Shown piece by piece: positions 1 through 64,000 of a stretch of 64,000 nucleotides of DNA. The notes beneath the pieces were generated by a model. That model was not told the origin of the DNA, did not search any database, and saw nothing but the letters and a program-made list of their open reading frames with translations. Source of the stretch: Dimorphilus gyrociliatus (taxonomy: Eukaryota; Animalia; Annelida). The stretch is from positions 3,529,891 through 3,593,890 of the forward strand of contig CAJFCJ010000002.1 in NCBI GenBank assembly GCA_904063045.1, read 5' to 3'. The translations under genes were made by a program, and so were the position numbers. The stretch's first letter is position 1; every line of letters starts with the position of its first letter.

Positions 1-1816
1 TAGAAACTCTTAGAAAAACAAAAAAACTTTTCATTATTTCAATACTATTACATAATATTATAAAAATTATCATTATTTTATAAATATACTGTCATTTATT
101 ATATAATATTACTAATAAGGTTAAACAAAATTTTATAGCAAGATGACAGTCTTATTTAAGTAAAAGAAAAGTGAAGATAGTATTTGCTCTAGGGTATTTT
201 CTAGCGGGAAGGAATTCCGATTGGATTTTTATCAAAGTTTCCACATTTGTTACAAACGTTACCAACTGTTCTTTACTAGATGTACAAGTTGCGAACAAAC
301 GTTGAATTCTTGCAAAGTTTGTTAAAAACATGGTTTCCTTTTCTACTCAACAAAGCCAAACAAATGAGTTTTAAGAAAATAGTTAAAAACTTTACTGTCT
401 TTATTTTTTATTTTAATAGTCTGAATAAAATATAGAAGAATTTCTTTTTTTTTTCCACTGAGAGAATACAATTGGTAACTAAGAGAAATAGCAGGAAAAG
501 TAATGTATTTGATATTTGTATCGTATCAGAAATTACTGACGTTTCTGTTCTTTGTTACTTTGATAGTGATAAACAGAGCTCAAGTTCCATGGATTTATTC
601 TCGTCCATGTGTATGTATACATATATATATACAGTATATACATATACTAGTTAATATGTATGCATGTATGTAGGTGTACATGTACGTGTGCGTATGTGAC
701 ACTTCAAATGTACAATTTGTAATAAAATCTACCATGATATAAACGATAATACTGATTGTGAATAACAAAAATTGGGGTTACAAGGCCACAGTGCTAAATG
801 TAAGTCTTTCATTTAGATTCCTTTATCAAAGCATCTGGAACCAATCTTTATATTTCTAAAAAATGATCTAAAGGTCAAAACCTCAACCACTAGAGATAAT
901 TATAAAATATTATTTAAACTACTTTCAGACTTTTTAAAACTTAGTTATTCATTTTCTTTTTTTTTCTAACAATTCTATGATTGATGTGTACGATAAGTTA
1001 GTAATAAATGTAATCTATTAATTACCATCGATATTTAGTGCTATTTTGTAATTACTTTGGTACCTTCATATAGCTCAATTAGCTTAATGACAAAATTACT
1101 GAGAGTTCAAAATAAATTGTAGGCCTTATAAAATTCAAATAGCCGTATCACATTTTACATATTTGACGGATGTATAGCTTGGCCTGTCATCTTTGTGGTT
1201 AATTATAACTCAGTTTCTATATGCTGCTTTCTTGGGAAGAATCCAACATTTTTTCGCTATAGAATGCATACATAATATGTTGATATTGCATTTCTCTCAT
1301 TTTTCTTATAGTAAGTAACTTAATTATCTTTTTATCATCTGCTATATGTAATAGTATAAACTTTATGCTCAAAACAAGCAAACAAACATTTCGGAGAGTA
1401 TACTGTTTTTTATTCCATTGATTGGGAGTTTTTTTTAAGATGATAGATGGCGCTGTGTATAGAAATTCATCCGTGTGTTTTTTATTAGCAGACGATGACA
1501 TATCAGCTGTTAAGAAAAAAGTTTCTAATTTTTTTTAGTTTTCAAACTGTTGAAAAACAATTTTGAAAATGGTTGAAATTTATTAAATATATATTTCATT
1601 GTCAATAAAATAGGTCAACAATTATTGTTTTTTGATTTCACAAACCTAATAAACATTGGAACATAGGATTATTACAATCAGACTGGCGGAAGAAAGTAAC
1701 TAATTCACAGATACGCTAATTCCATCGGTATTGATAAGAAGATTGGGAATGATTTTGATAAAATAGATAAGTTTGATTTTGTCTACTATTGAAAATGAGA
1801 AGAAACATATTTCATC

Positions 1817-2496
1817 TCATTTACGTTTCTTAGTTTCTCTTCTTTGAGCTTTGAGCTTTTTCTTTTCCTCAATAGCTCTTTGCTTTTCTCGAATAGATGA
1901 CACAAGTTTGTAACCAAAAAAAGCTGTTGATAAAAAACAGAATCTTTATTAAAAGTTATCTTGATGTTACATAAACTTTTACACGTGTCACCTCAAACAA
2001 TAGATCTAAAAGAAACGCTAACTTTAATTATCAATAGAAGGATTTCAATGATATTAATGAATTATTAAAGCTTGCTTTATAAATGTTCGAACGTATAGAT
2101 ATTTCCTAATGATCAACTTTTGTATTTTTCTTATACAATTACAAAAGCTAAAGAAGATACATATACATGTATATGTATATGTATGTATATATATAAATAT
2201 TTATATTTCATTAAGGGTTTTAATACGATTAATGGCTACTAATTCAATTTTCACTATATTGTAATTATTTGTAAATTGATTGTGCTAAATTAATTTTTTA
2301 AATCGACCTTTAAAACGGTTACGTAAGAATTGCCACGAATAATTAGTCAGTGAAACATAGTAAAATTAACATTTTTTCTGAAATTTTATTAACTATACTT
2401 ACAAACTAAACAAATAATAATAATTGCAGGAACGATAAATATCGTATTACTGATTCCCTCTTGAACAGGGCCCTTGGGATCGCTTAAGTCTACCAT
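1817..2496 (-). CDS. 66-aa single-pass membrane microprotein (2 exons: 2496-2403, 1923-1817), absent from the ORF track
   Basis: ATG at 2496, donor gtaagt at 2402, acceptor cag at 1926-1924, phase 1 matches, TGA at 1819-1817. Translation MVDLSDPKGPVQEGISNTIFIVPAIIIICLVSFFGYKLVSSIREKQRAIEEKKKLKAQRRETKKRK: one hydrophobic helix then a Lys/Arg-rich tail. Confidence 0.8.
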
Positions 2497-2575
2497 TTCT
2501 CTATCAGCAGATTGTTGTTGAGCTTAAATCAAACAAAATATCGTCCACGTAGATTTCCATTTCCGCTGTTCACCG

Positions 2576-2588
2576 ACACCAGATGGCA
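2576..2588 (+). promoter_or_regulatory. CTCF-like motif upstream of the microprotein gene
   Basis: ACACCAGATGGCA matches the CCASYAGRKGGCR consensus with one mismatch, 80 nt upstream of the ATG at 2496. Motif match only. Confidence 0.3.
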
Positions 2589-3123
2589 TAGTCAACTCTG
2601 GCGGATTTTTTAAGTGTATTTATTTGCCGTATTTATTTATCAGGAAGTGTTCCCATAATAGAATATATTTCTTTAATAAATCGATTTAATACAGTAACTG
2701 AGATTATACATAAATTGATCTTAGAGTCTTCCAAGGATTTTTCCTAAGAATTTATTGAGCAAAGTTCATTGACAAAGTGGGTCGAGTTAAGTTTGCTGGG
2801 TAACAAGATCGGATTTGTAAATTTTCTTAGAAATTATTAAAGATATTATTAAAAAGTTTGGAAATAATTTTCAAATGATGTAAAACGACCTAAACTAACA
2901 AACTCTTATAAAAAGCACTCATGATTCTGTGTTTTCGATTTCCTTTAAAATCACTGATGAAGTATAAAAATATTTTATATATGATTTCGCTGTATTATTA
3001 AATATGAGTGCAAATTTTCAGTTTTTCATATGATATTCAAGTCAGCTTAGTTTTCTTTTCACGTATACCAGAACATAACTTAAACATACTACATTTGGTT
3101 AAAAATAATTCCTTTCTTTTTTG

Positions 3124-3480
3124 ATGGAGCCAATTTGTAGTATAGTAATTTTACTATTTGTGAAGAATGTATTCTTAGCTGCAGCTTTGGATTTGGAAGT
3201 ACCAGAAGGAGATAGTCCATTGGTTATTTCGTGTCAAGATAGTAATACAATACATGTGATATCAGCTTCATACGGAGCAAATAGTTGTACAGCTATTAAA
3301 TCACTAGAGATCGTGGGAGATTATTGTGAGGGAAAGCAAGACTGTTCTATTCTGCCAATCAATGGAATATTTGGAGATCCTTGTCCAGGAGTACCAAAAT
3401 TTCTAAAAGTAACATATGAATGCAAAGGTATAATCTTACTGTTTCTTTACTTTTTGTTTTTACATATCTCAAGCATTTAA
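3124..3480 (+). CDS. SUEL-type (galactose/rhamnose-binding) lectin with signal peptide; 3' end uncertain
   Basis: Hydrophobic N-terminus, then ISC..I.VISASYG, CEGKQDCSI and FGDPCPGVPKFLKVTYEC, the SUEL/Gal_lectin signature. Possible donor at 3428 (ag|gtataa); otherwise it reads through to a hydrophobic C-terminus. Confidence 0.85.
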   Translation: MEPICSIVILLFVKNVFLAAALDLEVPEGDSPLVISCQDSNTIHVISASYGANSCTAIKSLEIVGDYCEGKQDCSILPINGIFGDPCPGVPKFLKVTYECKGIILLFLYFLFLHISSI

Positions 3481-4499
3481 TATTACTATTTAATTTATAA
3501 ACAAGTTTAATCTATATTTATAATTAACAAGACTTCATAAACAGCTCAAATCATTCATGAAACTAAAAACTATGTATCTTTTACACAAATTAAACTCTGA
3601 ATTAAACAGTCATTCTTTAAGCTACTTTGAAATAACTTTCATCTTATTTTCTTACTTAATTAATACAACGTTTGTTACATATTAATAAATGTACACATGT
3701 GATGATTGTCAGAAGACTAATGTTAACAGAATTAATATTATCATTATTCCAATGTCTTTTACCCAAATATGACACATATAATTAACGTTAAAGTATTAAC
3801 AATCATTATTTAATATACTTTCTGTATAGTAATGCTATGCTGTTCCAGTTAAGGCATTAATGAATTTATTAGAAAATATATGGAGCTAATGGAGCTATAG
3901 CTGGAAATTGAAGGCAGAGTGTTCATTTCAGGCTGTTGGAAGCAATCATATAAGTATCCAGCACTTTATTACAAACATTTATTTCGATAAATATAAACAG
4001 TGTCATGTTGTTTCTTATTGTAACTGTAATTATAGTTTTCCTATGTAAACATATATAACATACTGTATATGAGTTAAAGAAACGCTTTAATTGCTAAATA
4101 TCTTCGTTGTTTTATTTAGTTTCCATTCTGTCGGTACAAAAAACGAAATTATTGAATATTGGTGGAAAAATGAATTCTAATTAAGGTCAGATATGATTAG
4201 ATAGTATAAAATTTAAGGTTAATTCTACAATTCCATAGTTATTCAGTATATAAATTATGAATTATTAGACAGAAATTCAAAACAGCCCAAAGGACAAATT
4301 TTGAATGAAAAAAAATTTCGTACTATATGTAGTTCAATTTACTTTTTATGGCAATAGCGTGGTTTCTTCTACATGATGTTTCAGAATATATATGAACTGT
4401 TGACATTGAATTGACTTCTGACTTCAATTATGTAAATATAAAAAGTAATGAATGACTTAGTTTCTTTTCTTTCACAAGAAACTTAATTTTTTTCTAAAC

Positions 4500-7024
4500 T
4501 TATGTTCGGATGGCTTCAGGTTTTGGTCTCTCTGGAACCATTTGACTAAACAGGAAGGCTTGCACAGCACAGGAGAGGACAAAAAACAGCCAAAAAAATA
4601 GTCTATCAACAAATTTTGTAACAACTCTCCACTCTATTTGAATTCTGTCATAATCCATATGATAATGGTGTCCACCTTGTCTTAGATTATGTTGGCCAGA
4701 AGATGGCAGTGTGCGGCAATTGCAGCAGTTACAACAAGTTAAACTTTCTAGATCACTTTCCGTAATGGATAAAACGTCTCCATGACTTCCATTACAGTTG
4801 TGCTTTCCTATCCTCATCGCTGACATGTTAATGGAGACTGATCTAGATTCGGGAAGTTTATCCTGATAAAATTTTTTAGCAATTTTTAAAACTCCAGCGG
4901 GCGGTGATTTAAAAGAATCCTTTTTCGAGTAAACATTTGTAACTACAACAGCCATAACTAAAGCGATTGAAACCATAAGCATCGTTGAACAGAAGAACAT
5001 TCCTACAAGGTCGAAAAATATATAGTTTTTTGCTTTATCAGTGTAAATATTTAGTTTAAAGAAAAATGTTACCTAAAATTGGAACTGAATCAGGGGTTGG
5101 AGGCATTGTTTCGCCAACCATTAACAAAAACACGACCAATGCCAATAAAATTGTTATTTCCAAATTAACCTTTTCCCCACTTTCAACAGGTAGAAAGAAA
5201 CCAAGAAATGATATAAGAAAAATAAGGAAGCATGGGGCAATTAGATTAACGACGTAGAAGAGAGAACCACGCCTCATATGGATTGAAAATGTGACGTCTG
5301 GGTAGGGCTCGCTACAACAAGCATATTTTTTTTCTGTTCTTTTTGCAGTTATTCCATCAACAGTCCACTCTTGATTTTCGGGAACATAGTAGACAGTGTT
5401 CTCAAACGACGAATTGTAAGCAAGATCCAATTGGAAACCATGATAAGTCCACGAGATAAAGACAATATCGCATTTTTGCGTGTCGAAAGGAAAATATTTG
5501 ACATTGAGGGTGCAATAAGTTTTAACTAAAGCAGGAAAAAGCCACAGAACAAGACCATTATAACGAACAATAGCATTTGTTATCATGTAATCGTTGAATT
5601 TATCCCCAGCACTGAAAGAAAATTTTTTAATTAATTTCATGAATATTCATTAAATTTTCAAATATATTTAAAAATATAGAATTTTAAGGAAATGAAAAAA
5701 TAAATTTGTTCTTTCTATTTTTAATTGAAGTGACTATTTCATTTAATTACTGCTTTTTTTGGGAAAAATAAATCATGCTGCAATTAGTTATCTTCCCTTT
5801 TAAATAAGCTTAAACAAAGCTTCTTTTACAATTATCAAACTTTTAATCTAATTGAAAGATGCTGCTGTACTCTTGGTGAAGTATTTAAGAAAAGGTTTTA
5901 AAGATAATACCTAAAGAATTTAGATAAAAGATCAATGGAAACGAGATAAATTATTCATAAAGTGATATATAGATATCACTTGTTAGATGAAAATGAAAAG
6001 GATTAACGTGATTTATTAACTGAAATACGATATAAATGGGATGATTGGTACGTGATTGACTTAAAAGAACAATTTAGTTGAAAAAAAAAAATAAACTTTA
6101 CTCAAAGTCTCCAGTGATAGCTTGATATGAAAATTGTACTTACAAATTTGATACTACTAAATCAGGAGTCCAAAGCTGATTGGACGGTATCATTATTGTC
6201 TTGACACCACCATATGCCGTGGTATTCCAAGTTAAAAATTCGTCATACCATCTCTGTCTTATAGATAATAAACAAGTGAAGGTTTGCTGCTTTTCATTCT
6301 GTTGAAAGGGACAAGAGAGAAGATAATTAGCTTTAAATGCATGATGTGAATAGCCGCGTAAGAAAAGATAAATTTAGAACTACCGTATCAAGAATGTGAT
6401 AAAGAGAAACCGCAACATTAACTTTAATAGTTGAATTGTCATTTCGAACAGGCCTAGTTGTCCTGTCGTATTTTTGAAGAATTAGTCTCTTAATCTTGTA
6501 TTCGTGCGACCTTTTAACTTTATGTTTGGTCGGTTTCACTTCCTGCCGTCTGCAATAGGCTGTAAGGGTGTACGAAGTTGATTGAATAAACCAGATTAGG
6601 GGATTTTCGTTTGACATTCAATAAAGTAACCAATTGGATTATTTTACTATTTGTGTACCTCTTTAATAAACCAATTTTCGTATGACGTAATTGAATGTTT
6701 AGTTATAAACCGTAAAATTGGACATTCCCTCCCCCCTCCACCCCTCCATTTTACAAATGTAAATGACTTTATCTCTTATTTCTAATAAATTTCGAAAAAC
6801 TAACAATTTGTTCAGTAAAGTAAACAACACAAGATAAAAACCCTACGGAGTTTTATATCTACATGCAGATCGTATCTCGAATTTGGTGAGAAAGCCGTTT
6901 TTTAATTACAAAAATCTACTTCAAATTGACATTATAACGAATTTTTACACATGCTTCGAATATTAATAATCAAAGATGGTGATTACCTACTGAACAAGAC
7001 CGCTAGCGCTTGCTTATCAAACAT
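4500..7024 (-). CDS. Nicotinic acetylcholine receptor alpha-type (Cys-loop) subunit. Exons about 6549-6384, 6298-6144, 5611-5073, 5002-4500; tentative first exon 7024-6987
   Basis: Cys-loop CTLNVKYFPFDTQKC, loop B SWTYHG, vicinal cysteines YACCSEPYPD, M1-M3 with GEKVNLEITILLALVVFL, M4 VDRLFFWLFF. Splice phases are consistent. The 5' end is uncertain because the signal peptide is weak. Confidence 0.93.
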
Positions 7025-10000
7025 CTTGGTATGCTTGGCTTTTGATGATTTCTTTTGATGAAACTTTATTACAAATTTTTATTATTTGACGAAATTATAA
7101 ATTAATTAAAATACAAAAGACTAAAAAATAACGTACTTGAATGATTATTTAGCATGTTGACAGAGGGAGAATAAAGATGAAAAAGATTCTAGATTAATAG
7201 AGACTTACACTCAGAAAGTAGGGAATATGAGAGTAACATAGTATTTCTTATATCCATTTCTGTCACTTCAAATAGAGTCAATTGGAAAAGGATGTCGGAA
7301 TCTTTATATTTTATACAATATTTAATTTGTCATCTTCCTTTACTACCCTTGTCATATATATTTAGTTTTATACTATCCAACTATTTATATATTTTGGAGC
7401 GTTTTTTGACATATATAACTTTACATTCATTACCTTTAATTTAATATTGAATTACACGAGTAGAACGGATTAGTTAAGAATTATCGTATATCATTTTCAA
7501 AGGTCAAATGTGGTTATACTTTTCTCCTATTTTAAACGATAAGATGGAAACTGAAAAATTTAAGAAAACAGTCTCAAAGAAAATCGAGAATTACTATCTC
7601 TTTTGCTAAAGCGAAATTATAGGCTAAAAAGAAATTTGTAAGAGATCAGTTTTCTTTTCTATTTTTCTTTTTTTTTTTTTCTGCAACTCTGGGACAATAA
7701 ATTATGAATAAAGACAGTGCTTAAAACTATATTGGATAGTTGAAAGAGGTGAAATGCCTACTTTTTATACTAGGATGTGTCTAATTGACGGCAATCGGCG
7801 TCACTATCGCCTTTTATCGATAACCCTAGGGCGGTGTCTAAGAAAGAGACGCCTAGTCAGCCTGGTTTGTATTGCATATAAAAATAGTCAAAGACAAATG
7901 GGCCGTAACGCGATATTTGTGAATGGCCTATAACGTGGTCATATTGGTTGGAATTGTGTGAAATATGAATAATAATTTAATTACAAATAATACAACTTGT
8001 TAAATAATGATTCCCGTGCAATAGGCCTCGTAAGTAGCTTCAAAAATCATAATAGTGGAATGAATGTAGTAGGCTTTGATAGGGCGCCATTTTTTCCATC
8101 CCAGTTTCTTCGATCAATTTTGTTTTGAGGCGTCGGAAGAACACGAATGCAAACAATCGGTTGCCGTTTGTTCGACGCTAATAAACGGCGCTCTTATTTG
8201 AAAATGGGTTTTCGGTTTCGAATTTGAGGTGGTTAGGCTAGTGGAATTTTTGTTGGATGAGACGATTTTTTTGCCAAAAACTATTCATTCACTAAATGGA
8301 AAGCAAGAGAAAAAACCGCTAAGAGACGTACAAATTCCTTATAAAATAGTAAATTTTCGGACCTAAATCCTTAGGCTGGGGAAGTTTAATAGCAAAACCT
8401 AAAAACTTTGACACTCTACATTTTCCTTTTATGGAATGAAATAATTAAAACTCCATTAAATCTTTTACATGAAATTTTACTTAAGGGTCGAGTATTGGAA
8501 TAAAATTTTGACCCTTTCCCCATCCAAATAGCGATCTATCAATTATTTCAGATATTAGATAGACTCAAACCATTGATAAATTAGTCGCCTTTAACCGACA
8601 TACTTATTTATAAATTGTGTTTTGTGTTCTCCTTTATATCTGTCTAAATGATATCAATTAATCAATAATGTAAACTATTCCACGTAATAATTTAAGCAAA
8701 AAACAGTAAAGGAACCGCAAAAAAATATTCAAACAGCTAAAACGCATTTACTTTATTTTAATTTATTCAAGGTTTTCCTGGAAAGGCGTCTTTCAGGCAC
8801 TTTTAGTTTTATCGTATATTGAATTTTACCAAGTACGAATTCTAGAAAGTTCCATCTAAAAGAGAAAACCTATTCGTAAAAGACGAGAAATGAATAAAAT
8901 TTCACAGTAAAATATATAAAATAAGAGAGAATATGCTCATTTCTCGTAGAGATTCAAATAATCGCTTGCGATAAAGCGTACTTATAAGAGAATATACCTA
9001 ACAAATGCTCTTTAGAAAATTTCTAAATCTTTATTTTTTCCATGTGAACTATTTAGGTGGGTTTCGTTTTTTTTATTATTTTAGTTGGTGGAAATAGTTC
9101 TTTCTGGAATGGAAATTTCTAAAATGCATTTGAAATTTGAGAAAAGATACCAAAGTAATATAAAAGAGATCCACTCGCCATGTATCTAAATTCTAAGGCT
9201 ATGCAGCTGTTACCCAAAAAATCCATACAACAATCGTCACATTAGACAATGATTCATTAAAAAGAACATAGTCAACAATACTTAATTTAACTAGATACCT
9301 GTATTACTTGAAAATCTCTAAAATGATTTGCAATAAAATTTATCTTATTTCTTAATGTTACACAGAATGATCCTTAAACGATTAAACGAACATAAAAACC
9401 AATTTAACTATTACTTTATTATTATATTTATTTTTTCAAAAGTAGCTAAAATAACTCACCTGACAAACACAATAAAGACAAAGCTATAAACCATTGAGGT
9501 TTTCTCATTGTGATGCTTTGTTTGCTACAGTTTTGTCCTGACCGCGCGATTGCTGTACTAGAGACAGTTTGCTGCGGGCTTCTGTAAAAGAACTTGATTT
9601 GCATAATTTATGTGACTAATAAACCATACGATTAAAGCCAATCATTACCAAAAGTATATACTATTATTATTAGGTCTATGATAGATTATTAAACTTTGTA
9701 AAATTATGTAAATTTAATTTATGAATATTCATGACGTAGTTGGCTTAAGTGTTCTTATCTGTTAAGATGTCCGCTCAAATTTAGCTCAACCAATGAAGAA
9801 ACTGGAAAATTATTGCTGTAGAAATTGGTAAACAAATAATAAGAGACGATTCTAAATGGATTGAAATAGACGGCAGCCTGTCCTTATTAACCCCAACTGC
9901 AAAGGCAGAATCCAGCTAGTTTTTACAGACTCTTCGCAGCACTGTCTACTAAAAATTAGCTTTATAGCCAGATTTTTTTTGCCGAATATCGCCTATAGGA

Positions 10001-12299
10001 GGCAATTAGCGATATAGTAGCAAGGTTGTTTATCGGAATGACAACCTTCTTGGATTCTTTTTCAAGAAATTGAGTTTGGCTTTTAAACAAACTTAGATTT
10101 CCATTTTACACCAAAAGTCCGTTTACACCTTCCTTCTCTGTCCTAGTAAGAATACATTTCTTACATATTCTTTGTCTGATTCTACAGCAATAAGAGAGAA
10201 TCATTTAATTTTCGTTGGTATTTTCTGTTGGATCTAACTCTAGCAAACTTTAATGACTTATTTCCAAGGAGAATAAATTCTTAGTCAATTCAGTAAAAAT
10301 GATAAATAATAATCATCACTATGATTAGAAGCATTACAGTAACTTCTACTTGTAAATTGTTTCTCTTTGTTGCTATTGTACAGCCTATGTATAGGTTACT
10401 GCGCATCTTACACAAGATTCAACCAAACGAATAATTTTGCAAAAAATATGTATACTAAATGTATGTTAAAGACTCTATACCATACGCTAATCTTAGAAAT
10501 ATCATGCATTGTATTATGGTAATCATGTTTAAATTGATTTAACTCGGTTTGAGAAATTTCTGTAAGTATACAATACTTATATTAATATCATCATTTAAAA
10601 TGCCGTTTTGTATAGCTAAAAAATATATTTGTTAGATAAATAAGGCTAGTTGTTCAAATTAAACACAGAATATCCTTAAACACGAAATGCAGGGTCATTT
10701 TTTATTATTCCTATCGATAGATTCGCTATAATAGCCGTTCTTCCCAAGATTATTAGTCATTTAATCATACTAACGAGTACGTTTACAATTAGTATTAATA
10801 ATACAATCAAATTTTACGTATAATCCTTTTGAATTAATAAAAAAAACAATTTTATCTCTTATGCTTTATGTCTTATATTCTTTATATATTTGTATCTTGG
10901 TGTTCTCTCTAGCATTCCCCCTCCCCCTATCTCTCTCTCTCTTTCTATCTCTCTCTCGTTTTCTATCTGGATGTGCCATATAGTTCTAGTTCTATGCGCC
11001 TATATTAAACACATTGAAAAGTACTTTACACGCATGTTTAAATATATATTCTAACTATCGAATATACTATGACGAGTATCCATATGTCGATTCTCAAAGA
11101 ACATCTTGCAAAGAATTTTTTTTAATTACTCGTAATCTGTCAATATGTAGTCTATGGAAACTATCTTCATCATAATTAAATTATAATTTATCGATTTAGT
11201 GAAAAAAAGAAACTATCACCATATTTATATAAAAAAAAGCAAATAAAAAATAATGCTTTAATTTTCTTATTATATGGAATCGTACCATATCTTCAAATGA
11301 AAAATTCGCTTAATATTACTAGACAATGTTGCTTCGGGGGTTGTAGAAAGACTTTTAATAGCGTAATTAAAAGGAACGTTTGGCTGGTTGTTGGCGGAGA
11401 AAAGCCGCGTTTATCATTTAAAGGCAATAAACGAAAACCCGAAATTGCTGAATAATATGTAAACAATTATTGAAATAGTTCGCGTAATAAGTAGAAATAA
11501 TAATTAGAAAAAATTAAACATATTCAAGAGTTCAAGGTTTTATCAAGGGAAATGTTTTTTAGATACATTGGATAGGCAAGGGGAAGAGTTAGATAAAATT
11601 TATAAACGAAATTATAAAGAAACTGCTCTGCGTATCCGCTTTAACCGCATAAAAGACTTTTTTATAATATTAGCCACTGTACGAGATCGCATAGAAACTA
11701 GAACTTTTATATTAATTTCATCCATTATCACTATTGCCAACGACATACATATTCAATAAAAATTCTTTTTCAGATTATGAGTCATTTTAATAAATTTTTA
11801 GCCATGTTTTGGACAAATATCACATCTAAATATATGAGCAGTTCTATTAATATTAAATATGACAATATAAAATTGACTTGTATAAATAAGACCATTCTTT
11901 TGTCTTTACTGTTAATAAAATAAATTTAAATGTTCTCTTTAATAAGAAATCGTGAATTGATCTTATTTTTAGAGGCATAAAAATGTCAACTATATACTTC
12001 ATTAACAAGTCTAAATGTGTATTTTCTTCCTTCGTCCTGCTTATTTTATGCAAATGAGGCTAAGAGCAGAAAAAGCAAAGAAACTTCAAAAGAGCTATAA
12101 TAATATGAATATACTAAATATATACAGTATATATAAATTCCGATTTATATACTGTTTGAATATTTAGCGATGAAAATTGAATAGCAATTTTTATGATACT
12201 CTTAGACTAATCTTTTAACCGATAAACTCTCTGGTTGTTAAAATTAGAGAATTCACTTTTGGTCCGACTACAGTCAAGTCAAGTGTAACAACGCGATAG

Positions 12300-15200
12300 A
12301 TGGAACTAATCTTTACAAAATTAGTAGCTTTATTATTTATTATTGAATTTTCATATGCTATTATAGGTCCAAGAAACATAGTTGTTTATGAAGGTCAATC
12401 AAATTATTCTTTTTTTTGTTCTGCTGAAGGTGGAACAGACAATATAGTGGGAACTGGCTATGCTCCAAAAAAACCTTTTGGTTCAAGTCGTTTGCTAATT
12501 GCTGATGATGTAGAAATTTTACCAGATCAGCTTCATAGATACTCTCTTGCTCAAAATAATAAAAATAGGACTATTTTTTATACAAAGACAACTGAAGCGT
12601 ATAACGATAATACTTATCATGATTGTCTAATTGGTGAAACAGGTTATAGAGCTGCAGTGACAGTATTAGGTAGGTTTTAACATTAATATGGGATTAAGTT
12701 ATACTTCTATTAACTAAATTGTAAATTAGCTAACTTTGGATGCGAAGAGAAACCAGTTCTGATGGTAAAAGGTGATGAATTAAAAATCAATGTCTATGTA
12801 GATTTTCGGACCTTTTCGCCATTTCTCAAGTGTCAAGGAACTGAGGGAAATTCATTTAAAATTAATCATGATTTAAAATATACGCGGGATGAAAATTTTG
12901 AAACTTTACTTGGGACTTTAACAGCAACGTTTTCCATAGATAAAATCAATGAAAATTTAAAAAACTTAGATTGTCAACTATATTATGAACCTGAAAACTA
13001 TATTTATTATCGAAAAGAAATCGAGCATCTTTTCTTAATACCACCAATTGGCAATATGGACGATAGACAGCCGGAGTTTTACTTCGCTGAAGATCAGGAA
13101 AAACTTAGCTGCTCTTATCAATTTCATATCCACTGTACGTATTGTAATATCTATTCATATGCTATTGTATATTATTACCATATTATAATATACATTATAG
13201 ACGGACCAGAAAATGTTACAATTGAAGAGAAAGAGGAGAATGTAAATATTCTTATTTGTAGTTACAGTGGGAATTTTACAACTCATTCAAAAACTATATG
13301 GACTGTAAGTTTTATCATTTATAACGATCACAAATTAATATTAACAATTTTTAATAAGATAAATGGGTCAATTATTCAAACTGGACTTAGTGATACCCTA
13401 AACATATCATCATACGAAAATATACCAATAAGCGTTCAGTGCATGCCTTGTGTTTTATACTTCAACGATCAAGAAAGTTGCGTAGAGAGTAATCCTTATT
13501 TAAAGTGGCAACAAAGTAAACTTTTACTTTGATCATTTTTTATAAAATGTATTGTTACACTTTGAATCGAAAATAGATACCACACCTCCTCCTCTTTCTG
13601 AGCCAATACTACCAAGGAACATTGCAGTTTACGAAGGAAGTAGTAATTTTTCATTCGAATGTAATACATTTCCTTTAGAAGATGTCATAATTAATGCCAG
13701 CGCTTACGGGTATACGGATAATGGAAATCGTAAATATATGGCAGATGAGAATTCGATTATTAAGGAAGAGAGATATCGTTATAAAATGTCTCATGATAGA
13801 TACAACACAAGAAAAATTGTTTACAACTCTTCAACAAGTGATTACGAAGATAATCATTATCACGAATGCATTATTGGAGATATTCCCTTCAGAGCAACTT
13901 TTGCCTTATTATGTTTGTAAACAATTTTTATATTTTTTAAAAAACATATTTATTAAGTGAAATTTTCTATGTTTTCATATTTTCCCCATTTTAGCCAATT
14001 TACAATGCTCAAATAATTTAATAACTGTTATAGAAGATGAAAAGTTGAATATTGAATTACAATTGACTTTTACGCACTTTACTCCCTCTCTTGGCTGTAA
14101 ATCTAATGACAATGCTGCTTTTAATATTAGCTACTCAACAAGGGTTTTAGAAAGCGACTTTTCTAAACCTTATAAAGCAAGAATTACTTCTATTCCTTCT
14201 ATAAATTCTATTTCAAGAAACACAGAGTCAATTAATTGTTCATTTGTCTATCATCCTGAAGAAGAGCTTAGTTTGGAAGATTCTATCCACTTTAATGGTA
14301 TTCCTCCTTTCAATATATTTGATAACCATCAGCCTGAATTTGCATTTATGGAAGATAAAAAGAAAGTTGAATGTAATTACAAGATAAATGTTCAATGTAA
14401 ATATTTAATTTTGCTTAAGCTATGTAAAGACAGGCTTTTCTATTGAAAATTATATTTATTGTTTAAATATTTGAAGATGGCCCTGAAGATATTAGCTTGA
14501 AAATATTACATAATCAAGTAACCTGCGATTTCGATGGAGTGTATGAAAATTTTGAGTACATCTTTTGGACAGTAAATATCAACTAATCATTAAAATTTTA
14601 AGATTATTCTGACATCATAAATTTTAGCTAAATGATACGACAATTCAAAGATATGATACTACAGTAGACTTGAGGGATTTTGTTGATCCGCTTTTTATCA
14701 GCTGTCGACCTTGTGTTAGCTTTTATAGTTCAGAAATCAAATGCTCAAGTAGTGCCATTGAATTGTGGAAGCCATCCGGTACTAGCAAAATGAAATTTAC
14801 ATAATACAGTGATATTGATTCAATTTCAACTTATAATAGATACGACTGCTCCACCTCCATCTGAACCGTTCTATCCAATAAATATAGCAGTTTACGAAGA
14901 TCGTAGAAATTTCTCTTTCTCATGTGGCTCTTATAAGGGCTTTTCACCAAATAGAATAGCATACGGTATCGACGATGACTTGAATCTTTTGCTCATTGCA
15001 GATGGCAATGGTTTGGTAAGTGGTCAAGAGAACAAGTATATCCTAGTAGAAGAAGATTCGAAGAGAAAAGTTATATATACTCTGCAAGCTAATCAATACA
15101 AGGATAACATTTATCACGATTGCTATATCGGTCCAAATATCTATAGGGGAACATTTTCTGTGTTGTGTAAGTATAAATTTATATTCAGCGATAAAACAAT

Positions 15201-16199
15201 GTTCATAACGTAATGAGATGCCATTTTTCATATCTAGCTGATTTCCAATGCAAATCGTCTAGTCCAACTTATTTAGCTTTGGGAGATAAGAGCAAAATTG
15301 ACATAAAAGTTTCTTTTACTCACTTTTCACCAATAATAGTTTGTTTAGCTAACGCAGATTATTTAATTGAGACTGAAGCTATAACTAATTATACAATAAA
15401 AGAAAACGGAAAAATTTTAGAAGGGACTGTGACTGGAAACGTTATCGTTTCAGAAAAAAATGTCAACAAATTGCTTTGCGGATTCCTCTACGATTCCAGC
15501 AATATTGGAAAGATGGAAGAATTGCTTCATTTAATTTCCCTAGCCCCGAACTCCCTTATTGACAGTTTTCAACCTAATGTCATTTTTACTGAGGATTCCC
15601 AGAAAGTTATTTGTGAATTTCCGGTTGTTGTAGAATGTAAGTATACTTAACATAGTTTCACTTAGATGTTTATAGGAAGAAAAGTATTTAAGACTGATAT
15701 TAATTTTATTCTATTTGGTTGTCATTACTATTACTTTTATATAGACGGTCCTGAAAATACAAAATGTCAGGAGACTAATCTTAATAGTAGAAAAGTTATT
15801 TGCATCTTTGATCATAAGGCTCAAAAATCTCCAGCAATAACTTGGAAGGTGATATATATATATATATATATATTGGAAAAATTAACCAATTTTATGTAAT
15901 TTTGCCGTTTTCTATAGGTTAACGACGTAGAAATTTCGAATGAAAATTCAGCAATAATTGACTTGACTACTCGATTAGAAAATTTGAAAGTAGAATGTAC
16001 GCCCTGCATTCAATTTCACAATATGAATAGAAATTGTTCATCAAGCAATCCTATATATCTACCATCCGTAGTTTCAGATAAAACTACAACTACTACAGAT
16101 AGAGCTACAGTAACAACCCCATCACATTCTGTTGTATATAAATCTAAAATCTATACTATATTACTTTCATTCATTTGTTTTTATGTATTTATGTTGTAA
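12300..16199 (+). CDS. About 1043-aa secreted or GPI-anchored protein with three tandem copies of a three-domain Ig-like cassette (12 exons)
   Basis: Exons 12300-12669, 12730-13134, 13201-13304, 13359-13515, 13577-13912, 13995-14396, 14477-14571, 14628-14778, 14840-15166, 15238-15636, 15745-15848, 15918-16199 all join in frame through GT-AG introns. Repeated motifs P.NI.VYE...SF.C, H.C.IG, YGPE, C.PC. N-terminal signal peptide, Thr-rich stalk, hydrophobic terminal tail. The Ig fold is inferred from Cys spacing. Confidence 0.85.
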
Positions 16200-17643
16200 A
16201 AAAGAAGTTCTTTATCGAATAGCAATCATATTTTCTTGATTTAACTTTATTAAAAAATTTTTTTATTATTTTTTGATAAATTGAAGATAATACATATATA
16301 TATATATAAATTATATATGACATTGTCAAATGAGTTATTACATGTTACTGCCTGAGCAATAATACGCAATGCCTAGCAAGGTGTTGATAAGGCGCGAAAT
16401 CTTTTCGCTATCTTTCTAAATTATATTATTAAATTGATTGAAGAAATGCAGTTATATCTAAAGAATATAAATATAAGACATAATTATATAAAATATGCCA
16501 TTGTTTGTTGCCGTAGCAAAACGATATCATATCTCTCTTAGTGTCGTCAACGTATAATTAGTTTTTGGAAACGCTATCATCTACTTTTAAATATTCAATT
16601 GTTATTTACTACTTCTAGCACTTTATGATTTCTGTTTGTTATCTACTCTCAGGAAAACATAGCTTGAAATCACCAAATAATTTTTGGTATTTTTCTATGC
16701 CATGGTATAGTGACGTGTTTTTATTGTATTGGACAGGTAATAACCCCCGAAAGCAGTTAGACGTTTTATTTATCAGACAACATGCCAGCCTTCGTTTTCT
16801 CTTTAAATTTATCCCAGATATTATCTGCTATGCTATATAATGCATTCAAGCTAAATAGTCATTAATTCTTTTATAGTTGTGATGACGAACACTAGACTTT
16901 ATGCCAACAGCAAATTTTTGGCGCTCTTAAATTTTAGGTGCCTTCCAATTCAATTGTTCCTCTTGTTTGTTTTCCTACGATACAAAAACTTTCCCTTGTT
17001 CTGGAAATAGTGATATTGTTCAGTTAATTTCTCAATCAGTCTATCTCCTCCTCCGTGGTCAGAGTTTGAAATGAGTCTTATTTAGCATACCCTCTACCTT
17101 CAAATACACGTATATACGAGCGGGAATTGCCAACTTGAGTTAGACTAGGCTGGATAAATATCTTGAACAACTTTAATATTCATTTCCCTATATATTTATA
17201 TATATAGTACACTTTTGTATAATTGCTACACAGTATATGCATAGATACTTTCCATATTATTAAACTACCAAAAATATACAGTGCACCATACTTTCGAAAT
17301 AATTTTGGTGGTGAAACAGTTATAAAGCAATATGTAAAATATTCCTCATACCAGTTCATTTTGAAAAAGAGAAAAAGTAAACATTGCCTTTATTTGCTAA
17401 AAGAATCAGATTTATTACATTACAGTAAGCATTTAAGAGATTTAAATATATATATTTGTATATATAATTGTTGAAACTAAAAGCAGTAGCTGGTTTTGCA
17501 ATTGAATATGCTGTTTTTGTTGAAATTCCATTGCAACTGACTATGAGTAATCAAATATTATATAGATAAAACAACTAACAACAGTTTATACAATACGCAA
17601 TATTTCTTTTTATTTTATTTTCAGACTGAAAAATTCCAAAATA

Positions 17644-19904
17644 ATGAAGGACTATTCTTTGTATCATTTAACTCTTTATCTATGGATTCCATTGATCATC
17701 TTATCAATAGTAAGATATTTCCATAGCGAGTAATTATTTAATATCTTTTAACATAATATAACTATTCAGCCAGTGTCCTTGGGAAGTTTTCTTTGTTTTC
17801 ATTTAAACAAGACAGGGAAGAAGACTAGTAGCATTATAATAGCTAGTTTTGGACTAACAATTGCAATTTTGACAAGTTTATTGGTACCTTTGGATATATT
17901 TTGCCTGTCGAATTTAGCGAATTTCAGAGATAGCCTTCCTGTATTATTCCTTTTAGTTTCGTATATTCGATTTATCTAATCAATAATTTCTATCAATTTT
18001 AGGAAGAGTCTAAAGATGAATTTTCAAAAGATGTACAAAATGGTACCAGATTAACTTATTACAGTAAGAAGAAATGCGTTTATTTGTTTCAAAATATTGA
18101 ACATGACACATATGATCATATTATATATTTACATTTATTTTTGCAGTTTTTTACAGTCTGAATATTCTCTATGTTGCCGTAATGATACCCATATCATTTC
18201 ATAAATACGAAGAGAGAGTGATTTCTATTCACCGCCCACATATTATTCAGGTTATCTGTTTTCAAATTTCACTTTCAAAACGTTATTTTTACCTATTTAC
18301 TTTGTTTTTTTCTTTTTAATAGCAAATAATTAATTCTTTATCCTATATTATTATTCTTACCGAAATTTTGCTATTCATAATTGTGTCTATGTGAGTATTC
18401 TATACATTCTTTTAATTATGCAATATATAAATATTAACTTTTTCTACAGATCTTATGATAGTATAGACATTTCAGGAAAAATTATTAACAGTACCGATTG
18501 GTCAGCGAAATTTCACTTTTTGGAAGATTATTATAGACGTATGTTACAAGTTTTCAACTTTAAAGAGTTATAGATAATTTTTTCCCTATCCCAGCTTTGG
18601 AAGATAGATTAATGTTTATTATGGAGCTACTAAGTAACCTTGGAATATTTCTCTTGACTTATTATGTGGTAAAATCTAGTCGTTTTAAAACATGCAAACT
18701 GATTGATCATCATTATGTAACTCTAGGGTTTAAGTATGCCATTTGGATTTATTGACATGATAAGGGGTGGCGTAAAAGGTAGTGGTGAATCATTGCTTAG
18801 AAATTCTCACTCTCAATATGGTACAATAGAGGCAAGAGAAGTTGTACATTCATATCATTTAATATATTATTGATATTATTTATACTTGTATCATAAAGGG
18901 AGGAGCAAAGCATTCCCACGGTGAAGCATATCAAAACTCTCCTCTTTTGACTAATACAAATGTGTATATCAATTACAAAAAAAAACATGAAACTCAAAAA
19001 TGTTCGAAATGTTTACGATTTTGTGAAATTGTGTTTGGAGTATTTGGATTTTTTGCTCTATTTTCATTTACAATTTTCCTTATAGTATCAAGGTAATTTA
19101 GTTGTGTTTTATTGATTAGTTTATTGTTTATTATCAATTTTCTCCTTTTTAATAGTATTGATAAATTTTTTAATGGACTGGGACTTGCGAATGGATATTT
19201 ATTACTAAATCCGCAAATGATGTATCCAATAGACGTTTTCATCAGTATTCTTCATAAAGTTTTCCCACTTGATATGTTCTTTTTCGGAGCTCTAGTCATA
19301 TTTTTGCTCGGATGCTCCATTTCTGCTTTAAAGCCACGTTTGACAAACTTATCATTCTGGAGGGTAAACTCCCCTAAAATTATTAATAACTATAATAATT
19401 ATTTTTTAAAAAAAACTTATCTCTTTCCAGAGAGAAGACATACACGTAGAAGAGACATCAAATCATGCTCTATATTCTCTATCTTTCGTAATTGTACTCA
19501 TATCAATAGCTTTAAATTGTATTTTACAACAAATTATGCCCTACTACACTACATTTGGAAATCAACAATTTATTGAAAATGTATTAATATAGTCATAATT
19601 TTTATTGCTCAATTTTATATGTTTAATAATCTCTCCTTTATTTCTTTTTCTTTTTTTAGAATATCAACAATCAAACTACTCTGATTTCTTTTTCCCCTGC
19701 TAAAGAATGCAATTTTGAAAATATCAACTCAGGTTTAAAACTATATTTACTTTTGAATACAATATGTAAACACAATATAATGTTATAGGTAATTGTGTGA
19801 TTACGAATTTTGCTTTCTTATGGTCTAGAGTTGCTTTAAAATTATCTTTAATGGATTTCTTCTTCTATTGGTTTACTTGGTTGCTTATTATTGTAAGTAT
19901 TTAA
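17644..19904 (+). CDS. LMBRD1: LMBR1-family membrane protein, LMBD1-like (lysosomal cobalamin transport escort); multi-exon, last exon uncertain
   Basis: Spliced segments FGLTIAILTSLLVPLDIFCLS, NSTDWSAK, DKFFNGLG..YPIDVFISILHKVFPLD..FWR, QIMPYYTTFGNQQF and CVITN align in order with human LMBD1 (FSLAIALITSALLPVDIFLVS, NSTEWEK, DKALHSAG..VFPLD, PQYVMYGSQNY, CTVTR), recalled from memory. Confidence 0.85.
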
Positions 19905-20064
19905 AATAATTTTTATTGATTTATTAACTTCACAAAACTCAATATTCGATAATCGAACATTCAAAAATTTATGATACACACTGATAGGAATAGGAACACA
20001 AATCATATGCAAAAAAATACCAAACGTAAAACACTACTTGTACTTTAATTGATAAACTAATTTC

Positions 20065-20526
20065 TCAATAGTCCAATTGTTTGCTATTCAAGTAGTCTTT
20101 CTCTTCCTTACTTTTACAGCATTTCTTCTTACAATAACCAAAGAAACATCCAAAGGCTATTACTAACAATAGTCCAAAAATTGAAAATCCAATAATTAAA
20201 ACAATATCCAAACTACCGAAGCATTCTTTCGGTTTTTCACATTCGTTTGTCTGATAAACAAACCGACATTTTTCCCCTGCATAAAGTAGAAAGAAATTAT
20301 TTTTGAAGGTCATTTCAAAATGTATCAATAGGACAATAATTACTTAGACAAGATTATAAAAAATTGGAGATTAATAAAACTTACAGAAAAGAGAACAAAA
20401 CTTTTTACAATTTTGTTCGTCTTGTAAATACGGGTGGCATAGGGTGAAACAAGATTTTGTACAATCATTTGTAGAGCCCAGAGGTTTTAATGTGAAACAC
20501 TCTTGAGTTCTGTTCATTCGGTTCAT
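20065..20526 (-). CDS. About 117-aa Cys-rich single-pass membrane protein (exons 20526-20385, 20276-20065); start uncertain
   Basis: Donor gtaagt at 20384 and acceptor cag at 20279-20277, phase 1 matches. MNRMNRTQECFTLKPLGSTNDCTKSCFTLCHPYLQDEQNCKKFCSLFWEKCRFVYQTNECEKPKECFGSLD, TM IVLIIGFSIFGLLLVIAFGCFFGY, then CKKKCCK and a short tail. Confidence 0.7.
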
Positions 20527-21072
20527 TCTTCTGGTTCTTTTACAGCTTTACAGCATGTACTGTACGCCTTCCTATTCTTTCTGTACTTAACCGTTTAATA
20601 TCAATATGTATAAGTTATCTTATCAATTACAAATGAATCATACTCTAGGAGAAATATTTTGTCCCAGTTTTATAAACTGACAGATTTTTATAAAAAACTA
20701 CATTTTTTTCTAAACAGAATATGGTTTTGGGCTTTATTCTTGGATTTACTAGGAGAAGGGAAGGAAAATTCTATTAATAACATTTATATTTTGAAATTAA
20801 ATACTGAAGAGGACGATAATACAACGGGCTGATATTCCACTACCTAAAAATTAAAAAAAATACAAAAATGACTGCTACTAAGAAAAGATAATTAAGATAA
20901 TTTTTATAAGTTTATACTAGTTTTAAATGGAATGTTTGCAGATTTTATTGCTTAAAAGAAAAAACGAATAAAATATAAAAAGAGATCAAATTGAATATCT
21001 TTTATATGTTCAAACAAAACATAAAAAGAGAAATTATAATAAATAAAAAAAATGTAGCCTTGTTTTAAACAA

Positions 21073-22647
21073 TTACTGACATTTTGTATTCCTTAACACA
21101 ACAGATTCATCGAATCTTATAGCTTTAATAACGTTTGTCCTTAAATTCGACACATGATTTATATATATATATTTATTATAGATGTCATTTAATAGGGTCA
21201 AATCAACAGGAAATTTATCCACCTTATAATCTGTAGCATGACGGTAGTGAGCGTCAAAAACGCCTAGGCAAGAACCAGTCATATATGAAACAACAAAGCC
21301 ACCCGACGGTAAAATGCATAAACCTAAAGGATGTAGATCCTTTTCTAAATTAATATATCTCATACGCATACCAGTAAAGGTATTTAGTATTGTAATTTTG
21401 TCATCTTTTGGATGTATAACAACAACTTTCGTTTGATCACTGGCCAGTTTCCATACAGAGTTTTCGTCACTTTTGTAAAGCCATATTTTTTTCCCAGATG
21501 AACTAAATTTATAAACATGTACTTTGTACTTTTCCTCTGTTTCGATAAACGAAGAGACGAACGTGTCATCTAAATACGTTGACAAGCCAACAGCTTCCGA
21601 AACGCTTGTGAATTCCGTAAAAAGTCTGCCGTTTGGTGAGTGTAGAATTTGTTTATTAGTAACGTCTGAGAGAAAAAAGTTTCCTTCGTAGTTTATAACT
21701 ATAGCAGCAATTTCTGAGTATAATGAGCACATTTCTTCAATGAACTTTCCGTCCAAAGTATATTTACATAGCACTGTTTTCTTTGGGTACATGTTTTCGT
21801 ATTGGGCAATAAACAAGAAGTTATTATAGATTGCCATTCCTCCAACATATTGAATATGACTTAATTGAATATTCGTTCGACCGATCTTTAACTGAGCTTT
21901 ATTTGTTGTTGAAATGTCAGATAAGCATAATTTATATTCTTTTAATGAGATTTCTTTTGATAATATCTTCTTTCTTTGCTCTTCGAATTCGGCCAATACT
22001 TTACTCCTTTTAGACTTGTCTGAACCTTTCGAGTGTTTAACTGATTCTAAATTATCATTGAGCTCGTGAACTTTTGAACGTTTCTTCTCAAAGATATTAT
22101 TTATTTTTTCTTTCAAGACCACTCCTTGCCTGTCTATTTCTTGGTGGGCTTTTTGAAGATGTTTTTGTAGTTTAAATTCTATTTCAACTTGAGCGACGTC
22201 TAAATATTCATGTAATCTGGCGATTTCTTTGTTGAACTTTTCCATATCTAAAGATTCGTTTGAACTAACACTAATTTTACTTTGAGATTCAGTATCCATA
22301 CTTTCGTAACTAGATTTTCTTGAAATGGTACAACTCGATTGTCTAGATTGTAAACTCTCTGTGCTTGAATCCTTAGATAATTTTCTAATATCGTTTGATG
22401 AATAGAACATTTTAGGAAATCCTAAACAGCCAAGAGACGGCCAAAAGTCAATTTTTTTACAAACGGGACAACAAAAGTTATCCGATTTTTTCAAAGTCAG
22501 TTTTTTACATAATCTATGAAGACAGCCTTTGCAGAATCCATGTGAACAGGCTAACATTCTTGGATCCTTTCCATTTAATTTCTGTCCACAAATGCCACAA
22601 ACATCCTTGCCGTCAATGTTGGTTAGGCTGTTGGCCAGTGATGCCAT
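21073..22647 (-). CDS. Intronless RING-HC + coiled-coil + NHL/beta-propeller-like protein (TRIM-like putative E3 ligase, no B-box seen)
   Basis: C3HC4 RING CGIC..LACSHGFCKGC..CCPVC, a heptad-rich middle region, and C-terminal short beta-strand repeats (GMAIYNNFLFIA, PLGLCILPSGGFVVS, FPVDLTL). Probable ATG at 22647. Confidence 0.8.
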   Translation of the reverse strand: MASLANSLTNIDGKDVCGICGQKLNGKDPRMLACSHGFCKGCLHRLCKKLTLKKSDNFCCPVCKKIDFWPSLGCLGFPKMFYSSNDIRKLSKDSSTESLQSRQSSCTISRKSSYESMDTESQSKISVSSNESLDMEKFNKEIARLHEYLDVAQVEIEFKLQKHLQKAHQEIDRQGVVLKEKINNIFEKKRSKVHELNDNLESVKHSKGSDKSKRSKVLAEFEEQRKKILSKEISLKEYKLCLSDISTTNKAQLKIGRTNIQLSHIQYVGGMAIYNNFLFIAQYENMYPKKTVLCKYTLDGKFIEEMCSLYSEIAAIVINYEGNFFLSDVTNKQILHSPNGRLFTEFTSVSEAVGLSTYLDDTFVSSFIETEEKYKVHVYKFSSSGKKIWLYKSDENSVWKLASDQTKVVVIHPKDDKITILNTFTGMRMRYINLEKDLHPLGLCILPSGGFVVSYMTGSCLGVFDAHYRHATDYKVDKFPVDLTLLNDIYNKYIYINHVSNLRTNVIKAIRFDESVVLRNTKCQ

Positions 22648-24911
22648 TTTGTTAAAGGCACTCCGCCTAGAACTATAGCAGAGTAACATTATGCTGGAAA
22701 AAGTTCTGTTCTCCACGATTTATACAAAAAGAATGACCTTTTGTACGTAGGAGTAGGCGTGCCTATATACTAGGTATAGCTCTATGTCTTTTCCTTTAGG
22801 CCTAATCAAATTTTTTGTATCAACAGCTTGGCATGCAGTTTTTTTTTCCGGTTGTTGATTTAGCAGAATACTTTGAATGGTCGTTTGGGTCCCAAAGAGT
22901 TCTGGTATATTTCTTAGTCGAGCTTGTCAGCTGTCCTTTTTTTCCTAGTCAACTGTACCAAATATAAATTTCAATTGAACTCGTACCATTTCGAAATCAG
23001 CAAATGTCAATATTTATTATTACTAGATTGAAATCTTCTGTCAACGAAGGTGTAATGTTCTGTTCTTTATATGACTAATACATGTTAGAGTGATATTCAG
23101 CTAAATCGTTAAATAACTAATGCGTAGTATCGAAAATTTACTTAAAATCGATTATTTCCGGTAAAGAAGTAATTTGTTCTGAGAGGTTTACTGTACTTGA
23201 ATTCTTAAATCAATGAGAAAATATATTATTAAATACTTGAAAAGAAATATTTCTTTTTTTTTTTTGTACGTTATTTTTTTTTTGTCATCTGAAAGGCCAC
23301 CAGCTTTATTTGAACCGTGAAATTTTAATTTATTTAACAGTCTATTCAATTTAATAATCGTTTATTTAGCGAATTTGTCATGGATAATTAATAATTGTAC
23401 ACCTTTCGTTGTCAGAAAAAAAAACTTTTATCAACTGATTGAGCATTCATAAAAGTTTTTTTCAGAAAGGTTATTATACCGTTTTATAAATAGAAAAAAA
23501 ATTGACACTTATTTTATCAACCTTTACTTTTTTTATACTATTTTTGATTAATTATCTTTTATAAGGCAAATATTTGATGTAAAAATTAAAAATAATTCAT
23601 TTCCTTTCGTTCTCTTTATTTATCTGTTTGTTTAGTGTTGTCTAGGAGAACATGTTAAGACAATATTTTATTTATCATTTACCTAAGAGAATATTGAAAA
23701 CTAATTTCTTCTTCCTCAATTATTTTATTTATTATTGCGCAATAATCATTTTTGACTTTTGTTTTAAAGATAAGAAAGATTTATGTTGAAAAAAGACAAG
23801 TTTTAAGAGAAGATACTCACTTGAAATTCTTCTTTTGATAAAGGATGAGAGCCAGTTTATAATATTATGTTAAGCACGTTATCGTAAAGTCGTATGTAGG
23901 TTGAGAGGAATGTATCGCTTCGGTGAGAGAATTTCAAACCCACGACGTCGTATTTCGAACTGAGACATTTATATCAATGCCTTGTACATAACAAGCCTCT
24001 TTTAAACTACTTTGTAAGTTCTCATAGCTATTTAGTTAATAATCAATAATAGTTTTTGCATAACTGTCTGTTATATATTTTCCTGAATGGAATTAAGATT
24101 TATGCCAATTTCAGCACTTAGGGAGTGTTCAATATCCTATAGAATTTTATTTTTAGATGATTGCAGTATAGTACGGCAATTTCTTTCTGAATAGTTTAAT
24201 GAATGGGTAATTATAGGATTGGGCTCTTCTATTTCCCTTTGTCAGTTGTTTTTCTTAGTCCATCTTTTCTTTCTAAAATGTAGCTTAGTTGACCAATTTC
24301 TGGTTCAATTTATTCATATTGTTATTTTTATATATATCTACTTTTAGTAGCAGTAAACATTCGGCGATAAAAATGACACAAATAGATTCCTATTGAAAAA
24401 GTTTTCAAGAAAATATTAAAAGAGAGAAAAGTCTACTTATTTTATTTCCTCTTTTTATTCGAAAGAAAAGAAAATGAAATGAAAAAAAAAGGTATTTTCC
24501 ATTCACTTTCAAGTCATGCAGAAAGTAACAAATTTTCTATTGAAAAAAGTAGATATTTTATTTAAATGAAATTTCATAATTCGTAACATTTCTTGTGAAT
24601 TGCATAAATCAATATACATTAAACTTGTTCTTAGTTTGAAACTTATGAGCATACGGTGCTGACATCTATTTGTCATTATATATATATAACATTCCAGCCT
24701 ATTTTTAATAAGTAGAATATATTTCTTTGACTTAATTAGGAGGGATGGAATAAGATGAATAAATCAGAAATTGCAATAAGAATTGCAAAATGATATTTCA
24801 TGATGTTTGCCACAAATTTTCTGTATTATTCTACGATGAAAGTAATAGAAAAGTATTTTTGAGGAGGGAGAGAAAGAAGAGAGAACAAGTACAGAGAAAA
24901 AGCTTTGTACA

Positions 24912-26786
24912 TTAGAAAAGAGCCGAAGTAGATATGTTTTTATTTGCATTTGTTGCTGATTCGATTGAATGGGGATCGTCTTTTTTATACAAAATATGTA
25001 CGTGAGGATGTAAACAGCCACTTCCACGTGCAACTGTTCCAAAATCCTCCTGAAGTATTTTATCCTTCCCTTTCGCTCTTTTTGCTAAAATTAGTAATCC
25101 TACTAATAATAGAGTCCCGACAAATGTTCCAAAAACTGATATTATAAGAATATTCACGCTGAATGTACGTTCTTTGGTTTCCTTTTTGTTAGGCGACGTT
25201 TGTGGTGATTCTATAATTATCATCGATTTACTTTCCGCAGTGCCTAAAACGTTCTTAGCTTGACATAGATATGATTTATATTCTGCTAATTCGGTTATTA
25301 TTTCCATGTCAACTGTTGATTTGTTTAATATATTGCTATTTGAATTGTTTGTGTCTATTTTGACTGATATCCATAGCACATCCGGCTTAGGTATGCCCTC
25401 TGCCGTACATGACACATAACGTTTACCATTCCTGTTTAATACTTTTATATCAATGCTATGCGGTGGTAAACAATTGAAGTATGAATCGTCAATTTGTAGT
25501 AAATATTCAACAATAGGTTTTGAGCAAGTTACATCCAACATATATTTTGGTAGAACTTGAAATCCTAACGAAAACTTCCTCAACCATAGTACATGACAAT
25601 CGCATTCTAGAGGGTTTTTCTGAAATCTAGCTCTACCACCTTTCCTGACAAGTATTTCCGTTTGCTGTGGCAATCTCTTTATTAGATTGTGACTTATATC
25701 CAAAAATTCAAAATCATTTCTGAGTTTTGGCAGAGATATAGATGAAATTTGATTATAAGACACATCCAAATATTTTATATTTACTAATGGCATTAAGTAA
25801 TCCATTTCTGATGATATAGAATTGTTTTTCAAATTTAAATGTTCCAAATAAATGACAAATGCCTTTAAACTTGGTATTTTAGTAAATATATTAAAAGATA
25901 TATCTAACAATTCAAGATGTTGAAATTCCTCGAAGGCGCATAATATATCTTTTTGACTTGTTAAGTAATTAGAATTTAATTTAAATCTCTTTAATTTTCG
26001 TAATCCTGTAAAAGTGTTACAAGATAATTGGGATAGATCATTGTGAGATAAATCCAGAGTATTTAAAGATTTAGCAAAGTTAAAAAATCCATCTTTAATG
26101 AAACTTATAGAATTTTCTCTTAGAATTAAGTATTTAATTTCTGTGAAATTTGACATAGAGAGATTTAAGCTCATTAAGTTATTCCTTGATAAATCCAATG
26201 TCTGGAGATTACTTAAGAGATTTTTATCCACTTTATTTAAAGATGTTAAATTTGAATCAGTCAATTTCAAAGTTCTAAGGTTGTTTGCTTTCATTAATTG
26301 AAGCCAATTCTCGGTTAAACCATTCAAATTACATCTTTCCAAGCTTAGACTAAGTAACAATTTGAATTCCGTATTGGCTATGAATGACACATTTTCCGGA
26401 AAATCACAATTAATGCTGAGGCCACATAGTCGTTTTTGGTTTAAAATACTTTGAAAATCCTGTAATGACGAATTGTATAAATTCAATACTGCAACGTCTT
26501 TTAATAGCGTATGATTCATAAATTGTCCGACAATAATGCTTTCGTTGGTTTGATCAAATGCGTTCAAAATAGTTAGCTCACAAACTGAACTATGCGGTGA
26601 TATTTTACCAATATTTTCATCGTTTTGTAACCAAAATTTTAGTTCACTGAGTCTGTTGCATTTAAGCGATGGAGAATTAAAACGAGGACAGCAAGAAGTA
26701 GGAAGAATCTTCCTAAGAACACAATCACTTTTGATGCTTGGCAGTGTGAGAAAAATCAATAGGATAACCAATAGAGTCATATCCAT
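24912..26786 (-). CDS. Intronless LRR + LRRCT + Ig type I membrane protein (LIG family), 624 aa
   Basis: Signal peptide, repeated LxxLxLxxN units, LRRCT NPLECDC..W..CSKP, Ig with C..EGIPKP.V.W and YLCQAKNVLG, TM ILIISVFGTFVGTLLLVGLLILA, short tail with no TIR domain. Confidence 0.92.
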   Translation of the reverse strand: MDMTLLVILLIFLTLPSIKSDCVLRKILPTSCCPRFNSPSLKCNRLSELKFWLQNDENIGKISPHSSVCELTILNAFDQTNESIIVGQFMNHTLLKDVAVLNLYNSSLQDFQSILNQKRLCGLSINCDFPENVSFIANTEFKLLLSLSLERCNLNGLTENWLQLMKANNLRTLKLTDSNLTSLNKVDKNLLSNLQTLDLSRNNLMSLNLSMSNFTEIKYLILRENSISFIKDGFFNFAKSLNTLDLSHNDLSQLSCNTFTGLRKLKRFKLNSNYLTSQKDILCAFEEFQHLELLDISFNIFTKIPSLKAFVIYLEHLNLKNNSISSEMDYLMPLVNIKYLDVSYNQISSISLPKLRNDFEFLDISHNLIKRLPQQTEILVRKGGRARFQKNPLECDCHVLWLRKFSLGFQVLPKYMLDVTCSKPIVEYLLQIDDSYFNCLPPHSIDIKVLNRNGKRYVSCTAEGIPKPDVLWISVKIDTNNSNSNILNKSTVDMEIITELAEYKSYLCQAKNVLGTAESKSMIIIESPQTSPNKKETKERTFSVNILIISVFGTFVGTLLLVGLLILAKRAKGKDKILQEDFGTVARGSGCLHPHVHILYKKDDPHSIESATNANKNISTSALF

Positions 26787-29700
26787 CTTAATAATATCTT
26801 TAAGATTCCTGTAAAAAAATTGATAGATGAATAAAAGTAATATATTCTAAGGAACATTTTAATATTAGCCACTTTCCTATAATAAAGAAAATTACATTTA
26901 AAATAGAGATGAAAATTAACAAAGAATATGAAAAATATACTTTTGTTTTTATATTCCTATCCGTCATGTGCATATATTGATTTTTTTTGTATAAGCAAAC
27001 AAAATCTTTCATATATACTTTGCTAAAATAGAATTTCTGACGCTAAAAGTTAATATAAGATATATAGTAATTATAATCTAAATATACAATATATGTATTT
27101 TCGATGCTTTACAACTTATAGATTTATGTATAATTACTATTCATATACAGTATATATATATATTAGCAAAGTTTTAGAAAAGGAAAGGATTTATTTGCTG
27201 ATATAAAAAAAATAGAATATCAACTGCTACCCAAAAGGAGGAAAAGCACGAAATGACGCTAAATGTAACGATGCAAATAGGCTTTTTGGGAGGGGATAAA
27301 TCTCAATTGGTAAAGCTCTAGTAGGCGATTATACTATATATAAATCGATATATGTTGAGTTCTTTTTGTACTTATCTGTTTCATGTATAAAATCCTTTAC
27401 TTGTGTATGTGTGTGTGTATGACGTATTTTTCCTTCAAATTCTTGCTCAGGTACATACTACGTGCTCTAAATAATAAAAATATCAGTCGATATAGCTTTT
27501 TATTTTAGATATAAGCAATTTCATTAAAGTCCCAATATATTATATAATCCATGTGCTGTAGATTGTTTAAATAATGATTATAGATTTTTTTTAGAAAGAT
27601 TGCTGATAACAAACAAATATGATAATCATAAGGAGAATATCTATGTATGTTTAATGATTGTCATTATTTTGTTTATAAACATATACTTCTTAACAGTGAT
27701 GTGATTCTGTTTATTTGAGTGCGTTTATTTATATACTTCTTTTCTATAAAATTAAAATAATGGGAAGAAGTTTTTATAAGTATTTTTTAGATTAGAATGT
27801 ACTATATGCATACAAACTATGTATAAATATAAATATATGGTACAATTGTCTATTATTTAATATTCTATAGCCTATCTACTGTGCATAGTATACAAGATTT
27901 TACAATAACATTTACCTTAGTGATATCTTTTTTCTTCTTGTCACTTTCTAGCTCAAAATGACAAAGTTATGTCTTCTCTGGTATATAATAAATGAACGCT
28001 TATTTGGATTTCTATCACCAGTCTTTCACTTTTTTTGCTTACCTGTTAATTTTAAAGAAGTAGTTTTATTAATAATTATCGAATATTCTCTTATTAAACG
28101 AGAGTAGTTAATTAGTTAATTATACCTTTTCTCGGTTTCGGATAACAATTATTACTTTCTTTTAAATTGTAAAAGAAATGGAGTTGTATACAACATATCC
28201 TTTTCTGTTTTAAAACATCTTTTTTATACTAAAAATGAAATGACTAATATTCATAAATTGAAATTTATCATATACAGTATTTGTCTGATTATAAAATACT
28301 TAAGTTACTCTCTAAGACGAATTAGGAAATGAATAAAAGAGAAAAATTAGAGAAATTCTACTCTTTGCTATTACCATCAATAGGTAATATTATATAGTTT
28401 TTCATTAAGAATTATAAAGTACTGTTCTGTTTACGGTAATTGTATAATATTTTATCGTTCATTAGTTCTAATATTAATACTTAACTGAATATAACCAAGG
28501 AGTATAAGACGATAAATTTTATAGTGATCTATCTATAAGGATAAACCTGGAATAATAACATAATATAAGGGAGACTTTGTACACACTATACATTGAAAAG
28601 TCTTGCTATTATTGATTTTAAACCTATTTTTGGTACCTTCAGCTAAAAAGAGATCAAAGGGAGAATATATTGATTAATGAATATGTTTGTCTATTTACTA
28701 CATGGATCTCGAATAAAATTGTCTTTTTATTAATTGTATTAAATGCTTCCCTATTTTTTTTAATTAACTAAAATAAATAACCGAAAGATATCTAATTAAT
28801 TTTTACTGTTCTTTTTAATATTAGCATTCAATAATCCTATTTTTTTCCAATTGATGAATAATAAAATAAAGCAATATTCTATAATATATATGTAATAAAC
28901 ATGCAATATATACAGTATAAACTGTATATGTATAAATAGATATTCTAGACTAATACATCCGACATAACTTATTATTCATAAAATTTTTGCTAAATGAATA
29001 TATAAATAGAAAACAGCTATTTCTCATAGTTTAGACGTTTTTCTATTTTGTAGATATTATTATACTATCAATATTAAGCCTTTTTTTTCAGAATTAGTAC
29101 TACATTTGATAGAAACTAGTTCCTTTACTATACTTTTAGTTCTTTTTCTTTTTTTTTTAAAAATTAATTAAAATTATTCCTAATTTAATTTTTTCATTGT
29201 TTTTATAGTTTTGTTCAAAATTTTGCTTATTTTCATTCATAAATATGAAAAATTACATATTTTTCTTTTTAGTTGTATTTCTAATTTTCTTTTCTATTAT
29301 TCATGGTAATTTAGGCATTATAGTTTTCATCAGGTATGAAACAGTCATGATTATTTCATCAATAGGTTAATATCTTGATGTGCCATACGAAGAGAAAGAA
29401 ATAGGAATACAATATGTAATTTTATACATAGCGTACTCGATTAAATTAACTATTTACCGAAAAAATAGCAGTAAAGTACGATTTCATGGAATGTATAATA
29501 TCAATTTTTAGTACCTTCTTCTGAAATAAGAGAATATGTACGCATTTAGATAAAAAAAAGATGCGTAGAATGACCTACCTAAAATAATTAATTTCAAATA
29601 ATTCTAAAATTCTTTTTATTTATTAATAGCATCTTTTTTTATTATACATTTATCATTTTTTTACTTTATCGTCTGCTATTTCTTACTTTTTCTCTAAGAC

Positions 29701-30253
29701 GGCACAACTAATTATTATTAACCTAATAACCGATTTACAAAATTTTATACTCTATTAATACTTACATCCTATTGTGATCTTTCTTTCAGATTTGTCTTCC
29801 TTTTTATATGTAAAGATAAATTTAAAACTTATGAGTTACATTCTTAAGATATTATATATGCGTTTAATTATTAAGAATTGAACTATTTATTTAAAGGAAA
29901 TAAATTGATATATCTTTTTCTTTAGTTGTTTTTATTAACTGCTTTTAAGTGAAACGTGAAGAGTTAATTTTATGATTAACAATAATTGTTAGTCATTCTT
30001 CAAATTAATATTGATGATATTCTTCTAATGTGAAGTTGGAAACCAGGGAGATGGTGATAAACACTACTGATAGACGGTATACGCTATATATTTAAAATCT
30101 TCATTTAACGTTTGCTTATTCGATAAACTATCCAAAAGAAAAGTTAACTTGTAAGCTAAACAAGTATTAATGAATACATGAATATAAAGTCATATTAAAA
30201 ATAAACAGTCTACAGTACACGAACAAAGTACATAAGCACGTTTATTTTAGAGT

Positions 30254-31180
30254 TTACGATACTTCATTTCCTATTATATTAATCTTTCTTTTGAAAATTC
30301 TTAGAAAATGGCTTTTAATTGATGTATTTCCATAGAGAGTTATCGAAGGATTAATAATTGTTTGAAAAAGAACAAACATTTGAGATACCATCAAAAGATA
30401 TTGAAATATTCTAGTAGAACTATTTAGTGTTGTTGCTAATAAAATTCCGAAATAAGTCCATAAACCAAACATAAAGCAAAGTTTTATGAAAGTAAGTTTA
30501 GATGATTTAGAAACGTTTTGAATCCTTTCCATTTGAGTTTGCATTTCCTTAGCGTGTCTTCTAGCAATTTTTAATATCCATACGTGGAAGAATAATGACC
30601 CTCCTACCGTTGGCAGTATACCAAGGCTATAATATATAAAAAAGTAATAGTTTTTGTAATTAATATAGCCAGAACATAGAATATTATTATTTACTCCGAA
30701 AGGTACGATATAAAGTGGAAATAGACCAAAAACACAAGCAAGAAGTCCAATTGCTGAAAATATTAGTATGATAGATTGTTTACTTTTATATTTTATATAT
30801 TTAAAAGGTGAACGAATGAAAAGTAATCTGTCAACAAATATGGCTAAGAGTATAAAGTGAGAAAATAAGAGATTAAACATGGGAAGTAGAACAATTCCTG
30901 AACAGAAAAATACATTTGAGCGATATAAATTTGTACTCATATCTAACAATCGAAAGGCAGCTAGAATACAAACAAATAATGTATCTGATATTGACAATGC
31001 AAGTATAAAGACTCCAGACATTTTTCGAACATTTTCGTATTTCGTGTACAAAAATATAACAATACAATTTAACACTACAGCTGTAACAGCAATTAATACA
31101 AAAAATGATCCAAAAATATAAAGTTCAACTCTCGTAAAGATAATTTCACCTGTTGAATTTACTTTCAAAGAATTATTCAT
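30254..31180 (-). CDS. Intronless orphan class A (rhodopsin-like) GPCR, 308 aa
   Basis: Seven hydrophobic segments; TM1 N, TM2 LSISD, TM3 C..VDRLLFIRSPFKY, TM7 NPSITLY. Confidence 0.88.
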   Translation of the reverse strand: MNNSLKVNSTGEIIFTRVELYIFGSFFVLIAVTAVVLNCIVIFLYTKYENVRKMSGVFILALSISDTLFVCILAAFRLLDMSTNLYRSNVFFCSGIVLLPMFNLLFSHFILLAIFVDRLLFIRSPFKYIKYKSKQSIILIFSAIGLLACVFGLFPLYIVPFGVNNNILCSGYINYKNYYFFIYYSLGILPTVGGSLFFHVWILKIARRHAKEMQTQMERIQNVSKSSKLTFIKLCFMFGLWTYFGILLATTLNSSTRIFQYLLMVSQMFVLFQTIINPSITLYGNTSIKSHFLRIFKRKINIIGNEVS

Positions 31181-32609
31181 TTCAACAGTTCAAATTGTAG
31201 AAAACATTTATATTTCAGAAAAGTTGACACTGAATTTCTTCATTGAATTGCTTTACTGCTTATGATTTGTAAGTGAAATATTTGTTTCATATAAGCTAAT
31301 TAATAATACATCTAAATAGGAAATTCCTATTCTTTACTGGTACTATTCGTTGGATAATTATTTATTTACCTTATACTTTTTTAATATAGAAACTTTAAAG
31401 AGTTTGGTTTGTAAAGTATCGTTTTTGTTTTTCTATTGAGATAGAAATTAGCTTCTCTCTCATCTATATAGTTTAGAAGTTATAAACTATAGAGATATAC
31501 GGTTATTCTGATCATTATGGATCATTTGATTTTTCTCTTACATTACTTTTAGCTTACAAAGAGCTATACTATCGTCCTTTGGTAAAAAGAACAGCTTTTA
31601 TAATTTTCGCTCGTAAATGTTTTTTGAACCAATTTAAAAGCAAACTGCTTCTTTTCTGATATGATAAATTACCCAAGAAAGAGCTGTCGTGCCATATAAA
31701 TGAATGAACCGATCTGTACGGAGAGTATAATACAACCCACCTAACTAATAAACCCTTACCTCTCCTTTTTTCACAAGATGTACTTAATTCTTCTTGGAAG
31801 TTTAATAATAGAGTAATTAAGGTATATAGATTTCCATTTAAAATTTTCTATATGTGATTAATTCTTATAAGAATTAAAATATGCGAAAGTGAGCATATCT
31901 TTTAAAATTAATTCACGTTTTATGATATAGAATTTTGATTATATCGAATATAAGTTTAATATTTCAAAATTTCTTCAGTCATGCTTTTTCGTGTACAATA
32001 TATCACGATGTTTTTAAGTTAGATAAAACGCCATCTGTTGGATTTTGAATGTTCATATATTTATATACAAGTGTTTCTGTATGATTTAAAGTAAAAATGA
32101 TAAGTAAATAAATGAATTTTATAAATAGTATACTATTAAGTTGAAATAATATTTGGTTTATTTAATTTATTAATAAATATAAAATTCATAATGTTTTTTT
32201 TAAAAAGTATACTTTTTCCATTAAATAAAAAGTAACTTTCCTTTTAAAAAAAACAAAGAACAATTGGCGAAAAAAGAAAAAAATGATAAAGTTTTTCCTT
32301 TTTTTTCCATTTTAATTTCTTGTGAAGTTTTTTTTTAAAAAAAAAAGTTTTCTTTTCTAAAGACAGAGAATTAGTTATTGAAAATAAACATAAAAGACAA
32401 TTGTTTTCTTTTTAAGCTTTTTCTGTTTGCGTTTGTATTTTTATATTCAATTTCTAAAATATCTTTTGTATATTTCTCTTTTTTTTGTTTTTTTTCTCAT
32501 TTTCACATATCATTACTATCTATGCATGACATAAATTACAATATGTGAAAAGTCTTATATCTCTCTTACTATTTCAATATAGAAAAACTTTACATTTAAG
32601 CTTTACTAT

Positions 32610-32974
32610 TTATCTTCCCCATCTGAAAGGTTGCTTCCCTTTATCTCCAGAATCTTGAGAATTTCCTCTGTTTGCTCCCAAATTAAAGAATCCATTGGCT
32701 GGTGACCAAGCTAATTTCTTCGTGTAGAAACGTTTTCGTAGTCTTGAATACCCTAAACAGAAACAATATTATTTTTTCGTTTAATTTTTCTAATACTTAT
32801 AAGTTATTTTTTAGTAATAGCTTATATAAAGTTACCATCTAGAATTTCATCAAGCACGTCTGGTGTGAATGGTCGCTTAAGAGCGGATATCTCGTGGGCA
32901 TCTATCAAATGATGATATCCCGATAGGAAATTTAATATCGAAAATGTAGCCATTGCAATTAAAAATGTTTTCAT
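32610..32974 (-). CDS. NKY: 93-aa neuropeptide precursor, NKY-like, ending RWamide (exons 32974-32836, 32752-32610); absent from the ORF track
   Basis: MKTFLIAMATFSILNFLSGYHHLIDAHEISAL-KR-PFTPDVLDEILDGYSRLR-KR-FYTKKLAWSPANGFFNLGANRGNSQDSGDKGKQPFRW-GR-stop: signal peptide, dibasic cleavage sites, Gly amidation donor. Donor gtaact and acceptor ttag, phase 1 matches. Confidence 0.85.
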
Positions 32975-33770
32975 CGTGCCTATTGAAAGAAAGAAAAGAA
33001 GAGCATGAAAGCATATTTAACAGGAAATTAAGCATGAAAAAATAAATAAATCATTGAACAACATGTAACCAACTTATATATTTTGCTTTTAAAAAATAAT
33101 ACTTTTAATATTAAATACAAACTAGAGAAAAGAACAGAAAATAGACGGAAAAGCTCTAAGTAAGAGTAATTCGTGCTGAATTGATACTTATTTTCAAAAT
33201 GGTACTTTAATAATACTTGTATAGAGTGGTATTTTATACCAAGTTCATTGATTCAATCGAAATCTTTTAAAGATTTCTTCATCTCTATGCGCAGTAGAGA
33301 AAGGGATATATATATATATATATACATTTATTAAGAATGGATGAATAACAGCTAATTTGTATTTATTTTTCATCAAAAGGTATGATTAAACATCTTATAA
33401 TTTCAACACTATAAATTGTCAAAGTAGTTATTATCGTTACAAATTTGTACTGTAACATTTTGTATTAAAACTTTCCATCACTCGACTTTCTTTTCCCTTT
33501 TCCTCCATCCATCTTTTCTGTTACTCTCATCCCTTCTCTTAAAATAAGATAAGAGTGAAAAGTCAACAAGATTTATACCTCTCTAGAAATACGTGGTAGT
33601 AACTAGTTTCAAATAAAACGAAACTTCAATATTTATTTTCTAAAGCTAAAACATTCGCCCAATAAATGTTTATCAAATCTATAAAACCATGTAAATATAA
33701 TAAAGAGGCTTAAAAAAGAACAACTTTTTATAAATTAATAATATATATATACATATAAATATATATATAA

Positions 33771-33806
33771 AGAGAGAGAGAGAGAGGGAGAGAGAGAAAG
33801 AGAGAG
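33771..33806. repeat. (GA)n microsatellite, imperfect
   Basis: agagagagag agagagggag agagagaaag agagag. Confidence 0.9.
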
Positions 33807-35298
33807 CTACAGATATATAACACTTGAGAAGCACAACTTACTTAATTTATGAAAAAGTAGTAAACTAACTATTGACAATTAAACTTTACCGTTTGACTCA
33901 AAGTGTAGTTTTAATATTCTTATCTAACACAGGAGTCTGAGGCTTCGAGTTCTCGAATGCGGATTTTACTGCATAAGTATAGACATAGTAGACGTTGAAT
34001 ATTAATGAGGTAAATTTGCATAACGGATATAGACCTTTTAAAAAGTATTACTATATAGAAGCAAACTGTAGTTATTTATAAAATTAGCACTTTTAACAAC
34101 ATATATTAAATTTATTAAAAAATTAACAAAATCTCGTTAAATTGTATTAAATAATAAAAATTTAATAAGAAATTTATGTAAATTTTTTCTACGGTCTTAT
34201 GGGATTATTATATCAATTTCTTAACTATTGTGGGAGTAAATTCATTTCAAAAAGCTATATTGATAAAAATTGATACTTTCTTTGTTTAAGATTGTCGAGT
34301 TGTAGTTGTGCGCTTCCCTGTATATATATTTTTGACAAACTAATGGATATGTTTATTTCCTGATATTTTTAATAACTCTTACAGACTTGAGAGAATAATT
34401 AAATAGTAGTTGTCATGCGAAAAATATTTTCTTTTCAGAGAGACAAATAACTTTATTATAAAAATGATCTTTAAAAGAAATAATATATTTAACATTATAA
34501 ATATTGATGCCTAAATTCAACTTACTCTTAACAAAAGTATATTGACTAACAAGAACATAGTAAAAATAGCTTGGCTTAAATAAAAATATTATAAAATGAT
34601 TAATAAGAGTAATTTTGTATCTTCCATTTTTGTTTGATAATAAATGGAAAAGAAGATAATCATAGAAATAAAGATTTTCGTTATATGATATCAGTATATT
34701 TTTTATAAGTATTACAGTAAAAGTTCTTTTACAGTTTCAATAGATTGATAATATCGCAATATTGCCAAAAAAAAGAAAATATCCCTCTTAATTCCCTATT
34801 TTTATATCTATATGCTAATTAAGTAAATATTTCACATTAATTTTATCTCTTTACTTTAATATAATTTACAGATTTTTAGCTGAAAATATGCATTTTAAAA
34901 GTTTGTAGGCGTTGGAAAAGGATATCTTTTTCCTACGTGACCATATCGATAGACTTTCTTTTTACATGAATGATTAATTTAACAGCCTTGTGGAATTTCT
35001 TTCCTATACATTTAATTGTCTACTTAACAGATTAACCAATATTCTCATAGAGACGGTACGTAATTTAGTGAATTTGATTGAAGTATGTACGTTCCCTTTT
35101 TATAATCTTTCCTTTAACGACAGATTTTTGATATTCATGCCAAAATATAAAATAGCAACTCTTAGAGTATTAAAATGACGATAACGTATCACTTGAATGA
35201 ATAATATCTGATAAAGTTTTTATCTGAATTTCAAGCTTTAGTAATTTAGTTTAAGTCAGGCCCGCTTAGCTTTTAGAGTTCAACATCAACCAAAAATA

Positions 35299-36009
35299 AT
35301 GTTTCATATACCAGGATTCGGATTCAATCGACCAGGTAAGTGCTATTGTCTTTTTCTAAATAATGTAAACTTTTACTATTGGTTATCTTCAGTCGGAGCT
35401 AAACATCCTAACTGGGTTCTCAGTCAAGGTCGTTACGCCCCCCCTAACGCTGTTGTTGCGGGAGTGGGCCATGACGGAGAACCATTCTATGTTGGAAGAA
35501 CACTCCATGGAAATAATTTAATTCCAGGTAAGAAAAACTGAAAAAACAGTCTTATCTAGTTATACTTTATCTATACCACATATAAATATGCAACATTTGC
35601 ACATTTCAAGCATGGCATATAGCTTTCTCCAAAAGCTTTAATAGAAAGAATATCAAATTATATACTAATCTATTCACTTTTAGGAAAAGTGAAGTTATCT
35701 CAAGGAAAATGCTACGTTCCTTTTGGAGGTCAAGAACATAGTTCAAGTAATTATGAGATTCTTGTTCAAACGGAGGATATTATGTTCGATTGGCTACCAG
35801 CGTCGAATGGAGCAATTCCAGCAGGAGCGATCATAGGAGGTTATAAGTCAGACGGAAAAAGGATGTTTGTAGGACGAGCTCTCCATAACAATAAACAAAT
35901 ACCTGGCAAAGTCAATGTAGAAAATAAATGTATATACATAGCGGATGGTGGACGTGAAATATCTTACAACAGCTACGAAGTACTAGTTTGTCGAATGGTT
36001 GATTTATGA
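35299..36009 (+). CDS. DM9-repeat protein, copy 1 (exons 35299-35335, 35393-35527, 35684-36009)
   Basis: Two DM9 repeats: W...G..PPNAV.AG..DGEPFYVGR..H.NNLIPGK, CYVPFGGQEH..YEIL, and WLPASNGAIPAGAI.GG..DGKRMFVGR..IPGKV..YEVL. Splice phases are consistent. Confidence 0.9.
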
Positions 36010-36450
36010 ATAACTAATCAAGAAAATTAAACGAGAATTATAGAAAATAGATTTAATAATTTAGAAAGTTGATATAATCTTTCGATATTCTATCGATTTG
36101 TTAGTAAAATTGTAGTTTAGAAAATATAGTGAAAATTTTACAACCTTTCTACACATCTAAATATTTTAATTACATTTTCTGCTGACTGAATCACTAAGCA
36201 AGATTCTTTACAAACTTATAAATAGCCTTTTTTTAAGAAACTCTGTAACAGGTAAAGATTGGATAAATATGTAATATTACTATTTTAATAAGCGTATTAT
36301 TTTCGTCAAGAATAACGATATATTAGCCTTTGAACATAGACTAAATATTATAATTATGCTTTATAGTTTTATTCTGTCCAAAAATTGACTACGAAACCAT
36401 ATAGATATGTACAATATCCGCCAGATAAATCAGATCATATACATATACAC

Positions 36451-36475
36451 ATATATATATATATATATATATATA
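36451..36475. repeat. (TA)n microsatellite
   Basis: Uninterrupted at-repeat run. Similar runs lie at 44717-44742 and 51201-51224, both intronic. Confidence 0.9.
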
Positions 36476-36953
36476 CAGTATATATAGCATTATGATGACA
36501 TGCTGGTCGTTATATTATTATTATTAATATGTTAAATATATACATAAGGAAACAATTTCACGATACATGAAACATGCATCTTAATGACAAAGAATAAGAG
36601 GTAACGACAATAGAAAGTAAATTTAAACTAAATTCTTCAAGTTATCTCTTGAAACCAACTGCAAAGTTTGTCGCATAACATAGTTCTTTTTTAAGTTTAA
36701 GATACCTTGATATGCTTAATGAAAAATACTCGGAAGAATTCGAGTGGTTGCCAAACCGCCTTATCTCTCTTTCTCTCTATATTTACACAGTGGATTGTAT
36801 CGTATTTCACTCGCAACGTTGAAATATAGGCCTTTAAAGCAAACGTCTGACCTGCTAGTAGTTTTTCGTTGGCTCTGTTGAGCTGCAGATAGAAGATTTT
36901 CATTATAATTTTTCTATTATTCTCCCCATTTCTGAATTGATATTCCTTCTAAA

Positions 36954-37806
36954 ATGTCAGGTAAATAACATACTAGGTAAAGCATAAATCACTAATTAAT
37001 TTAATAAAGAGAATTAAATATTAAAATCAATTAAACTTGTAAACTTGTTGAAATAAGAGACAAAACTTGTCCAGTTTTCTTTAAAACATAATACATTTTA
37101 AGAAGATGTCAGAAAAGCTTGGGTACCAGGATCAAATGGACAGATTCCTGAAAATGCATTCGAAGCAGGATACGATGGATCAGAAATTATGTATATTGGA
37201 CGAGCACCTCATGCAGGAGATGTTATTCCTGGTAGGTATAAAATATATTCTTTTCAGACGACTGAAATATTCGAGATACAATAGTTGCATAGTCCTGAAC
37301 TTCCTTCTGCGTGAATTTGTCTTCCTTTTCACAGTAGAAAAATCTTACTACAATACAAGATTAATAAACAAATTAAATTGATATATTTTGTTCTATTTAT
37401 ACTACCATCTATTTTTATAATTAACTAAAATATTGTCACTATATGATTAATAAGAAAAGTTTATTGTAAACACTAAGGTAAAGTTCATCCATCTCACAAA
37501 GTGTGTTACATTTGTTGGGGCAATGAAGAGCACGCAAAAGACAGTTATGAGGTTCTCTGTAAATCTGATCTAATTCAATTTGAATGGTTACCTTCGGCTA
37601 ATGGAGAACTTCCGGCAGGTGCAATCGTGGGTGGCAAGAGATCAGACGGCGGTAAATACTTTATCGGTAGAGCAAAACATGAGAATTGCTTGGTTCCCGG
37701 TAAAATTCATCCCGAAAATGAGTGTATTTATGTACCTTGGGGAGGAAAAGAAAACCGTTATGATGCCTACGAGGCCCTTGCAGCCAAAGTGATCGATTTA
37801 CCTTAA
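36954..37806 (+). CDS. DM9-repeat protein, copy 2 (exons 36954-36960, 37103-37231, 37478-37806)
   Basis: WVPGSNGQIPENAFEAGYDGSEIMYIGRAPHAGDVIPGKVHPSHKVCYICWG, and a second repeat WLPSANGELPAGAIVGG..YFIGR..VPGKIHP..YVPWGGKE. Shares the phase-1 intron in IPG|K with copy 1. Confidence 0.9.
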
Positions 37807-40800
37807 AAATTGTACAATGTTTAAATTAACTGTTGTGTTTGTAACATCTATTTTCCTTTACTTAGATGGAATAATAGTAATTTTCTAAAGTTTCCACTTT
37901 TTAAATGGATTTATTTTTGGGATAAGCTACGCATTTTTCATTATTTTTAACAGAGAAACTACTATTTTTGTATAATCAAGCAAGTTATTTAATATTATTT
38001 ATTTAAATATATCAAAAAATATATATATTATTATAAAGGCCAATGTATTGATGACTCGGTTTGGTACAACAATTCTTTTTCATTCTTTTTTTAATAGTGT
38101 AATATATGTGTTTATAATTTTTATAAAATAAATTCGATATATGAAATTAATCGTGTCAATAAAATAAAGAACAAATTGCACAAGTTCTCTTGTTCAGTTT
38201 AAGTAAAAATTGTTGTCTATAAGGAAAGCGATTTAGATAAACAATGAAAACTTATTGTACTCTCTTTCGTCTTCCCTTCCAAGTAAAATCGGATATTACG
38301 AACATATATAATATCTTCCCTAGTTTTAACAGCCTTTCATACAACGAGTACTACTCTGGTGATAGAGTATTATGATAATGAATCTCTTGTTGTTACACCT
38401 TAATATCGATATAAAAGAGTAAAAATTACCTAAAATACGTCTTGAAGCAAAAATTCTATGATGTAAGGATAAAAATAGTAAATAACTAGGGTATCTGGAG
38501 TTGGAGAGAATATGCAGTAATTGTTAAATAACTATCATAATACTTACTTATAATGATTATACAGTATATATCCTTTAATATCATCAGTACCCTCAATAAT
38601 GTAGTTCAAGTTTTGTTCTAACAGCTGCTAGAATGGGAAAATTACTTTATTTTTTCTTGGGATCCTCCTTCAAAGATATTATATTTATCACTACTTATTA
38701 TGAGTTTACAAGTATTGCTAAAGGGTACTCTTACGTAAACTAAGGTTAGTTTTCGACCTCTTAATCTTAAAAGCTAAAGGATAAAATATCTTATTAGTTA
38801 GATTTAAAGGTTTTGACTGATTTATAACTATTTATAATTAGATATTATCCAGCGCAAGTGTATCTGACAATAGATGATTTATGAAAGTGTTAAATGATTT
38901 GAACAAAAAAAAAATTAACATTTAACAACTTTGAAAGCTTCAAAACAATTGTGCATGAATATTTATAGAAATGAGAATAACAATAATAATATTTAAACTT
39001 CAAGTGTTAATTAAAAAGCTTATACTAAAATTCTTCATCTCATTTTGATTGTTTCCTATAAATATTTCTTATCAAATAACCGTAACGAAGTTTGTATCTC
39101 TTTCAAATAGTCGTAGGCGTATGCTGGCCAATCTCATTATACAGATCCAAAATAACATTTAATGAATGTTTTACCTAGCCATTAAACAGTGTATTAGTTA
39201 TTCTTTGTTGATTAAAATTTAAGACTGAAGGACCTGTCATTCCACTTTTACATGTTCTTAAAACCTTTTAATAATATATCATTTGTCGTATTAAAAAAAT
39301 TTTACCATGTTTTCATGTACGGGCTTAGTCAACGGTACAATTTGGCTAAGATTATAAAATCAGAAGTTTCCAAGAATTAAGAGAGCAGCTTAAAATATTC
39401 TGTATTCTATAAATTTCTATCAGTTACCGAATGAGAAGCTTTTGACAATCTTCATATGCCATTTCTTTTAGCCTCTCAGCTTAAATTGGTTATTTAAAAA
39501 GTATCAATAAACTTATAATTTTCCTCTGACAAAAGACTAGAAAATTATGAAAAAGTTCTCATATGAATAACTTTGGAACTTTTCTTTCTCATTTATCCAT
39601 TATACAAGAAGAATTTGCATAATTTGCTTTCCTTCTTAGGAAGTTTGGTGAAAAAACAGGTAAAATAAATTTTGAATAAATATTTGCATCGCTGACTAAT
39701 ATCCTATTGATAATATCATGTTTTATGACCCATGATTATCATTCATTGCAAGGATCCTCCAACAACTCTCAAATATTTATTTTTGTCCAAAATTTCTGTC
39801 CATTTGTTAATATTGTTAAATTTTGCGAAGAAAACCTATCTTCTAGCCATATTCTTTTATAAACGCCAAGCATTTCAATTCCGAAGAGTGTAGTAACAAC
39901 AGAATTCAACAATTAAATAATCAGTATTCATAATCTTTTGTGTCAGATTTCTATCTTTAATTTCTAGTTAATTTAGATTAGTTTTCAAGCTTGAATATTT
40001 AATTTCTCCTTCGCCATAGCATTAGTAAAATTTAATTGAAGCCAATCATAGTTGCTTCTATTTAATCTTAAAAACTTTTCCCTTAGTGGCTATTGAATTA
40101 TGGATTGTTGATTCAATTTATATTTAAGCATTAATAAATGGATGAATGAACATTAACAATCTACACATGAGAAATGAATAATAACACATTCTAAATATTA
40201 TATACTCTGTAAGTTTAGTATTAATTGTAACCTCTATACCGAAAATAATAGCAAGAGCCTCAAACAGCAATTGTATAATTGTATAAGTAGGCTATATAAC
40301 ATGTATTAGATAAATATTAGATATATATACGTAGAGTTAAGGTAATTTCTCATTTTTTGTATCCATCTCCTCAACATCTGAATAGTGTATATTATTATTA
40401 AGTACAGATTTTTAATTTATGATAACAACTTTTACAACTTTTATTATCCCATTTGTTTGCATTTGAGAATAGATAGATTCTTAATTGTTGATTCGTCTTG
40501 AAACAACCTATAAAGGATTAACTAAATCTTCAATAAGAAAGTTAATAAATGTTCAAAGATTCATTTTTTCATTAGAAATAATTTATTATATGAAAGTTTT
40601 CTTTGTAATGATTAGTTTGTTATTTAATCTCTATTTACTATTATTTTTTTTATACTAAATCAGTATCGTGTTGAATGAGAATATATGCAATAGATGGAGC
40701 TCAAAGTACTTCCTCGGAACCTTGAACTTGACGTTGTAGAAAAAATTTATTTGTAAGGTAGATTTCATAAATGGTCACCAATATAACACTATATATAAGG

Positions 40801-40940
40801 ATCATTAGCAGTAAATTTAAGTTGATGAAGTAGTTCAAAATTTCAACTTTCATTTAAATTGCAATATATCATAGAAATACAGGATAACTTTTAAAGACCT
40901 AATTATGACCTAATTCAGTTTCTTTGTATTCTCAGAAAAT

Positions 40941-42154
40941 ATGACCAGCAGGAAACTTCTTAGAACACTAATTGATTATGAGGAAGAAGCCCAAAATATA
41001 CTGAATGAGCCTGTTCGTTCTTTTTACTACAGTGGAGCCGAATACGGTAAAGCCCATAGAAGGAATATAAAAGCACTGCAAAAGTAGTATTTAAATATTA
41101 GAATCTCTCTTATTCTTATCAAAATTTCGTTTTCTCCTTGATTTTAATTTAAAGAATTTATTTGTGTCCTAATATATGCGTGGATGTAAGTGAAAGAGAT
41201 ACCTCAGCTAATTTCCTGGGATATTCAATACCTATACCTTTGGGAATCAGTCCAACGGCACAGCACAAACATGCAAACTTTGAAGGAGAATTAGCAACAG
41301 CAAGAGCAGCGGCTTATCATAATACTCCCTACGTAATGAGCTTATTTTCAAACATTTCAGTTCGGCAGGTTATACATGCTGTACCGGGAGTTAAAATTCT
41401 TATTCAATTACAATTTATGAAAGACAGAGATATCCTAAGCAAACTGCTAAATCAATTTATCAATGATGGAGTAAAGGGAATATGTCTTACTCTCGATATA
41501 CCTATTATTAATCCCACAAAGCCTGGTTTACTATCTCTAGCTTCAAAATATTCGATACCGAACATTCCAACAGAACTTCGCGAAAAGACCAAGACATCTC
41601 TAACATTGTTTGACAACGATCATATAACCTGGGAAGATGTAGCGTGGTTTATATCTAAATCTACTGTACCAGTCATAGTTAAGGGTGTTTTATCACCTAA
41701 GAATGCCTTAGAAGCTATAAATATTGGAGCAGCAGGTATATGGATATCCAATCATGGTGGTCGCCAGTTGGCGGATGCTCCACCAACTATAGAGGCTCTT
41801 AGAGTAATTGCTCCTCTTGCCAAAAAAGCTAAAATTCCTTTATATATAGATGGTGGAATTAGAAGTGGCGGTGATATACTCAAGTGCTTAGCCTTAGGTG
41901 CCGATATTGTTTTTCTTGGTAGACCCATTATAAGTGGATTAGTTGTTGGAGTAAGTCATAAAAAATAACATTAAATAGTATTCCCCAACGAATTATCTCT
42001 AAAACTTAAATTACATTAACAGGGTTACAAAGGAGTAGTTGACACTTTGAATATAATAAAAAGAGACTTCGAAGCTAATATGGCTATGTGTGGATTTAAG
42101 AATGTGAAAGAGATTAACGAAAAATGCTTATGGGAAAATATATCAAAAATATAG
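40941..42154 (+). CDS. HAO1: FMN-dependent alpha-hydroxyacid oxidase (glycolate oxidase/HAO family). Exons 40941-41083, 41155-41950, 42023-42154
   Basis: DYEEEA..FYYSGA, PLGISPTA..GELATARAA, VIVKGV, SNHGGRQL, DGGIRSGGDILKCLALGADIVFLGRP. C-terminal SKI is a PTS1-like signal. Assignment to HAO1 versus HAO2 is not resolved. Confidence 0.9.
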
Positions 42155-42297
42155 GCCCAACTAATTAAAATTTTATAGCGTTTAAAGAATAACATATCTC
42201 TAAAAAATTTATTGTTTGCTATTTTAGTTAGAGTAGAGTCATCCGTTACATTAAGTAAAAGATAATAAACATTTCAATTAGTTTATTAATGATAGTG

Positions 42298-45200
42298 TCA
42301 ATCAACTAAAAAGAAGGTTTTCAACTCTCCTTTTCCTTTTACTCTTACAAGACCTCTGGCTTCAAATTTATAATTGAATTTCTCTAAAATCTTCGCCGTT
42401 TCTTCAACTACCTGAATTTTACCCATCTGTCCAGTTGATTCCATTCTTGAAGAAACGTTTACCGTATTTCCCCAAATATCATAATGGGGTTTAGTCACAC
42501 CAATCACTCCTGCTAGGACGGGACCATGATTTAGACCTATTCTGAGCATAAAGTTATTAAAACTCTGAGAATTAACCCTATCTAAGACAACTTTCATCTG
42601 TTTTGCAAATTCAACTAAGTCGGCCAAATGCTTCCATCTTTCTGCATTATTTGCTATATTTAATCCACTAGCTGCCATATAAGTAGAATTGATAGTCTTA
42701 ATTTTAATTACAGATTCAAATCTTGATTCGGATGTCAATAGGACATCGTAATCTGATAATATCTCATTCAATAATCGAATACATTCTAACCCGTTATTAT
42801 TCACAGAATCTTCAGTATAAAAATCGTTAAAGTTAGGACAGGCTGCGAATAAGACTCCAACTTCTTCGTATGCGTGAGAATATAGTTCATCTTCTGTTCT
42901 ATTGGAGCCAACAAAATCCTTTGCAACGTGATGAGGAAGAATATTGTAAATTAATGATTCGTTCTTTCGTTTCATTTCGTCAATTTGCGACCGAGCTTCA
43001 TCAACCTCCATTCGATGTATAAAAAACTTTCTTAAAGTTACATCATACTTGATTGATAAAACTATAAAACACAAGAATGAGGAGAATAGTATAGCCATAG
43101 ATTCAGTTGAACGATCTAAACTGCTGAATATGACACATAGAGAAAAGGATATGAGAATTTTCCATGGAACATTCAATAACGGCAATAAAGCTGTAGCAAA
43201 AAAGATAAGAATACAATTCGATACTGCAAAAGGAACTTTAACTCCAGAATTTTTTGCTAATATAACAATAGATGGCCATGCTATTAATAGAGTCATAGTT
43301 CCCAACCAAAACTGACTGAACCATCTTCGAAAAAGAAATTTCTTACAAACTGCGACAATAGGCCTAGGAAATCTCTATATTAAAGAAAAATAGTACTTTA
43401 AAGGGTTTATAAGATGATTTTTACAATTTACTATAATAAATTAAATGCATAATAAAAACATACCTTGTGTAATACGCCGGAAAAATTGAACGTAATCATA
43501 ATAACCAAAATTATAAGACTTGCTACATGTAGAGCTGTGTAAAAAAGCTTGTCCTCCGAAAGTAGCAGAACAGATATCGTTATAACAAATAATATTAAAG
43601 GTGAAGAAGTGGATATTAGACAGTTGTGATAATATCTGGATTGGATGTAAGTCTTTTCCAATTTAACATCTTTAAACTGAAATATAGGCCTAAGCTTCTT
43701 AAAGATATTTCTGAAATGAGACAAAAGAAACAATTATCGTTTGATAGCTAAATATAATATTATCCATAATTATTATTATTTTTGCCCGAGGATATTATTT
43801 TAATTAAACAATATAGTACAAGATTTAATTAATGGAAAAAAACTACTAAAAGATCCTGTTATTTCAGATCTCTTATACAAATACATAAAATAAATGAAAA
43901 TGATATGCAAAAACAGAATAACAACGTACATTCCCCATTCTCTGTCTTGTAAAGCATCAACAATTTTGGCAAAGCTAAGTTCTTGATTCGAACTTGGATT
44001 ACTTTCTATCACAGTTGTCTCATTCACGCTTGTTTCGGTTTTATTCTTTCCTTGTTGTTTAATATCATCTAATGTACCTTTAGGAAATTTTTTAAGGACA
44101 CTCTTTACTAAAAATGTCTTGACATTCTCTCGTTTCAATTCCTCTTCTCTACTTTCACCATCGCCATTTTCTAATTCAAATTCTTTTTTTAAAAAATTTG
44201 CAGTTGCTTGCGATACGTGAACCCTTCCCGGCAGACCCCCACTTTCCATTTTATTCGCCAGAGTAACATCTTTGCCCAAGATATCGTACTGCCATCGATG
44301 CTGGCCTAGAACACCGCCTAAAATCGCTCCAGTATGAATGCCAACCCTCATGTTGACGCCGCTCTGAGTTTTCTTTCTAACTTCAGCTATAGCAACAACC
44401 ATATCCAACCCCATATGGACGCATAGAACAGCATGATCAGATCTCGGAATTGGGCATCCAGCTATACAGTAATAACAATCTCCCAATATCTTTATTCTTA
44501 ACTGATGATATTTCTACAAAAAATTCATTAAAGCTTAATCGGAGAATACTAACAGAAAGAAGAAAAAATAGTACATTATACATAAATATTTACGAAAGAC
44601 AGCCTTTAGGTTTATAAAATCGATAACAAACTATCTTAATGTTATTTACGTATAAAATCTATATAACAGCCATTACTAAGATATACACTATCAATAATAA
44701 ATTATAGAATACAATGATATATATATATATATATATATATATTCCCTTAAGATTACTTTCTAATATACTAAATTCTTTTTTAAGATGAAACTGACTATCC
44801 TTAGTTTTCCAAATGTTTTCTTTTTTCTCACTGTTATTCGTACATATTAATGCGTTACAACTTATACACAGACAAGAGCACTTTGATAATCATACACAAA
44901 CCTGTCATACTCTAATAGCTATTATACAATCTTAGACGCTTAGATGCAGCAACGTAATATTTCTTTAAAAATCACATCTTTTCTACTGAAATATTCTTTT
45001 GCTCTCTTCTTCACTCTTCCTATATATTGCATATATATTATATATATTTATATATAGATTACTCACGTGTGCTAGTTTGTCGAAAGTGGCAAACAGGTCA
45101 TTAAGAATCTTGATAAGTTCACTTGCTGATACTCGAGATGATAGTGCAGTAAATCCGACAATATCAGCAAACAATATGCTGTAAAAAGAAATAATATTTC

Positions 45201-46200
45201 TTCATTTTATCAAACTTCGTTTTAATGAATAGGAAATAACTGTTAATCTAAGGATAATTTTTAAATCAATTAATTAATTCCTTTCTAAATCCCTTTAATC
45301 ATGTTCATCTTATTCTTTTTACCTGACATTCTCATGCCGATTCATATATATCTTACGAAACTGACTATCAACTGTTATACCAAGATCTTTGACCATTTCT
45401 TCGGCAACGTGTTTTGGTAGAACTGACAATAAGAGTCTTTCTTGCTCTTTTGTTGCTTCTTCTATTAATATATTTGCAGATAAACTCTTTTTTGTTTCAA
45501 TAAACGCCTTTCGTTGAGAAGCCTCACTGGTAAAAAACACAATTATTGAGGAAACACAAACTGCAATATAACTTAGCAAAGTTGAAATAACACTTTCCAG
45601 CGTAGAGTAATCTCCATTTTTTGTTAAATAGAATATCAGTGAGTGAACTAGGCATGTTATTAAGCTTGTTAGCAAGCAGGACAATATCTTGAGTGGTAGG
45701 CCTATATAAATAGAGTACAAACTTAATGTAACATATGCCAAGTTATAAGGTTCTGTGTAAGCTGTTGATATGGCTGTCTGGACAACCAGTAAAATCCAGG
45801 TGATGTAAGGATATAATATTAAAGAGAAGAATCGTAGTTTTCGAAAGTATCGGTAAATTGCCATGCAGGTTATATTAACAAATATCATAACTGAGACTAC
45901 ACTAACAATTATCACATGCTTGTTGGACCATTCCCAAACTTCGCTTCGTATGATCAAAGAGAAATTTAATATTAACAGAATAGCAGAAACGCTTAATGGC
46001 GATTTCGTTATAGCAATATATTGAGAATATAATTTTTCCAGATCATCATCTTCAAATTTCGATAGACCAAATGTAGAAGTTCTTTTGAAAGCCGGGTCTT
46101 TTAACTCCTCTTCAGCTCTTAAATCTATTCTGGAAGTTAATAGTTGAGATAGTCGAGACGGTGGTCTGTCGCTTGGATAAACTTTTGCATCATTAGACAT
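42298..46200 (-). CDS. ADCY3: Transmembrane adenylate cyclase, type 3-like, about 965 aa (exons 46200-45323, 45178-45067, 44513-43930, 43710-43464, 43374-42298)
   Basis: M1-C1-M2-C2 layout. C1 has [27 protein letters not shown] and [12 protein letters not shown]; C2 has [44 protein letters not shown] and [20 protein letters not shown], which are AC3-type motifs. All splice phases are consistent. Confidence 0.95.
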
Positions 46201-49200
46201 TGTTATTAATTGCCGAGTTTACCGGATAGTGGTCGAGAAGTGAATGTCGCGCTGTTTTTTTTTCATATCCATGGTTACTGGCATAAACTACGTTAGATGA
46301 TGGCGCTTTTACTCGATTAGCTTACAGAACGATTTAATAAGCTAAGTGATACTTTCTTTTCCCTATCTCTTTCATTGCTTTCAATTTTGACTATTTTGAT
46401 ATTTATTTTGTTACAAGCACAATATATCCAGGCTACAATTCAAAAATTACAAAATAGAAATTTCATTAATTTAGTAAAAGTGCACAAATCATTCTGTAAG
46501 GAATAAATAGTTCTTTAATGTATAAGATTTAATTAGTGTAAAGGTTAATTACTTGAAGCTTGAATACAATTGACCATCTATTTAGTAGTTTACTAATTAT
46601 ATTTTATTGACTTGAATGTGATAATTATTATGTGTTTGTATGTACATAATCGTTTTGTATCCATAGAGATCTATTAAACTATTTTTTTTAAATAATGTAC
46701 TAGGTAAGGAAATAGTTAAGGTGTCTATAGATAATAATTGTTAATAATAGTTGCTGCATTATACAATATACAAAATATATAGTACATATACAGTATTTAC
46801 TTTTTCTGAGATGTGGGTTTGTACTGTATATAAATATATATATTATTCTTTTTTTACCTTACATCTCATAATATCTCAAACAAGCAAATTATTCTATTAA
46901 GTGGAAAGAATTTAATGAAAAATAATCCTTTTATCGCATTGATTCTTTCACCTTTAACTGATGGTCAACGCTTTTAAGTTAAGGTACATTTTAAAGAAAA
47001 CGCCTTGCCTTCGAGACGTACAAGATCTATAAAAGGTCTTTTCATATATCGTTTGACGTATTTTATTCACACACATTTATAAGATCTCAATTTTCTCTTA
47101 CGTAAACAAAACTATATTAGCATTCTAAGCTAATGGAATTGTTCTGATATAAACGTCTCTATGGATACAACCAGTTGTGCTCCATTATAAAGTAAAAAGA
47201 TACTTTGAAGATTTTTTTAAAACAATCTGTTATCCTTGAACAATTGCTTATGGTTTTTTTCCCGGAATGTTCATTAAAAAAAGGCTTAGCGAGAAAGTTT
47301 ATTTCCCCGTACATAATACTTTGTAGGCATACCATATTGCAGTGGGAGAAAGACAGATTTATTTACATTCGTATCTGCCCTTCTATACGTTTCCCTTCCT
47401 ATTCATAGATAATTTATAAGAATATTTCAGAAATAACTTATATAAATTCTAGTATAAAGCTTTAGATATTATGTTTACATGTCTACTATACAGCAATATA
47501 ATACATAACTATTCTTCTATTAACAACTATATTACATAAGTAATATTGATAAAACAAAACATCCCTTACCTTTTTAATACATTAAACCCATATAAAAAAA
47601 ATAAAAGTTGCAATCAATAATCTAATTTCATAGTTTACTTTTTTCTCGCTTTTTCATTCTATCTACTCTTTCAATGAGGTCCTATTATTTTTTTTTTATA
47701 GCCACATGTACCAATGGAACTTGTTCTTTAATTAAATATCTGTCTTATAATCGGACATTTGATCAAGGTTATCTTATTTCTCATATTCCCTTTCCTATAT
47801 TAATAGCAATATAACTTATCTATTTTTATATGTTACATAAAAATTACTTGTACTTTGATATTTGAAAAAAACACATCATTAGAAAACTTATAGAGAGTAT
47901 TTGAATCGTTAATTATACTATTTTCTATCCGATTTCTTGGATAAACAATTATATTTATGGCTATCCAATTAAAAAGTGTTAGTTTTTGAAACATTCTAAT
48001 TTAAATTGTTACTCTTCAGCTTTAGATGAAAAGATTACATCACTTGTAGAACAATAGTGGCACCTGGTGACTGAAATAGACATTTAGTATTTTAGAGAAA
48101 TGGCTTAAATGATCTTTTCTAGATTAAAATGGATGTTTCTTAGTGTCAATAAGTTGAATAATTGTATGAAATAGATATTATAAGGAAAATTTACGTTTAT
48201 AGAATATATATATATAAAGCCCTGGATTAGATGTAAAATGGATGGGTTGAAGGATTTTTTAATCTATTTTTGAAATGACATCAATTTCAATAAATCACAT
48301 ATAAGGATATTAATAAGAGAGTGTAGGAGCGAGAAAAAACAAATTGAAAGGATAGAAAGAAAGCATTCTTCCATTGATTACTCTCGTCTTTATCATTGCT
48401 TCGTTTATCGAATAAGTAATGGTTGAATAACGAGCTCAGGGGAAAAGTGACGAATACTTTGGGTCACGCTCGCCTTCGTTAATCTTTCAAACGAAATAGA
48501 CTAGTAGCGACAATTATTCACATTTTGCTCACATCTCTATAATATTGTTTAATATCAGTGTTTTATTAAAATTCCAATAACAAATCATATTGTTGATAGA
48601 ACGTCACAGCACAAAGAAAATACCCAACTCTTCAATAGTTTGTAATAATTGGAAGAAATTCAAATGGTTGCTGCAACAATCAAGGGATCCTTACAGGCTT
48701 CTGCATAAAATATGTGGTAGTTTTTGCTTCAAAGTAACTAGGTCTCTCTCTTGAATTTTTTATTTAAAATCAATAACAAATTTATAAATGTTCCTTTTTC
48801 TTAAAGCAATCAAAATCTTAACCTTATGAAATAAACAGTACTGTTTCTAAGTTACTAAATACGTTACAATTAGTCTTAAACGCTTTTTATCTGAAAGCCA
48901 TTTTAAAATTATTTATATCCTAAATTAATATTACAATACTATATCTCTCACTTCATAATTTCAAACTAAATTATTACTTATTCAGCTAACCCAATGGATC
49001 TTTTATCATATTATTCATTTATTAACAATTTTTTCTTTTTTGTATCTTTCCTGGGATGCAATAAAAAAAACTATTTTCTTCTTGAATATTCATAATATTT
49101 TATTTAAATATAATTTAAATACGCTGTATATTTATCCTGTTGTTTATAGATGCAATATATATATGTACATATATTTCATAAAATAATGAAAATTCATAAA

Positions 49201-49399
49201 TTTTAGCCTTTCTCAAGTAAAAATCTTTTGTTATAACATCTTTATTTAAGTTATTACATATATTTCATTTGATCAAGTTTAACACATATGACAAAAACGA
49301 AAGGTTTATATCTCATCATGTAAATGACCGCGGCTGCATCACGTGATTATTATGTAGATGTTTCTTTACAGTCCGAAGTCAAAACCAAGAAGTGGAACT

Positions 49400-51193
49400 A
49401 TGAGTCCCGTCTCTCTCTTTTTTGCCATTTTGTGCGTCATATATTTAGGTAAGTTTTTTGATGATTATGTTTTATTATTAGTTAAATAATTAGAAGCACA
49501 AGACTTATCGAAATAAGAGGATAAAACTTAATGACTATGATAAAGAATTTACTGTAAAAAAAGGAAAAAAGAAACTCAAATCAGAGACAAGAATACAATC
49601 TATGAATGGAAAAGGAGGAACGAACTAGCATTTTTTTATTTGTAGATAGTTATTTTTAAAGTTACTTAGATATCAAATACTATTTTTTAAAAACTGATAG
49701 AAATGAAAGAAGTTTAACTTTAACCCTAATTTCTTTTGATCTCATAATTAATTAGCTTTCATTCTCTAACAAAATTTAATTTAAGGCCATTAAAGGGGAA
49801 GAGCTAAGAAAGTGGGAAATAAATTCTTAAAAACGGTCTGAGACAGAAGAAAATAGATGACGTAGTCAGCTGAATAAGTAAACTCTCCAAGGCACTCATG
49901 TCACTTTACATTTTCAACCTTGCAGTTAAATCTCTTTAAGTCAAAAAAAAATTTTTAAATCTCCAAAATGTTCCTGTTGAACAACTTAAAATCCTTTTTG
50001 AATCTTATATCTATAACAACGATATAGAGTTATATTAATTTCAATACAATGACTTCATTATATATAGGTCGGAGACATACACACAGTATATATTTTCTTT
50101 TTTACTTTCAAAAAAAAAGAGCTAACCATTCTGGGAAAAGAAATCTAGGGTTGTTGAGGGACAGTGCCGTTTTGGGAATTTTAAATATTTTATGCGGGCT
50201 ATCTAGATTAGACTCATTTTATCCAATTTCTTTTTAATTTTTAATCATTTTTCATCTTTTTTTATTCAATACAATATTTAAGAAATAATTTTATAGGCCA
50301 TTACTCAACGGCTGAAGAGAAACATTACGATGTAACTACTATCCCTGTAAGTTCATTTTTATCAACTTGTTTCTATAATTTGTTCTAGCAAAATTGGAAA
50401 TTTACCTTATTCAAGTTAAAACTGTGGAAAGGAGCTCTTATAAATATTTAGCTTGGTTTTTTTTCTCCCAATTAAGGTTTCACCATATATTTCTTATCTA
50501 AATGAAAAGAAATTAGTAGGAAATGCACAGTTTGAAGGTTATTTAATTGACTTGTTGGAAAAATTGGCAAAGTTTGGAAACTTTACATACAGTTTAAGAA
50601 AAGTTCAAGATCGAAAATATGGTCAAAAAAAAAATGGCGAATGGGATGGAATGATTGGAGAACTTGTTAACAGAGTAAGTATGAAATTTATAAATATTAG
50701 ATAAATAATGAATGAAATGATTATGAAAATATCTTTTTCTACGTTAAGAAAGCAGATATGGCTCTTGCACCTCTAACAAGATCTGATTTGAGAGCGGCAG
50801 CTGTCTTGTTTACCATACCATTTCGTAATGTAAATTTAAATTTCTTGGTGAGAAAGAATTTCAAGGAAAAGAAAATTGATGAATTAGCAAAAGATAAGAA
50901 TGTTAAGTTCTTTGTAATTAAAGGGGGTACTACAAGTACTCGCTTCAAATTTGCTACCGATCCAGTGGAAAAACGAATATGGAGAAGATTGCAAAAGACT
51001 GACAGCGAATCGTTTATATCAACTGTAAAACAGGGAGTAGATAAGGTTTTAGAAGATAATAATGTTGTTTTTATCGTTGAAAGTCCAATGGCCGAATATT
51101 GGGTATAGTTATTTTATTAATCAAAGTTAAATTCTTTTTTATTAAATTAATTAATTAATTAATTAATTAATTGATATAAATATGCAAATACTG

Positions 51194-51224
<31 letters not shown>

Positions 51225-51490
51225 TGCTCTAGGAAAATAAAAATTGCGATCTGAAGATTTTAAAGGATGTTATCGAAACAAAAGACTACTATTCCCTAGC
51301 AGTTAGAAAAGACTTGATAGGATTAAAGGATACTCTTGACTTAGGTCTTTGGAGATTGAATCAAGGAAATGAGTTAAAGAAACTATGGGTTAAATGGTTC
51401 TCATATACAACATGCTCTGGATCGATGACCAAGTTTAACATATTTGGTTTGGGAGTTACAACTCTAATAATAATGATTATAGCTCTATGA
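49400..51490 (+). CDS. 302-aa channel-less ionotropic glutamate receptor ligand-binding-domain protein: signal peptide + fused S1/S2 + hydrophobic C-terminal tail (exons 49400-49448, 50297-50346, 50477-50674, 50749-51102, 51233-51490)
   Basis: S1 motifs FEGYLIDLLEKLA, DRKYG..WDGMIGELV and ADMALAPLT..R run directly into S2 motifs IDELAK..GGTTS..W, GVDKV..FIVES..EYW..CD and LKKLWVKWF..C. All GT-AG junctions are in phase. Exons 1, 2 and 5 are missing from the ORF track. Confidence 0.9.
51146..51172. repeat. (TAAT)n tetranucleotide repeat in intron 4 of the iGluR-LBD gene
   Basis: attaattaattaattaattaattaatt. Confidence 0.85.
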
Positions 51491-52484
51491 AGCGTAATTT
51501 TTTATATCTTATTTCGCTTCTGGCGTGGTAGAAACTTAGATGTTAGTTATAATCTTCTGCTGCTTCTTTCTTTCTTTAATATTGTTACAAAAGTGACTGG
51601 GAATATCTCTACTTTACATCAATAGTAACAAAAATGTATATCGAGTATATATATGAGTATTGTAATTATCATTCAATTAGACATTTCCCTTAACAATAGC
51701 CGTTAAGCTCCTAGAAAACATATTTAAACAATAATATGCATATAGTATACTAAATTTGTATAGAAGTTTTTAAAAATAGGCCCATGTCAGAGTTGTCTTC
51801 ATATATATTTTCTATTGTTGTGACTACTGCCACTACTGTTGTGCTTAGAAAGATTGCATAGATAAAATTCATTCATATTTAATACAGATATATAGAATTC
51901 TTTCGTCTATGATTTACATAATTCCTTTCCATCTATTGAGAATATCTTAAGATGGATAATTTTACTCTACGAATATGGGCTTTATAATTTTTCATTTAAA
52001 GAGAATTTATTATCTTTATATTTGTATACGAGTCTTATAAATGATGAATTAGACTTACGCTAAAGGTTGGTTGGATTTGGAAATGTCAGTCAGAGTGATT
52101 TTTTACCAATCCTTCTATTATAATACAACATTGGAACGCTTAATGTCTTAAGATGACACTACTCAAAATAATATCTTTTATTTTCCAAACCTACTTTTAG
52201 TATTCTCTTTATCGAATTTTCTATTTTTCTTGACGGTAAGGGGGATTTTTCATTGCTTAAAAATCTAATTTACAACATTGAAATCCCCGCCAATATAATC
52301 TATAATTAATTTTAATATATGAAAAATGTATTAATAGCATTAATTATATAAATTAATTGCTTGTTAACGTGATTTCCAACATTCTATTACAACGAATTTA
52401 AAATAAATATTTCTCTAAGTGTGTGCTATAATCTTGGAAACAACAGCATGGGATTGACCAAGCTCATTAGTTTTTGTTTGTATT

Positions 52485-52497
52485 ACAGATGGCGCTG
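52485..52497 (+). promoter_or_regulatory. CTCF-like core motif upstream of FKBP12
   Basis: ACAGATGGCGCTG, about 290 nt upstream of the ATG at 52784. Motif match only. Confidence 0.25.
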
Positions 52498-52783
52498 CTT
52501 ACGTCCTTGGCATAATTCATAAGATAGAATATATATAATTTTTATGCTACCTATGACTTCATTTTTGAAAATAGAAGACAATTGTAGCAATTTGTAGCAT
52601 AATCTATAAAATAAATACACGATGAGTAGTAGACATGCATTCAATGAAATAGGTGGCGTTATTAGCAAGATGCTAATAGGGAGTATGGACAATGCACAAT
52701 ATTGATTCCTTACATTGGCGTCAGTTACATTCGTGCAGCTTGCCGGCATTTTATATTGAAAATCTTCAAATTTAATTGAAAGT

Positions 52784-53475
52784 ATGGGCGTCCAAGTTGA
52801 AACTTTAAAACCTGGAGATGGTAAATAATATATAACATCTTTTACATATAAATATACTAAGAATTTACAACGATATAAGCAAATAATATGGTCTTTTTTC
52901 TTGCAGGAGTTAACTTCCCCCAACCCGGTAGAAAGGTTATCGTACATTATACAGGTAAATGAGCTTATTATGGAATTAGGTCAAGTTTATACAAAGATTA
53001 GGGATGGAATTATACGAGCAGAGTTTGAGGCTAATAAAGTTAAAATACGTAGTTTAAGAAGAACTATCGAAAAGCAAATAACGTTTTTTGGCGGTCATGC
53101 TTTTATATGTAAAAAAGACGCGATGAGTCATTGTCGCGGCTGGCCGTGACCTTAGCAGTAAAAGTTTTTTTATAAGAAAAAACAACTTTTCTCCCTTAGA
53201 ATATAGTCTGAATGCATTATTCGATTTTTATAGGCACTTTAACCAATGGAAAGAAATTCGATTCGTCCAGAGATAGAGGAACTCCCTTCGAATTTTTTAT
53301 TGGAAAGGGTGCCGTTATCAGAGGATGGGATGAAGGCGTTGCTAAAATGAGCATTGGCGAAATTGCCAGGCTTACTTGCTCTCCCGATTACGCTTATGGA
53401 CAAGCTGGAGCAGCTGGTGTGATTCCTCCAAACGCTACCCTCATTTTTGAGGTTGAACTCCTCAGCATTCAGTAA
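52784..53475 (+). CDS. FKBP1A: FK506-binding protein 12 (peptidyl-prolyl isomerase), 108 aa (exons 52784-52820, 52907-52954, 53234-53475)
   Basis: [100 protein letters not shown]: exact FKBP12 length and motifs. Confidence 0.98.
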
Positions 53476-53705
53476 AGCATTGCTGAGATGTCTCGGCGGA
53501 GAAGATGATTTCTCTAATGTATATGTATCATATTGATATATAGAATACAAAACGAATCTATAAGTGTATTGTATTTTCTTAAATTTAAAAAAGGCGGTAG
53601 ACAGTGTTCTGTGTCTGGCAATAAAGACCACTAAAAGCACCTTGCAACAGCACAACTTTATGTTTTTTTAATCCGATAGATGTCACTATTTTATCTTTTT
53701 AAAGT

Positions 53706-56546
53706 CTAAATTATTGTACATCCGCAACAGCATTTTTGGGGATAGTCGGGACAGAATACTTTCTCATTCCCATAAATCCAGAACTTTTTCCTCTGAGACT
53801 TATATAGATATTGAATTTCCGTCACTGGAACCGATCTTAAAGTCTGTCTCTGAAACAGCATAGATTCCTTAATAAATTATTGATAATGAACTTACATAGT
53901 TATCTATTATATCGCACTTTAACTAAAACACGCTTTCATTGGTTCGCTTTATTATATTCTATTAGCATTATACATAGGTTACAAAACAGCCGAGAGAATA
54001 TCAACCTACATACAAATTACCTTATAAACTTTGAACTATTCATATTTACAACATCCTAACATAACAAGATTTGTTTGCCATTTATTTCTGGATGATTCGA
54101 CAAATTCCTTGAGAATCAACTATATAGTAAACTAAAATTCTTGCTCTAAATTTAACATGTAAAATCTAAAAGTCAATTTCATTTTTGTATTATCTACGAT
54201 TATCATCTTTTTCAAAAGATAAAGGAAGCATCTATAAATTTGAATATAACTGAAGTTTTTTTTATGTTTCTTATCTGTATAAATTACTACTTCCGGTTCT
54301 TTTATACAGTATTTTTTTATTAACAAAGGTTACTTTCTTTATAAAATTTCTCAATTTTTAATATATAATTTAAATAAAGTAGGTTTCTAGTTTAATAAAG
54401 ACAGAGGTTAACTTGATAGATGATAAATCAACGCTTACTTTCGTTTTTGTTAAACTCTAAAGAATTCTAAATTGATAGGAGATTAATCATGGGAAAAAAA
54501 TCAGATGATTCTTTTTTTCTACGTTGCAGTTCGCCGCGAAAAAAGTGAGAAAGCGTAACCTTTCTGTCAAAATAGATAAGAAAAGACATAGAATGTCTCT
54601 TATCTATTTAAAAACTACCATTAATTTTAAAAAATACACTCTAAACTACGATTTTAAACCTCTAAAAAGAAAATAATTGATGAATATCAGAGATTCTTCT
54701 CTTCTCACCCAGATCTTAACTTTTTAAATCTATTATACCTGTTGAATTATTCTCTCGTTCTTAAAATTTTCCAGATGCTCATCAACTAACTTCCTCGAGT
54801 TAACTTTGATTTCCTCCAGAGGGTAATTAGAAACAGGGCATACCTGTAGATGTTTGAAAAATCCTAATAGGTTTTACAATTAACTATTTTCACGGTTTTT
54901 TACCATAGGTAAAGTTTGTTGAAATATGACGATGCCTTTAGCGCCTTTTACAAGTTTATTAGGTAAATCACTGTTATCAATAATATAATGAGATTTTCGT
55001 CTTTGACTGTTAAAAAGACAATAATTAATAAATATATATTGCAAAAAATATAAAAGAGTATAAGTAAACTTATTTACAATTTGACATTTAACTGAATATT
55101 GCATTTTATTTGCCTGTAGCCGTTGCAAATACCACAAGTTGTTCTTCCTTCTGCACTGCACTTTAGACATCTAGATTTGATTAAATTTATATTGTAAATT
55201 AATAGAAATTATTACCTAATTATATGGGATTAATAAGATTGGAAGGATGCCTATTTACCTAATTAATCAGCTTAATTCTATGTTAAATTTAATGAACAAA
55301 TAAAAGGAAGGAGTATTAATAGGAATGAATTTTGGGAAAAGAAAACTTCTACTTAGGGTATCAATGGTAATGTTATTGTAATTATTCTTCTGAAGAGAAG
55401 ATTCTTTCCTTAGGGTAAAGTTATGGTTAGGAACTTTCATTCGTTTGTTTTTATACGAGAAACTGACCCTGTATTTCCACTGCCGCTACATTTCGTACAT
55501 CTATCAGTAACTTGCTTATGGGGATCTGAACTATATCTTTTAGTTCTTCCACTTCCTCCACAGCTACCGCAAATTACATGGCCCTTACCAGCACATCTTA
55601 AACACTTTACAAAGCCTTTACCAATGCATCCGTAGCATATTTGAATTGAATCGGTGAACGGTACAATAATTTTCTTGTTCTCATTAGTAAAATATTCGTC
55701 AGGAGAGCATTCGATACTCCAAGGATCGGGCACTTGGCCTAATTTCTCATCTTTTATATCTTCACCCCGATAAGGATTGTAGATATAGCCGATAGACCTA
55801 GATTCTGTACAACTTTCTAGGGTATACTGTAAATGTTTTTACTAAAAGTATGCTGATCTAAAACAATACATAGGAAAAACATACATGCAAGGCGCTCGTG
55901 TTTAGAATTTTCTCAAAATCTATTTTCTCAATAAATCCTTTGCCATAGCAAGTGTGCTCCGATGCAAATTCGTATAATAATTGCTTACACTCCTTCTCTG
56001 AAATTTTAGATTCATTCTCAAAATTTACAGTTTCCGGTTCCGAGTGACTTAATTTATAATCTTGTTGCGGTGGACTAAGAGGGAACTCTTGACCGAATCC
56101 ACCAACGTCCTCATAGCCTTTAAAAGACGGTAGTTCCTTTGGAGATGGTTGTCCAAAAAATGGTACGTCACCGCCTGGATTATCCTCCATGGCGAATTCG
56201 GGCATATCATCCCATTTGAATGCACCTTGACCCGATTTAAATGCTGTAAATGAAATTATACATTTCAGATAATATTCTTTCCATTAATTAATATTGAATT
56301 AATTTCTTAAGAAATTCTTAAATAAATAAAAGATCATTCCAGCTGGCAAACTCACAAGGATGTCCTCTAGTACCACCACCACCGTAAGGAGCTTTGTAAA
56401 ATAAAGAAAACATTTAGAGAAACTGTGGAGTACCATTAAGTATAATATTTAAATGTTTATTTTCATATAATAAATGAGCAGTTTTTTAAATTTATCGTAT
56501 AAAACTTACTAGGCAGAAAAACGCCAGGTTGATAATCGAGAGGCAT
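53706..56546 (-). CDS. SSUH2: SSUH2 homolog (DnaJ-like CxxCxGxG zinc-finger repeats), about 8 exons
   Basis: Spliced product MPLDYQPGVFLP-TPYGGG.., E..CK.LLYEFASEHTCYG, DPWSI..VPFTDSIQICYGCIGKG..CLRCAGKG..CGSCGGSG..CTKCSGSG, last exon 53849-53706 RQTLRSVPVTEIQY..WIYGNEKVFCPDYPQKCCCGCTII. Ends in a CaaX-like motif as in SSUH2. Confidence 0.88.
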
Positions 56547-58368
56547 ATTTGAACAGATTTTAACTTTCTTCTGACAAACTTCTTATTTTATAAATCGATA
56601 GACACTACACCTGGCCGAACTGCATAAACCCGAATGCAGCGCTTCCTGTATATAATTTTAGTCGGAAACGCGCATAGAAAAAATAAACAGGTCAGATTAT
56701 TTCTGAAAAACCATACGCCTTGAAAAATACTCGATTGGATAGCGTTAAACGGTGATTTAAAAGAAAATTTTATACGAAAAATACAGATTTTTAACTAATT
56801 TTTAACTCTTTTTTCTTTTTACAAACACTTGAAAAAGCAACGCAAGTGTTATATTTCAAAGTTGAAGAGTAAACAGACAAGAAATATTACTGAAAAAATT
56901 TCTTACCTGCAAAAGAGATATAAATTTATTATTTCTATTATAGAAACTTTTCTCAATCAATTAAATTATTTTTTTACGGTAGATTTCTATCGCAATATTT
57001 TCAAAATAGATTATACAAATATTATTCATTGCTTTAAGCAATTTGTTATAAGCTATTTGATATATCTAAACGGGTGAACATATGGAAAATGAAAAATTTT
57101 CCAATTATGAAAAAAGGGACAATAACCGACAAATGGAAAAAGGAACAAAAGAGAAATGATAAAAAATAATGAACACTTTAAAGAAGATAGAAAAACAAAT
57201 TATTTAATTATAGTTTCATTAATCCTTTTTTCTATAAATAATTCATTTGCGTCAAATGAATTACAGTCTAACTTATCAAAAAAGAAAAAAAAGAAAACGT
57301 TTTGATTTCTATTGCTTAAAAGCATCGTGATCAAAGGTTATGGGAATTAGTTTTTTCTAGATATATTAGAACCGTATAAATACATTACTATAATATAAAT
57401 TATGTCAAGTATTTTATATATTTTGTTTATTCTAAATTACATCAAGTGAAAACGTTTCTGAATTTTAAACAACCCCTAAGTATTATTGACTAAATGTAAA
57501 TGTTGTTTATTATTAACAATATTACTATTCTCTAGACTATACTTTCATATGATTTTATTTCAATAACAAAAAAGAAAAGGAAAAGTTCTTCTTCTCAAGG
57601 TTGTACTAAATAACCTTGAGAAGTAATATTCACCACCAACTCTGTCGTGTAGCATCGATCATAATATTGCTTATACAACGATATATAACATAGTATGTAT
57701 ATATGTATATACTGTATATATAAAAGAAAGCGGTATTGTTTAAAATTCTAGAAAAAACTTCAACATCACATTAATTTATTCGCTTTTCGTTTCGGCCAAA
57801 AATTTTGTTTCCTCCCACAAAACGGATCATTTATTCTTACAAATAATTAAAGATTACACAATTCGTTCAACAGACTTTAGCTTATTTCTATTTGACATAA
57901 AACACATTATTTTCATCTATTTATAGCCATATTTTTCAGGGTATTGTGATAAATTTCCATCAATCAAAAAGTTTTCAAGTTATATTTCGTTCCTTAATTA
58001 GAAACAAGTTACTGTTTTTCTTTAAAAAAAAAAAAGTAAAATTCCTAGTAAAACTATTTAGTTAGTTATGAAAAATTTATGTAAATTTCAGTTTCAAAAT
58101 TCAAATCTGAATAAAAACCAGATGTTCACTTTTTAACTTAATATTTATCTTTAAAAGAAAATTACTATGTTTAAAGAAGAAAAGTAATTCAATTAATAAT
58201 AAAAAACTATCGTATCTACATTATTTTTTTATCTTTATTTTCTGTAGAAACACATTCTTTATAAAGAAAGCTTACTATTGTTTAAAGACTTTTTAAGTCT
58301 ATAATAATTACATAAAAGATTATTACTCCTATACTCATCTACACATTTAAAAACTGTTTTATAGGAAA

Positions 58369-58412
58369 CAGCTGCAAGAACCTTGATAAATGCCGGTCAT
58401 AATGTAACCGTT
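58369..58412 (+). pseudogene. Truncated copy of amine-oxidase exon 2
   Basis: cagctgcaagaaccttgataaatgccggtcataatgtaaccgtt matches 59620-59663 at 37/44 nt, including the same cag acceptor. Encodes AARTLINAGHNVTV versus AARILINGGHNVTV, then diverges and stops. Confidence 0.65.
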
Positions 58413-59415
58413 TCGCAGTCTACGAACAGCGCATGTTTTAAACAATCTTAACTTAAAATATAAGACTCTAAATATATTCTAATATATCATTTAACGAAGC
58501 CTACTATTTCAGTCGTTAGCTGACTTAGTATGAAATAATCAAACCTCTTGTTCACTCTATTAATCTAATTAAAAGTATGCTATTAGAATTAGAAAACATC
58601 GTTATGCCAATTAAAAACAAACATAACTGTTAAAACTTTATGAATTATTATACAATTTATAATAATTTCTTAACATTTATAGAGAATTTCTAGGTTATCA
58701 TTGAGGGTTTTTTCGTTGAGAAATTTCAATCTCAGGCAGATATTGATTAGGATAAAAACTGTAAATATTTTGCAGTTACAGCGGAGATTTTTAAAGTGCT
58801 TAAAAGCCAATAATAATATAATTATTATTCTTTGCCAATACGCTCTTAACAAGTTATGAAATATTTTAATAAAAGCAAAGAAAAAATATGTAAATTGATA
58901 TTATTTATGTGAAAAGGGAAACGTAGAATTTGTTACCGATATATTTTCTAATAAATCTCTCTGTTCTTTCCCTTTTTCATTAAATTATTTTCCATGTTCA
59001 AGTATTTTCAATATTATTCTTAATAAAACAAAAAAAATGACAAAGTATTATTAAATTTCTATTGAAAAACTGAGAAAAACAGAGTTTTTTTAATGAAATT
59101 TTAAGCTATTGACCCGTTTAATAGAGATTTAAATAATTAAAAACAATAATTAATCATTTAGTAAAGAAATTAGAGGTAAAAACAATTTGTATTCATAAAA
59201 TTATTCATTCAAACATTTGGACTTTTTTTTTTATAACATATATATTTTTACAGTATGAAACTACTTGATTTCATTAGATTTCAAGAGGTGAATAAGTGTA
59301 ATTCTAAAATAACATACTATTTTTGGTAAGTAATACGAAAAAACAGTATGAAATATGATTTATATTCTAAAAATATATATATTTTTAGATTAGAAATTAC
59401 TGAAAAATTATAAGA

Positions 59416-61241
59416 ATGCGATCTCTCTTCATCTTGATAGTGTCTATTATTATTCTCGACTTTGTTAAATCCAAAGATATTATCATCGTTGGAGCGGGAA
59501 TATCAGGAATCTCAGGTTAATTTGTCTAATGTTGTTGAATATTCTAAAGAGATTTTCTTTATTTGAGAGATCGAGTAAAATATTTATTCCTTCTATTCCT
59601 TAAAATGGTTTATTACTGACAGCTGCTAGAATTTTGATAAATGGAGGTCATAATGTGACTGTTCTGGAGGCGAGGAATCGTGTTGGTGGAAGAATTCATA
59701 CTGTGGAAGTTAATAATAGTAAATCTATATTTTTTTGGGGTATCTACTTTATTGTTTTTGTCTTTATTTAGATAAGGTAGATTTGGGAGCATCATGGATA
59801 CATAAAGATAATGATAATCATCCTATCTATAAGCTAGCAGAAAAATTTAATTTAAAGACTAAAGAAATAGCTTCTTCTTATAAAGTATTTACTAAGAATG
59901 ATCAAAATGAGAGAATAGAAGTTAATTCTAGTCTTTTGGATGAAAAGTATGAAGAATATATCCAGGTTAGCTAATTAATAAGGATACAAAAAAGGCAAAT
60001 ATGTTTATTTTTTAAATTACAGTTAATTAAATCTCTTGCAAGTGATTCTTCAAAATTATCTTCCAACATATCGGTTTACGATTATTTAAAGAATAAAAAT
60101 CTACTTAAAAGCATAACTGAAAATAAATTTAATGGATTCTTTTTAAGTAGAACGGAGATTGATTTTAGTGCTTCGTTTAAGAGTTTGTCAGCGAAACTTA
60201 CAGGAAAAAGATTCACAAAGAGTTCGGATAAGAATGAAAATGGCGAAAAAACACCAGTATTAATTTTTCCAAATGGTTATCTTGATATTGTTTCAAAGTA
60301 AATTTAAATTTCTAATAAGTAATTGTAGGAATAATGTTATTTAAATTTTTCATTAAGTCTGATCAAAGGCGTTGGAAAGGAGAAAGTAGTTAAGGTTTCG
60401 TTAGAAAAGGTTGTAACAAATGTTACTGTGAAGGATAAAGTGAGTGTTAAAACTAAAGATGGATCTTCTTATACTGGAGATTATGTAATTATCACTATTC
60501 CATTGGGAGTTTTGAAAAATGATACTATTACCTTTAATCCTCCAATTTCTGAAAAGAAAAGAGACGCTATAAATAGCGTTGGTTTTGGAACATTAAATAA
60601 AGCATACTTGGAATTCAAAGTACCTTTTCCAGATAATGAAACACACATTTATTATTTTATGCAAAATAAATTCCAAAATCGCAACTATTTCAATGACTTT
60701 TATAACCTTGGAAGATGGATAGACAAGTCAGCATTTATGTCATTATCACCTTCTACCGAAGATCAAAATTCCGAAGAAATCGATGATACAAGTATTACTG
60801 AAAGCTGCTTAACAAGATTGTCGATTATTTTCAATAAATCAATAGTTGAGCTGAAAGAAAGTTGGAATAGTACAATAAGAACGAGGTGGCAAGCAGATGA
60901 ATTTAGTCAAGGATCATTTTCGTATCCCCAAGTTGGTTAGTTTAACCTTTCTTTACGTGTTGTTTGTAATAATATATAAGAAAACTATATAATGTTTAGG
61001 TACGACTCTTGAAGATTATGAGGAGCTAAGAAGATCCCATCAAAAGTATGTTTTATTTGCTGGTGAGCATACCTCGAACCAAAACTATGGAACTGTTCAG
61101 GGAGGATATAATAGCGGTGTAAAGGCTGCTTGCGAAATTGATAAAAAGCTCTGCTCAACTTCTAGTGCACCAGTTTTTAAAAGTTTAATAACTTTCTATT
61201 CAGTCATAACTTTATTAATTTATATTATACAGTTCCTCTAG
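59416..61241 (+). CDS. 494-aa flavin-containing amine oxidase (polyamine-oxidase-like) with signal peptide and hydrophobic C-terminal tail (exons 59416-59515, 59623-59718, 59772-59965, 60023-60297, 60358-60935, 61000-61241)
   Basis: IIIVGAGISG..LEARNRVGGRIHT..DLGASWIH, DYVIITIPLGVLK, GFGTLNKAYLEF, RWQADEFSQGSFSY, LFAGEHT..GTVQGGYNSG. All splice phases are consistent. Confidence 0.93.
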
Positions 61242-63125
61242 TGTTGATTTCATCAATAAAAATAGAAGAATAAGATTAATTAAAGTCATTTTTTAACTTA
61301 AAAAAAAAACTTCAACATTCTCTGCAGAGAGTATATTGATGCGCATTAATTTTGTTAATGAAAACATTGTTAATTTCATATTCCAAAACAGTTTGAAGCG
61401 GACTTTCTTTCCCATTTGACAGATTATTTTGTTAAAACAGATATGAAAATAAATATTAAAGGTTATCAATGTTTATTTATTAAAGAAAGTGTTATGAGAC
61501 TGAGCTACTTAGTATGAAATTTGTCCTAGATACTAGCACTTTTTGAAATAATATACTATTTCATTATGTAAACAGGAAAATGGAAATTTTCTTAATACAC
61601 CATAATAGAATTATATTTAACATAACAATTTGAAGTTATTAATTTTGATAAAATACAGAAAGATAATAAAGAGAAAAGAATTTCTTTAGAAAACTCTTTA
61701 TTTTTATTATTTCTTTGACATCCTAACTTCTAAGGTTCTTCTTGCCTCGTTAAAATTTCATTCTAAAAATAACTAAATGATTTAATTGTCGTAAAATCTT
61801 AATGGTATATTCTATACTGGAAAATTTTCTCAATTATACAAAATAGAATATTATAAATACCACGAAAACATCAATTACTATCTAGAATATAATTAGGGTA
61901 TACTTAATTTATATAATTGAGCCTCTATATTGTTTACTATATAGTTCATATAATTGTTACTTTAGAGAGATTTCTTTTAATATTTTATTAGTTGGCTTTA
62001 GAATGTTAATGTCAATCTTTGCAGCTATTTTTAACATCTGTGAACATTCCATTAAAATACTTTACTAATTTGGACCTAAGTATAAGAAGGAGGGAATAAC
62101 ATGCTATTAATTGAAGTAGAACTTAATAAAAATTGTATAATAAGGATAAGAGTTATTTTAGGCACTAGAAATTTTCTATAATGAATGAAAATTGTTATTT
62201 TTATAGTATTGATATCATCTTTATTTACAGAAGAAAATTTAACTATGATACTTATTTACATCAAATAATTTTTTAGACAATATGAACGTGTTGCTTCGGT
62301 TTTTACAAGCTAAATAGCAAAAAGGAGGCCTTTAGATTTGTATATTGTAAAATGTGATCAATGTGAAGCAGAGGCCTTAAATACATTTCTTTTATTCAAT
62401 GTTGTTTAAGAGTTTGCCTGAACTCATTTATGATCGATGAAACAATTTAATTTTTGACGTTTTAAAGAAAACCTAAAGGAAACTCTGTGTTCTGTGCACT
62501 TCATAGCCAAAGGATAGAGGTAAGTGTCCTTTTTGATTAACGCATAAAGAAAAATGAGAACTTTATGCTAAAAGAATATACTTAGAGGTCATTTGCCGAG
62601 ACGCTATATAAAGATTTACAGGAGAATATTGATGCTAACAAATTACAATCAACTCCAATTTTAGCCATAAATAAGTAGAATAGTGTATAGAAAGCACTGA
62701 TGTTCCTATAGAACACTAGATGACTCTGATATATCAAAATTTAAATAAAAATAGTGTTCAAAATGTGAACAGTTTGAAATAAACATTTACTAAATGTCTG
62801 ATTTTAAAAAGAGAATAATTAGTATCGGACAAAGTAGTTCAATTTTATTAAGACTAAACAATTGCCATATGTTACTGAATCAGGCTAAAAAGAGCAAAAC
62901 ACAACAAATCGAAAACATGATGAAAAAAATAAAGGAAAAACAACGTCAGACCATATAAAATAATATAATGTATTGTCTTTTCCTTCCAATTTATCTATCA
63001 TATATCTTTCAATTTGAAGCAGTCTAGAATCAGTGTAAATATATCTCTACTGTTCCATCTTTTTATTTGCATATCTTTTACTGTCCTTCTCCTGTCTCTA
63101 TATATACTGATATCTTTTTCTTTTT

Positions 63126-63174
63126 CTTTCTCTCTTTCTCTCTCTTTTCCTCTCTCTCTCCCTCTCTCTCTCTC
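63126..63174. repeat. (CT)n-rich tract upstream of the SLC16-like gene
   Basis: ctttctctctttctctctcttttcctctctctctccctctctctctctc; this tract explains the spurious 63014..63217 ORF. Confidence 0.85.
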
Positions 63175-63445
63175 GCTGATATACGAACACGTATATAGTA
63201 CTATATTTTTGGTATAACTAACAGAAAGGTAATAAACGATAGGGGTCTTTTTCTATCCTTGTCACTTACTGTTGTTCTATCAGCTAATTAACACACAATG
63301 GTACTGTTTGTCTCAAAAGTTCCTCTTTGCTTAAAGAGGGCATATTGAAAGTAGTTTCATGTGATTAAAAAGATCTTATCACTCTATTTCACAGGTAGCT
63401 TAATTAAACCCAAACAAAGGCCTCTGGATGATCATCTTTCATAAC

Positions 63446-64000
63446 ATGTCAGCGAAAAAGGATACAGGCTATGCTTGGATAATAGCTATCAATTCTCTAT
63501 TAATATATAGTCTCTTTGTGATTAGTTTTACCTCATTTGGGGTTCTCATAGTTTATATCACAGAAGCCACAGAGCATTCTTATACAATTGTCTCTTGGAT
63601 AGGAGGTATATCAAAAGCGGTTACAGGTTTTAGTGGTATTTTCTACGGATCGATAGCTAAGAAATTCAGTTGTAGAACTATCTTATTTTCATCGTCTGTT
63701 CTTTTAGCAAGTTGTTATTTCGCAAGTGTTTTTGTTCATAGCGTGACGGGTCTTTTTATTTCGCTTGGTTTAGCTGCTGGATTTTCTTATGGAGCCTTAA
63801 GCTTTTGCGCTGAAGTCAGCGTAGCCGGGTGGTTCATGAAATCAAAATCTCTTGCAATTGCTATGTGTTCATTAGGAACAAGTATAGGGGTATTTATTTG
63901 GACTCCCCTTACCAATATGATGGTTCATGCGTATGGATGGAGGAGTACGCTACTTCTTCTTGCTGGTGTCCATTTAAATGGTTGCGTTCTAGCGATGATA
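63446..64000 (+). CDS. MFS transporter, monocarboxylate transporter (SLC16)-like; 5' part only, runs off the window
   Basis: Open frame MSAKKDTGYAWIIA.., FGVLIVYI, VSWIGGI, KKFSCR, LFISLGLAAGFSYG, WFMKSKSLAIAMCSLGTSIG, YGWRSTLLLLAGVHLNGCV: the SLC16 N-terminal half pattern. Confidence 0.9.
   Translation, partial: MSAKKDTGYAWIIAINSLLIYSLFVISFTSFGVLIVYITEATEHSYTIVSWIGGISKAVTGFSGIFYGSIAKKFSCRTILFSSSVLLASCYFASVFVHSVTGLFISLGLAAGFSYGALSFCAEVSVAGWFMKSKSLAIAMCSLGTSIGVFIWTPLTNMMVHAYGWRSTLLLLAGVHLNGCVLAMI

What the first reader, a model, noticed from the sequence alone, without database searches (positions are those of the whole stretch)
49400..51490. Channel-less iGluR ligand-binding domain with intact glutamate site and GPI-like tail: candidate glutamate-binding protein analogous to AChBP
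Seen in sequence: S1 ends FTIPFRNVNLNFLVRK and S2 begins KKIDELAKDK inside one exon (junction about 50848-50880), so there is no genomic room for the M1-P-M3 pore. There is no amino-terminal domain (signal peptide then HYSTAEEKHYDVTTIP), and the protein ends CSGSMTKFNIFGLGVTTLIIMIIAL-stop with no cytoplasmic residues. Established knowledge: GluA2 binds glutamate through Y450, P478, T480, R485, S654/T655 and E705, with a C718-C773 disulfide. The aligned positions here are Y (DRKYG), P, T and R (APLTRSDLR, same spacing), T/T (GGTTS), E (VESPM) and both cysteines. The layout equals the engineered S1S2 crystallography construct but occurs naturally, with introns, so it is not a bacterial periplasmic binding protein contaminant. 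Inference: a GPI-anchored or shed protein that buffers, senses or presents glutamate, or acts as a decoy or auxiliary partner of iGluRs, like molluscan AChBP for nAChRs. I know of no characterised animal protein of this design but cannot run a search to confirm novelty.
Basis: partly seen in the sequence, partly recalled or inferred. Interest (0 to 1): 0.9.

Follow-up and report, generated by a model that had tools for sequence, protein, structure and literature searches.

The report
Natural pore-less glutamate-receptor binding protein
This annelid gene makes only the ligand-gripping clamshell of a glutamate-receptor ion channel, with an intact amino-acid pocket, no pore and a lipid-anchor-like tail; it is transcribed, spliced and conserved, and it belongs to an uncharacterised protein family that I could not find described in the searchable literature.

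Summary
Window 49400-51490 (+) holds a five-coding-exon gene, annotated but uncharacterised as DgyrCDS1714 of Dimorphilus gyrociliatus. It encodes 302 aa: signal peptide, iGluR S1, a direct two-residue S1-S2 junction inside exon 4, S2, then a 16-residue hydrophobic end.

- **Expression:** spliced transcript contigs in four public runs carry exactly this structure, with nothing between S1 and S2.
- **Fold:** the protein aligns end to end with engineered kainate/AMPA S1S2 cores (E 3e-41). The AlphaFold model (pLDDT 90.5) superposes on them (TM 0.85-0.92).
- **Pocket:** all canonical glutamate contacts and both cysteines are kept.
- **Selection:** an orthologous contig gives dN/dS of about 0.2.

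Many pore-less relatives exist: annelids, a mite, a tardigrade, a fly and marine metatranscriptomes. An AU test rejects a single origin for all of them (p 0.0004). It does not reject one clade for the hydrophobic-tail group holding this gene, Owenia and Helobdella. The nearest channels are mollusc ATD-less 'U1-like' receptors.

GPI anchoring, glutamate binding and the buffer/sensor role remain inferences. Nine literature searches found no description. This scan had already flagged at least six sister genes on other DNA of the same genome, so this is another member of that family, here with an intact glutamate-type pocket.

The parts
48590..48741 (+). 3' part of a 5'UTR exon used by at least one transcript; the donor GT is at 48742. 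It has no in-frame ATG and holds two short uORFs (ATG at 48663 and 48711). Its 5' limit was not determined.
   Evidence: The loose end of X2 contig 4 maps to 48710-48739; sequence read.
49372..49448 (+). Exon 1: 28 nt of 5'UTR after the acceptor AG at 49370-71, the start codon at 49400, and the signal peptide MSPVSLFFAILCVIYL(G).
   Evidence: joint 49445/8 to 50294/7 seen in X2, X4 and X7. The annotated ATG at 49358 lies inside the 5'UTR intron of X2 contig 4.
50297..50346 (+). Exon 2: end of the signal peptide, the probable cleavage region (HYSTA|EEK) and the first LBD strand (VTTIP). There is no amino-terminal domain.
   Evidence: The intron position VTTI|xxPY is shared with the Owenia LBD-only gene and the Liolophura channel gene.
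50477..50674 (+). Exon 3: S1 lobe D1, including the Y450-equivalent (DRKYG) and an NFT sequon.
   Evidence: Pfam Lig_chan-Glu_bd E 1.3e-19; joint 50346 to 50477 in three runs.
50749..51102 (+). Exon 4: the end of S1 (APLTRSDLR, matching P478/T480/R485), the S1-S2 junction, and the first half of S2 (GGTT matching G653/S654/T655; VESPM matching E705).
   Evidence: Collinear with S1S2 crystallisation constructs; uninterrupted in transcript contigs X2#7 and X4#8.
50851..50874 (+). The S1-S2 junction (RK-NF-KEKK), where M1-P-M3 sits in channel subunits. Two residues replace about 100-130 residues.
   Evidence: Channel relatives have a 98-104-residue insert at this point.
51233..51415 (+). Exon 5, first part: the second half of S2, with the C718 and C773 equivalents, the Y732 equivalent and the KWF motif.
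   Evidence: The exon 4-5 joint is seen in X1, X2 and X4 contigs (table 8).
51416..51490 (+). GPI-signal-like tail SGSMTKFNIFGLGVTTLIIMIIAL plus the stop codon. Small residues directly follow the last cysteine, then a 5-residue spacer and 16 hydrophobic residues to the C-terminus. The position corresponds to M4.
   Evidence: The tail is conserved in orthologues (P0197, L001). It is modelled as a helix at residues 301-315 of P0191 and aligns with M4 of full-length receptors.
51491..51700 (+). 3'UTR; the transcript contigs run about 200 nt beyond 51700.
   Evidence: table 8.

Best explanation
DgyrCDS1714 is a functional gene for a cell-surface amino-acid-binding protein derived from an ATD-less AMPA/kainate-type iGluR subunit.

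**Origin (inferred).** An internal genomic deletion removed M1-P-M3 and fused the S1-end exon to the S2 exon. M4 was shortened to a 16-residue hydrophobic C-terminus that has the form of a GPI-attachment signal.

**What is shown.** The mature protein is a monomer-sized bilobed clamshell of about 270 residues, and it cannot conduct ions. It retains every canonical alpha-amino-acid and gamma-carboxylate contact.

**What is inferred.**
- It most likely binds L-glutamate or a close analogue by clamshell closure.
- It is held at the outer membrane leaflet.
- There it acts either as a ligand sensor or presenter for a membrane partner, or as a local glutamate buffer. The first role would resemble bacterial binding proteins docking on transporters or chemoreceptors, and GPI-linked co-receptors in animals.

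**Basis of each step.** Architecture, expression, fold, pocket conservation and purifying selection are shown. GPI anchoring, ligand identity and physiological role are inferred.
For: - Gene model with canonical splice sites.
- Spliced transcript contigs in runs X2, X4, X7 and X1 carry exactly these joints, at depths of 158-235 against 4-6 in introns. Exon 4 is uninterrupted.
- Pfam PF10613 scores 110 bits and there is no PF00060 hit.
- phmmer against the PDB: GluK4 S1S2 (5ikb) at E 2.8e-41, collinear over residues 43-292.
- AlphaFold2 gives pLDDT 90.5 and pTM 0.81.
- Foldseek against the PDB: GluK2, GluA2, GluRIIB and KaiR1D LBDs at target-normalised TM 0.85-0.92 and rmsd 2.1-2.6 A.
- Pocket residues Y, P, T, R, G, T, T, E, Y and both cysteines are kept, and are also kept in the orthologue L001.
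- dN/dS is 0.215. pN/pS is 0.36, with a bootstrap 95% CI of 0.28-0.44. Introns 2-4 are essentially unalignable.
- The same tail pattern (small residues after the last Cys, a short spacer, a hydrophobic end, no cytosolic residues) recurs in more than 15 divergent relatives whose tail sequences are unrelated.
- Intron positions are shared with a mollusc ATD-less channel gene and with the Owenia LBD-only gene.
Against: - No ligand-binding, localisation or GPI experiment exists, and no GPI predictor was available.
- The tail is unusually well conserved between orthologues (pN 0.07 against 0.22 for the core). That is atypical for a cleaved GPI signal and could point to a retained membrane helix. 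Synonymous sites and the 3'UTR are also conserved there.
- The E402/T686 inter-lobe lock of GluA2 is not kept (V and I).
- The loop before Y732 differs from that of channel subunits, so affinity and selectivity could differ from glutamate.
Confidence: 0.7

Rival explanations
1. It is a membrane-inserted auxiliary subunit. The C-terminal helix is a retained, shortened M4 that stays in the membrane. It lets the free LBD associate with pore-forming iGluR complexes or other receptors and modulates their gating or ligand access.
For: - The tail is positionally equivalent to M4, and full-length receptors align through residue 315.
- It shares a GLG motif with M4 of the nearest channel relative P0051.
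- The tail is more conserved between orthologues than the LBD core.
Against: - It has only 16-18 hydrophobic residues and no cytosolic or positively charged flank.
- Small residues (CSGS) sit exactly where a GPI omega site would be.
- Tails of other family members are not conserved in sequence.
- The L483-equivalent of the LBD dimer interface is polar (D126; S, D or E across the family).
Confidence: 0.15
2. It is a shed or secreted soluble glutamate decoy that works like molluscan AChBP, released into the extracellular fluid to capture transmitter.
For: - Other pore-less relatives end directly after the last cysteine and must be soluble, for example Bradysia P0010, Dermatophagoides P0124 and Paramacrobiotus P0127.
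- GPI proteins can be shed.
Against: - This member, its orthologues and its nearest LBD-only relatives keep a hydrophobic tail.
- An LBD monomer binds one ligand with typically micromolar affinity, which makes bulk buffering costly.
Confidence: 0.1
3. It is a decaying relic, an annotation artefact or an assembly artefact of a former channel gene, and has no function.
For: - The protein sits on a long branch of the tree (1.72 changes per site).
- No close paralogue was found in the databases.
Against: - The ORF is intact.
- The spliced mRNA appears in four runs from at least three studies.
- pN/pS is 0.36 and never reached 1 in 2000 bootstraps.
- The orthologue has the same exon structure and the same pocket.
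- The AlphaFold model is high-confidence.
Confidence: 0.03
4. It is a bacterial periplasmic amino-acid-binding protein that entered by contamination or horizontal transfer.
For: - It gives a weak SBP_bac_3 Pfam hit (48.7 bits).
- It has the same size and fold as bacterial binding proteins.
Against: - It has four coding introns plus one UTR intron, and two intron positions are shared with animal iGluR genes.
- PF10613 far outscores PF00497.
- It nests inside animal iGluRs, and the bacterial rows form the outgroup with 99% support.
- Its GC content is 29%, like the flanking animal genes.
Confidence: 0.01

Closest known systems
Engineered S1S2 ligand-binding cores of AMPA/kainate receptors (crystallisation constructs such as GluA2 1ftj, GluK2 1s50, GluK4 5ikb)
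   Same: The domain boundaries are the same to within a residue. S1 is joined to S2 by two residues (NF here, the GT linker there). The fold is the same (TM about 0.9), as are the pocket residues and the disulfide.
   Different: This protein is natural, encoded by a spliced gene. It carries its own signal peptide and a hydrophobic C-terminal tail, and it is about 30% identical in sequence.
ATD-less iGluR subunits (vertebrate kainate-binding proteins; mollusc 'glutamate receptor U1-like' proteins such as Liolophura XP_064603248 and Haliotis XP_046328737)
   Same: They are its nearest channel relatives in the tree and also lack an ATD. Two intron positions are shared.
   Different: They keep M1-P-M3, a full M4 and a cytosolic tail; this protein has none of these.
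Acetylcholine-binding protein (AChBP) of molluscs and annelids
   Same: The evolutionary logic is the same: the extracellular ligand-binding part of a ligand-gated channel existing as a separate protein without a pore.
   Different: It belongs to an unrelated superfamily (Cys-loop). AChBP is a soluble secreted pentamer, whereas this protein has a membrane-anchor-like tail and an LBD fold that binds ligand as a monomer. No functional data exist here.
Bacterial periplasmic amino-acid-binding proteins (SBP_bac_3, e.g. glutamine- or arginine-binding proteins)
   Same: It has the same class II binding-protein fold and size, and the arginine that clamps the alpha-carboxylate. It is a free binding module that could hand ligand to a membrane partner.
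   Different: This protein descends from an animal iGluR, not directly from bacteria. It has the iGluR-specific disulfide and the PF10613 signature.
Uncharacterised LBD-only database entries (Helobdella HELRODRAFT_72217 and HELRODRAFT_167133, Owenia CAH1773235, Capitella R7U7X4) and the sister genes flagged earlier by this scan in Dimorphilus
   Same: They share the architecture: signal peptide, S1-S2 without a pore, and a hydrophobic end. One clade is not rejected (AU p 0.48).
   Different: Identity is only 28-34%, and no close paralogue was found. This member keeps the complete glutamate-type pocket.

Membership tests
iGluR ligand-binding domain (Pfam Lig_chan-Glu_bd / PBPe) | Profile match above the curated threshold | tested here: met
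   PF10613 scores 110 bits against a cut-off of 30, E 9e-32.
iGluR ligand-binding domain (Pfam Lig_chan-Glu_bd / PBPe) | Bilobed S1/S2 clamshell fold | tested here: met
   The AF2 model has pLDDT 90.5. Foldseek target-normalised TM is 0.85-0.92 with rmsd 2.1-2.6 A against GluK2, GluA2, GluRIIB and KaiR1D LBDs.
iGluR ligand-binding domain (Pfam Lig_chan-Glu_bd / PBPe) | Alpha-amino-acid contacts (R485, T480, E705) and the C718-C773 cysteine pair | tested here: met
   R128, T123, E224, C236 and C292 of P0191. Across 54 LBD-only relatives R is kept in 52/52 and C in 51/51.
Glutamate-selective AMPA/kainate-type pocket | Gamma-carboxylate contacts S654/T655, plus Y450 and Y732 | tested here: met
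   T174, T175, Y95 and Y251 are present. Actual ligand binding is not testable here.
Channel-forming iGluR subunit | M1-P-M3 pore domain (Pfam Lig_chan, SYTANLAAF motif) between S1 and S2 | tested here: not met
   There is no PF00060 hit. Exon 4 runs from S1 into S2, and transcripts carry it uninterrupted. No pore exon lies in the 64-kb window.
Channel-forming iGluR subunit | Full M4 helix followed by a cytoplasmic tail | tested here: not met
   Sixteen hydrophobic residues end the protein. Channel relatives have a linker of 20-40 residues, an M4 of more than 21 residues and a charged tail.
GPI-anchored protein | N-terminal signal peptide, plus a C-terminal signal made of a small omega/omega+2 site, a short spacer and a hydrophobic end with no cytosolic residues | tested here: inconclusive
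   The pattern is present (signal peptide; C-S-G-S, MTKFN, then 16 hydrophobic residues) and recurs in relatives. No trained predictor was available.
GPI-anchored protein | Release by PI-PLC / a lipid-linked C-terminus | not testable with these tools
   This needs an experiment.
AChBP-like soluble decoy | Secreted, soluble, no membrane anchor | tested here: not met
   The hydrophobic C-terminal tail is conserved in orthologues. Other pore-less lineages without a tail would meet this feature.
Bacterial SBP_bac_3 binding protein | Bacterial gene context and phylogenetic placement among bacterial proteins | tested here: not met
   It has spliceosomal introns shared with animal iGluR genes and nests within animal iGluRs.
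Lophotrochozoan hydrophobic-tail LBD-only group (Owenia, Helobdella, Dimorphilus) | Forms one clade with those proteins | tested here: inconclusive
   The quick tree places it in an 88%-supported group that also holds four channel subunits. The AU test does not reject one clade (p 0.48). The branch is long.

The most novel reading that the evidence does not exclude
Pore-less, secreted or lipid-anchored iGluR ligand-binding domains form an unrecognised and repeatedly evolved class of extracellular amino-acid or transmitter-binding proteins across protostomes (annelids, mites, tardigrades, flies, marine zooplankton). Members with an intact pocket, like this one, would act as glutamate sensors, presenters or buffers at synapses or chemosensory surfaces. 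That would make them the glutamate-system counterpart of AChBP, and a natural, ready-made S1S2 for structural pharmacology.
Probability: 0.4. Interest if true: 0.8.

Novelty: new variant of a known kind. Interest (0 to 1): 0.68.

Why it matters
The isolated S1S2 domain has been the workhorse of glutamate-receptor structural biology for 25 years, but as an engineered object.

A natural, expressed, selected version would show that the clamshell has biology of its own, apart from gating a pore. This one has the same boundaries, an intact pocket and a membrane tether. Its pore-less relatives arose more than once.

It raises testable questions:
- Do invertebrate nervous or sensory tissues use tethered binding domains to shape glutamate or amino-acid signals?
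- With what partners do these proteins work?

It also points to a blind spot. Surveys of iGluR evolution filter on the pore motif. Ramos-Vicente et al. 2018 (PMC6307864) discarded sequences lacking SYTANLAAF, so such proteins were excluded by design.

Tried and rejected
- **Protein query by reference.** Searching with the spliced protein was not possible by reference. I used exon 4 alone for the exhaustive representative search. I then added exon pieces to an alignment to pull the window's own protein out of the big collection, which worked and gave P0191.
- **Profile search.** The search with 26 LBD-only proteins was capped at 8000 candidates and returned mostly partial channel models, so it added little on distribution.
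- **P0191 alone** found only itself, so there is no close paralogue in the databases.
- **P0197's contig** could not be fetched.
- **Literature.** Nine searches found no description of natural LBD-only iGluR proteins. A tenth attempt failed on a term-length rule. I also read the Dimorphilus genome paper and Ramos-Vicente 2018. 'Poreless' hits concern insect sensilla.
- **Conserved intron-1 block.** Rfam and consensus folding gave nothing.
- **Rejected readings.** I considered and rejected a bacterial contaminant, a pseudogene, an assembly collapse, and alternative splicing from a larger channel gene.
- **Channel versus LBD-only column comparison**. It suggests relaxed conservation of the DSKG loop and the L483 position, but it is confounded by phylogeny and I give it little weight.
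Full report
**1. The observation**

Reading the sequence and assembling the exons gives five coding exons on the + strand:
- 49400-49448
- 50297-50346
- 50477-50674
- 50749-51102
- 51233-51490

Every intron is GT..AG, and the ORF is 302 aa. The protein begins with a hydrophobic signal peptide (MSPVSLFFAILCVIYLG). About ten residues later it enters the first strand of the ligand-binding domain (VTTIP), so there is no amino-terminal domain.

Exon 4 runs without interruption from the end of S1 (APLTRSDLR...FLVRK) into S2 (KEKKIDELAKD...GGTTS...VESPM). The junction lies at about 50851-50874.

The protein ends CSGSMTKFNIFGLGVTTLIIMIIAL-stop. The only hydrophobic segments are the signal peptide and this tail.

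Pfam gives Lig_chan-Glu_bd at 110 bits (cut-off 30) and a weaker SBP_bac_3 hit, but no Lig_chan pore domain. tblastn of 150 iGluR relatives against the whole 64-kb window hits only this gene, so no pore exon is hidden nearby.

**2. It is expressed in exactly this form**

Laying public runs on 49300-51700 shows spliced contigs in four runs.
- X2 and X4 carry all four coding joints (49445/8 to 50294/7, 50346 to 50477, 50674 to 50749, 51103 to 51234). Their depths are 235 and 158, against 4-6 over introns.
- X7, an RNA-seq run, carries the first two joints.
- X1, a metatranscriptome, carries the last joint with a few differences.

Exon 4 is contiguous in every contig, so no transcript places M1-M3 between S1 and S2.

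One X2 contig adds a 5'UTR exon ending at 48741 and spliced to 49372. That splice removes the ATG at 49358 used by the public annotation.

The protein is in the databases as DgyrCDS1714 of Dimorphilus gyrociliatus, 316 aa. It is identical to my model apart from a 14-residue N-terminal extension.

**3. What the protein is**

phmmer against PDB sequences aligns residues 43-292 of P0191 collinearly with the engineered S1S2 cores.
- GluK4 (5ikb): E 2.8e-41.
- GluK1-3, Drosophila KaiR1D and GluA2-4: E 1e-38 to 1e-35.

The natural 'NF' sits where the constructs carry their artificial 'GT' linker.

An AlphaFold2 model built on 54 relatives has mean pLDDT 90.5 and pTM 0.81. Foldseek superposes it on GluK2, GluA2, GluRIIB and KaiR1D LBD crystal structures. 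Target-normalised TM is 0.85-0.92 and rmsd 2.1-2.6 A over about 255-265 residues.

Against AlphaFold DB, full-length receptors align through residue 315. The C-terminal helix therefore takes the place of M4.

Mapping through a GluA3 S1S2 sequence (P0044) gives the following equivalences, with GluA2 numbering first:

| GluA2 | P0191 |
|---|---|
| Y450 | Y95 |
| P478 | P121 |
| T480 | T123 |
| R485 | R128 |
| L650 | I170 |
| G653 | G173 |
| S654 | T174 |
| T655 | T175 |
| E705 | E224 |
| M708 | M227 |
| Y732 | Y251 |
| C718 / C773 | C236 / C292 |

From established knowledge of AMPA/kainate LBD structures, these are the contacts for the alpha-carboxylate, the alpha-amino group and the gamma-carboxylate of glutamate. 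A glutamate-like ligand is therefore the best sequence-based inference.

There are differences. The E402/T686 lock is V/I. The L483-equivalent of the dimer interface is D126. The loop before Y732 (DSKG in channels) is ETKD.

**4. Selection**

A 1.6-kb genomic contig from another sample (L001) is an orthologous locus.
- It has the same exons and intron positions.
- Protein identity is 63.5%.
- It has the same pocket residues and nearly the same tail.

Nei-Gojobori estimates over 285 codons are dN 0.245, dS 1.14 and dN/dS 0.215. The uncorrected pN/pS is 0.36, with a bootstrap 95% CI of 0.28-0.44 that never reaches 1.

Introns 2-4 are only 33-46% identical in global alignment. Neutral sites are therefore saturated, and the true ratio is if anything lower.

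The gene is under purifying selection. The tail is even more conserved (pN 0.07), but so are its synonymous sites and the adjacent 3'UTR.

**5. The tail**

In the nearest channel relatives the last cysteine is followed by three elements:
- a linker of 20-40 residues
- an M4 of more than 21 residues
- a charged cytoplasmic tail

Here, and in more than 15 divergent pore-less relatives, the layout differs. The cysteine is followed at once by small residues (CSGS, CGGSSAG, CSAAYG, CSGSAN...). A short spacer follows, then 12-18 hydrophobic residues that end the protein. The tail sequences are otherwise unrelated.

That is the textbook form of a GPI-attachment signal. It is the most economical reading, but no predictor or experiment was available. 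The high orthologue conservation keeps a retained membrane helix alive as a rival.

**6. Relatives and origin**

The exhaustive search with exon 4 returned 195 proteins at E up to 0.001. Among the 150 listed, plus later finds, 86 match across the junction in one collinear stretch. About 40 of these are complete pore-less proteins of 260-360 aa with signal peptides.

Named examples:
- Helobdella robusta (two proteins)
- Owenia fusiformis
- Bradysia coprophila
- Dermatophagoides pteronyssinus
- Paramacrobiotus metropolitanus

Many others come from transcript-sized contigs of about 1 kb in Logan, JGI metatranscriptomes and the MERC marine catalogue. Contigs of that size cannot encode a channel.

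The complete proteins fall into three tail types:
- a hydrophobic, GPI-like end
- a short amphipathic aromatic end
- none (the protein ends after the cysteine)

On a tree of 122 LBD cores (quick IQ-TREE, weak deep resolution) the pore-less proteins fall into several groups. An AU test rejects holding all 40 together (delta lnL 169, p 0.00044). The pore therefore appears to have been lost more than once.

This gene lies on a long branch inside an 88%-supported group. That group holds 19 hydrophobic-tail proteins, including those of Owenia and Helobdella, and four channel subunits. Three of those channels are mollusc ATD-less 'glutamate receptor U1-like' proteins. Holding the 19 together costs only 0.9 lnL (AU p 0.48), so a single origin for that group is compatible but not shown.

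Gene structures agree with this.
- The intron positions VTTI|xxPY and GELxxx|xADxA are shared by this gene, the Owenia pore-less gene and the Liolophura channel gene.
- In the channel gene, M1-M3 spans two exons with an intron in the pore region.
- In the pore-less genes, the S1 end and S2 form one exon.

This indicates a genomic deletion from exon into exon rather than exon skipping.

**7. Surroundings**

The neighbours are functionally unrelated:
- an adenylyl cyclase on the minus strand (42.3-46.2 kb)
- an FMN-dependent dehydrogenase (41.2-42.0 kb)
- an amine oxidase exon (60.4-60.9 kb)

There is no second LBD gene in the window and no close paralogue in the protein collection.

**8. Mechanism and rivals**

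Shown:
- The protein is a secretory-pathway protein consisting of an iGluR clamshell only.
- It is expressed and under selection.
- Its amino-acid pocket is intact.
- It has no means of conducting ions.

Inferred:
- It binds glutamate or a close analogue.
- It is tethered to the outer leaflet by GPI.
- It works as a sensor or presenter for a partner, or as a local buffer.

Rivals:
- A retained M4-like helix making it an auxiliary subunit of receptor complexes (about 0.15).
- A shed soluble decoy like AChBP (about 0.1).
- A functionless relic (about 0.03).
- A bacterial contaminant (refuted).

**9. Novelty**

Nine full-text searches found no paper on natural LBD-only iGluR proteins. The Dimorphilus genome paper does not mention them either.

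The large iGluR survey of Ramos-Vicente et al. 2018 discarded sequences lacking the SYTANLAAF pore motif. That would have excluded them. The library searched lacks most subscription journals, so absence is not proof.

The gene and several homologues are already public as uncharacterised entries. This scan had already flagged at least six sister loci in the same genome. Follow-up agents on those loci reached the same reading: expressed, conserved, family not found in the literature.

I therefore rate this a new variant of a known kind, namely the iGluR superfamily without its channel. This locus is a further member, notable for its fully canonical glutamate pocket.

Noticed in passing
window 50130-50296 (3' end of intron 1) and L001:1-166: This non-coding block is 78-83% identical between the two orthologous loci. 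Introns 2-4 are 33-46% identical and the CDS is 71% identical. It has no Rfam hit and no covariation. A low-depth contig (X2 record 6, 49974-50323) runs through it. It may be an enhancer or an alternative promoter.
   Followed up: partly
window 48590-48741 and 49358-49399: A 5'UTR exon spliced 48741 to 49372 removes the ATG at 49358 that the public annotation (DgyrCDS1714, 316 aa) uses as its start. The 302-aa form starting at 49400 fits that transcript. Two short uORFs begin at 48663 and 48711.
   Followed up: partly
window 51416-51560 and L001:1285-1420: The tail codons and the first part of the 3'UTR are more conserved at the nucleotide level (pS 0.33 in the last 25 codons) than the rest of the CDS (pS 0.62). 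This may reflect an RNA-level constraint at the 3' end.
   Followed up: no
window 42298-46200 (- strand): Exons of a membrane adenylyl cyclase (AC_N and two Guanylate_cyc catalytic domains) lie directly upstream on the opposite strand. An FMN-dependent dehydrogenase exon lies at 41162-41968 (+) and an amine oxidase exon at 60428-60940 (+).
   Followed up: no
proteins P0007, P0012, P0021, P0035, P0056, P0078, P0092, P0150, P0155 (metatranscriptome / MERC contigs): This is a separate, well-supported clade (96%) of pore-less LBD proteins. They end in a short aromatic amphipathic motif (e.g. WGLNKFKF, LIGWLSSML, FMSWIQGFF) instead of a hydrophobic tail. The P0012 cluster has 12 near-identical members from different samples. 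Organism and function are unknown.
   Followed up: partly
P0002 (Ixodes scapularis KAM7307429.1, 847 aa): This protein was the best full-length hit. It shows one S1 and two S2-like stretches (residues 366-522 and 597-753). This is either a tandem duplication of S2 or a gene-model artefact.
   Followed up: no
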